Below, in pieces: positions 1-64,000 of a DNA stretch of 64,000 nucleotides (positions within the stretch are counted from its first letter, which is position 1; every line of letters begins with the position of its first letter). The stretch is taken from the NCBI GenBank assembly GCA_963827235.1, contig CAWHAE010000009.1, positions 448,001-512,000 of the forward strand, in the 5' to 3' direction. Source of the DNA: an uncultured bacterium. GTDB taxonomy: Bacteria > Chloroflexota > UBA5177 > JANWHV01. Made by a program: the position numbers and the translations under genes. The notes below the pieces were generated by a model. The model did no database searches, had not been told where the DNA came from, and saw only the letters and a list, made by a program, of their open reading frames with translations.

Positions 1-1284
1 CCGGGGCCATGCACCGCGGCTTCTACACCGCCCTGGGCGAGCGCGACCCCAGGGCCGCCGCCGGCTTGCGCACGATTGCTACCTCGCCGCCCGTACCGGC
101 AGGACCGGTCGCGGTGCGGCACGATCTGGACTGGGAGACGCGCCAGCGCCTCTTGTTGGCATTGTTGCGTCTGCATGAAGATCCGATTGCCTCGCGCCTC
201 CTGCTCCTGCCCGGCAACTGCTTTCGCCCGGCTTCCAATCGCTCGGTCACGCTCAAGACGGTGGCCGCCCTGGCAGACACCTCCTACGGCACCGTGTCCC
301 GCGTGATCAATAAGGCGGCGCACGTGGCGCCAGAGACGTATGCCCGCGTGATGAGCGTCATCCAGGATCTCGGCTACCGCCCGAACGCGACCGCCCGCAG
401 CCTAGCAGCCAACCGGTCCGGCCTGGTGGGCATGGTGGTGCCCGATGCCGCCGACCCGGCCGTGGTGCGTTATCTCGAAGGCGCGCAGCGCGTGCTGACC
501 TCGCGCGGCATGCAGGTCGCGCTTTGCTCAACAGGAGGCGACCGCAGCCTGGAGCAGAGCTACCTGGGCCTGCTGGAGACAGGAGCGTTCGGCGGCCTGT
601 TGCTGACGGCCTGGAGCATCGACACGCCCGCAGTCGGCTTGCTGGACGCAGCCGGCCACGCCATCGTCATGCTCGGCGCGGCACCGGGCAGTGCCCCCGT
701 CGCGTCCGTAGCGCCCGACGTCACGGCGGCCTGGCAACGAGCGGCAGAGTATCTGCGCGCGCTCGGCCACCGGCGTATTGGCGCCCTGGCGTCTGCTTCG
801 CCGGCAGGCACGATCGCAAGCCACGGCAGTGCCGCGCTCCCGGAGATCGAGCCTAGCCGGCTGGATCTCCCCGACGACGCGGAGGCGGCCCGGCGGGCAG
901 CGAGCACGCTTCTCGCCGCAGCCGGCCCGCGCGACCGCCGTGATCTGCGGCAGCGAGCGGATCGCCCTTGGCGTCCTCCAGGCAGCCTATGATCTGCACG
1001 TTGCCGTGCCGGCCGCGCTCAGCGTGCTGGCACTTGGCGAGTCGTGGCTGGCCCGCGCGAGCGCGCCAGCCCTGACTACGGTGGGCTGCCCGCTCGACGG
1101 GCTGGGCGAGCAGGCCGCGCTCCTGTTGCTGAGCCGCATGAGCGACGACGAGGTGCCGCCCACTGGTGTGGCGCTTCCGCCTCCGCTGCTCGTGGAGCGT
1201 GGATCGACCGCGCGGCCGGGAGAGTCGTCCCAGAGCAGCCAGAGCAGCAAGCATCCGCGCCTCGATAGCGCGGGCGTCGAGTAG
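1..1284 (+). CDS. PhnD-like phosphonate-binding domain (C-terminal part, 5' truncated by window) fused to a LacI-family regulator; frameshift near 921-931
   Basis: Frame is open from the window start. LRTIATSPPVPAGPVAVRHDLD..RQRLLLALLRLHEDP resembles the PhnD C-terminus. LacI HTH is VTLKTVAALADTSYGTVSRVIN...LGYRPNATARSL. The LacI C-terminus (TAVICGSERIALG...PALTTV) continues in the 778..1284 frame. Confidence 0.75.
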
Positions 1285-1380
1285 ACTTGACGTGAGCGGA
1301 CCTGCACGCCGGTCGCGGCGATCTGCCGCACCGCTCGGGCGATCCAACCATAGCAAGCAGGAGGCACACGGGAGCCCGGC

Positions 1381-2545
1381 ATGATCAGTGCACTCACCAA
1401 CGCGCGCGTGGTGACGGCAACCGAGGTCGTCGAGGGCGCGTCGGTGATCGTGGAAGCAGGTAGGATCGCCGGTATCCTGCGCCACGCGGAGCGCGGTCGG
1501 GCGGGAAGCCTGGACGTGGGCGGCCGCTACGTCTTGCCCGGCATGGTCGACCTCCATTGCGACACCATCGTGCCACGGAGCTCGCCGCGTCCCAACACGC
1601 GCTTGCCGGACGAGCTCGTCTTCCTGGAGATGGATTCCTATTTCGCCTGCTCGGGGGTTACCACCGGCTTTCACGCGATCAGCTTTTACGAAAGCAGATT
1701 CGGCGTGGATGCCCTGGACCGCACCGTTGCCCTGGGCAGCGAGCTCTACGGCCTGGTGGCGCGGTTGCGCGAAGCGGGCACGGTGCGTCACGAGCTCCAC
1801 CTGCGCTGCGAGGCGCCCGACCGCAACGCCGTGGAGGCCGTGATGCCGCTTCTGGCCGGCGGCAAAGCCAGGATGGTCTCCCTGATGGATCACACGCTCG
1901 GCCAGGGGCAGCATACCAGCGTGCAATGGCTCGAAGACGTCATGCGCGCGCGGGGACGAACCAAGGCAGAGATAGAGGACAGCATGGCGCGGGCGACGAC
2001 GAACGATGGGGCGGCCATGCTGGCCAACATGCGGCAGGTTGCTCGCGCCGCCCACGAGCACGGTCTGGTGCTCGCATCTCACGACGACGACACGGCGGAC
2101 AAAGTGGACTTCGTGGCGCGGCTCGGCGCGCGCATCTCCGAGTTCCCCACCACGCCGGCAGCGGCACGCCGGGCAAAGGAGCGTGATCTGGCCGTCTGCA
2201 TGGGCGCTCCCAACGTCGTGCGCGGCAAGTCGTCCGGCTCCGGGCACCTCTCGGCCACCGAGGCGGTCTCGCAGGGACTGGTAGACGTGCTCGTCTCGGA
2301 TTACGATGCCCCGAGCATGCTCCCGGCCGTGTTTTCGTTGGCCGGCGCCCACCTGCTGGCCCTCCCGGCCGCGGTGCGGCTGGTCAGTGCGGCGCCTGCC
2401 GAAGCGCTCGGGCTGCAGGACCGCGGCACGATCCGGGAAGGCGCGCTGGCCGATTCTGCTCGTAGTCGGCGACCGCCTGGGCTTGCCGCGTGTCACCCAC
2501 GCCCTGGTGGAAGGGCACGTCGTCGTCGCAACCGAGGCGGTGTGA
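1381..2545 (+). CDS. phnM: alpha-D-ribose 1-methylphosphonate 5-triphosphate diphosphatase (amidohydrolase fold); frameshift near 2454
   Basis: Motifs LPGMVDLHCD, HLRCE, SLMDHT.GQGQ, ASHDD, ISEFP, MGAPNVVRGKS, LVSDY. The C-terminus LLVV...LPRVTHALVEGH lies in the 2306..2545 frame after GALAD. Confidence 0.88.
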
Positions 2546-2752
2546 ACGGCTTCCGCCTCCCGTCCGGCTTCCGCCGACGTCTCAACGCCGAAGGCCAGGT
2601 TTCTGCGGCGATCGTCCCAGTGATCACGGCGCCTCCTGCCGCGTGAGGATCCGCGCTCAGGTCTGGATGGCAAGATGGATTCCTTGGGCCGGTCGAGCGG
2701 CCACGCAGTCACCCTGCCCTACACCGCACTAGATTCAGGAGAGACAAGGTAC

Positions 2753-4405
2753 ATGACATCCAGACGCCGCGCCGCGCTCCTGACCGCCGTGCTCCTCTTC
2801 CCCCTCGTTCGGACGCCGGGGCCAGCCGGTGCCGCGCGAGGACCAACGCAACCGGTGGCCGGGACCACCAGCATCGGCGATCCCTATTACCCGGCGCTCG
2901 GCAACGGCGGCTACGATGCCCAGCACTACACGCTCGACCTCACGGTCGACGTCCCGCACGACACCATCACGGGCACTGCAACCATGACGGCCCAGGCTCT
3001 GCAAGACCTGGATCGTTTCTCCCTGGATTTTGCCGGCTTCCACATCGCCGGGGTGACGGTCGACGGTGCGGCAGCCACGTACAGCCACCCGGCCCGCAAG
3101 CTCGTGATCAGTCCGGCACGGCCGATACCGGCAGGGAGCCGGTTCACCGTCACGGTCGGCTACAGCGGTACGCCGACCACGATCCCAACCTCCAGCGGCG
3201 ACGGCGGCTGGCATGACGACGGGCGCGAGGTCTACGTGGCCGGCGAGCCAGATGGCGCCGAGGGCTGGTTCCCGGTCAACGACCACCCGCTCGACAAGGC
3301 CGGCTACACCTTTCGTATCAGCGTGCCCAAGCCGTTCATGGTCGTCGCCAATGGGCTTCCGCTGGGAGCGACGGCACACGGCACGACCACCGCGTACCGG
3401 TGGCAGGAAAGTGCCCCGATGGCCAGCTACCTGGCGACTGTTGTGATCGGCCAGCTCGCGCCGCAACGCGCGACCGGGCCGGGCGGCTTGCCGCTGCGCA
3501 GCTACTATCCGCCGTCCCTGGCGGCTAAAGCCCGGGCGACCTTCGCACGGCTACCGGCAATGATCGCCTACTTCGAGCGCATCCTTGGCCCCTTCCCATT
3601 CGACTCGTACGGCACGGTCATGACCGCCGCTTCCGTGTCCTACGCCCTGGAAACGCAAACGCGCGCGCTCTTCAGTCCGGCGGTGCTCGCCTACGTCCCT
3701 GACCGCGCCCAGGAAGGCATCGCCCACGAGCTGGCCCATCAGTGGTTCGGCGACAGTGTGAGCCTGCGTACGTGGCGCGATATCTGGCTGAACGAAGGCT
3801 TTGCCACCTACCTGAGCTGGCTGTGGCTGGAGCACATCGGCGAGCGCGGCTATCTCAGCAGTCTCATGCGTTCCCAGTACGGCTACCTGCTTGAGGCACC
3901 CTATATCAACACACTGCTTAGCCACCCGGCGCTGGCAGGTCGAGCGGTGCTCCAGATTATGCACGCCATACTGCGCATACAGGGAGTGACGATGTCGGAC
4001 GTGCAGATCCTACAGGGCATGGGCAGGACGTCGATCGCCGCGGTGACCAGCGCCCGTGCGCTCGGCTTCTTCGGCGTCCATCCGGGCTCCGCGGACGCGC
4101 AGAGCTTCGAGGAGATGGCGCGCTCTTCGGCCCCTGCCGTGCCGCCGCGCGACGATCTCTTCCCAACAAGCGTCTATAACCGCGGTGCCATGGCGCTGCA
4201 GGCCTTGCGGCTGCAGGTCGGCGATGCCATCTTCTTCCGCATCCTGCGCACGTACGCTGCGCGCTACCGCCATGCCAACGCCGATACCGCTGCTTTCATC
4301 GCCGTGGCCACCGCGGTGAGCGGCCAGAACCTGGCCGCATTCTTCCGCACCTGGCTCGACACACCAGCCGCGCCCCCGATGCCGGCGCTGCGTCCAACGC
4401 AGTGA
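2753..4405 (+). CDS. Secreted M1 family zinc aminopeptidase
   Basis: Signal peptide, GDPYYPALGNGGYD, WFPVNDHPLDKA, YALETQT, HELAHQWFGD..WLNEGFATY (HEXXH..E), VYNRGA. RBS AGGAGAG upstream. Confidence 0.9.
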   Translation: MTSRRRAALLTAVLLFPLVRTPGPAGAARGPTQPVAGTTSIGDPYYPALGNGGYDAQHYTLDLTVDVPHDTITGTATMTAQALQDLDRFSLDFAGFHIAGVTVDGAAATYSHPARKLVISPARPIPAGSRFTVTVGYSGTPTTIPTSSGDGGWHDDGREVYVAGEPDGAEGWFPVNDHPLDKAGYTFRISVPKPFMVVANGLPLGATAHGTTTAYRWQESAPMASYLATVVIGQLAPQRATGPGGLPLRSYYPPSLAAKARATFARLPAMIAYFERILGPFPFDSYGTVMTAASVSYALETQTRALFSPAVLAYVPDRAQEGIAHELAHQWFGDSVSLRTWRDIWLNEGFATYLSWLWLEHIGERGYLSSLMRSQYGYLLEAPYINTLLSHPALAGRAVLQIMHAILRIQGVTMSDVQILQGMGRTSIAAVTSARALGFFGVHPGSADAQSFEEMARSSAPAVPPRDDLFPTSVYNRGAMALQALRLQVGDAIFFRILRTYAARYRHANADTAAFIAVATAVSGQNLAAFFRTWLDTPAAPPMPALRPTQ

Positions 4406-4457
4406 GCGCGCCGCTGCGCTGGTCGATGGGCGGCGGAGAACGGCAGGCACGAGATCG

Positions 4458-5273
4458 CTAGGCTTTCAGACCAACGTAGAGTAAGTGGTCGGCAAGGCCC
4501 AGGATGCTCGGGTCACCTGCCACCTGTATCAGCATCTGCATGGTGGCGTGGTGCGCATCCGGATCGCTCTCTGCCAGAGCGGCCAGCGCCTCTTGCAGGT
4601 CGGGCACGATACTCTGCGTTGCCCACAACGCCTGCGCGGCGAAGCCGTATTGCGCGAAGAACGAGGCGACCTCGGAGGGATGCACGCCGTATCCGCCGGT
4701 GAAGCGGCCCGGAATGTCGTTTTCGAACACTCCCTCGTCCAGCACACGGGCTATCCAGGAAGGAGAAGCCAGATGGCGCCGTTCATCGGGGATGGCCAGC
4801 GTGCGGCGCAGAAAGGCGTAGCGCGGCATCAGGGCAACGAAGACGAGCCCGCCCGGACGGACGACACGCGCCAGCTCGCGGGCGGCACGGTCGCGCCCGG
4901 CAGGGTCGGGCAGGTGATAGAAGGGGCCGAGTGCCAGGGCAGCGTCGAAAGCGGCGTCCGGCCAACGCGAGAGGTCGCGGGCGTCGGCCACTGAGATGTC
5001 GTCGACCAGCGCGCCCGCCGGGGAAGCCGCGATCTTGCCCCGTGCGATGGCGGTCAGGGTGGGCGACAGGTCGGCCAGGGTCACGTGATGGCCGCGCTCG
5101 GCCAGCCAGATGGTGTAGCGGCCCGGCCCGCCGCCGATATCCAGCACTCGGGCACCGGCCGGAAGATAGGCGGCGATTGCCTCTTGGGTGATGGCAAACT
5201 CCAGGGCGCCGTCACCCGGCCGTGCCAGCCGCTCCCACTCACGTTCCGCAAAGCCGTCGTAGTAGTCGCGCAC
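4458..5273 (-). CDS. Class I SAM-dependent methyltransferase
   Basis: VLDIGGGPGRY motif I; LGPFYHL. Confidence 0.88.
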   Translation of the reverse strand: MRDYYDGFAEREWERLARPGDGALEFAITQEAIAAYLPAGARVLDIGGGPGRYTIWLAERGHHVTLADLSPTLTAIARGKIAASPAGALVDDISVADARDLSRWPDAAFDAALALGPFYHLPDPAGRDRAARELARVVRPGGLVFVALMPRYAFLRRTLAIPDERRHLASPSWIARVLDEGVFENDIPGRFTGGYGVHPSEVASFFAQYGFAAQALWATQSIVPDLQEALAALAESDPDAHHATMQMLIQVAGDPSILGLADHLLYVGLKA

Positions 5274-5475
5274 GGCATCGATCAGCGAGATGCTCCCCGT
5301 CTTTTCTCTTGTAGATCTTCATCGCCCTCAGGTCAAACTGTAAACAGGATCTGTCTGTGGGTTTGGCTGTTCAAGTCCAGTCGAGTTGCTGACCGGCGTC
5401 CGGCAGATCGCGCAGCTGCTGCAGCACGTCGTCCCGGACCTGGCGTGGCGCGCTGAGCAGGCGTGGCTGGGCTGG

Positions 5476-6126
5476 TCAGATGGTCGGCTGCAGCGGATCG
5501 GGATCGAGTGTGATGCCGTCGTACAGGTCGTCGACGGCAAGGCGCAGAGCGATGGTGTCCAGACTGAGCGTTGTGCTGGATGGAAACACAAGATATGTCC
5601 AGCTCCCGTCGTCATGCTTGCGGTAGAGCGTGGCTTGGGGACGGCGGTTGTCCAGGATCAGGTAGTCGCGCAAACTCGGCAACCGCTTGTAGGACTCGAA
5701 CTTGTCCTGGCGATCGAACTCGGCTGTGCTTTGGCTGCGCACTTCGCAGATCACGGTGGCGTCGTCAAAACGTCGTTGGTTCGGCGTTGGCTCGCCGCAG
5801 ACGACGTAAGCGTCGGGGTAGTAAGTATTTGCCGCGGCGGTGAGCTGCATGTCGGATGGGTAGACGCGGCAGGGCCCTCGGTTGCCGAGGTGGAGGCGAA
5901 GTGCGATGAGCAGACTCACAATCAGCTGGGCGTGCGTCGCCGTACCGCCCGCCATAGCCCAGTGGCTGTCCGGTGGGTAGAAGCGCGGATACATGAGGCC
6001 GTTGTGGTACTCGTAGCGGCCGGGAAGCTGATCGGCCAGACGTTGGTACTCGTCGGCGCTGATAGCCCGAGGTGCCTCGTAGTCGTCGGGCACGGGCGGA
6101 TAGGTGACGTGCCGCTGGGTAGCCAT
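5476..6126 (-). CDS. Uma2 (DUF820) family PD-(D/E)XK nuclease-like protein
   Basis: RYEYHNG, AMAGGT..H, YYPDAYVVC, EVRSQSTAEFDRQDKFESY..LPSLRDY. Confidence 0.88.
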   Translation of the reverse strand: MATQRHVTYPPVPDDYEAPRAISADEYQRLADQLPGRYEYHNGLMYPRFYPPDSHWAMAGGTATHAQLIVSLLIALRLHLGNRGPCRVYPSDMQLTAAANTYYPDAYVVCGEPTPNQRRFDDATVICEVRSQSTAEFDRQDKFESYKRLPSLRDYLILDNRRPQATLYRKHDDGSWTYLVFPSSTTLSLDTIALRLAVDDLYDGITLDPDPLQPTI

Positions 6127-6289
6127 AAGCGCCCTTTCGGGTCTTAGTATAGCAGCGGTCAATGACCGGCACCTGCAGGCGCTGGCTTGCCCATCGTGGT
6201 GCTAGGCGACGCGAGCTTCACGGCTGGTTGACGGCAGCCGCCCGAGAGAGGGCACGGCGGCCCCACGGACGCTACCATGACGGTAAGAC

Positions 6290-7189
6290 ATGGAAACACG
6301 GGAGGGAAATATCGTGGTGATGACCGGCGGCGCCCACTGCCGCGAGGAGTACGTCACCAGCGCACGCGGAGAGCGTGTCTTCACGCGGTGGTGGATCCCG
6401 GCTCTCGACCAGCCGCGGGCCGTGGCCGTCATCGTGCACGGGCTCGGCGAGCACAGCGGGTGTTATCTGCCGGTGACCGGGTTTCTGCTCGGGCGCGGCA
6501 TGGCGGTGTACGCGCACGACCACCGCGGCTTCGGCCAGAGCGACGGCCGGCGCGGCCATATCGCGCGCTACGAGCACTACGTGGAGGATCTGCGGCGCCT
6601 GGTCGAGCGAGCGCATGGGGAGCATCCAGGATTGCCGCTGGTACTGCTCGGCCACTCCATGGGTGGTACGATCGCCCTCCTCTTCTCGCAGCGCTACCCC
6701 GAGCAGATCACCTGTGCCGTCTACTCCGCGCCAGCCTTGATCCTGCGCCACCATATTCCCCTGTTCCAGCGCACGCTCGCTCGCGGCATGTCTCGCCTCT
6801 GGCCGACCTTCACGAGCACGGATGCCATCGACCCTACGGTGCTCACCCACGATCCCGCCATACAGCAGGAGGTGCGCGTCGATCCGTGGCGGCACTCCCG
6901 CGTCTCGGCACGGCTCTACACGGAACTCTTCGTGCGGGGCCCGCGCGACGTTCTGGCCGGTCTTGACCGGCTGCGCGCGCCCTTCCTGATCATCCACGGT
7001 ACGGCGGATCCGCTGGTCTCGCCGGACGGATCGCAGCGAGTGTACGACGGTGCCTCGGTAGAGGGCAGCGCCATCCGGCTCTATCCTGCTCTGCTGCACG
7101 AATCCCTTCGTGAAGTCGAGCGCGAGCAGGTCTTCGCCGATATCGCCGGCTGGCTGGAAGCCCGGGGCGTGCTCGGTACTCAAGGCTGA
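6290..7189 (+). CDS. Alpha/beta hydrolase, lysophospholipase/monoacylglycerol lipase family
   Basis: VHGLGEHSG, DHRGFGQS, GHSMGG nucleophile elbow, HGTADPLV, LHE. Confidence 0.9.
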   Translation: METREGNIVVMTGGAHCREEYVTSARGERVFTRWWIPALDQPRAVAVIVHGLGEHSGCYLPVTGFLLGRGMAVYAHDHRGFGQSDGRRGHIARYEHYVEDLRRLVERAHGEHPGLPLVLLGHSMGGTIALLFSQRYPEQITCAVYSAPALILRHHIPLFQRTLARGMSRLWPTFTSTDAIDPTVLTHDPAIQQEVRVDPWRHSRVSARLYTELFVRGPRDVLAGLDRLRAPFLIIHGTADPLVSPDGSQRVYDGASVEGSAIRLYPALLHESLREVEREQVFADIAGWLEARGVLGTQG

Positions 7190-7195
7190 TCTCTG

Positions 7196-7852
7196 TCAGC
7201 CCTCCGCGGGACGGAGATCGGGCAGATCCCGGACGACCTCTGCGATCGATCTGTTCTCCACGCTCCAACGGTGCAGGCTACCCGAGCGGAGCAGCGCCTC
7301 GCCCAGGGCAACGCCCCGTGGCACGCTCTGCCGCCAGGAGTCCAGGACCCAGGACTGCGGAGCGTACTGGCCGGTGCGCAGGCTGAACTCGACGTGGAGC
7401 GCCACGATGAGCGCCTCCAGGTCCGGGTCCGCGGGGCCAGCGACGCGGGGACGGTGCCGCCGCATGAATGCGGTAGCATCCAGCAGGGCGATGCTGCCGG
7501 CAGCGGAATCGCGCGCCGCGAATCGGACCTCGCCAATACGCCACATGCGAATCGCGCCGGTACACAGAGCACACGGCTCGGTCGTCGAGTAGAGGATGCG
7601 ATCCTGAGGATCGGCGGTATCTCCGGCCAGAGCGATGAGTGCGTTCATCTCGGCGTGGGCCAGGCGGTGCCCGCAGAGCAGGCGTCCCGGCGCCGCGTCT
7701 TCGAAGATGCGATTGCGGCCGCGCGCGACGATCAGGCCCTGCCGGTCCGTGATCACGGCGCCGATGGGGATCGAGCCTATGCGGTATGCCGCCCATGCCT
7801 CCTCCAGGCAACCCTGCCATGGTCCGGCCAATGCCTCCCACAGTGCCGTCAC
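7196..7852 (-). CDS. Zinc-dependent nucleoside deaminase (TadA/CDA-like)
   Basis: PIGAVI, HAEMNAL, EPCALC. Confidence 0.87.
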   Translation of the reverse strand: MTALWEALAGPWQGCLEEAWAAYRIGSIPIGAVITDRQGLIVARGRNRIFEDAAPGRLLCGHRLAHAEMNALIALAGDTADPQDRILYSTTEPCALCTGAIRMWRIGEVRFAARDSAAGSIALLDATAFMRRHRPRVAGPADPDLEALIVALHVEFSLRTGQYAPQSWVLDSWRQSVPRGVALGEALLRSGSLHRWSVENRSIAEVVRDLPDLRPAEG

Positions 7853-8130
7853 CCTCCACGTTCCTTTCTCGGACGTCGCCGTATTGCACCGGCCGGCGTA
7901 CCGATGCTACCGTGAAGCATACTGCAGGCCAAACCGGCGCCACCGCGAGATCCGGATAGCGCTACGCCCGGCTCGCGTGGCTATCAGCCTCCGGCCGCGG
8001 CCGGGTGCGCTGTCAAAGTCCGTCGCTGCCTCTCGCAGGCCGGGTGGCGCGTGCGCAATGCGCGGCTACCACGGCCGAGGGGTAGGCACGGGCAACCGGC
8101 GTGCGCCGGGTGCAGGGAGGACCGACGCCC

Positions 8131-8200
8131 GTGATCGACGACCAAGCGTACCTGCTCGGCGAGCAGTACGGCAGCACCACCAACCTGTTCGCACGCGCCG
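8131..8200 (+). pseudogene. N-terminal remnant of a probable SAM methyltransferase
   Basis: GGAGGA RBS then GTG IDDQAYLLGEQYGSTTNLFAR, which resembles methyltransferase N-termini (DQxYLxxxQYxxxxNLxAR). No motif I follows. Confidence 0.35.
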
Positions 8201-8410
8201 GCTTGCGCGGCGCCCCTGGTGGCCTACATGCTCTCGCTCGTGCCGGGCGAGACGCTCACCGCGTGCCGACGGGCTGCCCTGGAGCAGCTGGTCGCGCAGG
8301 AGCTCGCGGCGCAGGGTACTCTGCATATCGGCAAGGACTCGGGCTTGCTCGAGGCATCATAACCGTCTCATCATTTCCGCACGCAATTCGATAGGTGAGG
8401 TGAGCGCAGG

Positions 8411-8869
8411 ATGCGGCGACGTCCTTCATCCCGGCTCCTGGTGATCGATCCCGACGGGCGGGTCTTGCTCTTTCACTTCGTCTTCACGAGCGGAGCTCGG
8501 GCGGGCGATGCGTGCTGGGCCACGCCCGGCGGCGCCGTGGAGCCGGGCGAGACGTTCGCCGAGGCCGCGTGCCGCGAGCTCCATGAGGAGACCGGCATCG
8601 TGATTCATGATGCCGGCGAGCACGTTGCCGAACGCGAATTCGTCCTGCAGTTGCCCGATGGAGAACGCGTCATGGCCGAGGAACGCTTCTACGTGGTGCG
8701 GAGCGCCGGATGCGCGCTTTCCACTCAGGGCTGGACCGCCTGGGAGCGCCAGGTGATGGCCGATCATCACTGGTGGTCGATCGACGAATTGCGGGCGGCA
8801 GACGAGGTCGTCTTTCCAGAAGACCTCGTCTCGATACTGGCTCGCGTTAGCGCCGGCGCGCGGCAGTGA
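8411..8869 (+). CDS. NUDIX hydrolase
   Basis: Nudix box GGAVEPGETFAEAACRELHEETG. Confidence 0.9.
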   Translation: MRRRPSSRLLVIDPDGRVLLFHFVFTSGARAGDACWATPGGAVEPGETFAEAACRELHEETGIVIHDAGEHVAEREFVLQLPDGERVMAEERFYVVRSAGCALSTQGWTAWERQVMADHHWWSIDELRAADEVVFPEDLVSILARVSAGARQ

Positions 8870-8958
8870 GACAGGCATCACGCCGGAATATCGCGCTTCC
8901 CTCGAGTAGCCGGCTGCCAGCGGTAGAGATCAGGGTCTCGATGTGAGAAGCGGATCCA

Positions 8959-10284
8959 TCAACCGGTTTCCGCCCTCACCCCGCGCTCGATCCTCAGGGC
9001 GTAGCGCCCTTTGATTTCCAGTGACGCGGCCACGCCATCCGCACCCAAGCTGAAGCGCACGTGCATGAACGGATCGCTCCTGAGCAGGAACTCGGTGGGC
9101 GTCACTGGCAGCAGCGCCGTGCAGTAGCCGCCCGATCCGAGCACGAGTCTGCCGTCTTCTTTCCCGATCGTGCAGTCGTGACCGCGCATGTGGTACACGC
9201 CGGCCATCGCATCAAGCGCCGCGTCCTCGAGCAGAATCGTCGCCGGTTCCCGCACAGAAAGGCCGCACGCCAGCCCGGCCACACTGAGCGTGACAAACGG
9301 CAGTGAGGGCTCCGGTGCCATGCGGTTCGTCAGAATGGCCACGTAGAGACGCTCGTCGGGTACCCGAACCGCGTACGTCAGGAAGCCGTGGATGCCGCCA
9401 GGGTGCTCGATGGTGCGGCGTCCTGCATAATCCGCGAGTAACCAGCCAAAGCCATATCCGGTGGCAGTGCCGTCGCGAAGCGTCGCCGATGTCCATGCAC
9501 GCCGCAGCGTCTCCTGTCGAAGCAGTTGCTCGGTTGAAAGGGCAGCGTCCCACTTGGCCAGGTCGTCCACCGACGACATGATGGCACCCGCCGCGTGCGG
9601 ATGCGTCAAGCTGAGGTACCGGGCATTCTGGAAACCCGCGGCTCCCAGCTCGTAACCCGCGACCCGGCCGGGCACAATCCGCTCAGTATGGTCGTAGGCC
9701 GACCGTGTCATGCACAGCGGATCGAAGATTCGTCGCCGCAGAACGTCCTCGTATGCTTCGCCCGCGGCCCGCTCGATAATGGCCCCAAGCAGGACGTAGC
9801 CTGAATTGCTGTAGGCCCAGCCCGTTCCCGGCGCAAAGTCCAGCGGCTCATTCTTGAACACGTCGATCAGCTCGCCGAGCCGAACGTCCATGCGTTCAAG
9901 TCTCTGCCATTCCGGCATGTCGAGGTGGTCCTTGACGCCGGACGTATGCGTCAACAGGTGCTCGACAGCGATCTGGTAGCCATGGGTTGGATAATCCGGC
10001 AAGTACCGCCTGATGTCGTCGTCAAGCCGGAGCTTGCCCTCCTCCACAAGCATGAGGATGAGCACCGCAGTGAACTGCTTGGTAATCGAGCCGAGACGAA
10101 AGACCATGTCCGGCTCAATAGCCACGCCCAATTCGACGTTAGCCATGCCATACCCGGCACGCAGAACTGTCGCGCCGTCCTTGACGACGATCACCGCGGC
10201 ACCCGGTTCGTTGGGCGGATACGCCTGCCGGAGCAGGGCGTCGATTTCCTGCACTCGGGTACTTGACTCCGTAGGCTGATTCAA
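8959..10284 (-). CDS. Serine hydrolase, beta-lactamase class C/AmpC-like family, with C-terminal extension
   Basis: FRLGSITKQF (SxxK), LLTHTSG, YSNSGY, HPGGIHGF. No signal peptide seen. Confidence 0.88.
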   Translation of the reverse strand: MNQPTESSTRVQEIDALLRQAYPPNEPGAAVIVVKDGATVLRAGYGMANVELGVAIEPDMVFRLGSITKQFTAVLILMLVEEGKLRLDDDIRRYLPDYPTHGYQIAVEHLLTHTSGVKDHLDMPEWQRLERMDVRLGELIDVFKNEPLDFAPGTGWAYSNSGYVLLGAIIERAAGEAYEDVLRRRIFDPLCMTRSAYDHTERIVPGRVAGYELGAAGFQNARYLSLTHPHAAGAIMSSVDDLAKWDAALSTEQLLRQETLRRAWTSATLRDGTATGYGFGWLLADYAGRRTIEHPGGIHGFLTYAVRVPDERLYVAILTNRMAPEPSLPFVTLSVAGLACGLSVREPATILLEDAALDAMAGVYHMRGHDCTIGKEDGRLVLGSGGYCTALLPVTPTEFLLRSDPFMHVRFSLGADGVAASLEIKGRYALRIERGVRAETG

Positions 10285-10729
10285 GGAGAGCCTTGCCTTC
10301 CAATGCTGTCAGCACTCGGCGCCGGGCACACCAAGGGAGATGGACGTACCGGGCGCGCGGCGCGATCAGTCTGGTTCCCGCGACCGCGAAAGCCCCCGGT
10401 GCCACCCGGCCCGACTACCGGTGCCATTGTACTTCCGCAGCCTGAGCCGTACCGTATCAGCAGACAGCTCACCATGACCGATAGCGCGACCGGGCCGCGC
10501 TGGATATTTATGTCAAGTACAATACGACGAGCCGCAGCGTGCACGTCCTGGGGCACCGCAAGCAGTTCGTCTCGTGCCGGTCGCGGCCGGAGATGCTGCG
10601 GTGACCGCGCGCTTTGGGAGCGCGTCTCGCCACCGAGCGCTGGCGCCGTCTGCAGCCAACCGGGAGGCCGACGGCGGGTTCGCAGTATCCTGCTTACGGG
10701 CGCGGTGCTCGCCGTTCAGGAGGTAGCTA

Positions 10730-11356
10730 TTGCCGTCCTCGCACAATTCGCCGGAAGTGCTGCTGTTCGATCTCGGCGGCGTGCTCGTCGAGCTCACGGG
10801 TGTGCCCTTGATGCTGGAGTGGCTCGACCACTCGATGACCGTCGACGAGCTCTGGCGCCGCTGGCTGTTGTCGCCGATCGTGCGCCGGTTTGAGATTGGC
10901 CAGGCATCGGTCGACGAATTCGGGGCCGGACTGGTCGCGGAGTTCGGGCTTCCGGTCGAGTCCCGCGAGTTCGTCGACGTGTTCACCTGCTGGCCGCGGG
11001 GCGTCTACGACGGCGTGATCCCCCTACTGCAGTCGCTCAAGGGCTCATACCGGCTGGCATGCTTCTCCAATACCAATGAGCTGCACTGGGCGCGGCTCTG
11101 CGGCGAGATGGGTCTTGGCCAGTGCTTTGATGCCAGCTTTCCCTCGCACCTGATCGGCTGCCTGAAGCCGGATAGAGAGGCATTCGAGTTCGTGATCAGG
11201 GCGCTGGGCTGCGCGCCGGATCGCATACTCTTTCTCGACGACAACCTGCTGAACGTCGAAGGTGCGCGTGCGGCCGGCATCGTGGCCTATCGCACGCAGG
11301 GATTCCCCGCCGTGGTGCAGATGCTGGCCGATCTGGGCGTATCGAAGCACATGTGA
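10730..11356 (+). CDS. HAD family phosphatase (YihX-like)
   Basis: FDLGGVL, FSNTN, KPD, FLDD..NVEGA. Confidence 0.88.
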   Translation: MPSSHNSPEVLLFDLGGVLVELTGVPLMLEWLDHSMTVDELWRRWLLSPIVRRFEIGQASVDEFGAGLVAEFGLPVESREFVDVFTCWPRGVYDGVIPLLQSLKGSYRLACFSNTNELHWARLCGEMGLGQCFDASFPSHLIGCLKPDREAFEFVIRALGCAPDRILFLDDNLLNVEGARAAGIVAYRTQGFPAVVQMLADLGVSKHM

Positions 11357-11388
11357 CTGGTAGGGAGACTTCCGTGGAAGCCGCGCCG

Positions 11389-12003
11389 TCAGGGTTCCGT
11401 GCCATCAGGGTACGCTTGGTCCTCGACGCTCGGAGCGCGGATCATCAGCGTCTCGACCGGTGGATGAACCTCGATCACGGCGTGCGGCGCAGCTACCTCT
11501 TGCCGCCAGGTTGAGTCCCGGTGCACCACGTGCGTGATGTGCTCTGGAATCTCCAGCAGACCGCGGCAAAGAAACGCGGGATAGACTCGCAGGCCGCCGG
11601 TCAGCGATTCCAGTGGAAACCAGCGGAACGTGCACGGTTGCGGCCCGTCCAGCGCAGAAAAGCACCGACGCAGGTCCAGCATCGGCGACCCGTGCGCGAA
11701 CTCCATCAGATAGTACAGCCCAAGCTCGTGGCAGGGAATGCCGGCTTCCACGAAGAAGTTCTCCGCGACCCACACCAGCCGTCCCACGGTCACGGACTCG
11801 CCGCATTCCTCGATCATCTCGCGGGCCAGCGTGCCGCCGGAAGACTCACCGGCCTCGCAGCGGCCGCCCGGCAGGAACCAGAAGCCGGACCCCTCCGCCT
11901 GCTGGAGCATAACGTGGCCGTCGTGAAGCGCGACGCCGGCTACCCTGTAGTTGAAGTGAACTCCATCAACCTCGAACGCGACCATCAACCCTCCGAGCGG
12001 CAC
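11389..12003 (-). CDS. NUDIX hydrolase
   Basis: FNYRVAGV, LPGGRCEAGESSGGTLAREMIEECG, ENFF, HELGLYY. Confidence 0.85.
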   Translation of the reverse strand: MPLGGLMVAFEVDGVHFNYRVAGVALHDGHVMLQQAEGSGFWFLPGGRCEAGESSGGTLAREMIEECGESVTVGRLVWVAENFFVEAGIPCHELGLYYLMEFAHGSPMLDLRRCFSALDGPQPCTFRWFPLESLTGGLRVYPAFLCRGLLEIPEHITHVVHRDSTWRQEVAAPHAVIEVHPPVETLMIRAPSVEDQAYPDGTEP

Positions 12004-12135
12004 TCCAATGTCTCACGGTCTGGGTATCCAGTATAGACGACGGCCGGACCGCGGCTCGGACACTGTGGTGGTAAGCATGGTTGTCGATGCGCACCGGACC
12101 AACGTCAGGACCTCGTACACTGCACAGAGGTCTGC

Positions 12136-12993
12136 GTGTTGGGAGAGAAGAAGGCGATGATACCTGAAGATCACCGGCAGGTCGGCGACATGTACAACGC
12201 GTCTTTCCCATGGTCATGGAGCTTCGAGCACGAGGCGATTCGGCTCGAGCAGCGGAGCCCTGTGGAGTACGCCGTCACACTGCGCTACCTCGACCGCTTT
12301 ATCCAGCCGGGCCAGATGGTTGCCGACATCGGCGTTGGGGCGGGTCATTACAGCGAGCACCTGGCGCGGCACGGCTGTGCCATCCATCTGATCGACGTCT
12401 CGCAGCGCCTGCTCGACGCCGCCGTCGCCCGGCTCCGTATTGCTGGGCTGGAGGACCGGATCCAGGGCGTCCACTGTGCTTCGGCGGCGGCACTTACCCC
12501 GTTGGCAGATGCTTCTTGCGATGCCGCACTGATGCTGGGCCCGCTCTATCACCTCGGCAGGGCAAGCGAGCGCGCACAGGCGATCGCCGAGACCGCGCGT
12601 ATCCTGCGGCCAAGAGGCGTGATCCTGGCAGCCGGCATCAACCGCCTCATCTTCCTGGGCGATGCGTTGCGCGATTCGCCGAACGGGACGGAGTACCGCC
12701 TGGACTCCCTCCAGCGGTTCTGGGAGGACGGCAGCCTCGACACGGTCGATGCGCGTCTTCCCGCTGCGGTGCATCTGGCCACGGCTGCCGAGTTCCAGAG
12801 CGAGCTGAGCGCCGCGTTCACGCCTCTGCAGTTTGCCGGCACCGAGTCGTTCGCCAGCCGGCTCGTCGAGCAGTTCCAGGCGGCGACGCCGGAGAGCCAG
12901 AGGATCTGGCTGGATCTGGTCGAGCAGACCGGCACAACTCCGGAGGGCATCGGAGCCACGACGCACTTTCTCTACGCCGGCCGTAAGTCCTGA
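12136..12993 (+). CDS. Class I SAM-dependent methyltransferase (similar to 4458..5273)
   Basis: VADIGVGAGHY, LGPLYHL, HFLYAGRK. Start codon uncertain. Confidence 0.85.
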   Translation: MLGEKKAMIPEDHRQVGDMYNASFPWSWSFEHEAIRLEQRSPVEYAVTLRYLDRFIQPGQMVADIGVGAGHYSEHLARHGCAIHLIDVSQRLLDAAVARLRIAGLEDRIQGVHCASAAALTPLADASCDAALMLGPLYHLGRASERAQAIAETARILRPRGVILAAGINRLIFLGDALRDSPNGTEYRLDSLQRFWEDGSLDTVDARLPAAVHLATAAEFQSELSAAFTPLQFAGTESFASRLVEQFQAATPESQRIWLDLVEQTGTTPEGIGATTHFLYAGRKS

Positions 12994-13709
12994 CGCTGCC
13001 CGCCTATCAGGGTCAAGAGCTCGGGCAAAGAGGCAATCTCCGGCCCCTGCCAGTTTTCGACGTCGGGGCGCTGCGTGTCGTAGCGATCGTCGCCGGCGCC
13101 GCGAATGAGGACGGCCCGCATGCCCACGCCCTGGGCGCCGCTCAGCTCCTGGCTGCTGCCATCGCCGACGTAGAGGCAACGTGCTGCCTGCACGCCCAGC
13201 TGCTCGCAGACGAGGGCGTAGATTCGAGGGTCGGGTTTCTGAAGATGAACGGCGCAGGAGAAGATCGGTGCATCGACGAGAGGGGCAAACGGTGTCTGCG
13301 ACCAGAGGCGGGGTACGGCCGGAGCGCAATCGCTGATCAACCCGATCTTGTAGCCTGCTGCACGCAGGGTAGCCAACACATCGCAGGCCCCGTGTCGCGG
13401 GACCAGTCCGGCGCGGGTGAAATCGAGCATGATCTCGGTAGCCAGAGCGACTTGCTCGTCGCCCGCCTCCGCGCCCAGCCCTCGACAAATGTACGTGATG
13501 TTGTCTTCCACGCCGGCCAGAGTGCCCAGCACCCGCATCGGCCAGGTGGCCTCGATCCACCACTGCATGAAGTCCGCACGCGGCACGCGCAGTACGGCGG
13601 CCATGCGCTCCAGCGCGGCGTCATGCGGGCGGACCGAGAACGTGTCCACCAGCGTGCCGAAGAGATCGAAGATGACGGCGTCGTAAGGCATGCGGGCAGC
13701 GCTGTTCAT
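12972..13709 (-). CDS. HAD family hydrolase
   Basis: FDLFGTLV, ISD, KPDPRIY, VGDG. Confidence 0.88.
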   Translation of the reverse strand: MNSAARMPYDAVIFDLFGTLVDTFSVRPHDAALERMAAVLRVPRADFMQWWIEATWPMRVLGTLAGVEDNITYICRGLGAEAGDEQVALATEIMLDFTRAGLVPRHGACDVLATLRAAGYKIGLISDCAPAVPRLWSQTPFAPLVDAPIFSCAVHLQKPDPRIYALVCEQLGVQAARCLYVGDGSSQELSGAQGVGMRAVLIRGAGDDRYDTQRPDVENWQGPEIASLPELLTLIGGQRQDLRPA

Positions 13710-14015
13710 GTGAGGGTGACCTCGTCACCGACCAGTATCATCTGAAGACGTCCAGTAATGGCCTGCGAGGCCAGGTTCTCCCAGGCGTGGCCATAGAAGG
13801 GGACGCGCCCGGCTGGACACCGCACCGGCTGCAATCTCGTTCCCATATCCGTCATATCCGTCAATGTACCGATCGACTCTGATCGCTCCTTGCGTTGCCG
13901 GCAGTCTCACCTTGCGCGAGGCGCTCCAAGCTCGTCCAGCTCCGGCACTTCCCAGGAGCATCGCTACTGTACAATTGTCGCGGCGAGCGCACGCGGCGCC
14001 GAATAGGAGGCGAAG

Positions 14016-14369
14016 ATGTGCCGGCGCACCATCGAGGCATATGATCGCATTGCCGGGGAGTTCGCGCGAGTCCACGCCGCCATGCCGGACGCTCTGACCG
14101 AATACGGCCGTCGCTTTCCGTCACTATTCGGTTCAGAGGCATGGATCTTGAGCGTTTGGCTGGGCATGGGTCGCGACGCCGAAGGCGAGGCGTGCCAGTG
14201 TGCCTCCGTCGATGGCGGCAGAGTGATCGAGCGCTGGTTCACTCGCCGCCGAGAGTCTGAGCTGCGGGCGATCCCGGAGTGGCGCACGACAGTGGACGGC
14301 AGCCGGCATTGGTTGCACTTCCTCGCCTCGGCCCGAAATGCCGGCGGAGGGATTGGAGAGCACGATTGA
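14016..14369 (+). pseudogene. Internally deleted SAM methyltransferase remnant
   Basis: N-terminus RTIEAYDRIAGEF, degenerate motif I (ILSVWLGMGRDA), then C-terminal-like RWFT...WLHFLA. Too short for the fold. Confidence 0.4.
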
Positions 14370-14941
14370 TGATCGGTACGTCCGTTGCGCCCGCTCCCTG
14401 GCTGCTGGCCATGCGCGGCCTGCCCGGCGCGGGCAAGAGCACGCTGAGTCGCGCACTGAGCCGCGAGCTTGGGTGGCCGCTCATCGACAAGGACGACTGC
14501 AAAGACATCCTGGACGGACGAGCCGGCGATGCCGGCGGCTTGGCCTACGCAATCATGCTCAACGTGGCCCGCCGCCAGCTGTGTCTTGGGCTGAGCGTGA
14601 TCGCCGACAGCCCGTTATCGTTCGAACGCTTCTACCTGCAGGCTCGCGAGATCACCGCCGCCTGCCATGCCGGGCTTGCCGTGCTGGAATGCCGCTGTGC
14701 CGACGACGTGGAATGGCAGCGACGCATCGACGGGCGCAAGGCGCTCGCACTGCCTGCCCATCATCAAGTGGACTGGGCGTCGTTCCAGGTTACTCGAGCC
14801 GAGTGGGTGCGGCGCGCCGGCTACCCGATACGCGATCCTCACCTGGTGGTGGATACCTTGAGACCGATCCCCGAGCTGCTCGCAGACGTGACGGCGTGGC
14901 TCACGAGCGCGAGGGCGGCTCTATCCCGTACCGGACCATGA
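14369..14941 (+). CDS. P-loop kinase/AAA_33 family ATPase
   Basis: Walker A GLPGAGKST, LIDKDD, SVIADS. Confidence 0.85.
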   Translation: MIGTSVAPAPWLLAMRGLPGAGKSTLSRALSRELGWPLIDKDDCKDILDGRAGDAGGLAYAIMLNVARRQLCLGLSVIADSPLSFERFYLQAREITAACHAGLAVLECRCADDVEWQRRIDGRKALALPAHHQVDWASFQVTRAEWVRRAGYPIRDPHLVVDTLRPIPELLADVTAWLTSARAALSRTGP

Positions 14942-15168
14942 GCGCCTGCAGTCTCTCCCTGATGTGCTGCCGGAGCTCGCCGTGCCGCTCCTCAGAAAAG
15001 GCGTGCTCGGGTGCCGCCCGCTGTTCGCGCGGATAGCGCCGCACCGGACCGCCGATGAGTGAGCCGCGGCGAAGCCGGCTACTCTCGGCAAGTTCCAGGT
15101 ACGGGTATCTTGAGTGTGGGTTGTAGAATAGGGCTGCCGCCAAGAGACGGCAACGGGGAGCAAAGCAC

Positions 15169-16038
15169 ATGGAAGAGCGGACAATCGGCGCGCGGCGGGT
15201 GAGCGAGCTGGGTTACGGCGGCATGTATCTGTCGGTGCAGGGAAGGCCGGCGGAGACGCAGGCCCTCGAGACGTTGAAGGCGGTGCTCGACGGCGGCGTC
15301 ACGCTGATCGACACGGCCGACGCGTACTGCCTCAACGACGGCGACGTGGGGCACAACGAGCGGCTGATTGCCAAGGCCCTGGCAGCGGCGGGCAGGTCGC
15401 GCGATGAAGTCCTCGTGGCCACAAAGGGCGGCCACACGCGCCTGCCAAACGGCGGCTGGGACGTGAATGGCCGGCCCGACTACCTGCGCAAGGCCTGCGA
15501 CGCCAGCCTCAAGGCGCTCGGCGTCGAGGTGATCGACCTCTACCAGTATCACAGGCCCGACCCGAAGGTACCGTACGAGGAGGCTATCGGCGCGGTTGCC
15601 GAGTTGCAGCGGGCCGGCAAGGTGCGCATGGTCGGCGTATCCAACGTCTCGCTTGCCCAGCTCGATACGGCCCAGCGCCTGGTAGAGGTGGTCAGCGTGC
15701 AGAACGAATTCCATCATTGGCATCGTGGGGACGAGAAGAATGGCGTGCTGCAAGCCTGCACCGAGCGCGGCATCGCCTACCTCCCCTACTCCCCCTTCGG
15801 CGGCGGCAGCCGTGCCAAGCACCTGGGGGAGATCGCGGCCATCGCCGAGGTGGCGCGCAAGCACAACGCGACGCCCTACCAGGTGGTGCTGGCCTGGCTG
15901 CTGGCCAAATCGCCGGTGATCGTGCCTATCCCGTGCACTACACGCGCCGAGCGCGTGCGCGACAACCTGGGAGCGGCGAGCCTGCAGCTCAGCGCCGAGG
16001 ATATCCGTGCGGTGGACGAGGCGAAGCCGGCTGCCTGA
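15169..16038 (+). CDS. Aldo/keto reductase
   Basis: IDTADAY, ATKGG, IDLYQYHRPD, GVSN, PYSPFGG, PIP. Confidence 0.92.
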   Translation: MEERTIGARRVSELGYGGMYLSVQGRPAETQALETLKAVLDGGVTLIDTADAYCLNDGDVGHNERLIAKALAAAGRSRDEVLVATKGGHTRLPNGGWDVNGRPDYLRKACDASLKALGVEVIDLYQYHRPDPKVPYEEAIGAVAELQRAGKVRMVGVSNVSLAQLDTAQRLVEVVSVQNEFHHWHRGDEKNGVLQACTERGIAYLPYSPFGGGSRAKHLGEIAAIAEVARKHNATPYQVVLAWLLAKSPVIVPIPCTTRAERVRDNLGAASLQLSAEDIRAVDEAKPAA

Positions 16039-16060
16039 GCGATGGCCTGCCGCCGGCCCT

Positions 16061-17251
16061 TTAGCTCCGTGGCTTCCTGGTGGTCATACTGATCAGCACG
16101 ACCATGGTAGCAATGACCACTACCAGGAAGACTACCAGCTTGATGGCCCGGTCGACCGCGAGGTCGACCAGGCCAAGCGCCGTGCACACGCCATAGAAGA
16201 TGAGCACGATCTGCTGCTGGCTGAAGCCGCGCTGGAGCAGCCGGTGATGCAGGTGCTCGTTGTCGGCGCTGAAGAACGGCTTCCCTTCCAGGGGGCGGCG
16301 CACGAACAGCCACGCCGTGTCCAGAATCGGCACCGTCAAGATCAGGAGGGCGGTGCCGATTTTGGCCGGACCCAGGATGGCCAGCCCGCCCAGCGTGTAC
16401 CCGGCGAACTGGGCACCCGCATCGCCCAGAAAGATGCTGGCCGGCGCCCAGTTATAAAAGAGGAATCCCAGCAGGGCGGCCGCCAGGATCAGCGGCGGCA
16501 GCAGCAGCACCTCGCTGCCGAGCAGCGTGCTGGCGCCCTCGCCGTGCGTCGCACCGCTCCAGATCGCCAGCAGAATGGCCGCGATCATCACCACGCCGGT
16601 CGCCAGGCCGTCCAGACCGTCCATGAAATTGACCGTGTTCATCATGCCCACGATCCAAAACATGGTAAACGCCATGCCCAGCGAGATGCCCAGAAAGGAG
16701 GGCGTGAGAAGAATCTGCAGATGCTTCTCCGGATGCGCGTAGAGAAAGTGCAGGCTGCTCAGGGGATTGGAGACGCCGTGCACCGGATCGAGCCCTCCGA
16801 ACAGCGCCGCCGCCGCCGCCAGCAGCTGGCCGAGGAAGTGCACCGACGGGCGCAGGCCGCGCGTGTTGCGGCTGGTCAGCACGTCGTCACACACGCCTAC
16901 GAGCACGGCAACCGTGGCACCCAGGAGCAGGCCGCGGAACTGCTTGAGCGTCTGCTCCCCGATCAGAAACGAGGTATTCAACGCGTCGTGGCGGGCACCG
17001 GTCAGGGGCATGAACAGCATCATGCCGGCGGCAAAAGCGGCGAAGAGTGCCACGCCGCCCAGGTACGGCACGGGCCGCACGTGCACGTCACGGGAGCGTA
17101 CGGGCGCCAGGATCCGGTAGCGGCAAGCGAACTTGGTGAGCAGGGGCGTGAAGACGAGGGATAAGCCCAGGACACAGGCGGCAGTGATGATACACTGTAA
17201 CGCGAGGTACTCGTCGCCGAACGCGCGGTGTACAAGGTCCACGAAGAGCAA
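16061..17251 (-). CDS. Glycosyltransferase family 4 (WecA/TagO/MraY-like polyprenyl-phosphate sugar-1-phosphate transferase)
   Basis: VPYLGG, GVCDD, NTVNFMDGLDGL, FLGDAG, PILDT, ADNEHLHH; multiple TM helices. Confidence 0.9.
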   Translation of the reverse strand: MLFVDLVHRAFGDEYLALQCIITAACVLGLSLVFTPLLTKFACRYRILAPVRSRDVHVRPVPYLGGVALFAAFAAGMMLFMPLTGARHDALNTSFLIGEQTLKQFRGLLLGATVAVLVGVCDDVLTSRNTRGLRPSVHFLGQLLAAAAALFGGLDPVHGVSNPLSSLHFLYAHPEKHLQILLTPSFLGISLGMAFTMFWIVGMMNTVNFMDGLDGLATGVVMIAAILLAIWSGATHGEGASTLLGSEVLLLPPLILAAALLGFLFYNWAPASIFLGDAGAQFAGYTLGGLAILGPAKIGTALLILTVPILDTAWLFVRRPLEGKPFFSADNEHLHHRLLQRGFSQQQIVLIFYGVCTALGLVDLAVDRAIKLVVFLVVVIATMVVLISMTTRKPRS

Positions 17252-17315
17252 ATCTCCTCTGGGGGCGGTGGTTTTCTCACATCGCTTCGGGGCGATCTTA
17301 CCTCAAATGGACTAT

Positions 17316-17345
17316 TTGACACCATCGGAAAGCTGTGCATATCAT
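17316..17345 (+). promoter_or_regulatory. Candidate sigma70 promoter for tRNA-Leu/tig operon
   Basis: TTGACA, 18 nt spacer, TATCAT. Confidence 0.5.
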
Positions 17346-17410
17346 GGGTCAAAGGCTCTCTGCCTTCTCCATGGTCATCATGAGCCCACGTTCATGCCAG
17401 TGCTTCGTTG

Positions 17411-17495
17411 GGGGAAGTGTCGGAATCGGTAGACGGGCATGACTTAGGATCATGTGCAGCAATGCGTGAGGGTTCGAGTCCCTCCTTCCCCACCA
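17411..17495 (+). tRNA. tRNA-Leu (anticodon TAG)
   Basis: Acceptor stem GGGGAAG/CTTCCCC followed by ACCA. Anticodon arm CATGA-CTTAGGA-TCATG, long variable arm, GGTTCGAGTCC T-loop. Typical position upstream of tig. Confidence 0.96.
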
Positions 17496-17633
17496 CTGCC
17501 CCAAAGGCGAGGAGTGATGCCGCGGTTCTAGCCGTCCCCGGCCTCGAGAATTGGGGGGCTCGGGGGAAGCACGGCGAGAGCGCGGTAACGCTCTGCATGC
17601 ATACACAGTGTCAGGGAGTGAGGTCGAAGACCC

Positions 17634-19088
17634 GTGCGGGTTGAAGTTGAACATCTTCCAGAGAGTCAGGTACAGCTCCAAATAGAGATCGATCCGGATG
17701 CGCTGGGTCAGGCCGTCGGACGCGCCTATCAGCGGCTGGCCGGCAAGTACCGGGTGCCGGGCTTCCGGCCCGGCAAGGCACCCCGAGCAGTGCTCGAGCG
17801 CGCCATCGGTCCAGAAGCGCTGCTGAGTGAAGCGGCAGACATAGCGATCAACGATGCCTACTCGCAGGCTATTAAAGATCACGACCTCCATCCCCTTGGC
17901 TACCCCGACCTGCAATCGCCAAAGGCCGAGGAAATCGACGCCCAAAAGCCCTTGAGCTTCACGGCCACGGTCTACATCCGGCCCGAGGTGCAGCTCGGCG
18001 ACTACGCGTCTGTTCGCCTCACGCCGGAAACGCCGGAGATCTCGGCAGACGACGTGGACCGCTTCTTGAAAGAGCTCGCGGACCAGCAGGCGGCGTGGGT
18101 CGCCGTCGAGGACGGCGCCGCGGAGATGGGCGACCTGGCCACGCTGCGCGTGCTGGCCAAGGTCGAGGAGGAGACGCTGGTCGACCAGGAAGCCTGGGAT
18201 TACCAGCTGCGCGAGGGTGAAGCGCCGAACGTGCCGATTCCTGGGCTTTCCCAGCGTCTGGTCGGCATGCGCAAAGGTGACGTGAAGGACGAGACCATCG
18301 AGCTGCCGGCTGATTACGTGCCTTCGTCCTATGCAGGCAAGCAGCTTGCTCTGCATGTCGAGGTGCTCAAGATCGAGCGAAAGCACGCGCCCGAGATCGA
18401 CGACGCGTTCGCCCTGAGCGTTGCCAAGGTCGACTCCCTTACCGCCCTTCGCGAGCGGCTTACCACCAACATGCAGGCCCAGGCCCGGCGCCGGGCCCTG
18501 GATGAATACGTGGAAAAGGTGGTCGATGAAGTCGTCAAGCAGGCCGCCGTCTCGGTGCCACCGCCGCTCGTCGACGAGGAGCTCGAAGACATGATGCGGC
18601 AGGTCCAGGAGTCCGTCGAGCGCGAGCGAAAGATCTCGATGGATACCTATGCCCGCATTCTCGGCAAGACCGTGGAGCAGATGCGCGCGGATGCGCGACC
18701 GAATGCCGAGCAGCGCGTGCGCACGGACCTCGTTCTCGACGCCATTGCCAAAGTGGAGAGCATCGAGGCACCCGATAGCGAGATCGACGCGCAGGTCCAT
18801 CTGCTTGCCAGCCAGCCGACCTATAGCAATAAGGAGCGGCGCCGCCTGCTTGCATCCGATGCATTGCGGCAGCGAATTGCCACCAAGTTGCGGAAGAGGT
18901 ATGTCATTAATCGGTTGCTCGAGATAGCCAGCCCGGATGGTCACGCGGACATGGCCGAGAGCGTGGAAAGCGTGGCCCAGGGTGTACCGGCGACGGTGGT
19001 TGCCGAGCAAGCGACGGAATCCAGGCCGGAAGCGACGAGCGTGCAGGAAGCGAGCGAGCCTGGTCAGCAGAACGAAGAGGAGAACTGA
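17634..19088 (+). CDS. tig: Trigger factor
   Basis: [10 protein letters not shown] ribosome-binding signature; precedes clpP-clpX. Confidence 0.95.
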
Positions 19089-19090
19089 CG

Positions 19091-19696
19091 ATGGGCCTCG
19101 TGCCGATGGTCGTCGAGTCCACAAACCGTGGAGAGCGTGCGTACGATATTTTCTCGCGCATGCTCAAAGACCGCATTATCTTTATCACCACGCCGATCGA
19201 GCCGCAGATGGCCAGCCTGGTAGTGGCGCAGCTCCTCTTCTTGCAGAGCGAAGACGCAGAGCGCGACATCAGCATCTACATCAGCAGCCCTGGCGGTCAG
19301 GTGACCGCCGGCCTGGCGATTTACGACACCATGCAGCAGATCAAGCCCGATGTGGCTACATATTGTATGGGTATGTGCGCGAGCATGGCTTCGGTTCTGC
19401 TCGCCGCCGGCACGAAGGGCAAGCGCTATGCACTGCCCAATTCGGAGATCATGATTCACCAGGGCAGCGCCGGCTTCCAGGGCGCTACTCCCGACATCGA
19501 GATTCAATCGCGCTGGATCATCCGCTCGGTTCGCCGGCTGAACCAGATCCTGGCACACCACTGTGGCCAGCCGTATGAGAAGATTGATGTCGACACGAAA
19601 CGCGATTACTTCATGACCGCGAAGGAGGCCAAAGACTACGGACTCGTGGACGAGGTGCTCGTCAACGCAAGCTTCCCTGAACTCGCGGAGGACTAA
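19091..19696 (+). CDS. clpP: ATP-dependent Clp protease proteolytic subunit
   Basis: [38 protein letters not shown]. Confidence 0.97.
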
Positions 19697-19701
19697 CGAC
19701 C

Positions 19702-20985
19702 ATGGCCAACACGAAGCCGCCTCGTGTCCAGTATCGCTGCTCGTTCTGCGGCAAAAGCCAGGAGCAGGTTCACAGGCTTATCGCAGGTCCTGGTGGCGTC
19801 TACATCTGCGATGAATGCATCGACCTGTGCCGCGAGATCATCGAAGAGGAACAAGCGAACGCGCCAAAGCAGAAACTCCCTATTACCAAGATCCCGCCTC
19901 CCAAGCGTATCTTCGAGCAGCTCAACCAGTACGTGGTCGGGCAGAACCGCGCCAAGCGCGTGCTCTCCGTTGCCGTCTATAACCACTACAAGCGCGTAGC
20001 AGCGGGCATGCAGATCGACGACGTCGAGCTGCAGAAGAGCAACATCCTGCTCGTCGGCCCCACCGGCTGCGGCAAGACGCTGCTGGCCCAGACCCTGGCG
20101 CGCGTGCTGGACGTTCCCTTCTGCATCGCCGACGCCACGGCGCTCACCGAGGCTGGCTACGTGGGCGAGGACGTGGAGAACATCTTGCTTCGCCTGATTC
20201 AGGCGGCGGACTTCGACATCCCGCGGGCCGAGAAGGGCATCGTCTATATCGACGAGATCGACAAGATCTCGCGCAAGTCCGACAACCCGTCGATCACGCG
20301 CGACGTGTCGGGCGAGGGCGTACAGCAGGCACTGCTGAAGATCGTCGAGGGGACGATCGCCAACGTCCCGCCACAAGGCGGCCGGAAGCATCCGCACCAG
20401 GATTTCATCCAGATCAACACGTCGAATATCCTCTTCATCTGCGGCGGCGCCTTTGAAGGGCTCGACAAGATCATCGACAACCGGCTGAACAAGCACAAGC
20501 GGCTTGGCTTCCAGACCTCCGAGGCTGCTGAAGAGCCGAGCGAGGCGCAGAAGCAGGTCATCCCCGAGGATCTTCTGCAATACGGCCTTATCCCCGAGTT
20601 CGTGGGACGCCTGCCGGTGGTAGTCATGCTCGAGGCGCTGGACGAGGATACCCTGATCAAGATCATGACCGAGCCGAAGAATGCAATCGTCAAGCAATAC
20701 AAGAAATTCTTCGATCTCGACAAGGTGGAGCTGGTCTTCACGCAGGAAGCGATCCGGGCCACGGCGCGCGAAGCGCTCAAGCACAAGACCGGCGCGCGCG
20801 GCCTACGCACCATCGTCGAGGAAGTTCTGCTCGACGTGATGTACGAGATTCCGTCTCGGCAGGATATCCGTCGCTGCAAGATTACCGAGAAGGTGATCCT
20901 CAAGGAGGAAAGTCCGATTCTCGAGCCGGTGCGTCTGCCCGCGCGCGACGAAGAAGACCTCCTGGTCCAAGACGAGCCTGCTTGA
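19702..20985 (+). CDS. clpX: ATP-dependent Clp protease ATP-binding subunit
   Basis: C4 zinc finger [39 protein letters not shown] loop, TGARGLR. Confidence 0.98.
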
Positions 20986-21019
20986 TACCAGGGCGGTAAG
21001 TCCCAACGGCAGATAGTAT

Positions 21020-21055
21020 GACGAGAGCCCGGCGCGGTTGCGCCGGGCTCTCGTC
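21020..21055. terminator. Bidirectional hairpin terminator between convergent clpX and the DUF3352-like gene
   Basis: GACGAGAGCCCGGCGC-GGTT-GCGCCGGGCTCTCGTC, a perfect 16 bp stem with no U-tract. Confidence 0.75.
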
Positions 21056-21080
21056 GCGTCGGTGACGTCGTGCGGCGGAC

Positions 21081-22946
21081 CTACTTGCCGATCAGCACGA
21101 AGAGATCGGTGCGGAGCGTCTTGCCGTTATCCTGCGAGCTAGTGCCTGCTTCCATCGCCTTCATCGGCAGCAGCAACGGCCTCACCTGCTCGTATGAGGC
21201 CTTGTCCGCCTTGGACATGGTCCCCAGGGCAACCCCTTCCAGGAGCGTGCGCAGGGACGTGATGTCCAGGTACATCGTCGCCGTGGAGTGCTTCGGCAAC
21301 CCTGCCGCTGCCTGCAGGTACGTGCTGCTGGCCGCCAGACTATCGCCTGGATGGGAGAGCGTTGCCTGGATCGACGTCATCACGCTCTTGATCGCCGTGG
21401 AGGCGACCAACCACTGCTGCATGGTCGCGTAGCCGTAGCCGGCGGTGTTGGCGAATTCCATGCCGCCGTTCGCCAGCGCAGTCTGCTTGAGCACACTCTG
21501 GGAACTCGACGCGCTCGATCCGCCGGCCAGGGAGAGGAGGCTAGAGACGACCGCGCCGGCCGCGGTGGGGTCCTTCACGCCGAACAACGCCGCCAGAGGC
21601 AGTCCGCCGATATTGCCAGCGGTCAGGGCAGCGGCGTCCTTGGGGGTCATGGGCAAGATGCCGATCGCGGACTCGCCGGTGAGCAGGTTGAGCACGCCCG
21701 AGAACGAGGTGGTGAGCTGATCGTAGGTCTTCGCGTCCTGCGCGCTGGATGCGGCCTTGAGCGTGTTGAGCACACTGGTGATCACGCCTTGCAGGTCGCC
21801 GATCGAGAGGTAGAACATGGTGCCCGTGGGAAGCAGGGTCGCGCCCTTGTCCGGCGTGACCTTCGCCGCCTGCTGCTTGCCGGCCACGTTGAGCAGCTGC
21901 ACGCTCTCGATCTGGAGGCCGTTCGCCTGCGCCATGATCGAGGCGCCGAGTGCCCCGAACTCCTTGTCAACCCTGCCCGCGCTCGGCACCGTGCCCGTCA
22001 GGCCGGTGGTGCTGCTCAGCGTGCTGGCGACGCCCGACCCGGCCTTCACGAGGGCCGGAGTGTTCAGGTAGAAGTATCCCAGCCCGCTCGGCGGAAGGGT
22101 GGCAATCAGCCGCTGATAGCCGGCAGTGCTCGCGAGGGACTTTGTCTTGCCCTGGATGACGTCGATGACCTGCTTGAGATCTTTTACGGTCGGCGTCACC
22201 ACCCCTTCGTTGCCCACGATGGCCCCGTAGGTCGGCGATTTGCTCTTCTTCATGCCGCAGGCGCTGATCTGCAGGGTATAGTAGTTGACGCCGCCGTAGG
22301 TGCCCGCCGCCTTGGCAGCACCCAGGCGATAGTGCAGCAAGATGCCGGGCAGCGCATCGAACTTGCGCTGCGCCAGGATGCTGTGCACGGTGGCAGGCTT
22401 GATGGCAAGCACGATGGCAAGGCCCTGCGTCGCGGATGAGAGCGCCGACGACGTGCCGGTCAGCGGGAGGGTGCTGCTCACGCTGCTGAAGACAGACGGG
22501 TCCGTGATGGCGAGCGTGATCGAGCCGTTAAGCCACGACAGCACCTGGTTATCCATGTTTAGGCAGTGCGATCCCTGGGCGCCGGCAGCGCTCTTGACAG
22601 CGCTGCTGAAGCCGGGCTCGCTCTGGAAGATGGCTTCAAGCCCTTGCAGGTACTTCCCCTGCACGCCGCCGATCGAGGGGTTGACGCTGGCAAACATCGC
22701 CGTGGAGGCCGGCAAGTATGCGGCATCGCCCGGCGGCACGGCTGGCGCCGTGACCGCCGCTCGGGCGACACGGGTCTGCGAGGAAAAGGCCGCGGGCCCG
22801 GTTCCCACGAGCAAGGCGACCAGTGCGACGGCCGCGAACATACCACGCCGCCGGCGGGCGCGCGCGCCCGTGACGTGCCGCGGACTGATGGCCCCCGCCC
22901 CGAGGTCAAGGGTTCCGCCACCCGAAGTGCGCTCCATTGTATCCAT
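21081..22946 (-). CDS. Secreted or membrane-anchored DUF3352-like protein
   Basis: Basic RRRR plus hydrophobic signal, AAYLPASTAMF, VLSWLNGSITLA, internal duplicated SLA.S..Y....A.LP motifs. RBS GGGGAG/AAGG upstream. Confidence 0.65.
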   Translation of the reverse strand: MDTMERTSGGGTLDLGAGAISPRHVTGARARRRRGMFAAVALVALLVGTGPAAFSSQTRVARAAVTAPAVPPGDAAYLPASTAMFASVNPSIGGVQGKYLQGLEAIFQSEPGFSSAVKSAAGAQGSHCLNMDNQVLSWLNGSITLAITDPSVFSSVSSTLPLTGTSSALSSATQGLAIVLAIKPATVHSILAQRKFDALPGILLHYRLGAAKAAGTYGGVNYYTLQISACGMKKSKSPTYGAIVGNEGVVTPTVKDLKQVIDVIQGKTKSLASTAGYQRLIATLPPSGLGYFYLNTPALVKAGSGVASTLSSTTGLTGTVPSAGRVDKEFGALGASIMAQANGLQIESVQLLNVAGKQQAAKVTPDKGATLLPTGTMFYLSIGDLQGVITSVLNTLKAASSAQDAKTYDQLTTSFSGVLNLLTGESAIGILPMTPKDAAALTAGNIGGLPLAALFGVKDPTAAGAVVSSLLSLAGGSSASSSQSVLKQTALANGGMEFANTAGYGYATMQQWLVASTAIKSVMTSIQATLSHPGDSLAASSTYLQAAAGLPKHSTATMYLDITSLRTLLEGVALGTMSKADKASYEQVRPLLLPMKAMEAGTSSQDNGKTLRTDLFVLIGK

Positions 22947-23239
22947 AACCTACCTTACTCCCCACACAGGATCAGAGGCGAGATCGCGGTGATGAGCCGC
23001 CAAGAGACGGCAACAACCCCATTTTTGGCTCTTCTCAACTATAGGCGGTTCGGCAGATGAGCGCAACGCCACCTCAGGACTAGAGGAATCAGCCCTTTGC
23101 CGGGAAGAGTGCCCGATCTGCGGCAGAGAACAGTGCCTTTGGTTCTGGTGTCGACCGGCGATCGCGGCAAGCATAGATAGAGATAGAGACAGAGAGGGCC
23201 GGAGAGCCGGTCCGAACGCTGTCTCAAAGGGGCTGCAGC

Positions 23240-24016
23240 ATGCCGTTTGTACGATCCAGCATCGACGACGCCATCGGCACGATCACCCTGAGCCATGGGC
23301 GCGTCAACCCTCTCAGCAGCGAGCTGATCGCGGCTATAACGGCGGCCCTGGACGAGATGTGCTGCCAGGGCGCCCGTGTGGTGATTCTTCGCGCGCCCGC
23401 AGGCGCCCAGATCTTCTCCGCCGGCCATGACGTGCGGGAGCTTCCGACCAATGGACGCGATCCGCTGACCTACAACGACCCCCTGCGCACGGTCGTGCGC
23501 AAGATCGAAACCTGCTCGCTTCCGGTGATCGCTATGATCGAGGGCTCGGTGTGGGGCGGAGCCTGCGAGCTGGTAATGAGCTGCGACCTGATCGTGGCCG
23601 CCGCCGACTCTACGTTCGCCATCACGCCGGCAAAGCTCGGCATACCCTACAACCTCTCCGGCATCCTCAACTTCATGAACGGCGCCGACATACATTTCAT
23701 CAAGGAGATGCTTTTCACCGCCGAGCCGGTGCCGGCCACGCGCCTGCTGGACTGCGGTGTGATCAACCACGTCGTGCCGCGCCAGGAGCTGGAAGGCTTC
23801 ACCATGGACCTGGCGAGAAGGGTCGCGGAGACGGCGCCGCTCGTGCAGAAGATCATGAAGGAAGAGATCCGCGTCCTGGCAAACGCGCATCCGCTGAGCC
23901 CCGAGGCTTACGAGCGTATCCAGGCCATGCGCCGCGAGGCCTACGACAGCAACGACTACCAGGAAGGGATCAGCGCCTTTCTCGAGAAGCGGAAGCCGGT
24001 ATTTCGCGGGAACTGA
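23240..24016 (+). CDS. scpB: Methylmalonyl-CoA decarboxylase (crotonase superfamily)
   Basis: FSAGHDVRELP..GRDPLTYNDPL, EGSVWGGACEL, TPAKLGIPYN, YDSNDYQEG. Confidence 0.88.
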   Translation: MPFVRSSIDDAIGTITLSHGRVNPLSSELIAAITAALDEMCCQGARVVILRAPAGAQIFSAGHDVRELPTNGRDPLTYNDPLRTVVRKIETCSLPVIAMIEGSVWGGACELVMSCDLIVAAADSTFAITPAKLGIPYNLSGILNFMNGADIHFIKEMLFTAEPVPATRLLDCGVINHVVPRQELEGFTMDLARRVAETAPLVQKIMKEEIRVLANAHPLSPEAYERIQAMRREAYDSNDYQEGISAFLEKRKPVFRGN

Positions 24017-24024
24017 GCAGCGCC

Positions 24025-25884
24025 TCAGCCGCCCAGGCTTGCGATCAGCTTGGCTGCGGTCTGGCGAGCCAGGTCGCTGGGAATGGCGAAGAACATGCCC
24101 TGCGTATCCTTCATGCTCAGGGTATTGACGCCGACCACGTTATACTTCTCGTCCAGCAGCGGGCCGCCGCTGTTGCCGCCGTTGATGAAGCTCTGGTGCT
24201 GGATCCAGACGCCGCCAAAGCCGTCGCCGAGGTCGCGGTTCAGCGCGGAGATGGCACCCTCCGTCACGGTAGGCGGTCCCGGCAGGTCGAAGGCGTCGCC
24301 GTAGCCCATGCTGATCACCTTTTGCAGCAGACGGAGCTTGCTGGAGTCGCCCCAAGTGAGCGGACGCAGCGAGGTCGGACGCAGCTTGACCACGGCGAGG
24401 TCGCCTGCTGTGCCGGCGTCGGCGCTATTCTGCTTGATGGCGAGCACGCTGTAGGTCACCTGACCGTCCGGCGAGAGGGCAAACATATTCTTGGGAGTGG
24501 CGCCTTCGACCACGTGCTTGTTCGTCAGCAGGTAGGTTCCCGAGGCGTCAGACTGGATGACGAAGCCCGTGCCCTCAGCCTGCATGCTGTTGGCCAGGTC
24601 GGCGTGCAGACGGAGCACGCTCGGCTCGACGCAGGTTGCCAGCGGATCGCTGGCCGTACAGGTCGTGGTGACAGGCAGCTTCGTGCCCACGCTGAAGAAC
24701 GTGCTGAACATGATGTGCCCATCAATCAGCAGGTCGGCACGATAGGCGCCACTGGGCCAGGAGCCGCTAGGCCCGGTCACGGGCGACATCTGCAGACCAT
24801 CCACGTACTTGGTAACGTACGGGCCGTGCTTGACCACCGTCTTGCCCGCCTGGTTCTTGACTACCACCGTGTAGCTCGTGGTGCCCGCCTTGAAGCCCTT
24901 GTACTCGAAGTAGAAGGTGACGATCTTGGTGCCGGCGGGGAATACCGAGGTCTTGGCCGGAGCGGGCGCAGTAGCGCTGGCCGCCCAGGCATCGAACGCG
25001 GCTTTCGTGGCCGGGTAGAGCGTGTCGATCGTGGCGCCGCTGCTGCCGCCCACGCTGAAGCTCGTATGCATCTGGATGCGCCCACCCAGGATCAGGTCGG
25101 CCGTATAAGTGCCGCCGGGATAGGCGCTGTCCTGGTCCGGGATGACGGTGCGCATCACCAGCCCGGCGTCGTAGCTTACCGTGAACGGTCCGCGCTTCGC
25201 GTAGACGCCGCCGGACGGGGCGTGAATGACGATCTGGTACTGTGTGGTCTTGGGAGTGGCGTCCTCATAGCTGAAGTAGAAGGCGATGACGGACGTACCC
25301 TTGGGGAAGGTCGTGGTCTTCGTGGGAGCCGCATCGCTGGTGCTCGTGTTCCAGGCGTCGTAGGCAGCTTTGGTGGCCGTATAGAACACCGTGGATTTGG
25401 CATGCGCCGCCCCGGTGCGGCTGATCGAGAAGCTCGTCACCGCGACCTGCTGGCCCTTGAGGAGCAATGACACCGTGTACGGGCCGGTGGCGAACGAGCC
25501 GCCGGGGGCGCCTATCTCATCCATGCGCATGCCGGCCGTGTACTTCACGGCAGAGAACTGGGCCGCGACGGTCGCCGCGCCGGTACTGTCCTTCACCGCG
25601 ACGCTGAACGCCGTCGCGCCAGCGGTAGCGCCGTCGTACTCGTAGTAGACGGCAATGGTCGAGGTACCGGCCGGAAAGCTCGCCGACTTCTTGGGCGCCA
25701 CGTAGGGCGTGGCGCTCGGATCCCAGGCGTCGTACGCATCCGATGTGGCTGTATAGAACGTAGAGACGGTCGCCCTGGCGGCGGGCCGCGCCTGCGCGGT
25801 GAGACCGGGCACGAGTGCCAGGAGCATCGCGAATGCCAGGGCAAGGGAAACCGGAAACGACGGCCTGACTCGGAGCGCGCGCAT
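24025..25884 (-). CDS. Secreted trypsin-like (S1C) serine protease with three tandem ~123 aa N-terminal repeats and no PDZ domain
   Basis: Signal peptide; catalytic triad motifs TNKHVV, DLAVVK, GNSGGPL; GGAGGG RBS. Confidence 0.85.
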   Translation of the reverse strand: MRALRVRPSFPVSLALAFAMLLALVPGLTAQARPAARATVSTFYTATSDAYDAWDPSATPYVAPKKSASFPAGTSTIAVYYEYDGATAGATAFSVAVKDSTGAATVAAQFSAVKYTAGMRMDEIGAPGGSFATGPYTVSLLLKGQQVAVTSFSISRTGAAHAKSTVFYTATKAAYDAWNTSTSDAAPTKTTTFPKGTSVIAFYFSYEDATPKTTQYQIVIHAPSGGVYAKRGPFTVSYDAGLVMRTVIPDQDSAYPGGTYTADLILGGRIQMHTSFSVGGSSGATIDTLYPATKAAFDAWAASATAPAPAKTSVFPAGTKIVTFYFEYKGFKAGTTSYTVVVKNQAGKTVVKHGPYVTKYVDGLQMSPVTGPSGSWPSGAYRADLLIDGHIMFSTFFSVGTKLPVTTTCTASDPLATCVEPSVLRLHADLANSMQAEGTGFVIQSDASGTYLLTNKHVVEGATPKNMFALSPDGQVTYSVLAIKQNSADAGTAGDLAVVKLRPTSLRPLTWGDSSKLRLLQKVISMGYGDAFDLPGPPTVTEGAISALNRDLGDGFGGVWIQHQSFINGGNSGGPLLDEKYNVVGVNTLSMKDTQGMFFAIPSDLARQTAAKLIASLGG

Positions 25885-26089
25885 TGCGGATCTCCCTCCA
25901 GCGGCTGTGCCGATACTGCTCTGCATGATATCAAGGTGGCTGAGCAACCTTGACCGGCATCTACTATAGCGGCACGGCCCACCTCCGGCTATGACCTATA
26001 GGAGCGCCCTATACTTCCAATACCATGTCACGGTCTCGAGTGGGAAGCCGGCCTCACCCCAATGTGGTTCAGATAAGCGGGAAACAGGC

Positions 26090-28213
26090 TCAGCCTGCCT
26101 CTTCGTGTCCCGCCCCGGCCTGAGCGGCGATTGCCGGCACGCCGGCGTCGATCGCGGCCGGCCCTTCCTTCTCGACGGCCTGGTCCGGGAGATCGATCGT
26201 TCGCAGACGGCGCTGGTGGTAATCGAAGCGTTCATGCGCGTAGACGTGGGCCCCGGACCCGGGCACATGTTCGCGCCAGACCATCTCCTGCGGCGTGGTG
26301 CCCGGCTCCATGAGCGGGTAAACGCCGGACGGGCTCGGCAGCATGACCTGCACCATGTAGGGGCCGGGCGTCGCCAGGGCGCGCCGGAGTGCCGCCGCGC
26401 ACTGCGCCTTGTCGTGGACGCGCTCGCCCGGGATTCCGTAGCCGGCGGCAACCGCGGCGAAGAGCGGCCACTCCGCCGCCGCCAGCGTCGCCACGGCGCC
26501 TGCCAGCGTCGCCGCCAGGCTATCCGCGTCGCCGGCCGACGCGACCGCGGTCTGCAGCCCCTCTTTCAGCGTGTGAAGGTCGAGCGGCTCCTGGCGGCGG
26601 CCGCGGCGGCGGTCGCTGGTCAGCCTGCGGCCGCCGAAGTAGAGGCTGTGCCAGTTGTTGACCATGCCGAGAGAGGAATCGTCGAAGACCAGGATCTTGA
26701 TCGGCAGGTGGTAGGCGCCGATCGTGTCCAGCTCGTGCGAGGCCATCACGAGCCCGCCATCGCCGCAGCAGGCGAGCACGGGCGATCCGGGGCGAGCGAA
26801 GCTCGCGCCCACGGCCATGGGCAGGGCGCATCCCATGCTGCCCATGCCGCCAGACGTGATGCGCGAGCGCGGGGTCGAGGCCGGGAACCACTGCGCGGCC
26901 TTCATCTGGTGCGTGCCCACGTCGAACGTAGTCACGACATCCGCATCCATTTCCTCTATAGCCTGTGCCAGGGCGGTATAGACGAACTCGTGGCTGAGGG
27001 CAGTGCTTTTGGGGCGATCGTAACTCTGCACCGGCATGACGTGTCCGATCGTCTCTAGCTCGGCGAGCCACGCCCGGCGGTCCGCGCATGGCCGGCCCTG
27101 CATGCAAAGCAGCAGGCGTTCGAGCGTGTCGCGCACGTCGCCGTGTACGGCCAGGTCGACGGCCCGCACGCGATTGAGCTGGCGGGCATCGGCGTCGACG
27201 TGGACGAGACGCGCATGGGGAGCAAACGCGGCAGGCCGGGCGCCGACCACGCGATCGTCGAAACGAGCGCCCAGGCTCACGACCAGGTCGGCGAGGTAGG
27301 CGGCGAGATTCGCCACCATGGGACCGTGCATGCCGATCATGCCCAGGTGAAGGGGGTTATCGGTGGGCAGAGCGCCCCGCGCATGCAAGGTGGTGACCAC
27401 GGGCAGGGAAAAGCGCCGGCACAGATCCTGCAAAGCGGGCACGCCATCGCCCAGGATCAGACCATGCCCGACGTAGAGGAGAGGCCGCTCGGCGCTTGCC
27501 AACAGATCCGCCAGGCACCGGATGTCGTCGTCGCCCGCGCGCGGCGGCTCCCACTCGAATCCTGCCAGCACGTCCTCCCAGGGCCGCATAGTGGTCGTGC
27601 CGGCCTGCACGTCCTTTGGCAGGTCGACCAGCGCGGAGCCGGGCCGCCCGGTGACGGCGGCATGATAGGCACGCACGAGCATCTCCTGCACTGCCGAGGG
27701 ATGCTCGGCGCGCAGGGAGAGCTTGGTGGCCTTGCCGTCCGTGATGCCCACGATATCGATGGCCTGGAAGGCTTCGGGCTCGGCAGTGGTTGCCGTGTTG
27801 CCGGTCAAGGCCAGCAGCGGGCGGCTGTCGCGCAGGGAGTCGGCGAGGGGAGTGACCAAATTGGTGGCGCCGGGTCCCGAGGTGGCGGTGCAGAAGCCGG
27901 CACGGCCGGAGGCGGCGGCGAAGCCCTCCGCCTCGAAGCCGGCGCCCTGCTCGTGACCGGTGAGCAGATAGCGGTAGGCTCCCCGGTCGTGGGCGGCGGT
28001 GAATGCGTCGTTGAGCGGCAGGCTGGCGCCGCCGGGAATGCCGAAGATCACATCGGCGCCGCAGAAGCAGAGGAACTCGGCGGCGAGATCGGCGCCGCTG
28101 ACGAGCCTGCCGTACCGGGCGCGCCCGGCATGGCGGGGTCGCCGGGCACCTGGAAAATACCGCCGCAAGACTTCACTGATTGCTCTATCGTTGTGTTCTT
28201 GGGGCCGTGCCAC
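26090..28213 (-). CDS. ilvB: Acetolactate synthase large subunit (ThDP-dependent)
   Basis: FGIPGGA, HEQGAGF, TSGPGATNL, AFQ, GMIGMHG, RFDDRV, DVGTHQM, GMGSMG, GDGG..LGMV. An Ile T-box lies upstream. Confidence 0.88.
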   Translation of the reverse strand: MARPQEHNDRAISEVLRRYFPGARRPRHAGRARYGRLVSGADLAAEFLCFCGADVIFGIPGGASLPLNDAFTAAHDRGAYRYLLTGHEQGAGFEAEGFAAASGRAGFCTATSGPGATNLVTPLADSLRDSRPLLALTGNTATTAEPEAFQAIDIVGITDGKATKLSLRAEHPSAVQEMLVRAYHAAVTGRPGSALVDLPKDVQAGTTTMRPWEDVLAGFEWEPPRAGDDDIRCLADLLASAERPLLYVGHGLILGDGVPALQDLCRRFSLPVVTTLHARGALPTDNPLHLGMIGMHGPMVANLAAYLADLVVSLGARFDDRVVGARPAAFAPHARLVHVDADARQLNRVRAVDLAVHGDVRDTLERLLLCMQGRPCADRRAWLAELETIGHVMPVQSYDRPKSTALSHEFVYTALAQAIEEMDADVVTTFDVGTHQMKAAQWFPASTPRSRITSGGMGSMGCALPMAVGASFARPGSPVLACCGDGGLVMASHELDTIGAYHLPIKILVFDDSSLGMVNNWHSLYFGGRRLTSDRRRGRRQEPLDLHTLKEGLQTAVASAGDADSLAATLAGAVATLAAAEWPLFAAVAAGYGIPGERVHDKAQCAAALRRALATPGPYMVQVMLPSPSGVYPLMEPGTTPQEMVWREHVPGSGAHVYAHERFDYHQRRLRTIDLPDQAVEKEGPAAIDAGVPAIAAQAGAGHEEAG

Positions 28214-28239
28214 CGTCTACCTCCCGGCCGCCGGGCAAC

Positions 28240-28519
28240 AAAAAACCCGTCCCTCGACAGGGACGGGCTTGCAGCCCGCGGTACCACCCTCTTTAGCCCG
28301 CCATTGCTGCCCGTGCCGGGCACGGCAAGCTCACTCGTCTGGGTACGTGTTCATACCCACGCCAGGGTAACGGGTAGCGACCCCGGCCACGCCTACCGCG
28401 GCGTACCGCGGATCAGGTGGCAGCTTGGGAATGATCTTCGGGCTGCGCGCTCCACCCCGTCGCACCGACCCGGGGCTCTCTAAGGAGGCGTGGTGCAGCC
28501 GTACTGTTTCCCTCAACGC
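28240..28519 (-). promoter_or_regulatory. T-box riboswitch with Ile specifier (AUC) and intrinsic terminator
   Basis: Minus strand: GCGTTGAGGGAAACAGTA...AGAGAGCC...GGTGCGA...GAAG-ATC-ATTCCC (stem I, specifier at 28433-28435). T-box AAAGAGGGTGGTACCGCG at 28277-28294. Terminator CCCGTCCCT-GTCG-AGGGACGGG-TTTTTT at 28240-28267. Confidence 0.93.
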
Positions 28520-28529
28520 CGATGACGGT

Positions 28530-28558
28530 AGTATGGCGGAACGGCGCGGGGCTGTCAA
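28530..28558 (-). promoter_or_regulatory. sigma70 promoter of the T-box-ilvB transcript
   Basis: TTGACA, 17 nt spacer, CATACT, about 10 nt before stem I. Confidence 0.75.
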
Positions 28559-28599
28559 TGCGGCAGCAAGGCGATCGCGCGAGCCGACATCATGTGGTT

Positions 28600-29230
28600 G
28601 TAAACCGCTATGGTACGTATTCGCTCGCAGGGCAGTTGATTGCCGCCATCGCCTTGCTGCAGGCATGGCACCTGCTCTGGCAGGGTTGGGACGGATCTGC
28701 ATGGTCATTGAGTGCAGAGGCGTTCTTCTACCTGCTCTTCCGCTTTGTTGCGCCCGCGTCTTCCCGTCTAGCCTTGCGTAGGCCAGGAGCCACGTTCGCA
28801 GCGATATGGAGCAGCGCACTTCTGTTCCCGCTCGCGTAATTGGCCTGCACCGCAGCGCCGAGTGGTGGCAGTATGATGCGGCATACTGACGCCCCTTCGC
28901 GGCACCACAGAGGGGCTGTACGATGTCGCTGTCTACGTGCCATTGGCGCGCTTACCGGAGTTCTTGTTCGGGATCGTGGTGTGCGCGCTGTTTGTTCACT
29001 GTTCTCAGCAGCGCTGCATTGCACCCGTCTGACTCTCACCACTGGCTGCGCTTCCTATTGGCCTCGTGCTGGCCCACGCCTTGCCACTGCCCGCAATGAC
29101 GCTGTATACGGGCTTCCTCGACCCTCTCTGGGCACCTCTTCTCGTCGGCCTGCAGCGACTCCGGCCGGGACGAGTCGCGTCCTATCGCTGCGCGCTTCAA
29201 TGCGTCTCGGAGAAGCATTATATGCCCGGC
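28600..29230 (+). pseudogene. Degraded acyltransferase-3 (OafA/YrhL-like) gene
   Basis: AWSLSAEAFFYLLF at ~28700-28740 and RVLSLRASMRLGEALYA at ~29175-29225 match the family's WSLxxExxFY and LGExSY motifs, separated by a stop codon and degenerate sequence. Confidence 0.55.
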
Positions 29231-29298
29231 CTGCCGGGCTGATCGACTGTTTGACGCACGTGGACGGGGGGGATATTCAGGTGCTATGCTTGGACTGC

Positions 29299-31125
29299 AT
29301 GAGACGTCTCGAGCGCGGCATCGTGCCGACTGCAGTATGCATACTGATTCTTGCTGCCTGGCAGCTGTCGCGAGCACCTCGCGTCGGTTGGGCGCTGCTA
29401 CTATATCCCCTTGGAATTGGTCTCTGGTGGTGGGGGGACGCGTATCGCCACCAGACTGGTGGCAAGCGAGGAAGCGAGGAAGCTCGGCACTGCCGCCGCG
29501 CACAGGCCCGCGAAGCGGCGTTGCTCTTGCTCACTATCCTGATCGGCCTCGGGTACCGAATCTGGCTGCTGAGCTTCTACCCAGTCACTCACGGGTTGTT
29601 GACGGACGAAAGCAGGGTGGCAGAGAGTGCCAGCTCACTGGTCCTCCACCGTGGTGACTGGCCGCTCTATGTTCAGGTCACCGGCGCGGTGGCGCTCTAT
29701 CAACCGCTGGCGGCGGCCTTCGCGGCGTTCGGCGCCAGCATTCTCACGTTGCGCATCGAAAGCATGGCAGTCGGCCTTCTGCTCGTTCCTGCCGCCTACC
29801 TACTGATGCGCCAGTTTGCCGGGGCACCTTCCTCGCTAGTCGCCTCGGCCTTGCTTTCTCTGGCGTACTGGCCTGCCATGATGAGCCTGCTTGATTTTGG
29901 CTGGATCGACGGCCTCGTGTTCCAGTCTCTGGCTCTGACTCTGCTGCTGTTCGCATTGCGACGCCAACACGCCGCTGCCGCGGCACTCAGCGGTGGATTG
30001 GCGGCCCTGTGCTTCTACGCCTATCTGGGCCACCGGCTGCTGGTTGTTCCGGTGATCTGCCTTGCCACCTGGCATTTTCTTTTTGGCGCGGAGCAGCGAG
30101 CACTGCGGTGGCGCGTCTTTCTCGCCTTTGCACTCGGGTTTGCGACTGTACTGGCGCCGTGGTTGGCTACCATTGGCGGCCAGCCCTCGCTGATGTATGG
30201 CGATTCAACGGGCCTCACGGCCGACTTCACCACGCAGCTTCATCACGACCCTGCCGGCGCGTTGAGCGGTCTCCTGAAATCTGCAGCCTTGCTGGCCCGT
30301 TCCCTGCTGGTCAGCCCACAATCTCACGAGTGGCCGATGTTCGCGCCGCCGTTCGGCGGTGTGCTCGATCCCGTTCTGGCCGTGCTGGCAATCATCTCGA
30401 TCGCAGGGCTCCTCACGTTGCGACCGCGGCTGCACGCCGGTGTGCTGGCGCTCTGCATCCTCATTCCCTTCGCGGCGGCGAGCACCGTCGTCCCCGTCTT
30501 CCTCAACTCGTACAGGCTGTCAGGAGTGATCCCGGCAGCCTTCGTGCTCATCGCCGTCACCGTAGAAAGGATGTGGCGCTTGGGCAGTGCACGATGCCCG
30601 AGCGGCGTCACCGCGGCGCTGCTGGCCGCGATGCTAGTGACGTCAGGGCTCCTCAATGTGCACACCGCGGCTGACCGGCTTTCCAGCTGTTCGTCCGTGG
30701 CAGGCACGCCCGGATTCTTGCGGAACGAAGGCATCCAGGGAGCGCTGCTTGCCACCTGGGTAAACCGGATGGGACCGGGAGAGACGGTCTATGTGGTGCA
30801 GGCTGCCGTTTCCACCTTCATCGATCCGGTGGCCGACTGGCAGTGGCTCTACCGCATGCCGCTGCCGGTCAGCTTCGTGGCCGGCCCTCCAGGATCGAGC
30901 CCCGCCTCGTGGGAGCCGGCCGTGAGCTGGTTACTGCCGCGCAAAGGGCAGCGATTCTGGCCGCCGCGCGCTGCCGGCTCCGGGCCGTATGTCACCTATA
31001 TCGCCATCGATCCGGGGACTCAATGGTTCATACCGTGGCTGCGGCAACGGTATCCGGGCGGGCGCGCATCGACGATGCAGACGGCGGTTTGTCCGACGAT
31101 TACGATGACGGCATACACGCTCTAG
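29299..31125 (+). CDS. GT-C fold membrane glycosyltransferase (PMT/ArnT, GT39/83-like)
   Basis: Many TM segments, loop GLLTDE, LRIESMAVG, FYAYLGHR, extracytoplasmic C-terminal domain. Start uncertain. Confidence 0.7.
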   Translation: MRRLERGIVPTAVCILILAAWQLSRAPRVGWALLLYPLGIGLWWWGDAYRHQTGGKRGSEEARHCRRAQAREAALLLLTILIGLGYRIWLLSFYPVTHGLLTDESRVAESASSLVLHRGDWPLYVQVTGAVALYQPLAAAFAAFGASILTLRIESMAVGLLLVPAAYLLMRQFAGAPSSLVASALLSLAYWPAMMSLLDFGWIDGLVFQSLALTLLLFALRRQHAAAAALSGGLAALCFYAYLGHRLLVVPVICLATWHFLFGAEQRALRWRVFLAFALGFATVLAPWLATIGGQPSLMYGDSTGLTADFTTQLHHDPAGALSGLLKSAALLARSLLVSPQSHEWPMFAPPFGGVLDPVLAVLAIISIAGLLTLRPRLHAGVLALCILIPFAAASTVVPVFLNSYRLSGVIPAAFVLIAVTVERMWRLGSARCPSGVTAALLAAMLVTSGLLNVHTAADRLSSCSSVAGTPGFLRNEGIQGALLATWVNRMGPGETVYVVQAAVSTFIDPVADWQWLYRMPLPVSFVAGPPGSSPASWEPAVSWLLPRKGQRFWPPRAAGSGPYVTYIAIDPGTQWFIPWLRQRYPGGRASTMQTAVCPTITMTAYTL

Positions 31126-31285
31126 CGCGGTGACGGGCGGCAAGGGCCGTGTCCAGTGCAGGTCCGGTCTATTGTCGTAGCGAAGTTCAAAGCAGCAGAA
31201 CACGACCCGTGGATCTGGGGCATCTCCGCCAGTCTGGACTTGAGCTGCGGAGACAGCTGGAACAAGCACGCCAGAACTGCCAGCG

Positions 31286-31400
31286 GTGACGAGTCCGATC
31301 CCGGGACCACGCACTCCTTACGGCTATTGGCTCTTCGAGACGGACGACGCTGGCGTCTCCTGGCGCCGCCTCTCGACCGAGGGAGATGGCACGGGGTGGC
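31286..31400 (+). pseudogene. Remnant with an Asp-box/BNR motif
   Basis: WLFETDDAGVSWRRL matches (S/T)xDxGx(T/S)W, but no full-length ORF is present. Confidence 0.3.
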
Positions 31401-31701
31401 GGTGGGTTACGGCGCCAGTCGGTCTGACGGGAGCATGCGCCGGCGATCCCTTGCCGGCGACAAGGTGGAGTCAACGCCGGCTTTCTTCAGGGATGACTCG
31501 CTGTGCTTTGACTGTGACGACGGCAGGATGTGCTGAATCCACGGCAGTATGAGTTCCCCGTCAAGGCCTTGGGACTCGGCGCCATTTCTGACCCGGCGCA
31601 CATCGCCGGCCGAGTCAGCTATGTGCGCTGCATGCCTCCGATCCGCGGGCAGGACAGAGGCGGACGCTCAAAGCATCAAGACCAGAGAGATCCGTGAGCA
31701 C

Positions 31702-31938
31702 TCATGCTTTTGCGCGCAGCTCACGCGCGAATCCCATCACGCGCTGGCCCTTCGCCTCGCGCCGACCGTCGATGATATAGGGGCGCTCCCGTCCGGTCCG
31801 GCGCCAATATGCCGCGCAAGCCTTGCAACGGCCTTGCCAGTCTCGCCGGCGATGAGGGCCCGGCCGCCGGCAGATCTTGCACCGCCGTGGTCTGGCTACC
31901 GACCGCTTCGCTCTGCCAGCAGGATCAGCTAGAGTCAT
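31702..31938 (-). CDS. Small basic protein with a C4 zinc-finger-like motif
   Basis: CKIC-x14-CKAC-AAYWRRTGRERP. Confidence 0.5.
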   Translation of the reverse strand: MTLADPAGRAKRSVARPRRCKICRRPGPHRRRDWQGRCKACAAYWRRTGRERPYIIDGRREAKGQRVMGFARELRAKA

Positions 31939-32509
31939 CGGCGTTCCACATCGTAACTATGGCTCCCGGAAGATCTCATGGCCGCCGATGCGGCGCCAAA
32001 TGAGGTGACGCTTGCCGGGAGCCGTCTCAACCCCAAACCCGAAGGTAGCGCGGCCATCGTGGGCCTCACAGGCCATCTCCCAAATGGCAGGGCGATCAAC
32101 CATGCACTTGACCGGGCAAACCGGCGCGGAACGTGCCGCTGCCGGCCTCCTCGACGAACCGTCGCAGCACACGCAGGAAGCGCCGCTCCCCGGGCGGGAC
32201 TCAGCCGATCGCAGTCCTGCCAGAAGCTCCATTCGACTGCTGCTCATGTACGCCCGCCGGCAGTGCCATGATGGGGTCTCCTTCGTTCCCATTGTAGCGC
32301 CGCGCTACCACGTGCACGACACTGTGCACTAACACTCCCGTCCCTCTTATTCGGCGGGACCTACGATCCGATGAAGGGACGATGGGGCATGTGCGGTACT
32401 CTAGTTGCTGCACGTAGCCAGTCCATTGCTATAGATGGCAGCCAGGGCGACGGTTGCAAGCTATGCTTGGGGTGGCACGAGACGTAGATATTCTGGCGGG
32501 AGATCTGGT

Positions 32510-32959
32510 ATGGGCCAGTATTTCATGATTTGCAACCTCGACAAACACGAATTCATGAAGCCCAACTGGTTTGGTCACGGGCTAAAGCTGGCCGACATCG
32601 CTCGTGCGCGCGAGGGAATGATGGCCGGCGTCGCCATATTGATTGCGCTGAGCGGTACTCACCTCTACTGCGAGGGACCGATCTACGGACGTTGGGCTGG
32701 CGATCGCCTTGCCATTATTGGTGACGAGTATCAGGGCGCCGCAGGCGGTTTGACAGTCGACGCAGAGACTTATGACACGATTAGCGGGCAGCAAAGCGGC
32801 TGGGTCGACATCAGCGAGCACGTGCGTGCGGTTCTCGAAGGCGAGTGGGCACTCTCGCTGCCGCCTGCCCTTCTTGACGGTGCGGAGCCCCGTTCAACCC
32901 TCCACGCCGACGGTACGATCACACCTGTGTCTCGGTTCTGCGAGGAGCCAGGTGTCTAG
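32510..32959 (+). CDS. Uncharacterised protein (MGQY..NLDK.E N-terminus)
   Basis: GGGAG RBS; motifs MGQYFMICNLDKHEF, GLKL, GRWAGDRLAIIGD; normal globular composition. Confidence 0.7.
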   Translation: MGQYFMICNLDKHEFMKPNWFGHGLKLADIARAREGMMAGVAILIALSGTHLYCEGPIYGRWAGDRLAIIGDEYQGAAGGLTVDAETYDTISGQQSGWVDISEHVRAVLEGEWALSLPPALLDGAEPRSTLHADGTITPVSRFCEEPGV

Positions 32960-33486
32960 GTCTCGGCTTACGATGCAATCGCACCCAGGCATCCAGCAAC
33001 TCACCGGCGCCTGCAACACGTCGCTCCGGCCGGCAACCGCGTCGGCGTGGCGGTGAACGGCGTGTTGCAGGCGAGCTACAGGGACAACGCCGCCGACCGA
33101 CGAGATGAGTAACACAGGATGTAGAGTGCCCCCGTGACACCGTTTGATGAGGTAGGTTTGCCCGGAGATGGAGCCGCTATTTCAACAGGAAGGGTTGGCA
33201 TCCGACGCCCTGGCCTGAACAAATGCCCTCGGTGATGGACACAACTGTCACTCGCTGCGCGATCTGGAATACCTCGCTGGACACGTTACAGCTGGTGAAG
33301 AATGCGTTTGCTCTTGCTGATTGGTATGGAAGCTACATGCTGAACCATCTGGCACGAAAGCCGGACCAATAACCCGAGGCTCGCGCAGCTAAGCGGTCGA
33401 ACCTTCCTGGGCACACGGCGACAGACGGCAGGACCATGTCCGGATTCCGCCAGCGCCGGACCGAACAGCTCCGCTACAGTGGTGTC

Positions 33487-34455
33487 ATGAGCAACGCACT
33501 GCATCGACAATCGGCTTCCCGACCCGACGGGACGAAGACGGACTGGCGTGGCCGCTTCATCCTGCTGGCGGCCATCTGGGGTCTGAGCTTCCTGTTCATC
33601 AAGGTGGGGGACGAAGTGCTGGCGCCCGTGCAGGTGGCGCTCGGCCGCATGGCAGTGGGCACGGCTACCCTGCTGATCGTGCTTGCCTTCAGGCACGAGC
33701 GACTGCCCGCCTTCGGCACGATCTGGCTGAGACTGGCCATGGCCGCCTTGCTGCTCAACACGCTGCCCTTCTCCCTCTACGCCTACGGCGAGACGCGAGT
33801 GACCTCGGTCCTGGCGGGCATCTGGAATGCCACCACGCCGCTGCTCACCCTGGCGGTGGTGCTCGTCGCCCTGCCCGAGGAGAAGCCGACCCGATCGCGC
33901 ATTGCCGGCCTGGCAGTGGGCTTCCTGGGCGTGCTCGCGGTGCTGGGTATCTGGAACGGACTCGGCGGAGCCGCCCTGCTGGGCAACCTGGCCTGCCTGG
34001 CCGCGGCCTGCTGCTACGGCCTCGGCTACCCCTATTCACGGCGGGTGCTGACCGGCAGGACGGAATCCACGCTTGCCCTGGCCGCCGGCCAGCTCCTCTG
34101 CGGCACCGTCGAGCTCGGCATCGTCGCGCCGTTCATCACGCGCGCGCCGGCAAGCATGCCGCTGCGCGTGGTACTGAGCATCCTCGCCCTCGGCGCCCTG
34201 GGCACCGGCATCGCCTACGTGCTGAACTACTCGCTGGTGCGCGACGCGGGAGCGACTATCACTTCCACCGTCACCTACGTGATCCCGCTTTTCTCCACCG
34301 TGGCGGGCATGGTGTTCCTCGGCGAGCCGTTGAGCTGGAACCAGCCGATCGGCGCCGTGATCGTCGTGCTCGGGGTAGCGGTCACGCAGGAGCGCTTGCG
34401 TCTGCCGCGGCGAGCGCGGCCAGCGCCGGCGGTCGGGGTGGAAGGTCGGGGCTGA
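33487..34455 (+). CDS. EamA/DMT family transporter
   Basis: IWGLSFLFIKVG, ten TM helices, LGTGIAY, VTYVIP, LGE. TACAGT lies 6 nt before the ATG (possibly leaderless). Confidence 0.9.
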   Translation: MSNALHRQSASRPDGTKTDWRGRFILLAAIWGLSFLFIKVGDEVLAPVQVALGRMAVGTATLLIVLAFRHERLPAFGTIWLRLAMAALLLNTLPFSLYAYGETRVTSVLAGIWNATTPLLTLAVVLVALPEEKPTRSRIAGLAVGFLGVLAVLGIWNGLGGAALLGNLACLAAACCYGLGYPYSRRVLTGRTESTLALAAGQLLCGTVELGIVAPFITRAPASMPLRVVLSILALGALGTGIAYVLNYSLVRDAGATITSTVTYVIPLFSTVAGMVFLGEPLSWNQPIGAVIVVLGVAVTQERLRLPRRARPAPAVGVEGRG

Positions 34456-34464
34456 CGCAGCCCG

Positions 34465-36514
34465 TCAATCCCAGTTGCCGGATCGCCGCAGCCACGTGTC
34501 GCCGCCGGCCATGATCGACCAGGCGCCGAGCGCGTTGGTGCTCAGGTCGCAGCCGCTCACCGTGCCGCCGCCATTCGAGGCCACGACGACGGCCCGCTCG
34601 TTGCGGTTGATGCGGCAGCCGCGCACGGCCAGCATGCTGCCGAACCCGATGCACACGCCGGCATGTCCGTTGTCGACGATCTCGCTTTCTTGGATCGCAC
34701 CCTCGGCATACTCCTCGGCGTCCACGCCGTGCGAGGCAGACCGGCGCACCCGGCAGCGCCGGATGGTCGGGCATGCGTAGCGGCGGATGCAGATGCCCAC
34801 AGCGTTGCCGCTGATCTCGCAGTCCTCCAGGAGGCACTGGCTGGTGTCGTACAGCAGCACGCCGCTCTCTTTCCCGTGCTCGATGCTGCATCGCCGGATG
34901 GTTGGATTCGTCGCGGCGCCGTGTATGGCCAGGCACGATCGTGCCCCTGAAACGACGCGGCAGTCTTCGAGCAACAGGCTTCCTTGGGGAATGTCCACGA
35001 CATGGTGGGGATTCTTTTCCGCCTGGGGCCCGCCCCGCAGAGTGAGCCCGCGCACGCTTGCGCGGGCCGTGCGCATGGTCAGACACGAGCCGTTTCCCGG
35101 CTCGACCACGATCTCTTCCACCAATCCCCTGCCGGCGATCTCCAGAGGCTTGTCGAGCACCAGCGATTCCCGATAGAGGCCCGGCAGCACCTCGATACGG
35201 CTCCCCGGCGGCGCCCGGCGTATCGCCTCGCGAATGCTGGTGAACTGCCCGCCACCGGAGGCGCAGACGGTCAAGCACGAGCGGTTCTCCTGCCCCGCGC
35301 GACCGCGCTCGTCGCCGCGCGCCGGGAGCGTGACATACGGCGAAGACGCCGGCTCCCATACCAGCGGCGGCAGCGCCGCCGGCGACCATTCCGGCCCGTC
35401 CGCCGGCGCGGAAGCCACGGCGCCGATTCTCGAGTGGCTCCCGGCACGCCGTTCCATACGGAGCTTCCAGGATGGCGCGCAGAGCGCCTGCCATCATGGC
35501 GGCATCGGCGAAGCGCTCGCGCTGCTCGAAGGCGGTGGCGCGGCTCACGAGGGCGCCGAGCGCGGGCGGCAGGCCAGGCACCAACGTGTCCACCGGTGGG
35601 AACAGGGCGCGCATAGCCGATTCGGCGCCGCAGTCGCCGCGCTGCAGCTTCATGTACTCCGCGTCCGGTCTGCGTCCGGTGAGCAGGGCGTGCAGAACGG
35701 CACCCAGGGCATAGATGTCGCTGCGCGGCGTGGCCCGCCCAACGACCTGCTCGATAGGGACGTAGCCCCAGGTGCCTATGACGGTGCCGCCCGAGGCAAT
35801 GAGCTGCCGGGCTATGCCGAAATCGATCAACACCGGCGCGCCGCTCCGGCTGTCGAGGAGCACGTTGGTCAGCTTGAGGTCCCGGAAGACGAAGGGCGGT
35901 ACCCGGCCGTGCAGATAGCTTAGCACGTCGCAGAGGGCGATCCCCCAGGCGACGACGCGCCGCCAGGCACAGCCGTGCGCGAAGCCGTCTTGCTCGGCCT
36001 CGGCGAGGACCTCTTCGAAGGTCTGGCCCGGAATGTAGTCCATGACCAGGTACATCGGACCCGAATCGGGGTGCGCGGCCCAGAAGCCGTGCACCGCGGG
36101 GATAGCAGGATGGCGCAGGGTGAGCAGAGTGCTGGCTTCGCGCCTGAACCAGGCGATCGCTTCGGCCCGGTCTGAGTCATTTTGGCAGGAGGAGACGAGC
36201 AGCTCCTTGATGGCTACGGATGCCGGCTGCTGCCCGGACAGGTCGCGGGCAAGGAAGACGCGCCCGAAGCTTCCGGCGCCCAGACGGTGCACGATACTGT
36301 AGCGGCCATTGAGCACTTCGCCGGGCACGAGGCCCCGGTCAATCGGCTCGTCCGGCGCCGGGTCGAGCCAGGGAGGGCGATCGTCGAGCCGTCGGGTCGG
36401 CCTGCTCGACGAGCAGGCGATCAGAGGCGCGATCGCGCTACCGCACTGCGAGCAGAACCGGGCAGCGGGCTCGCAGGAGACACCACAACTTGCACACACC
36501 GTCGTGTACACCAC
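34465..36514 (-). CDS. Zinc ribbon + Ser/Thr protein kinase + right-handed beta-helix domain; frameshift near 35460
   Basis: CASC..FCSQCG; LGAGSFGRV, VAIKE, FRDLKLTN, IDFG, GTWGYVPIEQ, SDIYALG. The beta-helix part (SIREAI..APPG..I.V.PGLY.E, repeated I..C.I..N) is in the 34465..35457 frame. Confidence 0.8.
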
Positions 36515-36746
36515 TCACTCCTCACCTCTTCGTGTGTCGTGAGCGTTCCGACACCCTGGTACCGGCACAGGTGAACGGCGTGCTTCGCGATCGAGGTCGC
36601 ACGGGGCCGCTCGCCGAGCAGATCAGGCGTTCGCATGCGCGTTCGCCCTTGCCGCTCGAGTAGCAGCCTACACCGGTCACCGGCTGGTTGGCTAGTGCCA
36701 ATCTACCTGATTAGGAACGGTACTATATGTTTTATCAGCATAAATC

Positions 36747-36775
36747 TTGACAAGCAAGGTACACTTTGCTACGGT
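36747..36775 (+). promoter_or_regulatory. sigma70 promoter upstream of amt
   Basis: TTGACA, 17 nt spacer, TACGGT with a TGn extension, inside an AT-rich patch. Confidence 0.6.
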
Positions 36776-37241
36776 CGAATCCAAGCGGGCTACACAAGGC
36801 AATCGAGGAGCGTTGTGTAGCCTGAGCCAGCCTTGCTCCGCACGCGTGCTTGTCTCGGCCGACGAGCACGGTGCTCCGCACGGCGGACCCGATCGGCAGA
36901 GACGGGTCGGGCCGTGGCGTTGAGCACGAGAAGTTGGCCTGCGCTCGATCGCGGAGCGCGCTGCCGGTGTGCATGGTGCTCCCGTTCCCGCTCTACGGTC
37001 GCGGCCGACCGGCGCCTCCCGTGCCAGAGCAGGCACCGTTCGTTGTGCGTCCACGCCATGAGCCGGGCCTGCCCGGCGAGTGCCTCGTGGGTGGGAAGGG
37101 GGATGTTGCCGCTCGATTCGGTGGTACGGGCACGCCGATGGTCGCATGTCACAGGAGCGGATGAGCCGTCGGTGTTGCGCGCGGGGTGCACTGGGGCCGG
37201 CGCTGTTGAGCGCCTGACACGAGGCAAAAAGGGGACGCGAA

Positions 37242-38693
37242 GTGCTTACAATACTTGCAGACCTCGTACCTGATCCTACCTGGTTGAACGCGGGCGACAA
37301 TGCCTGGCAGCTCACGGCGGCCACGCTGGTCGGCCTGATGAGCATTCCCGGGCTGGCCGTGCTGTACGGAGGGGTCGTCCAGCGCAGGTGGGCCGTCAAC
37401 AGTGCCATGATGGCCTTTTATGGGTTTGCCATGGTCCTGCTGGTTTGGGTGCTTTGGGGCTTCGACATGGGTTTCGGGCAGCCGTGGATCCAGCATGGCG
37501 GCTACGCGTTTCTGGGCAAGCCGGGCGCGGTGCTCGACCACATCGGCGAGCAGGCGCAGGCGAACATCCCGCTGGTCAGCGGCATCGGAGGCATGCCGCC
37601 ATTCCGGTTCCCCCAGGCCTCGCTCGTCTACTTCCAGTTCGTGTTTGCCGCCATCACGCCACTGCTCATCCTGGGAAGCGTGGTTGGGCGCATCAACTTC
37701 AAGGCCTGGATGCTCTTCGTACCCCTGTGGTCTACCCTTGTCTACAGCGTGAACGCCTATCTTCTCTGGGGTGGCGGCTACTGGGCGGCTCGCGGCGCTG
37801 TCGACTATAGCGGGGGCTATGTGATTCACCTCGCGGCCGGTGTGTCCGGCTTCGTGGCCGCCGCGGTAGTCGGTCCCCGGTTGAAGAGAGATCGCGAGAA
37901 CCCCTCGCCCAACAACATGCTCATGGTCATGACCGGCGCGGCCCTCCTGTGGCTGGGCTGGAACGGCTTCAACGGCGGCGACCCGTACTTCGCCAATCCC
38001 GATGCCTCCGCAGCCGTTTTGAACACCAACATTGCCACGGCCACGGCGATGCTGACCTGGATGCTCATCGACACGCTGACCAGCGGCAAGCCGCAGCTAC
38101 TCGGCTCGGTGAACGGCATGATCACGGGACTGGTAGCGATCACACCGGCCGCCGGCTACGTCAACGGCTACGGCGCCATACTGATCGGCGTGCTGGCAAG
38201 CTCCATCCCGTGGTTCACCATGAACAAGCTGGCCACCACGCTGCCGATCTTCCGTCGCGTGGACGACGCTCTTGGCGTCGTGCATACCCATGGCCTTGCC
38301 GGTCTGATCGGCGGTCTGTCAGTCGGCCTGATCGCGGACTCCAGTATGACTGTGTACTACGGCACGGGAAAGACCGCCGCCTTCTCGGTCACGGGCGGCT
38401 GGCACCAGCTCTCGCTGCAGCTCGGCGCCGCGGCGACCGTGATCGTGTGGGACGGCGTGGTCACGTTTGCCATTCTCAAGCTGATCGCCCTGGTGGTGCC
38501 CCTGCGTATGCCCGAGGCTGCGCTCGAGATCGGAGACATGGCCGTTCACGGCGAGCAGGTGAGCGGCACCGACGAACCGGCTGCCTCGCCGGCACCCGGC
38601 TACGACTATCGCAGCGGTGTTGCCGGCGCCATGCCTGCCGGTGCCATGATGTCCAGCACGGCGGCGCCCGCCCCGCCCATCGACACGAGATGA
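37242..38693 (+). CDS. amt: Ammonium transporter (Amt/Mep family)
   Basis: WLNAGDNAWQL, FQFVFAAIT, DYSGGYVIH, LWLGWNGFNGG, GLVAITP, DDALGVVHTHG (twin His). Confidence 0.95.
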   Translation: MLTILADLVPDPTWLNAGDNAWQLTAATLVGLMSIPGLAVLYGGVVQRRWAVNSAMMAFYGFAMVLLVWVLWGFDMGFGQPWIQHGGYAFLGKPGAVLDHIGEQAQANIPLVSGIGGMPPFRFPQASLVYFQFVFAAITPLLILGSVVGRINFKAWMLFVPLWSTLVYSVNAYLLWGGGYWAARGAVDYSGGYVIHLAAGVSGFVAAAVVGPRLKRDRENPSPNNMLMVMTGAALLWLGWNGFNGGDPYFANPDASAAVLNTNIATATAMLTWMLIDTLTSGKPQLLGSVNGMITGLVAITPAAGYVNGYGAILIGVLASSIPWFTMNKLATTLPIFRRVDDALGVVHTHGLAGLIGGLSVGLIADSSMTVYYGTGKTAAFSVTGGWHQLSLQLGAAATVIVWDGVVTFAILKLIALVVPLRMPEAALEIGDMAVHGEQVSGTDEPAASPAPGYDYRSGVAGAMPAGAMMSSTAAPAPPIDTR

Positions 38694-38783
38694 GTGACTG
38701 GACGTCCGGCCTGAAGGCTGCTCAGCAGGCGGCCCGGCGGCGCTCCTCTCCGTCAGACCGGGCTCGGTGAGAGGTCCCGGCGA

Positions 38784-39063
38784 GCCTGACCGTAAGCCGA
38801 TTGCCCAGGGACCGTCAGCCTCTCGCGCGCCTCGTACACCTCGCAGAGGTGACGGATGGGGTGTGCAGGATGCTCGCGGTCCCAGGCCGTCCGGCACCGC
38901 TCTTCCTCGTCACGCCGAGATCTCAGACAGATCGCTGCCGGCCTGACCGCAACCCGATTGCCACCGGGACCGCGAGCGGCTCTCTCACCCCGGTAGACCT
39001 CCGTAGAGGGGACCGGCGGGGCGGGTAGGGTGCTCGCGGTCCCAGGCTATCGGGCAGCGCTCT
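38784..39063. repeat. Two tandem degenerate ~120 bp palindromic units (REP/MITE-like)
   Basis: Copies at 38784-38903 and 38941-39063 share GCCTGACCG..GATTGCC..GGGACCG and an exact TGCTCGCGGTCCCAGGC. Each can fold into a long hairpin. Confidence 0.75.
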
Positions 39064-39601
39064 CCTGCACGACTCGCCGGCATTGCCCTGACGGCCCTAA
39101 CGGGCGAGGCGGGCCCGAGTTGCCCGGCACCGCACTTCCTCCTTGTGTGCACGGTATTGGGCGGCCTGCCCGCGGCCCGGGCTTGCCGGCGCCCATTCGT
39201 ACCCGGAATCGGACAGCCCGGCATGGCAGCGGCCCCGATTGCAAATTAGGCGGGGTCATGCAATCATCGCTCTATCACTCCAAAAAGAGAGACATGGGCG
39301 GCAGCCTACCCGGCCAATGGCTGCTCCGCTCCTGCCGATCATGCCGTACGGAAGGGGGTGCGCACACACCTATACCATTCGCACCGGCCCTTGCCGGCGG
39401 TGAGCCGCGACTGCTCAGTCCGGTACGCCGTCTCTTCGGTTGCGCCCAGCGGTTTCGCCTCTGGTGCCGATCGGCCCGGCTGCTAGGCCTGTGCCGTTCT
39501 CCTCTGTACGCGCCGGCCAACTACTCCATGCAAGATTTCCTGTGCCCGTGGCCCTTTACGCAGGCCCTCGATGAGCTTGCGCCCAGCGGAAGGAGACTCG
39601 T

Positions 39602-41602
39602 ATGCGACCTGCTCACATCATTCGCATCCTGCTCACACTCCTGTTGACTATGGCCGTGCCCGCCGCTTCGAGCGTGCGGACTGCTCTTGCCGACGTGTCT
39701 GTTCCTCTGGTCGAGCTACCCGGCAGCCTGGCAGCGGCGCCCAATGGGCGTGTGCTCGGCCCGCACGCCGTCGGCGCGCCGTTGTCCGTGACCGTCGTCT
39801 TGCAGCCCAGCTCGACGGGGCAGATAGACAACCTTCTCTCAGCCCTCTACGACCCGACGAGTCCGCAGTACGAGCAGTGGCTGCCCAGGGGCACCTTCGA
39901 ATCGATGTTTGCTCCATCCGCCGTGCAGGTGGCGCAAGTGCAAAGCTACTTGCAGAGCCAGGGCCTGCAGATCCTGGCCAGTCCTTCACCCTTCCTGGTG
40001 CGCGCTACCGGCTTGACCGCGCAGGTGGAGGCCGCGTTCGGCACGCACATCAGCGACTACGTCGCGCCGGACAATAACCCCTTCTTCTCCAACGACACCA
40101 GCGTCAAGGTGCCCGCAACCCTGAGCAGCATCGTGGGCGGCGTGGTCGGCCTCTCCAGCACCGCCCAGGCTCATCCCCAGTACATCACCACGCGCGCGGC
40201 GGCACAGCGGCGCGGCGTCCCGGTTCCCCAGTATGGCGCCGGTCCGGGCGGCAGCGGGCTGACTCCCTCGCAGACCACCAGCATCTATGGGGGAAGCCAG
40301 ACTGCCGGCACGTCCGCTGCCATACCCAGTGAGGACCTTTCGGCAGCCGGTGCCAGCGGGCAGGGTGCCGGACGTATCCTGGGTTTGTTCGAGCTTTCCG
40401 GCTACACGCGGCAGGACGTCGTCAACTACGAGCACACCTTCTTCGGCGCAGGCGAGAACGTGCCGATCGTGGACGTGAACGTCGACGGCGGCCCGATCAC
40501 GCCCATATGCCCGAAGGGCGATTCGTGCGGACCTTTCAGTTCCTCATGCCCCACGGGGTGTAACTCGGCCGACTACAGCGGCGACATCGAGGTCGAGGCC
40601 GATCTGGAGACCCAGATCGCGGTAGCGCCGAAGATCCAGGCTATTCTGGTCTACAACGCTCCCAACGACATGACCGGACAGACGGAGATCGACGAGTACT
40701 CCACCATCGCGCGGCAAGACGCGGCCGACTCCATCAGCTCGAGCTGGGGCTTGTGCGAGCAGGACGCAGGCGCCGCTCAGCTGCTTGCCGAGTCGATTGC
40801 CTTCAAGGAGATGGCGTTGCAGGGGCAGAGCATGTTCTCCTCGGCCGGAGACACGGGCGCCTTCGACTGCCTGCGCGACACGGGTAGCCCCAACCTCACC
40901 GCCCTGGCAGTCGACGATCCTGCCTCGCAGCCCCACGTGACCTCGGTCGGCGGCACGTCGTTCGGCAGCTTCGACCCAGGCAAGAATGCCACGCCGTCGT
41001 ATCCCTACGGCTTCGAGACCGTGTGGAACCCCCTGGACCTCTGCTCCGGCTCGACGGCGGGCCTGAGCAACTGCGCGTACTACGGCACCGGTGGCGGCGG
41101 CAACAGTTTGTTCTGGCCTCGGCCGTCGTACCAGCACGGCACCAACGTGACCAGCTCGTACACACGGTACGGTCCGTACTGCGCGCTGGCCACAACCGGG
41201 CAGGCGTGCCGAGAGACGCCCGACGTTTCCGCCAACGCGGACGAGTTCACGCCGTACGCGGAGTACTGCACGGGCAGCCCGTCCACCAATAGCACGTGTG
41301 CCACGTTCTCCGGCGCGCAAACGCCTCCCGGCTGGTTCGGCATCGGTGGCACGAGCCTCTCGTCGCCGCTCTGGTCGGCAATCATCGCGCTGTCGGACAG
41401 CTTCCACGGCCGACGCTTTGGAGAAGCGAACGTCTCACTGTATAAGCTGTTCCGCCTCAGTTCCACCACGTACTTCCACGACATCACGGGCATCAACCAG
41501 ACCGAGAACAACAACGGCTTCTACCCGGTAACGCCGTTCTACGACGAGGCAACGGGCATCGGCACGCCGCGCATCGCGGCAATCGTCAAAGCCAGCTCGT
41601 AG
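39602..41602 (+). CDS. Secreted S53 family peptidase (sedolisin/kumamolisin-like) with propeptide
   Basis: Signal peptide, activation domain (LYDPTSPQYEQWL), EVEADLE, SSSWG, SAGDTG, PDVSANAD, GGTSLSSP, FHDIT, YDEATGIGTP. Confidence 0.92.
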   Translation: MRPAHIIRILLTLLLTMAVPAASSVRTALADVSVPLVELPGSLAAAPNGRVLGPHAVGAPLSVTVVLQPSSTGQIDNLLSALYDPTSPQYEQWLPRGTFESMFAPSAVQVAQVQSYLQSQGLQILASPSPFLVRATGLTAQVEAAFGTHISDYVAPDNNPFFSNDTSVKVPATLSSIVGGVVGLSSTAQAHPQYITTRAAAQRRGVPVPQYGAGPGGSGLTPSQTTSIYGGSQTAGTSAAIPSEDLSAAGASGQGAGRILGLFELSGYTRQDVVNYEHTFFGAGENVPIVDVNVDGGPITPICPKGDSCGPFSSSCPTGCNSADYSGDIEVEADLETQIAVAPKIQAILVYNAPNDMTGQTEIDEYSTIARQDAADSISSSWGLCEQDAGAAQLLAESIAFKEMALQGQSMFSSAGDTGAFDCLRDTGSPNLTALAVDDPASQPHVTSVGGTSFGSFDPGKNATPSYPYGFETVWNPLDLCSGSTAGLSNCAYYGTGGGGNSLFWPRPSYQHGTNVTSSYTRYGPYCALATTGQACRETPDVSANADEFTPYAEYCTGSPSTNSTCATFSGAQTPPGWFGIGGTSLSSPLWSAIIALSDSFHGRRFGEANVSLYKLFRLSSTTYFHDITGINQTENNNGFYPVTPFYDEATGIGTPRIAAIVKASS

Positions 41603-41627
41603 CCCCACGCGGCGGCCAGGAGCCGGC

Positions 41628-41667
41628 AAGTGCCCGGCATCCGAGGATCCTCGGATGCCGGGCACTT
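41628..41667. terminator. Perfect 40 bp palindrome, probable terminator after the S53 peptidase
   Basis: AAGTGCCCGGCATCCGAGGA|TCCTCGGATGCCGGGCACTT followed by TGT. Confidence 0.7.
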
Positions 41668-41795
41668 TGTCATCGGGGCGGAGACGATGCCGCGGGCTAC
41701 ATGCCCTCCAACACATTCGGCACGAGACCGCGTGCACGAGTGACGAGCGGCATATGATCAGAGGAGCGGTGCCGCGTAACCAGGAGGGCGCGTCC

Positions 41796-42391
41796 GTGGT
41801 AGCACAGAAGGATCTAGCTCGCCGGCACATGAGCGTTGAGGAATGGCGCCAGCTGCAGCGGACGAGCAACGTCAAATACGAGTACAGCGACGGTCACGTG
41901 TTTGCCATGGCTGGAGGCAGTGCCGACTACTCAACCATTGCCATCAACACCATCCGCGCCGCCCAGGATGCCTTGGCAGAACACCCGCGCCGAGTCTACA
42001 ACTCCGACATTGCAGTGCGTCTGTCCCCGAGCGAGTATCGATCTCCCGATGCAACCGTGACCTGTGACGAGCGGGATCGAGGGCAAGTCACGGAGATATA
42101 GAGAGTCCTCGCGTGATCAGCGAAGTGCTCTCCGAGTCCACGGAAAAGCACGATCGGACGGTGAAGCTCGCGCTCTATCGAAGCTGTCCAAGTGTGCAGG
42201 AGTACATCTTGATCGCCACCGAATATCGGGCTGTGGAGGTCTTCCGTCGCGCTCAACCCCGCTGGACTTACGAGAGATACGGCCCGGAAGAGGCCGTCGA
42301 GCTGGAGAGTCTTGACCTGCGGCAGCCCGTCAGCCAGCTTTACCGGCTGACCGATGTTCCGGACGCGCCTTCCGCAGCACGCCGGCCCTAG
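41796..42391 (+). pseudogene. Uma2 family nuclease-like gene split by a stop/frameshift near 42095-42113
   Basis: KYEYSDG..AMAGGS..PDATVTCD then TAG; ISEVLSESTEKHDR..K..Y..CPSVQEY continues in another frame. GGAGGG RBS. Confidence 0.8.
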
Positions 42392-43647
42392 TGCCGCTCG
42401 AGCGCGGGCTGCAGCCCGCAAGGCTCGCCGCGCGCCAGGTGCAGCCATCGTGCCGCTCGAGGCACCAGCCACTGTGCTGCCGCCACGCCGGCCATCAGGT
42501 TGAGCAGGGTAGCAGGAACCAGCAGAAAGCGGACGGCCTGCCAGAAGTACGGCAGATAGAGGGCGAGCGTGACGACGAAGGTCACCAGGGTGAACCGGCA
42601 CACGGCGCCCCGCGTGCCTCCCTCGCGCAGGTGGCGGATCGTCCAACCCAATCCCAGCACGCCGGCACCGGGCAGAGCGATCCAGAGCTTAAAGCCGAGC
42701 AGCGCGACGACGTAGAGCAGCGCGTTGGACCAGTGCCATCGCCACGAGAGACCCGAGCGCCCGGCCGGCTGACCGACCACGTAGCGCGGGCGGAAGAAGG
42801 AGCTCAGGCCGGAGCCTGCCGTCGGGCCGGTATGCAGCGCCGCATAGCCTGTGGTCCACGGTGAGCCATACGTTGCCTGTTGCCACAACCCCAGTAGCGC
42901 GACGAGCAGCAGCGCTCCCGCGGCATAGTAAACGGCGCGGTGCCGCGCGTCAGGCAGGGTGGACAGCGCGGCGAGCCCCGCGGCAAGCAAGAGGAGGGTG
43001 GGGAGGCGAATCCACACCAGGCCTCCTGCCAGGAGACCGGCGAACAGCGTGGAAGCAGGTGAGCGGCCGGTGACGAGGACAGCGAGCTCCAGCAGGATAA
43101 GGGTAGCGGTCGGCAGATCGCTCATCACCGTGTGCGCGTAGGTAGCCATGCCGAGCGAGCACAGACAGAACACCGCCGCCACAGGCGCCGCTGCGACATC
43201 CCAGAGCCGCGTCGCCAGCCACGCCGCCAGCACGGCCAAGAGCAGAGCGGAGAGGAAGTTCGTCCATACCGCCGCTGTCACGCCGCCCAGTGCCACGGCA
43301 GGGAGCAACAGCGCCGAGTACCCGGGCGGATAGCGGGGGATATGCGCGACCCGGTTGGAATCGGCCGCGCCCATGGAAGGCGGCCCGATCCATTGCACGG
43401 TGTAGCTGCCGTGGAGCAATGCGGCCGCGCCATAGGCATAGTCGAGCGCATCGGGCACGTCACCCGGCACCGTGCCGGGAGCCACGTGCGGCCGTTCGAC
43501 GACGCCAAACACGACGAGGCACAGCAGAAACGCCGCCACGGCAAAGACAGCGCGGGAAGGTGGGCCACTGAGCATGAATAGACGAGCGGTCACGGCCGTC
43601 ACTCGGCCGCTGTTCGGCGTTCTGTTGCGGATTTCACCTTGTCGCAC
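42388..43647 (-). CDS. GT-C type membrane glycosyltransferase-like protein
   Basis: PDALDY loop, PRYPPGYSALL, MSDLP, RFLLVP; multiple TM helices. Confidence 0.65.
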   Translation of the reverse strand: MRQGEIRNRTPNSGRVTAVTARLFMLSGPPSRAVFAVAAFLLCLVVFGVVERPHVAPGTVPGDVPDALDYAYGAAALLHGSYTVQWIGPPSMGAADSNRVAHIPRYPPGYSALLLPAVALGGVTAAVWTNFLSALLLAVLAAWLATRLWDVAAAPVAAVFCLCSLGMATYAHTVMSDLPTATLILLELAVLVTGRSPASTLFAGLLAGGLVWIRLPTLLLLAAGLAALSTLPDARHRAVYYAAGALLLVALLGLWQQATYGSPWTTGYAALHTGPTAGSGLSSFFRPRYVVGQPAGRSGLSWRWHWSNALLYVVALLGFKLWIALPGAGVLGLGWTIRHLREGGTRGAVCRFTLVTFVVTLALYLPYFWQAVRFLLVPATLLNLMAGVAAAQWLVPRAARWLHLARGEPCGLQPALERH

Positions 43648-43928
43648 CGTGGTGCCGGCTGCCGCTCAAGACCAAACGAGTGTTTGCTCACGAGATGCGG
43701 CAGCACCTCTGTCTACAAGACAGTGTAGATAAGGTGGAGAGAACGGGCCGCCCGCCGATCCACCCCAGCGTATCTGCATTCCGTGATCCAGGGCTTCGGC
43801 TCGGCGAGCGCGCTTCCGGCCGAAGCAGTTGAGCGCCGTACCAGGTGTGGCAAGGGGCAGCCAGATCGCTCCGGACAGCGGAGAATGGGCGGATCGGCGA
43901 AGCTACTGCGGGAGACCGGGAACGTGCG

Positions 43929-44195
43929 CTAGTCGATGTGCAGACTCTCCGGCCGCCGCGGGTGCGGCGTTTCTTCCGTCCGCTGAATGGCCGCGTCGAT
44001 CAGGGCGCGCACCGCGAGCAGGCGCTCGCGCTGGGCGGCCCGCAGATGCTTCCGCGCCTCAGGGGGCAGCAGGCGGCGCACGATCGAGGCAGGCCAGAGC
44101 GACTCGCGCCGGCGCAGCTCCCGGACCTGATCTTCGAGCCTCCGCAGCTTCTCCTCGAGGCTTTCCGTGACCAAAGGAGCCTCAGGCTGTGCCAT
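43929..44195 (-). CDS. Small coiled-coil protein translationally coupled to the ArsA-like ATPase
   Basis: Overlaps the upstream stop; GAAGAGAG RBS; LEEKLRRLEDQVREL; HLRAAQRERLLAVRALIDAAI. Confidence 0.72.
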   Translation of the reverse strand: MAQPEAPLVTESLEEKLRRLEDQVRELRRRESLWPASIVRRLLPPEARKHLRAAQRERLLAVRALIDAAIQRTEETPHPRRPESLHID

Positions 44196-45363
44196 CTCTC
44201 TTCCCTCCGAACGCGATTGTGAGCTTGGAATCCTGCATGGCCGCCGACTCTATGCGCAGATCGACGAGCACGCGCGGTAACACCAGAGTACGGCGATAGT
44301 TGCCTACCTGCAACAGCAGCTCATCGCCCAGGCGCTTGGCCGTGACCTGCTCCTTGCTCGTGAACGGCAGCATCATCTCGAGCCGGTAGCTACCATCGCT
44401 CTTGAGCACCTCATACGGCCGGCCTCTGGAGTAGAAGTCGCTCGGGTCGTCGTCCTCGAAGATAGCCTCGCCCAGGCGGCGGAGCATGGGCAAGCCGAAC
44501 ACCTCCTGCTCGAAGTACGGCGCCTGCCGGATGGGCAGCGGGGAGAACGCCTCGTCGATGGCCAGCCGGTGGCGGGCCTGTTGCTGCCGCCACGTGGCAA
44601 GATAGCCGTCCTCGGCTCCCTCGGGGAGCATGCGGTTGCAGATCACGAGGTCAATCGCGTAGCCGTAGAGGTTCAGGTAGGTATAGGTCCGCTGCGCTTC
44701 CTTGATCACCATTTTCTCGGCATTGACGACTAGGCGAACGGACGTCAGGTCCGGGTTGGCGAGCAGCTCGTGCATGCGGTCCAGCCTGTGGAACAGCGCC
44801 TCGCCGGCGTCGAACACGTCTCTGGTCGGCACGGGCGCCCCGGTCATCCGGCGCACCACGGGTCCGGTGACCTGCGCCAGGCGCCGCTGCACCGGCAGGA
44901 CCTTCTCCAGCCACCAGCGGGCGCTATCCGGTATTGCCAGCAGACGCAGCGTCTCGCCGGTGGGTGCGCAGTCGATGATGATGGTGTCGAAGCTGCCGGA
45001 GTCGTGATGATCGGAAATCCAGAAGAGGCTGGACAGCTCGTCCATGCCCGGCAGGATAGCCAGCTCCTCGGCCATCACATCGTCCAGGCCGCGCCAGGTA
45101 AACAGTGTGTGCATCCAGTCCTGGATCACGCGGTAGTAGCGGTCGACGTTGTAGTAGACGTCGGTCTCCTGTGCCCACAGATTCGGCGCCACTTGCACGG
45201 GCTCGGGCCCCAGCGGGACGTCAAAGGAGTCCGCCAGGCTGTGCGCGATATCGGTGCTGACCACGATGGTACGCTGGCCACGGTCGGCACAGCGCAGGGC
45301 GGTAGCGGCAGCTGTGCTGGTCTTGCCGACGCCGCCCTTACCCGTATAGAGGATGATTCTCAC
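44182..45363 (-). CDS. ArsA/GET3 family ATPase with HSP20-like C-terminal domain
   Basis: MRIILYTGKGGVGKT, STDIAHSL, PGMDE, DCAPTGETLRLL, C-terminal YRRTLVLP. Confidence 0.9.
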   Translation of the reverse strand: MRIILYTGKGGVGKTSTAAATALRCADRGQRTIVVSTDIAHSLADSFDVPLGPEPVQVAPNLWAQETDVYYNVDRYYRVIQDWMHTLFTWRGLDDVMAEELAILPGMDELSSLFWISDHHDSGSFDTIIIDCAPTGETLRLLAIPDSARWWLEKVLPVQRRLAQVTGPVVRRMTGAPVPTRDVFDAGEALFHRLDRMHELLANPDLTSVRLVVNAEKMVIKEAQRTYTYLNLYGYAIDLVICNRMLPEGAEDGYLATWRQQQARHRLAIDEAFSPLPIRQAPYFEQEVFGLPMLRRLGEAIFEDDDPSDFYSRGRPYEVLKSDGSYRLEMMLPFTSKEQVTAKRLGDELLLQVGNYRRTLVLPRVLVDLRIESAAMQDSKLTIAFGGKRDGTA

Positions 45364-45494
45364 GTCGTGCTCCCATGATGCTCTACAGGTGAGTGTAGCG
45401 CCCACCCGTCTTCACGAGGTGAGAGAGCGGCCTCGGTCTCCCGTCCGCTCCGAGCACTGAACGGCCCAGTGTGGCTGCCGTGCGCGTCCGCGCG

Positions 45495-45558
45495 TTGACG
45501 GCCAAGGGCCGGGGTGCTAGTATTGCACCTGTTATCGATACCTGGTATGGATAACAGG
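45495..45558 (+). promoter_or_regulatory. sigma70 promoter plus 31 bp palindromic operator upstream of the arabinofuranosidase
   Basis: TTGACG, 17 nt spacer, TAGTAT (TGn extended), then CCTGTTATCGATACC-T-GGTATGGATAACAGG (14/15 symmetric). Confidence 0.7.
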
Positions 45559-45578
45559 AACGGGCCGAGGGAGGCTTT

Positions 45579-47528
45579 ATGAAGAGACTTTCCCTGGCGG
45601 CCGTGGCGGCTTGCCTGCTTCTAGCCCCGACCGCAGCTTCTGCCCCGGCTGCCACGCGGGCCGCCGCGCCCACCGCCACCATCACCGTGCACGCAGGCTC
45701 CAGTGGAGCGCGGATCAGCCCCACGCTGTTCGGCCTCATGTTCGAGGAGATCAACCATTCCGGCGACGGCGGCATCTACGCAGAGCTGCTCCAGAACCGG
45801 GCGATGCGTGACAACCCGCCGTACACCGATCCGTGGACGCTGGAGATGATGGGGCACGCGGCCGCGTCGCTCGATCTCGACGAGCACGACCCCGTCAACG
45901 GCAATCTGCCCGAGAGCTTGCGACTGACCATCTCCCGGCTCGCGGCGGGCGATCGCGCCGGCGTGTCCAACCCCGGCTACTACGGTATGGCGATCCGGCC
46001 GCGCACGACCTATCGCGTCTCGTTCTACGCGCGGAGCGGCGCCGGCTTCGCTGGGCCGCTCTCAGTAGCCCTCGAGAGCTCCGGCAACGCGATTCTGGCC
46101 GCGGCAACGGTCAACGGCGTGGGAAGCCGCTGGCGTCACTACACCCTCACGCTGACCACGAAGCCGACCCTCGTACCCGGCGAGAACAATCACTTCGTGA
46201 TCTCGGCGGCACACACGGGCACCATCTGGTTCAGCCTGGTGTCGCTCTTCCCTCCCACCTGGAACAACCGCCCGAACGGCATGCGCATCGACCTGATGCA
46301 GGACCTGCTGAGCCTGCATCCCGGCTTCCTGCGCATTCCCGGCGGCAACTATCTCGAGGGCCAGACGGTCGACACGCGCTTCATCTGGCAGAACACCCTG
46401 GGCGATCTTGCGCAGCGTCCGGGCCACCAGGACGACGCCTGGGGCTACCGATCCACGGACGGCCTGGGACTGCTGGAGTACCTGGAATGGTGCGAGGACT
46501 TGCACACCACCCCCGTTCTGGCGGTCTACGCCGGCTACTCGCTCTCCGGAAGCTATGTCCAGCCGGGACATGACCTGAAGCCGTACGTCCAGGATGCCCT
46601 GAACGAGATACAGTACGCCACGGGCCCGGTGTCCACCGTGTGGGGTGCGAAGCGTGCCGCCGACGGCCATCCCGCGCCATTCACGCTGCAGTACGTCGAG
46701 ATCGGAAACGAAGACTTCTTCGATCGCTCGGGCAGCTACGACGGGCGCTTCGCCCAGTTCTACGACGCCATCAAGGCAGCGTACCCGTCGATCAAGCTGA
46801 TCTCCACCACTACCGATATCAGCAGCCGCACGCCGGACCTGTTCGACCTGCATTTCTATGAAACGGCCGAGTGGTTTGCCGGCCAGGCCGGCTACTTCGA
46901 CAGCTACAGCCGCAGTGCTCCCAAGGTCATGGTCGGCGAGTACGCGGCGCGGGGCAGCGACGAAAGTATCGGGCAAGGGCAGGCTACGCTCGGCAATGCG
47001 ATCGGCGAAGCTGCCTGGCTCACCGGGCTCGAGCGAAATGCCGACGTCGTGCGCATGGCCTCCTACGCCCCACTGTTCCAGAACCTGAGCAGCTACCAAT
47101 GGAGTCCCGATCTGATCAGCTACGACGCGTTGAACACCGTCCCATCGCCTTCCTACTACGTCCAGCAGCTCTTTGCCTCAAACCACGGAGACGTCGTGGC
47201 GCCGGCTACGGTGAGTCGCGGCGTACCGCTTGCCGTCGTGGCCTCGAGAGACGATCGGCGGAGCACGTTCTACCTGACGGTGGTCAACTCCGGATCCTCC
47301 GCGCTGCGCTGCCGGGTGTCACTCCAGGGCGCGGAGACGATCGCGGGCAGCAGCAAGGTGACCGTGCTGACTGCGAGCAGCACGGATGACCAGAATACGC
47401 TCACTCAGCCGCGCCGGGTCTATCCGGCGACACGTCGGATCGCGACCCCCTCGACATCCTTTACCTTCAGCTTCGCCGCGCATTCGGTCACCGTCCTCCA
47501 GTTTTCTGCCGGCGCGCGGCCCGGCTAA
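45579..47528 (+). CDS. Secreted alpha-L-arabinofuranosidase, GH51 family, with CBM4/9-like N-terminal domain
   Basis: Signal peptide, FEEINHSGDGGIYAEL, FLRIPGGNYLEG, EIGNE, VGEYA, ERNADVVRMASYAPL. Confidence 0.92.
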   Translation: MKRLSLAAVAACLLLAPTAASAPAATRAAAPTATITVHAGSSGARISPTLFGLMFEEINHSGDGGIYAELLQNRAMRDNPPYTDPWTLEMMGHAAASLDLDEHDPVNGNLPESLRLTISRLAAGDRAGVSNPGYYGMAIRPRTTYRVSFYARSGAGFAGPLSVALESSGNAILAAATVNGVGSRWRHYTLTLTTKPTLVPGENNHFVISAAHTGTIWFSLVSLFPPTWNNRPNGMRIDLMQDLLSLHPGFLRIPGGNYLEGQTVDTRFIWQNTLGDLAQRPGHQDDAWGYRSTDGLGLLEYLEWCEDLHTTPVLAVYAGYSLSGSYVQPGHDLKPYVQDALNEIQYATGPVSTVWGAKRAADGHPAPFTLQYVEIGNEDFFDRSGSYDGRFAQFYDAIKAAYPSIKLISTTTDISSRTPDLFDLHFYETAEWFAGQAGYFDSYSRSAPKVMVGEYAARGSDESIGQGQATLGNAIGEAAWLTGLERNADVVRMASYAPLFQNLSSYQWSPDLISYDALNTVPSPSYYVQQLFASNHGDVVAPATVSRGVPLAVVASRDDRRSTFYLTVVNSGSSALRCRVSLQGAETIAGSSKVTVLTASSTDDQNTLTQPRRVYPATRRIATPSTSFTFSFAAHSVTVLQFSAGARPG

Positions 47529-47562
47529 TCGCGGGGCGTGTCGCCGGTATGCGCGCGGTTCG

Positions 47563-49728
47563 ATGAGGATGCGGCTGCGGCCCGCCGGGCACCTGAGCAT
47601 GAGCGCCCTGGTGTGGCTCGGCGCCCTGGTGTGCATCGGGCCCCTGGCCTGGGCCCTCGTCGCGTCGCTCAGCATCGAAGTCGGCTCGCTCTACGCACCG
47701 GGGACCGGCGGCATGCACATGCCGACGATCGACAACTATGTGCGGGCGATCAGGGACCAGCGCCTGTGGACAGGCTTCAAGAATACGGGCATAGAGCTGC
47801 TCATCGTGCTGCCCACGACGCTCTTCTTCTGCCCGCTTGCCGGCTACGGCTTCGCCAAGTTCCAGTTCTCGGCCAAACGCCTGCTCTTCATTCTCATGGT
47901 TCCCACGCTGTTCTCCGTGCCGGTGACGCAGTACGTGCCCCTGCTCGTGGAGATGAACTCGATCGGCTGGGTAGGCACCTACCAGGCGTTGGTCGTTCCC
48001 CTGCTGATCAGCTCTCTCGGAATCTTCTGGATGACGGCGGCGATCACGTCGGTGCCCGACGAGCTCCTCTACGCCGCCCGAGTCGACGGATGCAATAGCT
48101 TCCAGACCTGGTGGCGGATAGTGATGCCGGCGATCCGGCCTTCCCTGGTGAGCCTGGCCTTCGTCACCTTCATCACCGCCTACAACGACTACTACTGGCC
48201 GCTCCTGATCCTGCCGCAGGACAGCATGCACACGGTGCAAGTCGCGCTCCAGGCCGGCTCGGGCTACGGCCAGGGATTCCTCGCGGACATGGTGGTCGTC
48301 TGCATGCCGGCCGTGATCGCCTTTCTGTTCATGCAGCGCTACTTCTTGCGCACGCTGGCGGCGGAACGGCGACCACCGGCGATCGCGGAAAGCGTGCCGC
48401 CGTTCCAGCCGGATTCGGCGGCAGGCCAGGAGCAGCCCGCTGCCGGCGCGTCCGGCGCCCGGTCACCGCGGCGCGCGACCCGGGCCGCGCAGTGCGGCAC
48501 GGTCGTCGCCGCTACGGCTCTGGTCTACGTCCACTCGCTGCGGAACAGCCTGCACCTCGAAGACGTCCTGCGGCTGGTGGGAAACCCGGCGGTCGAGCAT
48601 TTCGCGCCGCTGTGGCGGTATTTCAGCGATCCCGCTGCCAGCTCATCCGTGCCCATCAATCTGCAGTTTCGACCCTTGCTGCCGCTCAGCCTGGCGGCCA
48701 ACCACGCGCTCACCGGCGACGGCGCGACCGGCTATCACCTGGGGAATCTCCTGCTGCTGGCCTGTGCCGGCATCGTCACCTATTACCTGGTGCGGGAGCT
48801 GCTCGGCCGGGCAGTGCCGGCTTTCGCCGAGGGAGACGTCGGCGTGGCGGCCACGGGCGTGGCCCTGCTCTCCTGCCTCCATCCGGCTGCTGCATTGCTG
48901 GTCGACACCGTGTCGGACCGCGCCTTGCTGCTGATGCAGATCTTTCTGGGGGCCGCGCTGCTGCTCTACGTGCGCTCTCGGGCGCCGGGCGCGCGCCGGC
49001 AGGCAGCAGGGCGCTGGCAATGGGAGATCCCGCGGCGCGCGGCCGGGCGGTCGATTCTGATTTGGCCGGTCATCCTTGCTCTGTTCGAGCTGGCCCTGCT
49101 GGCGAAGTCGCAGGCCGTGGTGGCGCCGGCGCTCGTGCTGGCGTTCGAGCTCACTGTAGGGCGGGCTAGCCCGTGGCAGCCCGCACCCTATCTGCGCTCC
49201 CTGCCATTCGCAGGCGTAGCGTGGGCACATCTTGCCTACATCAACGCCTATGTTGGCTATACCGCTCTACCGGACAGCGCCAATGCCGGGTTCGACGCCA
49301 CCTGGAACTACCCGCTCACGCAGATCCGCCTCAGCGCCGTCCACTATCTCGGCAACGTCGTCTGGCCGTTCAACGTGCGCTTGGTTGCGGTAGCGCCCAC
49401 CGCGAGCAGCCTTCTCGACGCCGGCGTGCTGATCGGAGCGGTCGTCATCGTGGGCACGCTGCTGTATGCCTGGCGAGCTCGCCGGTCGCAGCCCCTGCTG
49501 GCATTCTGCTTGCTTGCCTACTGGATCGCGCAGAGCGCGGAGTCGTCGGTAGTACCGATGGCGCGCAATGCGGCCGACTACCGCCCCTACCCGGCCCTGT
49601 CGTACCTCTTCCTGGCCCTGGTGCTGCTTCTGCGCCGGCGACTGAAACCGGCCCAGATCGCTTCCCTGCTGATCCTGCTGGCGGTGTACTTCTCGATCGC
49701 CTCGATCGGCTTGAGCGCGCAGTGGTGA
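47563..49728 (+). CDS. Carbohydrate ABC permease (MalG-like) fused to a TMTC/DUF1736-like GT-C membrane domain
   Basis: AGYGFAKF.F and EAA loop VPDELLYAARVDG..WNDY-like YNDYYWPL, FMQRYF. After a linker: VYVHSLRN..ED..LVGNP, FRPL, YHLGNLLL, LHP, ALLAK, WP, YRPYP. Confidence 0.7.
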   Translation: MRMRLRPAGHLSMSALVWLGALVCIGPLAWALVASLSIEVGSLYAPGTGGMHMPTIDNYVRAIRDQRLWTGFKNTGIELLIVLPTTLFFCPLAGYGFAKFQFSAKRLLFILMVPTLFSVPVTQYVPLLVEMNSIGWVGTYQALVVPLLISSLGIFWMTAAITSVPDELLYAARVDGCNSFQTWWRIVMPAIRPSLVSLAFVTFITAYNDYYWPLLILPQDSMHTVQVALQAGSGYGQGFLADMVVVCMPAVIAFLFMQRYFLRTLAAERRPPAIAESVPPFQPDSAAGQEQPAAGASGARSPRRATRAAQCGTVVAATALVYVHSLRNSLHLEDVLRLVGNPAVEHFAPLWRYFSDPAASSSVPINLQFRPLLPLSLAANHALTGDGATGYHLGNLLLLACAGIVTYYLVRELLGRAVPAFAEGDVGVAATGVALLSCLHPAAALLVDTVSDRALLLMQIFLGAALLLYVRSRAPGARRQAAGRWQWEIPRRAAGRSILIWPVILALFELALLAKSQAVVAPALVLAFELTVGRASPWQPAPYLRSLPFAGVAWAHLAYINAYVGYTALPDSANAGFDATWNYPLTQIRLSAVHYLGNVVWPFNVRLVAVAPTASSLLDAGVLIGAVVIVGTLLYAWRARRSQPLLAFCLLAYWIAQSAESSVVPMARNAADYRPYPALSYLFLALVLLLRRRLKPAQIASLLILLAVYFSIASIGLSAQW

Positions 49729-49977
49729 GCCGCGCGGCACCTCGCAAGCCCCTCGTTGCGTTGGGATCCAGCTGGACACGCCGCTGTCATGGCAGCGGAC
49801 GGACACCGCGCTGCCGGAGGAGCGCTGCCGATCTGGCTGGACAGCCTACTAAACCCGGTTGTGACCATGCCTGCACGTCTCAGTGGCGCTCACATTGGCC
49901 ATAGAGGATCGCGTAGCGCAGGGCGCGGCCGTCTTCGAGCGAAGGTTCGAGCGCGTGGGCCTATATGTATGGCGGGA

Positions 49978-50847
49978 CTACTCGAGATCGCCTTGCGTAA
50001 CGCCCTGGCCGGTGGTGTACAGCTCTCGGGCAAAGGCGGCGATTCGCGCGCCGGTCTCCCGGGGATACATGTAGCCAAGCATCCCGGCGGTCTCCTCTGC
50101 CAGGCGCTCGAACAGGACAATAGTGGCGAAGAAGGCACGCCAGCCATCGGCACGATCGAAGCGAGAGAAGCAGCTGCCGAGGGCGTGCCAGATGGCGGGA
50201 TCGACCCATTCTCGCATGTGCTTGCCGAGGTAGTACGTGTCGTAGTCCGAGCCGTGCTTGGCCCGGGCGTGCCACTCGATCACCTGTCGCAGCAGCTCGC
50301 GTGTCGACCACTCTCTCTGCTTGACCAGCCACAGCTCCCCACGGCGAAGGTACTTCGGAATATGGTATGCCTCAAACCAGAACTCGTTCACCACGGCGAG
50401 GAAGGCGCGCTCAGAGGGCGCTGCCTGCGGCGCCGGTCGCCCGGTAAACGGCGTAGCGCTCGCTGCGCGCCCATCCTTATCCAGCAAGATCCGGTAACCA
50501 CGATTGTAGAGATCCTCGATGACCGGCCCGCACAGGTCCCGCTCGAACCACGAGGCCGGTGTGATCGAAAAGTCGACCTTCAGGCCGCCCTCGAAGACGA
50601 CAAGCCGGGTTGGCGGGCCGTCGGGCTCGTTGGCGAGTGCGAGATATACCCACACGCCGGCGATCTGGTGAATCCAGGCGTCCGAGTCCGTGTACAGGGC
50701 ACTATCGGCGACGAACATGGCGATATCCAGGTCGGAGAGACCATCGGCATCGCCGTTCACGGCGCCGCGCGAGCCGGTGAGGAGCATGGCGCGGACTGCC
50801 TCCTGTCCCTGTCCCCAAGCCACGAGGGTCTGCAGCAGATCATCCAT
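49978..50847 (-). CDS. Aminoglycoside 6-adenylyltransferase (AadK/ANT(6))-like nucleotidyltransferase
   Basis: GSRG..D.LSDLDI, KVDF, ILLDKDG, VNEFWFE..K.L.RGELW, GK. Confidence 0.8.
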   Translation of the reverse strand: MDDLLQTLVAWGQGQEAVRAMLLTGSRGAVNGDADGLSDLDIAMFVADSALYTDSDAWIHQIAGVWVYLALANEPDGPPTRLVVFEGGLKVDFSITPASWFERDLCGPVIEDLYNRGYRILLDKDGRAASATPFTGRPAPQAAPSERAFLAVVNEFWFEAYHIPKYLRRGELWLVKQREWSTRELLRQVIEWHARAKHGSDYDTYYLGKHMREWVDPAIWHALGSCFSRFDRADGWRAFFATIVLFERLAEETAGMLGYMYPRETGARIAAFARELYTTGQGVTQGDLE

Positions 50848-50931
50848 GACCACGCTCTTGCGCCCACGATCCAGCAAGGCGCGACACCCAGCCCAATGGC
50901 TGGGGCGCGTAATTGAGGCTGCTCCGGTCCG

Positions 50932-51207
50932 TCAGGGCTGCCGGCTGGTGTGCTGTACACGCAGGACGACTACGCAATCTTCCTCAACTCGATAGATGGC
51001 AAGGTACGGATAGCGGCGCAGTATCAATTCACGCGTACCCACCTTCCTGCCGGGCCGTCCATATGCAGGGTGCAGGCCCAAGCGCTCGATCTGGGCGCGG
51101 ATATCCGCCAGCACCCCATGGGCATGAGCTGGACCGCTCAGTCGGGCGTAATAGGCGTGGATCGCTTCGAGGTTCCGGAGGGCTTGCCGCAGGAAGCAGA
51201 TTACCAC
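50932..51207 (-). CDS. Type II toxin, RelE/ParE family
   Basis: ALRNLEAIHAYY, HPAYGRPGRKVGTRELIL..YPYLAIYRV..VVVLRVQH. Overlaps the antitoxin stop. Confidence 0.88.
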   Translation of the reverse strand: MVICFLRQALRNLEAIHAYYARLSGPAHAHGVLADIRAQIERLGLHPAYGRPGRKVGTRELILRRYPYLAIYRVEEDCVVVLRVQHTSRQP

Positions 51208-51485
51208 GTTTCCTCGGCAACACGTGCACGCGCCTGTGCTAGTGCCGACGGGGTTGTGAGCCGATCTAATGTCACTTCCACCTCTTCCGCCGTAGCCACA
51301 TCGCCTGCGGCCAATTCTGTCAGGCCCGCCTCGATATCCGCGAGCTGCCATCGCTCGCGCTCAAGGTATTCCTTTACGGCTTCGTTGAAGAGATAGTTGG
51401 TGCTGCGGCCCGTGGCTTGGGCAAGCTTGGCCATCTGATCCTTCACATCGGGATCGAGACGCACGCTGAACGTAGTCATCGGCAT
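51201..51485 (-). CDS. Type II antitoxin, CopG/ribbon-helix-helix family
   Basis: TTFSVRLDPDVKDQMAKLAQATGRSTNYL.NEAV..YL..E.WQ...IEAG; AGAGGGAG RBS. Confidence 0.88.
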   Translation of the reverse strand: MPMTTFSVRLDPDVKDQMAKLAQATGRSTNYLFNEAVKEYLERERWQLADIEAGLTELAAGDVATAEEVEVTLDRLTTPSALAQARARVAEETW

Positions 51486-51911
51486 GGACATACTCCCTCT
51501 TGGCCATGGTAACACACATGCACACCATGTGCGCCAACGTGTGCAGGGCACCATCGCGACTCGGCTGGCACTGAGCAGTTGCGCATCGATCCCGCACAGG
51601 CGTGATCAGGCACCGTCAGAGACTCCAGGGTCGCATCCTGACGGCGGGTTGTCCGCAGGTGTATAGCACGATATCGCGGGCTCCCAGAGAACAGGTGTAC
51701 GGTAGAGGAGCGGGAGAGAGAATCCCGTGCTGCCGTCGCCGTCGGGCCCGTCCGGATCGAACCGGGTGGTATGGACTGACCGGCGCCGGTCACGCTGATG
51801 CCGGAGGATCTGAGGCAGCGCTCGGCGCGCCGATCCGCCGGCACCGCCTGATGTGCCGTGGCGCCGCTTACCCTCCCCCCTGGCGGCGCCACGGCACAAC
51901 TCCCTCCGGCC

Positions 51912-53006
51912 CTATCGGTAGAGAGCTCTCAGCGCAGCCCATGTGTGCGTGTTGGAGAGGATGTCCGTGGAGTCGACGTACTGGTCGATCGAGCCAATGC
52001 TCGGAGCCAGCCCTCGCACCTCGGGACTTTCAATCGCCGCGCGAATGGCCTCGGCGAATTGCTGCCCATGAATGACGAGGTAGGGACGCGAGTAGAACGG
52101 CGAGACATGCACCGGAAGCGGCGGCGTGATGGCGAGCGCGTTGTGTAGCGAGGCTGCGGCCTCATAGGCCCGAGCAAGATGCTCCTCGCGCTCTTGCCAC
52201 GAATTGCCCTGCAGGGCGCCCATCAGCATGGGCGTGAGCGGAGCCGCACAGCGCAGTCGCGAGAACGCGGTGCCGAACCATTTGCTGTAGGGAGCGTACG
52301 TGCTCTCCATCAGGAAGCACAGCAGCATGAGGTCGTGGACGAGTCGCGCGGCAATGATCCGCGAGCCGGCTTCATCGCCCGTTTCGCCGCAGCGCGCCAT
52401 GAATGGCTCCTCCTGAGAGATGCGCTGCCACTGGGCCGCCAGCATGTAGAGCCATACGTCCCGTGGATAGTAGCGAAGCTTTCGACGAAGCGGCTCCAGC
52501 TCGCCGAGCCCATCATGATACACCCGTCCCGCGGTCATGCTGCGAAGGCGCTGCTGCGGCAGGACGAGCCAATCCACGGGTGCAAGATCTCCGTACGGGT
52601 CGATACCCAGGTAGTCGTCGGCGAACGACCCGATCGTCCAGACACGCACGCCATGCGTTACCGGGCCGCTCGCGATCGGTTCCAGCCAGCCGCCATCAAC
52701 CTCCGGTGAAGCGAAGTTGGTTGGATAGCCATACACTTCATAGGGAAGGTCTTCACTCAATACCTCGGTAATGCGATCTCGGGTCCGCTCCTCGGTTCCC
52801 TCCGGCACGAAGAGCTCGAGCTTCGGGCCCCAGCCGTGGTCCGTCGACCGCTCTGTGTCGAAGCCCAGCACGTCGGAGCCCCAGCCGATACGCGCGGCAG
52901 AATACGCCAAGTCCGGGAAGCGCGCGGCGAGCACCCGCTTGACGGCTTCGTCGTAGAACAGCTCACTCAGGGCGAGACCCGGAATGAAGGGCTTTCGCCG
53001 CTGCAT
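51912..53006 (-). CDS. DUF4037-containing nucleotidyltransferase-like protein
   Basis: GWGSDVLGFDTERSTDHGWGP (GS..D.D type), YYPRDVW, QEEPFMAR, YAPYSKW. Confidence 0.8.
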   Translation of the reverse strand: MQRRKPFIPGLALSELFYDEAVKRVLAARFPDLAYSAARIGWGSDVLGFDTERSTDHGWGPKLELFVPEGTEERTRDRITEVLSEDLPYEVYGYPTNFASPEVDGGWLEPIASGPVTHGVRVWTIGSFADDYLGIDPYGDLAPVDWLVLPQQRLRSMTAGRVYHDGLGELEPLRRKLRYYPRDVWLYMLAAQWQRISQEEPFMARCGETGDEAGSRIIAARLVHDLMLLCFLMESTYAPYSKWFGTAFSRLRCAAPLTPMLMGALQGNSWQEREEHLARAYEAAASLHNALAITPPLPVHVSPFYSRPYLVIHGQQFAEAIRAAIESPEVRGLAPSIGSIDQYVDSTDILSNTHTWAALRALYR

Positions 53007-53027
53007 CGAGCTGCCTCCAGGACTAGC

Positions 53028-54572
53028 CTATGTCTCGATCTTGGGGAAGAGAATAGGCAGCGCGCCTATGGCGGCACCCGGCTCGAGCTGGCCCCAGCCT
53101 CCGACGTACGGCTGCTCGGGCAGGGCAAGGGCCCGGCGAAGAGCGGCCATCTTCTCCGGCATGGCCGGCAGCAGCAGGGTGGCGGCGATGCCCAGGGCTT
53201 CACCGGCGTAGTAGAGGGTGGTAGCCACGCTCTCCATGTCGCCCGCCTTGGCGGCAGTCCACGGCGACTTCTGCTCCAGGTAGCCGTTGGTCCGCTTCAC
53301 CAGGGAGATCGCCTCGCCGATTGCCTGGTGCGGCTGCATATTCTCGACGGCAGATCGCACGAGATCCGGCGTGGCAATCGCCGCGTCTCGCAGGTCGCGA
53401 TCGGCGTCGATTTCGCCCGGTGGATCAGGTATGCGCCCGGCGAAGTAGCGGGCGGTCATGTTGACGACCCTGTTGGCCAGGTTGCCCAGGTCGTGGGCCA
53501 GGTCGGCATTGTAGCGACGGACCAGCCCTTCCGGGCTGAACTCGCTGTCCTGCCCGAACTGCATCTCGCGCAGGAGCAGGTAGCGTGTGCCGTCCACCTC
53601 GAATCGACGCACCAGATCCAGCGGAGCGCGGAAGAGCGCCATCGCCTCGGCAAAGCTGCCGTCCACGCCGACCGACTTCGAACCCTTCTGACCGGCCATG
53701 GTCCAGTAGCCGTGCACGTTCAGGTGCTGGAAGAGGGGGATGCCGGCAGCCTGCAGCATGCACGGCCAGAAGATGGCATGCGGCTTCAGGATGTCTTTGG
53801 CGATGATGTGTTGGGCGACCGGCCAATAGCTCTTGTACAGGTCGCCGTCCGGATAATCCAATGCCGAGACGTAGTTGATCAGGGCGTCGAACCACACGTA
53901 GGTCACATACTTGTCGTCGAAGGGCAGCGGTATGCCCCAGGTAAGCCGCTCCGTGGGGCGCGAGATGCAGAGATCTTCGAGCGGGTCGCGCAGGAAACCG
54001 AGCACTTCGCGCCGGTACTGATCCGGCCGCACGATATCCGGCTGCGCTTCGAGCAGACCGATCAACCAGTCCTGGTAGGCGCTCATGCGGAAGAAATAGT
54101 TCTTCTCGCTGATGTAGGTCGGCTCGGTGCGATGCTGCGGGCACTTGCCGTCTACCAGCTCCTTCTCTGTATAGAAGCGCTCGCAGCCGTAGCAATAGAG
54201 GCCGCCGTACTCGCCAAAGTAGATCTCGCCCTTGTCGTAGACGGTTTGTAGAATCCGCTGCACGACCCTGGCATGCCGCGGCTCCGTGGTGCGGATGAAG
54301 TCGTCCGTCTGGATGCCGAGCTGCGGCCAGGTGCTGCGGAAGACGTCGCTGATGCGCGTAGCGTACTCATAGGGAGACACGCCGAAGGCGGCCGCCGCCT
54401 GGGCCACCTTGTCGCCGTGCTCGTCGGTGCCGGTCAGCATACGGCTGTTCTTGCCGAACAGGCGCTGATATCGGGTGATCGTGTCGGCGACGATAGTGGT
54501 ATAGGCGCTGCCCGCGCTCGGCTCGGCGTTGACGTAGTAGATAGGGGTGGTGATGTAGAAGCTGTCACTCAT
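53028..54572 (-). CDS. metG: Methionyl-tRNA synthetase (short, single knuckle) with non-canonical HIGH/KMSKS motifs
   Basis: FYITTPIYYVN, TGTDEHG, FIRTT, CYGCE..CPQH, DLCISR..WGI, YVWFDALINY, KDI, DLGNL.NR, PW. Confidence 0.88.
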   Translation of the reverse strand: MSDSFYITTPIYYVNAEPSAGSAYTTIVADTITRYQRLFGKNSRMLTGTDEHGDKVAQAAAAFGVSPYEYATRISDVFRSTWPQLGIQTDDFIRTTEPRHARVVQRILQTVYDKGEIYFGEYGGLYCYGCERFYTEKELVDGKCPQHRTEPTYISEKNYFFRMSAYQDWLIGLLEAQPDIVRPDQYRREVLGFLRDPLEDLCISRPTERLTWGIPLPFDDKYVTYVWFDALINYVSALDYPDGDLYKSYWPVAQHIIAKDILKPHAIFWPCMLQAAGIPLFQHLNVHGYWTMAGQKGSKSVGVDGSFAEAMALFRAPLDLVRRFEVDGTRYLLLREMQFGQDSEFSPEGLVRRYNADLAHDLGNLANRVVNMTARYFAGRIPDPPGEIDADRDLRDAAIATPDLVRSAVENMQPHQAIGEAISLVKRTNGYLEQKSPWTAAKAGDMESVATTLYYAGEALGIAATLLLPAMPEKMAALRRALALPEQPYVGGWGQLEPGAAIGALPILFPKIET

Positions 54573-54619
54573 GGTGCAGTCAGTGTACCAGGCGCCCTCG
54601 CGCCGCGAGCAAGTTACGA

Positions 54620-55110
54620 TCAGCCATCCCAATCGTGTGCTTCCCGGTAGCACCGCACGATGCCCGGATAGGCATGCCGGATCATCCAGAGAAAGGGCCT
54701 CTTGCGAGTCGTCGGCGCCGGCGGCAGGTTGAGGCCTGTTCGGCGACGACGCATGGCGTCACCGCAAAACAGGGCCCGCTGTGCCGGTTGCCGTAAGCTC
54801 CAGGATCCGGGGCTGTGGCCGGGGGAGTCGATCACCTGCAAACCGGGTAGGACTTGGTCGAGCCGATCGCCGTCACTGAGCTCGCGATCGACGGCGATAC
54901 AGATCGGCTGTTCGCGCATGATCGCCGTCAAGATGCGCGCCATCCCATGGACCGGCGGCCGCAGGACGTGCGCCTGGCCGCGAATGACGGCACTCTCGTG
55001 ACGATGGTGCGCGTAGACCGCGGCTCCGATGGATCGTTTGAGCCCGGGCAGCCCGCCGACGTGATCCCAGTGCGCGTGTGCGATCGTCATTCGCGCGTCC
55101 TGTAGCATGG
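54620..55110 (-). pseudogene. Truncated MBL-fold metallo-hydrolase
   Basis: HAHWDHVG, SPGHSPG, FCGDA are present; the N-terminal strands and the final His are missing. Confidence 0.6.
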
Positions 55111-55190
55111 TGATCGGCATCTCGCGGACGCGATGATTGGGTTGGGGTTGCCGGACGCGAGCCGGCCGCAAGAGGAGGGACTGTGTCGCC

Positions 55191-55934
55191 ATGGCGCAGA
55201 CACCGAATGCGTGGCGTGAGATCGCCCATGCCGCGCTTGTGCTGCCCTCGCCGCTTGACCGCTACCGTCCGGGCCCCGGTCGGAGGGCCGCGCACGGCAC
55301 GTTCACCCTGGTCGACGATGGCGGCCGGGGTCCAGCCTTCAACCGCGCGGTAGTGCTCGGCCATGTCGTACCGGAGCAGGTGTTCGCTCTGGCCGATGCC
55401 TTTTTCGCCGATGGCTACAGCATCGTCGTCGAGACCGGGGTGGCGGACGCACTGGAAGCGGCTCTGCAGGCACGGGGCTGGCAGCTTGACGAGGAAGAGC
55501 CGGCGCTGGTGCTCGCGCCCATCCCCGACGCTGGTCCGTCCGCGCCCGAGGGTCTGGATATCCGTCGCGTGGTCGACGCGGCAGGACTGGCGGACTTCCG
55601 GAGCGTGAGCCAGACGCCGTCCGTCTACCTGCCGTCCCTGGCCGCCGTGCTCCACCCTGCGGTTGCCCTGCTGGTTGGCTATGTCGGGGGACGGGCGGTG
55701 GCCACGGCGCGATTGACCTGCCTGGGGTCGGTCGTCGAACTGATGGGTGTAGTGACGGTGGCGGCAGCGCGACGGCAGGGCTACGGCACGGCGCTCACCT
55801 GGGCAGCGCTGGCCGCGGGCCGGGCGCGCGGCTGCACGGCTGCTACCTTGACGGCGACTGCCATGGGCCTACCACTCTATCAACGCATGGGCTTCCAGCC
55901 GGCCGGGATTTACCGCACCTACCTGCCGCCGTGA
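55191..55934 (+). CDS. GNAT family acetyltransferase
   Basis: V.TV.AARRQGYG motif A, LTATAMGLPLYQRMGF; GAGGAGG RBS. Confidence 0.85.
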   Translation: MAQTPNAWREIAHAALVLPSPLDRYRPGPGRRAAHGTFTLVDDGGRGPAFNRAVVLGHVVPEQVFALADAFFADGYSIVVETGVADALEAALQARGWQLDEEEPALVLAPIPDAGPSAPEGLDIRRVVDAAGLADFRSVSQTPSVYLPSLAAVLHPAVALLVGYVGGRAVATARLTCLGSVVELMGVVTVAAARRQGYGTALTWAALAAGRARGCTAATLTATAMGLPLYQRMGFQPAGIYRTYLPP

Positions 55935-56871
55935 GCCGCTGTGCGAGAAACTCCCCGATGGAGTCCAGTGCCCTGGCCGCCGCGGCGAGCCGGCCGATAC
56001 TGCCCGCGAACCCATGCGGCATCCCCTCCCAAACGTCGAGCCTGGCATCGACGCCGGCGGCAACGGCGCGCTCAAAGTAGCGGCGAGAGTCGTCGAGCAA
56101 CACTTCGTCCGCGCCGGCATGGATGCTTATCGGCGGCAGCCCAGCCAGGTTCCCGTAGAGTGGCGAGGCCAGCGGGTTCCTGGGGTCGGTGTCGCGCAGG
56201 TAGGAACGGACCAACTCCTCCACTTGCGGCCGGACAAAGTACGGATCGGCGTCCGCCTGAGTCTCGAAACTCGGACCCGTGAGCGCCAGGTCGGTCACTG
56301 GAGATAAGGCCACCGCTCCTACCGGGGCCACGTCGCCGGAGATGGTGGCAAGCGACAGCAAAGTCAGCGCCAGGCTGCCGCCCGCCGAATCTCCGGAGAT
56401 CGCGATCCGTCGCGCACCCCGCTCGACCACACCGCGATAGCACGCCAGCACGTCATGCAGGGCGGCGGGGAAAGGATGTTCAGGGGCGAGCCTGTACTCC
56501 GGCACGAATGCCTCGGCGCCAGCTCTGCCGGCTATGTGTCCGACCAGATTCCGGAACGCCTGGGCCGACCCCCAGTGGAACCAGCCGCTATGCAGGTGAA
56601 GGATAGCGTCGCCGGACCGTGCGTTGCTGGGTCTGCACCACACCCCGGATATGCCGCCCACGGTGTCGGGGTGGAACGCTACACCCTCAGGCGACGATAC
56701 ACGCTCCATGATGCCGTTGAACGGCTCACGAGCGGCGGTTCCCTGTAGCTTCCCCTTGAGTGGCGCCAGCATGGCACGCATTGCGGTCATGACGGCAGCG
56801 TCTTCAGGGGTAATCGGATGAGTCAGGAAGGCGGCGCGGACAGCTGCGTGCTTGCCGGCAGCAGTTTTCAT
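55843..56871 (-). CDS. Alpha/beta hydrolase, HSL/Aes-like esterase
   Basis: YRLAPEHPFPAA, GDSAGG, EVLLDD, MPHGF. Oxyanion motif reads HSGW. The 3' end overlaps the GNAT gene. Confidence 0.85.
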   Translation of the reverse strand: MKTAAGKHAAVRAAFLTHPITPEDAAVMTAMRAMLAPLKGKLQGTAAREPFNGIMERVSSPEGVAFHPDTVGGISGVWCRPSNARSGDAILHLHSGWFHWGSAQAFRNLVGHIAGRAGAEAFVPEYRLAPEHPFPAALHDVLACYRGVVERGARRIAISGDSAGGSLALTLLSLATISGDVAPVGAVALSPVTDLALTGPSFETQADADPYFVRPQVEELVRSYLRDTDPRNPLASPLYGNLAGLPPISIHAGADEVLLDDSRRYFERAVAAGVDARLDVWEGMPHGFAGSIGRLAAAARALDSIGEFLAQRLTAAGRCGKSRPAGSPCVDRVVGPWQSPSR

Positions 56872-56904
56872 CGAGACTTCTTACCGGGACACCCGGTCTA
56901 TATA

Positions 56905-56924
56905 TTTACGATACGTAATGTAAA
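56905..56924. promoter_or_regulatory. Candidate TetR operator between divergent esterase and tetR genes
   Basis: AT-rich palindrome TTACG-ATA-CGTAA within TTTAC...GTAAA. Confidence 0.5.
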
Positions 56925-56985
56925 CTAAAGTGAGACCGGAGTCAAGTCTTTTCATTTACGCTACGTTCTGATAAGATCCAGCCGC

Positions 56986-57585
56986 ATGAAGAAAGACTCC
57001 TCGATCTCGCCCCGGATCGGCCGTCCCCACAGCGAGGCTGCGCAGTCGCACACCGCGATCATGGATGCGGTTGTTGAGCTACTGCAGGAGATGCCCGCGC
57101 ACGACCTTACGATGGAGGCGGTGGCCAAGCGCGCCAAGGTCGGCAAGCCGACCCTGTACAAATGGTGGCCATCCAAGTCGGCGCTCATCCTGGCCGTGTT
57201 CTACGAGCGCCTTGTCGGCAAGCTGGAAGCACCGCAAGGCGTGACGGCGGAGGCGGGTATCCGCTTCAGAATGCTCCGTTTGATTCGAGAATTCAACGGG
57301 CTCTTCGGCAAGGTCATGGCTGACCTCATCGCCGAAGGACAGAGCGACCCGTCGATCCTGCGGGAACTGTACGAACGGCACATCAGCCACAGACGAGCAG
57401 CGAGCGTGGCGGACGTGGAGCGAGGCATAGCCACCGGCGAATTCGCGCCCGACACCGACCCTGAGCTGCTCGTCGACGCGATTATCGGCCCGATCTATTA
57501 CCGGCTGCTGTTACGGTCCGCGCCTTTGACGGAAGGGTACGCCGAAGATCTGATTGACCAGGTGCTTCGCGGAGTCCGACCGTGA
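56986..57585 (+). CDS. TetR/AcrR family transcriptional regulator
   Basis: LTMEAVAKRAKVGKPTLYKWWPSK HTH; C-terminal GPIYYRLL. Confidence 0.93.
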   Translation: MKKDSSISPRIGRPHSEAAQSHTAIMDAVVELLQEMPAHDLTMEAVAKRAKVGKPTLYKWWPSKSALILAVFYERLVGKLEAPQGVTAEAGIRFRMLRLIREFNGLFGKVMADLIAEGQSDPSILRELYERHISHRRAASVADVERGIATGEFAPDTDPELLVDAIIGPIYYRLLLRSAPLTEGYAEDLIDQVLRGVRP

Positions 57586-57609
57586 CCGAAGCATCTCCGG
57601 CCAGGGTTG

Positions 57610-58158
57610 CTACCCGAGCATCGAGGGTGAACCGCCGATAGTGACAGGCCGGTCCAGCGCGGCTCGGAGGCACGATGCGATTGTCTCGCCGTCAGCCAGC
57701 GGGTGCCGCTCGGCCACCAGACGGGATGATCCCATCGCCTCGCCGGCATAGCGGGGCAAGAGCTGAAGATGCAGGTGGGTTGGCGCGCCGTCGCACATCG
57801 TTACCAGGTACACCTTCTCCGCACCGAGCGCCTGCTTGATAGCCCCCATGAATCGCAGACACATCTGCATCACAGGCCCCGCTTCCTCGTCAGACAGATC
57901 CGAGAGGTCCGCACGATGCGGCTTATAGACCACGATGGTATGCCCATGCGCCCGCGGACACTGTTCCAGCTTGACTTTGAAGAGGTCATCGTCGTAGATA
58001 ACATAGCCGTCGCCATAGAGGGCACCGCCTGTCTCCAGGTCATAGCAGGTGTCGCAAATGCCTTGGCGGCGGAGGCTTTCCACCTGCTGCTTGAGCTGCG
58101 CGCGTCGCCGCCGCCACGGGTCGGCTCCGGCCATCGGATCTCCTGCTGATCTGGACAT
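57610..58158 (-). CDS. HIT family protein (HxHxQ variant)
   Basis: CDTC, PRAHGHTIVVYKPH, THLHLQLLPRY. Confidence 0.8.
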   Translation of the reverse strand: MSRSAGDPMAGADPWRRRRAQLKQQVESLRRQGICDTCYDLETGGALYGDGYVIYDDDLFKVKLEQCPRAHGHTIVVYKPHRADLSDLSDEEAGPVMQMCLRFMGAIKQALGAEKVYLVTMCDGAPTHLHLQLLPRYAGEAMGSSRLVAERHPLADGETIASCLRAALDRPVTIGGSPSMLG

Positions 58159-58160
58159 GG

Positions 58161-58964
58161 CTACACCGTGTCACCATCGGTATGAGGGAGGAACGCGACA
58201 TGGCGCAGCCACTCGAGAACCGCCGCCGTCGCCTCGGGCGCGGCGTTGGCTAATCCATGGTCGCCTCCTCCGATCTCCCGATAGTCCGCCGGCAAGCCAC
58301 GCCCCCGGAGTATCTCGTACCCCAAGCGGGCGTCGGTCCGGCGGAAGGCGTTGTCCGCCCCACCCTGCAGGAAGAAGATCGGGCACTTGGCCTCGTGCAG
58401 CCGGTAGATGGGCGCCCCGCCGACGAAGTCCTTGAAATACTCGAGCCCGCACGGGTAGCCGTAGAGCTCGACCGTGCCGCCTTTCAGAAGCGCGTCGAGA
58501 TTGTCGATCAGCCGTTTGGCCGGCCCATTGGGCATGTTGATGTAGTGCCCCAGACAGGTCGCCACGGAGATTGCCACGGCAAGCCCCTGGGTCTCGATGG
58601 CACAACGCAACACGGCCGTGGAGCCCGAGCTGATCCCGAGGGCGCCGATGCGTCGCGCGTCGGCCCACTCCTGATCGCGTACGTATGCGCAGACATCGGC
58701 CAGATTGGAGGCCCACCGGCGGTCAGACATGCCGGCGGGGTCGCCGCCCGTTTCCCCGCTGCTATAGAAGTCAAAGGTGACGATAGCCAACCCCGCGCCG
58801 GTCGCACGTACGCACAGTTCCTCGGTGAAGGGATAGAGCCGCTGGTCGCCCGGCCAGCCATGGCAGACGACAAGCACAGGAAGTGAGTGGTGCCACTCAT
58901 CGGGGGAGTAGAGCCTCCCGACGTTCCGGTCACCGTCCGCTAACTGGAAGCGAGATTCACGCAC
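58161..58964 (-). CDS. Alpha/beta hydrolase
   Basis: CHGW, GISSG, QGGAD, GGDHG. Confidence 0.82.
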   Translation of the reverse strand: MRESRFQLADGDRNVGRLYSPDEWHHSLPVLVVCHGWPGDQRLYPFTEELCVRATGAGLAIVTFDFYSSGETGGDPAGMSDRRWASNLADVCAYVRDQEWADARRIGALGISSGSTAVLRCAIETQGLAVAISVATCLGHYINMPNGPAKRLIDNLDALLKGGTVELYGYPCGLEYFKDFVGGAPIYRLHEAKCPIFFLQGGADNAFRRTDARLGYEILRGRGLPADYREIGGGDHGLANAAPEATAAVLEWLRHVAFLPHTDGDTV

Positions 58965-59410
58965 GAGCTACCTCCCACTGCCCAACGCAAGCCCGACCCT
59001 CTATACAGTAGCGCCGGCACCTCGGTCGCTGCAGACGGGACGCCGACGCCGGGCGCGGCGCTGCGGAACGAGGCTGCCGGCGCAGACCGGGAGCAAGACC
59101 TTGCGGAGATTAGCGCGCCCTCACAAGAACGCGCAGCCGGGGCACCGTTCCCCAAGACGACGCCCGCTGTTGCACAAGAGGGTCCGGCGCTCCAGACGGG
59201 CACCTTGGGCGGGCGTGTCAAAAGCGCGCAAACGCCCTGACCTATAGTGGGCATGATAGCCGAGCGGATCACACGCCATTGACGGAAGGGCTCGCCGTAC
59301 ATATTCACGGTCAGGCAGGGCGGCGCCAGTTGGTCGTGGTGGTGGCGGGCGGCGCCGGCTCCATTGTGGCAGCCACGGATGGGGGCGCGGCCGAGAAAGG
59401 AAGGAATCGG

Positions 59411-61654
59411 ATGAGGCGACTTCGTGGGACCCGTGCACATCGTCTGCATTACTCTCTGGTGGCGCTGCTCGGAGGCACGGCGCTGCTGGCTGCGCAGCTC
59501 CCCGCCTCACATAGCGCGTTCCCGATCGGCCAAGCGGTTCCTGTTGCTCGCGCCGCGGCGCCCGTAGCCAGTGTGCAGCCACAGGTGGTCTGGCAGCTCG
59601 GCCAGCGCACGTTCGCGCCGGGCAGTGGCGCCGACACGATAAGCCAGACATTCACGCCCAGTGACACCTGCTACCAGGTGGGCGTCGTGGTAGCCGGCGG
59701 CGCGAGTGGCGACGACCTGGACGTACGGCTGGGCGAGAGTGCGCATGACGCGGTTCGGGTGGTAACCGGCGAACAGCACTTCTTCGCTGCCTGTCATCTG
59801 CAGGCTGGCGTGATGCCGGTCCTGCACGTCATGCCCGACCAGCAGCACAAATACAGCGGCGGCAGCCTCACCTACGCCGTGGTAGTCATGCTGCCCCTGC
59901 CGGTGCCGCAGTCCGTGGACGGGGTCTCCACCGGCAGCAGCGCGAACACGTTGTTGCTGCAGGTGAGCCTGCCTGCCGACTACACCGTGCATCTCCACCT
60001 CAGTGCCGGCAGCCTGCAGGTCTGGACCGTGTTCGGCAGCACGACCACTCGTCGCGTGCAGATCAGCGGGGACGGCGGGTTTCGGGTAAGTCTGCCGGCC
60101 GGCTTGGTACGTATCAACCTGCAGCCAGCATCCAAGCAGGCCGCCACGGTCAAGTGGACCGCCATGCTGGGCATCGCGCCGAAAGTCAGCGACTTCACGC
60201 CCGCCGCTGGCGCCGCGCTCAAGCAGCCGCCCGCGACGATCACGGTGCATACCGCTACCTCGGGGCAGCTGGTGCTCGACCGCCAGCCCGTCGACAGCAG
60301 CTACGATGCGGCGAAGGGCCTGCTCAGCTACACGCCAGCCCAGCCGCTCGCCGCGGGTATCCACATCGTGGAGGTGGCGGGCACTGATGGCACGCTTGCG
60401 ACCCGTCATGCCACGTTCCGCGTGCTCCCCTCGCTCACGGCCCAGCCGCCCAGCACAGCGCAAGGCAGCGTCGATGGCGTGGCATGGGAGCAGACGACCA
60501 CGCCCGATGGCCGCTACCGGCTTTCCAAGCCGGCCGGTTGGCAGATGGTCGGCGAAGGGGGCACGGTCTTGCTGGCAGAGCCCAAGGGGAAAGCGCTCGT
60601 CGTGCTCAGCGAGCGCCTGCTGGGCACAGCAATCGATGCCTCCGCCGTGGCCCATACCATGGCCGGCAAAGTGCCCGGCACGGCGCAGTTCGGCACCATT
60701 GGCAGCGGCACCTCCTTCAGCACAACCGTGACCGGCAAGAACGGGTCGCACCTCGCGCTGCTGTGCCTGGTCCTGCCTTCCCTACCGCAGCACTCCCTCA
60801 TGCTGGCCGTGGGCTTCAGCAAGGCCGGCGAGCCCGCGCTTGCAGACCAGGTCTCGCGCATCATCGCCTCGCTGAGCGCCAACGACGACGCAGCGGTGCA
60901 GAAAGCGCGGACCTGGCTGCACTACCAGCAGGCTGGATTCAGCCTGAGCTACCCGGCCGGCTGGATGGCCGACTTCACCTCCACTGACGGGCTGCTGTTG
61001 GCCGGGCCATTCGACCAGGCGTACCTGTTGGGCGAGGGCACCGACTACAGCGGGCCCGCCACCGCCACGGACATGGAGAGCGCCGGCAAGCAGGTCGTGG
61101 CCCTGATCACGTCGCAGATGCACGGCAACCTGCAGATACAGACGCACGAGAGCGGAGCCGGCATTTACCGCTGGCTGGGCACTTACACGAGCGCCGACGG
61201 TAAGACGGCGTATGTCGAGCTCGGCCAGGTCATCGCCGCGCATGGCCGCCTGCAGTTCGTGTGGGGCGATAGCAGCGCCGAGCTGGCGCCCTCCAACGTG
61301 CCGATTCTGGCGGCGAGCCTCGACAGTGCCGCGCAGGCGGCCGGCGTGACGCCGCCGCTGGCGTTCACCGTGGCTGGCGCCATCCAGCAGGTGACCACAC
61401 TGCTGCCGGCAAGCGTGCTGCAAGGCGAGACTCCCGCAGGCAGCCAGACAGGCAGTGGCAGCAACGCCGGAAGCACGGGCAACACGGGCAACACGCAGAA
61501 TCAAATCGCAGAGAGTGAAGTGCAAAGCTTCGTGAACGTGTCGATGATGAACGACACGACGAACGAGTTCATCAATCTGCAGGACATGAATCAGGCGGAG
61601 TTCCTGCAGTCCGAGGGCTACGACGCGGACTGGTATCCCTCGTACAACTACTAA
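59411..61654 (+). CDS. Large secreted multidomain protein (beta-sandwich/Ig-like plus two PsbP-like domains)
   Basis: AAGGAAGG RBS, signal peptide, Ig-like P.PA.GA..LSYTP.QPLAAG.H.V, two Y/F-x-L-x-x-P-AGW motifs. Confidence 0.65.
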   Translation: MRRLRGTRAHRLHYSLVALLGGTALLAAQLPASHSAFPIGQAVPVARAAAPVASVQPQVVWQLGQRTFAPGSGADTISQTFTPSDTCYQVGVVVAGGASGDDLDVRLGESAHDAVRVVTGEQHFFAACHLQAGVMPVLHVMPDQQHKYSGGSLTYAVVVMLPLPVPQSVDGVSTGSSANTLLLQVSLPADYTVHLHLSAGSLQVWTVFGSTTTRRVQISGDGGFRVSLPAGLVRINLQPASKQAATVKWTAMLGIAPKVSDFTPAAGAALKQPPATITVHTATSGQLVLDRQPVDSSYDAAKGLLSYTPAQPLAAGIHIVEVAGTDGTLATRHATFRVLPSLTAQPPSTAQGSVDGVAWEQTTTPDGRYRLSKPAGWQMVGEGGTVLLAEPKGKALVVLSERLLGTAIDASAVAHTMAGKVPGTAQFGTIGSGTSFSTTVTGKNGSHLALLCLVLPSLPQHSLMLAVGFSKAGEPALADQVSRIIASLSANDDAAVQKARTWLHYQQAGFSLSYPAGWMADFTSTDGLLLAGPFDQAYLLGEGTDYSGPATATDMESAGKQVVALITSQMHGNLQIQTHESGAGIYRWLGTYTSADGKTAYVELGQVIAAHGRLQFVWGDSSAELAPSNVPILAASLDSAAQAAGVTPPLAFTVAGAIQQVTTLLPASVLQGETPAGSQTGSGSNAGSTGNTGNTQNQIAESEVQSFVNVSMMNDTTNEFINLQDMNQAEFLQSEGYDADWYPSYNY

Positions 61655-61660
61655 TTGCTT

Positions 61661-62092
61661 CTACACCGCCTGTTGCCAAAGTCGCAGGCCTTCCTCGGCT
61701 GTCGCCAGCGCCCGCGGATACTCGTGCTCCCTCGCGGTGGCAGCAAAGGCGGTCAAGCACTGGGCGAGCGGCCACGCCTGGTCTACCTCCCGCGCAAAGG
61801 CAAGGCCATCCTGGAGCAAAGCTGTCCCCTGCATATGCGTCTCGGAATTCCATGCCCGAAGCCGGACAGCGGGCTGCGCAGGTTTGTGAGGTGTGGCTGC
61901 GATCCGCGCTCCGACGCGATATCGGACGGAACTGCCACGCGTTCCAACTGCCGCCGGCGAGGCACCGGCTGCGCGGCAACCTCGAAGGCCGTGCGCTCCT
62001 CCCCGGTCAACGCCAGGGCCCGCACCAACCGCAGCATGGTGTCCCGGTGCGGATGGCTCTCGCTGCGCTCCAGGGCTTGGATCCAGGACCAA
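61661..62092 (-). pseudogene. Remnant of an XRE-HTH / NB-ARC ATPase / TPR regulator
   Basis: IQALERSESHPHRDTMLRLVRALAL...TNLRSPLSGF (HTH end and ATPase start) abuts a TPR-like segment in another frame. The ATPase core is absent. Confidence 0.55.
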
Positions 62093-62504
62093 GGTGGTGA
62101 TTGCCAGACCACGTAACGGAGTAAATGGCGATGGATAACCGCTTCGTGCTCATCGAGCCCTTGATCGAGCAGATCGTGATCGACCACCCTCGGCGGCTGG
62201 TACGGGAAGCCACAACGGACTGCTGCCGGGAGACCACGTGCCGGAACGTCGGCGGGCCGGTCCGCGTGGGCACCGCACTGGAGTCTCCGCCCTGCGCAGG
62301 GGTGCACCGGCAAGCGCCGGCAACCGCCCCTCGGTCACGCAGGCCACGGCGGGCCGGCTCGGTCGTGCTGGCGTGTGTGCGAGCAGGCATACCTTGGGTA
62401 GGCAGTGCGTCATGGGGAACACTCACCCGTGCGGCCCACAGGTCGATCAAGCCGCTACGATGATCACAGGTGCCAGCCCGCAGTGATCAGCGAGGAAAGA
62501 ACAG

Positions 62505-62978
62505 ATGCAGAGGATCACGCCGTTTTTGTCCTTCGACAACCAAGCCGAAGAAGCGGCCAAGCTCTACGTGTCCATCTTCAAGAATTCGACAATTGAGCAG
62601 GTGAGTCGCTATGGAGACGCGGGGCCCGGGCCGGCAGGCAGTGTGCTGACGGTCAACTTCAAGCTGGAAGGCCAGGACTTTATCGCCCTGAACTGCGGGC
62701 CGGCCTTCACCTTCTCGCCCGCCATCTCGCTCTACGTCGACTGTGCCACGCAGGAAGAAGTGGATGACCTGTGGGCAAAGCTCTCGGCTGTTCCGGAGGC
62801 GGAAGGGTGCGGCTGGCTGCGGGATAAGTTCGGGGTCACGTGGCAGATCATCCCCTCTATCCTGGGAGAATTGATACAGGACAAAGACCCCAAGAAGGCG
62901 AGCAGCGTCACACGGGCCATGATGGGCATGAAGAAGATTGACATCAAGGCGTTGCACGATGCCTACGATCGCGCCTAG
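62505..62978 (+). CDS. VOC/PhnB-like (3-demethylubiquinone-9 3-methyltransferase family) protein
   Basis: MQRITPFL.FD.QAEEA, F.ALN.GP.F.FSPAIS, CGWL.DKFGV.WQI, M.MKKIDI; GAGGA RBS. Confidence 0.9.
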   Translation: MQRITPFLSFDNQAEEAAKLYVSIFKNSTIEQVSRYGDAGPGPAGSVLTVNFKLEGQDFIALNCGPAFTFSPAISLYVDCATQEEVDDLWAKLSAVPEAEGCGWLRDKFGVTWQIIPSILGELIQDKDPKKASSVTRAMMGMKKIDIKALHDAYDRA

Positions 62979-63034
62979 CAGACGGTAGAAGACAGGAGTC
63001 GCCTGAACGCGGTGGTTCCCGCCGTGGTGCTCCA

Positions 63035-64000
63035 ATGGTGCGAAGGTTACTGTCGTTCTACATGACGGCCTGTGCCTGGATCGTCATTCTGCTCCAGGCG
63101 CTGTCGCCTTTCCGCCGGATCGAGTTTTGGCCGGTGTTGCTCGGCGTGCTTGCCGGTATGGCCGTGCCGGCCAGGATCTGGCTGCCGTCACCGGGTACCT
63201 GGCGAGCGTGGGTTCGCGCCCGGTGCACTGCCGCCGGATGGCGTGCCCTCGTGGCGCCGGCAAGCCTGCCCTTCCTGCTCGTCCTGCTTCCCCTCGCCAT
63301 CCTCATGATCGTCCAGGGCTGGCATTTTCCGCCCAACGACTGGGATGCGATGACCTACCATCTGGCCAGGGCCGCCTACTGGATGCAATGGCATTCGCTC
63401 GCCCACTACAACACGAACTCCTACATGCAGGTTGCCTATCCGGGCAACGCGGAGGCGCTGTCCTGTGCGCTGCTCGTGCTCACCCGGTCCGTCCGGATCG
63501 CTTATCTCGTGCAGGTAAGCGCGTACCTCGCCGGTACGCTCGCCATCTACGGCCTCGGCAGGCAGCAGGGGCCCGCCCGGCCTACGCCCTGTTCGGGGCG
63601 GGGTTGTTCGCCACCATGCCGGAGATCGTGCTGCAAAGCAACGGCACAGGCGTGGACATTACCGCGGCGGCGTTCGCCGTATCGTCCGCGTTCTTTCTGG
63701 TGGATTCGCTCCAATGTCACCGCAGGTCGAGCATCCTCTGTACCGGCCTGGCCGTTGGGCTGGCGCTTGGCACCAAGTCGACCATCGCGCTGGCAGTACC
63801 CGGCCTCGCCGCCGGCGCAGCAGTGCTCCTCCTGCACCAGACGCACCACGCGCTGCCACCGCGGCGTACCCTCCTCACCCTGGCGCTGGCCGCGGCGGCG
63901 GCATCGCTGCTTGCCGCGCCATGGTACGTCGAGAACTTCGCCGACTTCCACTCTTTTGCCGGACCGCCGCAGGTTGCTCGCCTCCAGCTTGTTTCCCAGC
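63035..64000 (+). CDS. GT-C membrane glycosyltransferase-like protein, 3' truncated by window; frameshift near 63565-63582
   Basis: PPNDWDAMTYHLARAAYW..YP.NAE, then in a shifted frame ATMPEIVLQS...D...GLALGTK...PWYVEN. Confidence 0.65.
   Translation, partial: MVRRLLSFYMTACAWIVILLQALSPFRRIEFWPVLLGVLAGMAVPARIWLPSPGTWRAWVRARCTAAGWRALVAPASLPFLLVLLPLAILMIVQGWHFPPNDWDAMTYHLARAAYWMQWHSLAHYNTNSYMQVAYPGNAEALSCALLVLTRSVRIAYLVQVSAYLAGTLAIYGLGRQQGPARPTPCSGRGCSPPCRRSCCKATAQAWTLPRRRSPYRPRSFWWIRSNVTAGRASSVPAWPLGWRLAPSRPSRWQYPASPPAQQCSSCTRRTTRCHRGVPSSPWRWPRRRHRCLPRHGTSRTSPTSTLLPDRRRLLASSLFPS

Follow-up and report, generated by a model that had tools for sequence, protein, structure and literature searches.

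The HIGH and KMSKS motifs define the class I aminoacyl-tRNA synthetases, and both histidines of HIGH are textbook catalytic residues. In bacterial TrpRS, an active class I (Ic) enzyme, the place of HIGH is taken by TIGN, with small polar residues at positions 1 and 4, which shows by analogy that such residues can support class I chemistry. Cyclodipeptide synthase-like enzymes consist of a small, single Rossmann-like domain without an anticodon domain, use a catalytic serine, and have tailoring genes nearby. Second synthetases of the resistance type (IleRS2/MupA, and the MetRS2 of Gram-positive bacteria) coexist with a sensitive housekeeping copy or are inhibitor-insensitive.

The closest precedent in kind for the gene described here (P0001) is IleRS2 with a G/AXHH motif (PMC10485003). 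In the accessible text of that study, IleRS2 is, like P0001, a class Ia enzyme with a naturally altered, clade-defining HIGH motif; it is a housekeeping enzyme, only a suitable background in the active site allows the altered motif, and mupirocin hyper-resistance belongs to the GXHH form. IleRS2 keeps two histidines, that at the third position replacing the first, whereas the motif of P0001 has none. For MetRS1 itself, the available text on the Mtb enzyme (PMC6038951; also bioRxiv 10.1101/2025.06.06.658285) describes His18 as bonding with adenine N7 and His21 with the alpha-phosphate. The cupin-associated MetRS paralogue (Iyer/Aravind 2010, PMC2922099) is found as an additional MetRS-like gene alongside a conventional one, a configuration seen in the present study in one genome only (G000, the genome of the window). 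As far as the accessible part of that article covers the family, its members have an archaeal-type double Zn ribbon, keep the catalytic residues and are always accompanied by a cupin and a lysine N6-monooxygenase, fused or as neighbouring genes.

The MetRS Gene and Its Altered Motifs

The window, i.e., the whole stretch of 64,000 nt that was analysed, carries on its minus strand an intact gene for a bacterial-type (MetRS1-type) methionine–tRNA ligase (P0001; 53028..54572; 514 aa plus stop), and the host belongs to a soil genus of Chloroflexota. The protein scores above the cut-offs of NF008900, the NCBI MetRS equivalog (617 bits, cut-off 598; alignment spanning residues 2–513), TIGR00398 (418.7 bits, cut-off 336.35) and PF09334 (302.4 bits, cut-off 20.1; E 5.6e-90). 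Residues 3–513 align with the MetRS of Thermus thermophilus (3vu8/1a8h; E 1e-159).

A first-pass annotation of this DNA had noted SAGS in place of HIGH, KGSKS in place of KMSKS and about ten extra residues thereafter, and all three were confirmed by translation. SAGS (54507..54518, minus strand) forms residues 19–22, and of H-x-G-H the glycine alone is retained. KGSKS (53673..53687, minus strand; residues 296–300) keeps both lysines and both serines of KMSKS and replaces the methionine by glycine; the two lysines, K296 and K299, do not vary in alignment A1. The 10-residue insertion (DGSFAEAMAL; residues 304–313; 53634..53663, minus strand) follows the KMSKS loop. Two arginines encoded on the same strand, both gained in clades A and B (see below), are Arg44 (54441..54443), where canonical relatives have Tyr or Phe, and Arg315 (53628..53630), directly after the insertion, where they have Val or Leu.

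The annotation had also described the Zn knuckle, DEHG, YVWFDAL and PW as intact in an uninterrupted frame, and this was borne out: the frame runs through 514 codons, and GTDEHG, YVWFDAL, VHGYW and KSPW are all found in its translation. The single Zn knuckle of the connective-peptide domain (54132..54194, minus strand) has the ligands C127, C130, C144 and H147, which are invariant in alignment A1 and align with those of the Thermus enzyme. The anticodon-binding helical domain (53031..53525, minus strand) contains NADLAHDLGNLANR and KSPW; its score against PF19303 is 22.7 bits, just below the cut-off of 23.5, and in alignment A1 N355, N364, R368 and P437 of this domain do not vary, and the conservation of W438 is at least 90%. 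Residues of the methionine and adenylate pocket were taken from Table 3 of PMC6038951 (Mtb MetRS), the Mtb numbering being mapped by motif and not by direct alignment with 5xet, and alignment A1 shows either no variation or at least 90% conservation at those of P0001 (PIYY, D50, W227, A230/L231, N233/Y234, K259-D260-I261 and H287-G288-Y-W290). The Thermus enzyme (1a8h, 3vu8, 2d5b), also a one-knuckle MetRS1, shares the Zn ligand positions, the methionine pocket and the anticodon domain with P0001, and neither protein has a C-terminal dimerisation or tRNA-binding domain. The difference lies in HLGH, KMSKT and a short spacer in Thermus, against SAGS, KGSKS and 10 extra residues in P0001.

An AlphaFold2 model of P0001, based on a 46-sequence alignment, has a pLDDT of 91.8. 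Residues 306–315 are predicted to be helical and to run into the helix of residues 317–336, while the pLDDT is 63–64 over residues 291–310, a low value that is expected in such a model for a mobile KMSKS loop. The model adds only a helical insertion and a flexible loop.

Distribution of the Motif Changes among Homologues

The best 120 of 8000 scored homologues from a collection of 5.8 billion proteins were aligned. Clade A, with 76–91% identity, has S-x-G-S (x being A, V, T or C) in all 17 sequences that cover the N-terminus, and KGSKS with the insertion in all 18 that cover the loop. Clade B comprises ten sequences (63–67% identity) which, together with P0032, carry HLGS, K[GA][GS]K[ST] and an insertion of 13 residues. 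Three sequences (62–64% identity) with HLGS, a normal KMSKS and no insertion make up clade C. The other 89 sequences (at most 59% identity) are canonical, with H-x-G-H, KMSKS and both histidines in every one, and the position of the insertion is an alignment gap in these 89 and in clade C. The first HIGH histidine is present in all 103 homologues outside clade A among the best 120. The SxGS feature is real, conserved and clade-defining, which answers the question whether SAGS/KGSKS marks a clade. In the 89 canonical relatives, 194 alignment columns reach a conservation of at least 90%; clade A retains 180 of these, its departures being essentially the two motifs and the insertion, which points to remodelling focused on the nucleotide site and not to general decay.

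The rarity of each change was assessed in 143 MetRS1 cluster representatives, drawn from the 150 best-scoring of 16981 hits in a search of 1.84 billion proteins. Replacement of the fourth HIGH residue is common (43/143): the position is occupied by His in 100 representatives, Thr in 22, Ser in 12, Asn in five and Phe in three. MetRS1 enzymes with HxGT, HxGS, HxGN or HxGF, including clades B and C (HLGS), thus lack the fourth histidine as P0001 does, but they keep the first histidine and, as a rule, a short KMSKS spacer, and P0001 has neither. The first histidine is found in 142 of the 143. Glycine at position 2 of KMSKS occurs in none of 148 cluster representatives, and the spacer between KMSKS and the conserved Pro317, 16 aa in P0001, is 6 aa in 137 of the 148 and at least 10 aa in six. 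Judged from these alignments, the rare features of P0001 are the loss of the first histidine, the glycine at KMSKS position 2 and the 16-residue spacer.

Two further observations come from the same representatives. Four of them (P0299, P0381, P0372 and P0267) have independent insertions of 10–42 residues directly after the KMSKS loop, indicating that this site accepts insertions repeatedly. The sole representative without the first histidine, P0284, is a MetRS1-like protein of 506 aa with RFEK aligned at HIGH and ATSGS at KMSKS; both motifs are gone, and judged from its sequence it may be a genuinely degenerate paralogue of MetRS.

Among 126 MetRS1 genes of representative genomes, the first histidine is present at 124 loci; HIGT was found in 11, HIGF in four (of which L015 belongs to the unpublished genome G018), HLGF in one and PLHS in two. 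The single-contig genomes G149, G197 and G237, and also G028 and G007, have one MetRS each above the TIGR00398 cut-off, and other Chloroflexota, single-contig genomes included, have a single MetRS with HIGT, HIGF or PLHS. A sole MetRS without the fourth histidine is therefore normal in Chloroflexota, despite the inactivation of the Mtb enzyme by H21A. The two PLHS genes, L016 (G028:C1:1154187-1155644) and L026 (G040:C7), are each the single MetRS1 of a small, nearly complete Chloroflexota genome; with Pro at position 1 and His at position 3 they recall the position swap of IleRS2 GXHH, an assignment that depends on the alignment. No genome of clade B or C is among the 401 sampled Chloroflexota, the next best match having 48% identity, and a search of genome contigs with the clade B protein P0025 likewise retrieved no clade B or C genome (best match 58%).

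Order of the Changes

A quick IQ-TREE reconstruction from 79 sequences, with SH-aLRT supports of 96–99, recovers (C,(P0032,(B,A))), the sister of which is a canonical, Anaerolineae-like group; the stem branches (0.2–0.3) are no longer than others. The most economical reading of the sequences is that H22S (HLGH to HLGS) came first, at the base of A+B+C; that M297G, the insertion, Arg44, Arg315 and Gly328 arose at the base of A+B; and that H19S and D72T came last, at the base of A. This suggests a stepwise change from HLGH to HLGS, then to KG[GS]KS with the insertion and Arg44/Arg315, and finally to SxGS. The co-evolved remodelling of the ATP site put forward in the first-pass annotation agrees with this nesting and with the 180 of 194 core columns kept. 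Two of its points were overrated, since the change at the fourth HIGH position is ordinary (43/143) and KGSKS keeps both lysines.

Sequence Authenticity and Selection

At the DNA level, four genomes of the genus use AGC for both serines, and GGT, GGA or GGC for Gly297. Pairwise dN/dS values among the four are 0.06–0.13 at dS 0.75–1.7, which represents purifying selection. MetRS diverges about like LeuRS: identities to genus-mates G001 and G004 are 91% and 76% for MetRS and 89% and 84% for LeuRS.

The assembly of G000 shows irregularities at other loci. Its LeuRS gene (G000:C9:932800-935800) switches frame right after KMSKSRGNVVNPD, giving 686 aa and then 221 aa in another frame (892–898 aa in the genus-mates), and its ilvD gene (L056:12119-13834) encodes 302 aa against 573 in G001; both are apparent indel errors of the assembly. 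They lend some colour to the idea that the motif codons of P0001 are likewise a sequencing or assembly artefact, an outcome for which the first-pass annotation had allowed. We give that idea practically no weight: the motifs recur in 17 independent homologues and in the DNA of three other genus genomes, with synonymous differences around them, which refutes it. The shared motif codons and the low dN/dS rule out an artefact despite the indel errors of G000.

MetRS Complement of the Genus

The genomes of four genus-mates (G001–G004) were searched with P0001, P0002 (see below) and PF09334, at the protein and family level, and also at the DNA level. In G001 (87% complete) and G004 (90% complete) they recovered a single MetRS, the full-length SxGS enzyme; G002 (83% complete) likewise yielded this enzyme alone, its gene being cut by a contig end; in G003 (92% complete) these searches found no MetRS of any kind. 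None of the four yielded a second MetRS by protein, family or DNA search. Since the genus-mates are drafts (83–92% complete), one of them without any MetRS, each absence is weak evidence.

G000 (8.0 Mb, 21 contigs, 95.9% complete, 9% contamination) is the one genus genome nearly complete in few contigs, yet it keeps a second, ordinary MetRS, P0002, on another contig and outside the window (C19:215596-217389; L034/L056). Two MetRS genes occur together in G000 only; in the genus-mates the SxGS type is the only one found. The 598-aa P0002 is an archaeal-type MetRS (MetRS2) whose signature motifs read HLGH and RLSTSR. A search for a second canonical metG, as the first-pass annotation had advised, thus succeeded in G000 and failed in all four genus-mates. 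The relatives of P0002 (n = 119) have at most 72% identity (67–68% for Thermomicrobium and Thermorudis) and share the motif [QK][FL]STSR at the KMSKS position, making P0002 an ordinary member of its own lineage. QFSTSR, present in 58 of the 120 sequences tallied (P0002 included) and frequent in its Thermomicrobium-like relatives, has no lysine at the KMSKS position.

Among 5.8 billion proteins, P0001 has 17 homologues with at least 75% identity; for P0002 none was found. No match to it was found in the DNA or proteins of G001–G004, and no MetRS of its type in class-mates. P0002 is flanked by an AlkZ-like gene and ilvD, and the slot between these two is variable; its syntenic counterpart in G001 holds two different ORFs, apparently of the SGNH and MFS types as judged from their translations. 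Neither a cupin nor a lysine N6-monooxygenase gene lies near P0002. Contamination as its source was rejected, as the tetranucleotide correlation between C19 and C9 is 0.999 and the flanks on C19 are syntenic with G001. From these comparisons, P0002 is best read as a later, strain-specific gain of a normal Thermomicrobia-like MetRS2. The four absences of P0002, its syntenic replacement in G001 and its lack of close homologues make a hidden canonical MetRS in the genus-mates unlikely, and the SxGS enzyme appears to be the only MetRS in most of the genus.

Gene Context

The neighbours of P0001 in the window are genes for DUF4037, ANT(6)-like (PF04439), MBL, GNAT, a/b hydrolase and TetR proteins. 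These were not found beside the orthologues in G001 and G004, and ArsA alone is common with G001. MetRS and ArsA are adjacent in G001; in the window an accessory block (45579-53006) lies between them, with genes for an arabinofuranosidase, an ABC permease, the PF04439 aminoglycoside-adenylyltransferase-like protein and DUF4037, and by gene order it is an insertion in G000 relative to G001. At the G000, G001 and G004 loci, the MetRS gene has no conserved partner, and no biosynthetic cluster hints at another role for it. The window, the region of P0002 and the loci in G001 and G004 were scanned with Rfam; no T-box or other leader emerged, and the sole match was a tRNA (window 17411-17492). A codon-usage index places P0001 in the 94th–97th percentile, P0002 in the 41st and other aminoacyl-tRNA synthetases in the 29th–90th, and does not discriminate.

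Two assignments to described families were considered and rejected. P0001 is not a cupin-associated MetRS paralogue, as it has a single Zn knuckle and its neighbours are the DUF4037, MBL, GNAT and ANT(6)-like genes. Nor is it cyclodipeptide synthase-like: it has the full MetRS architecture of 514 aa and no conserved neighbours, and the replacement of His by Ser is the one parallel that remains.

Discussion

We favour, with moderate confidence, the reading that P0001 is the active housekeeping MetRS of its lineage, with an ATP site that was naturally remodelled in steps. The enzyme would bind methionine, ATP and tRNA-Met like a bacterial MetRS1, form Met-AMP and transfer methionine to the tRNA. 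The fourth HIGH residue would have become serine first, a change tolerated in many MetRS1; Met297 in the KMSKS loop would then have become glycine, with the gain of a helix of 10–13 residues and the appearance of Arg44 and Arg315; and only after both steps would the first HIGH histidine have given way to serine. The serine hydroxyls (directly or via water), the reshaped KMSKS loop and the new arginines may together replace the contacts of the two histidines with adenine N7 and with the alpha-phosphate or pyrophosphate. The remodelling differs from the TIGN of TrpRS, which is the ancestral state of its family, in being recent and inside a HIGH-bearing family. Methionine activation and tRNA-Met charging by P0001 are indicated indirectly, by its standing as the only MetRS found in G001, G004 and G002 and by the purifying selection on it. 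Counted against an active P0001 are the near-universal presence of the first histidine elsewhere (142/143 representatives, 103/103 homologues, 124/126 genome loci), the second MetRS kept by G000, the draft state of the genus-mates and, in the accessible text of PMC6038951, the abolition of ATP-PPi exchange in Mtb MetRS1 by H21A.

A stronger form of this reading, possible but doubtful, is that the only MetRS of the genus works with no HIGH histidine because the inserted helix and Arg44/Arg315 stabilise the transition state, so that its nucleotide site would be unlike that of every studied class Ia synthetase. If true, it would possibly bring an altered nucleotide preference or an intrinsic insensitivity to adenylate-mimicking inhibitors. 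More boldly still, one of the serines may serve a second chemistry on Met-tRNA.

The first-pass annotation had also offered a repurposed tRNA-binding paralogue, and this we consider improbable. Such a protein would bind methionine and tRNA-Met without efficient methionine activation and would have another role, as a regulator, a tRNA chaperone or a Met-tRNA-dependent transferase using serine as in cyclodipeptide synthases; charging would then fall to P0002 in G000 and to an unassembled MetRS in the other genomes. The loss of both HIGH histidines fits, given that in the available text on Mtb MetRS (PMC6038951) H21A alone kills the enzyme, and so does the precedent of cyclodipeptide synthases, which lost HIGH and gained a conserved serine according to the accessible part of PMC2922099. 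G000 does carry a second MetRS with HLGH, and the genus-mates are incomplete, G003 being without any MetRS; but a second MetRS was found in none of the four, other genes fill the syntenic slot in G001, and P0002 is without a close homologue anywhere (none with at least 75% identity in 5.8 billion proteins). The paralogue is disfavoured because in three of the four genus-mates the searches turned up the SxGS enzyme and no other MetRS. The other adenylate-site residues and both KMSKS lysines are conserved, which would be unneeded if ATP were no longer bound, and a conserved partner gene is absent.

A further proposal, which can stand beside that of an active housekeeping MetRS, concerns why the ATP site changed: a natural adenylate-mimicking inhibitor may have selected the remodelled site. 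In the accessible text of PMC10485003, IleRS2 with a swapped HXGH stays a housekeeping enzyme with a ~10^3-fold higher mupirocin Ki, a parallel weakened by the fact that the P0001 motif keeps no histidine. The remodelling does not extend beyond the nucleotide site, and the G000 gene lies among resistance-like genes (ANT(6)-like PF04439, GNAT, MBL and TetR), but these neighbours do not recur in G001 or G004, and neither an inhibitor nor a biosynthetic cluster is in view at these loci. To our knowledge, there is no natural MetRS inhibitor to which the SxGS change could be tied, and we hold this cause to be unlikely.

The first-pass annotation had left room for SAGS/KGSKS being the ordinary, already documented motif of the sole MetRS of the lineage. 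That it is the sole MetRS largely holds. That it is documented does not appear to: no account of an SxGS MetRS turned up in full-text literature searches or in the accessible part of PMC11580382.

Considered from its sequence, the SxGS MetRS is a natural, conserved and probably essential enzyme without either HIGH histidine. The intermediates are preserved (HLGH, HLGS, HLGS with a remodelled KMSKS loop, and SxGS), and this series could show how an ATP site gets rebuilt without loss of function, as in the work on IleRS2 GXHH. For annotation, motif-based checks would mark SxGS enzymes as dead. Work on MetRS inhibitors targets the same pocket, which makes the SxGS variant relevant there as well.
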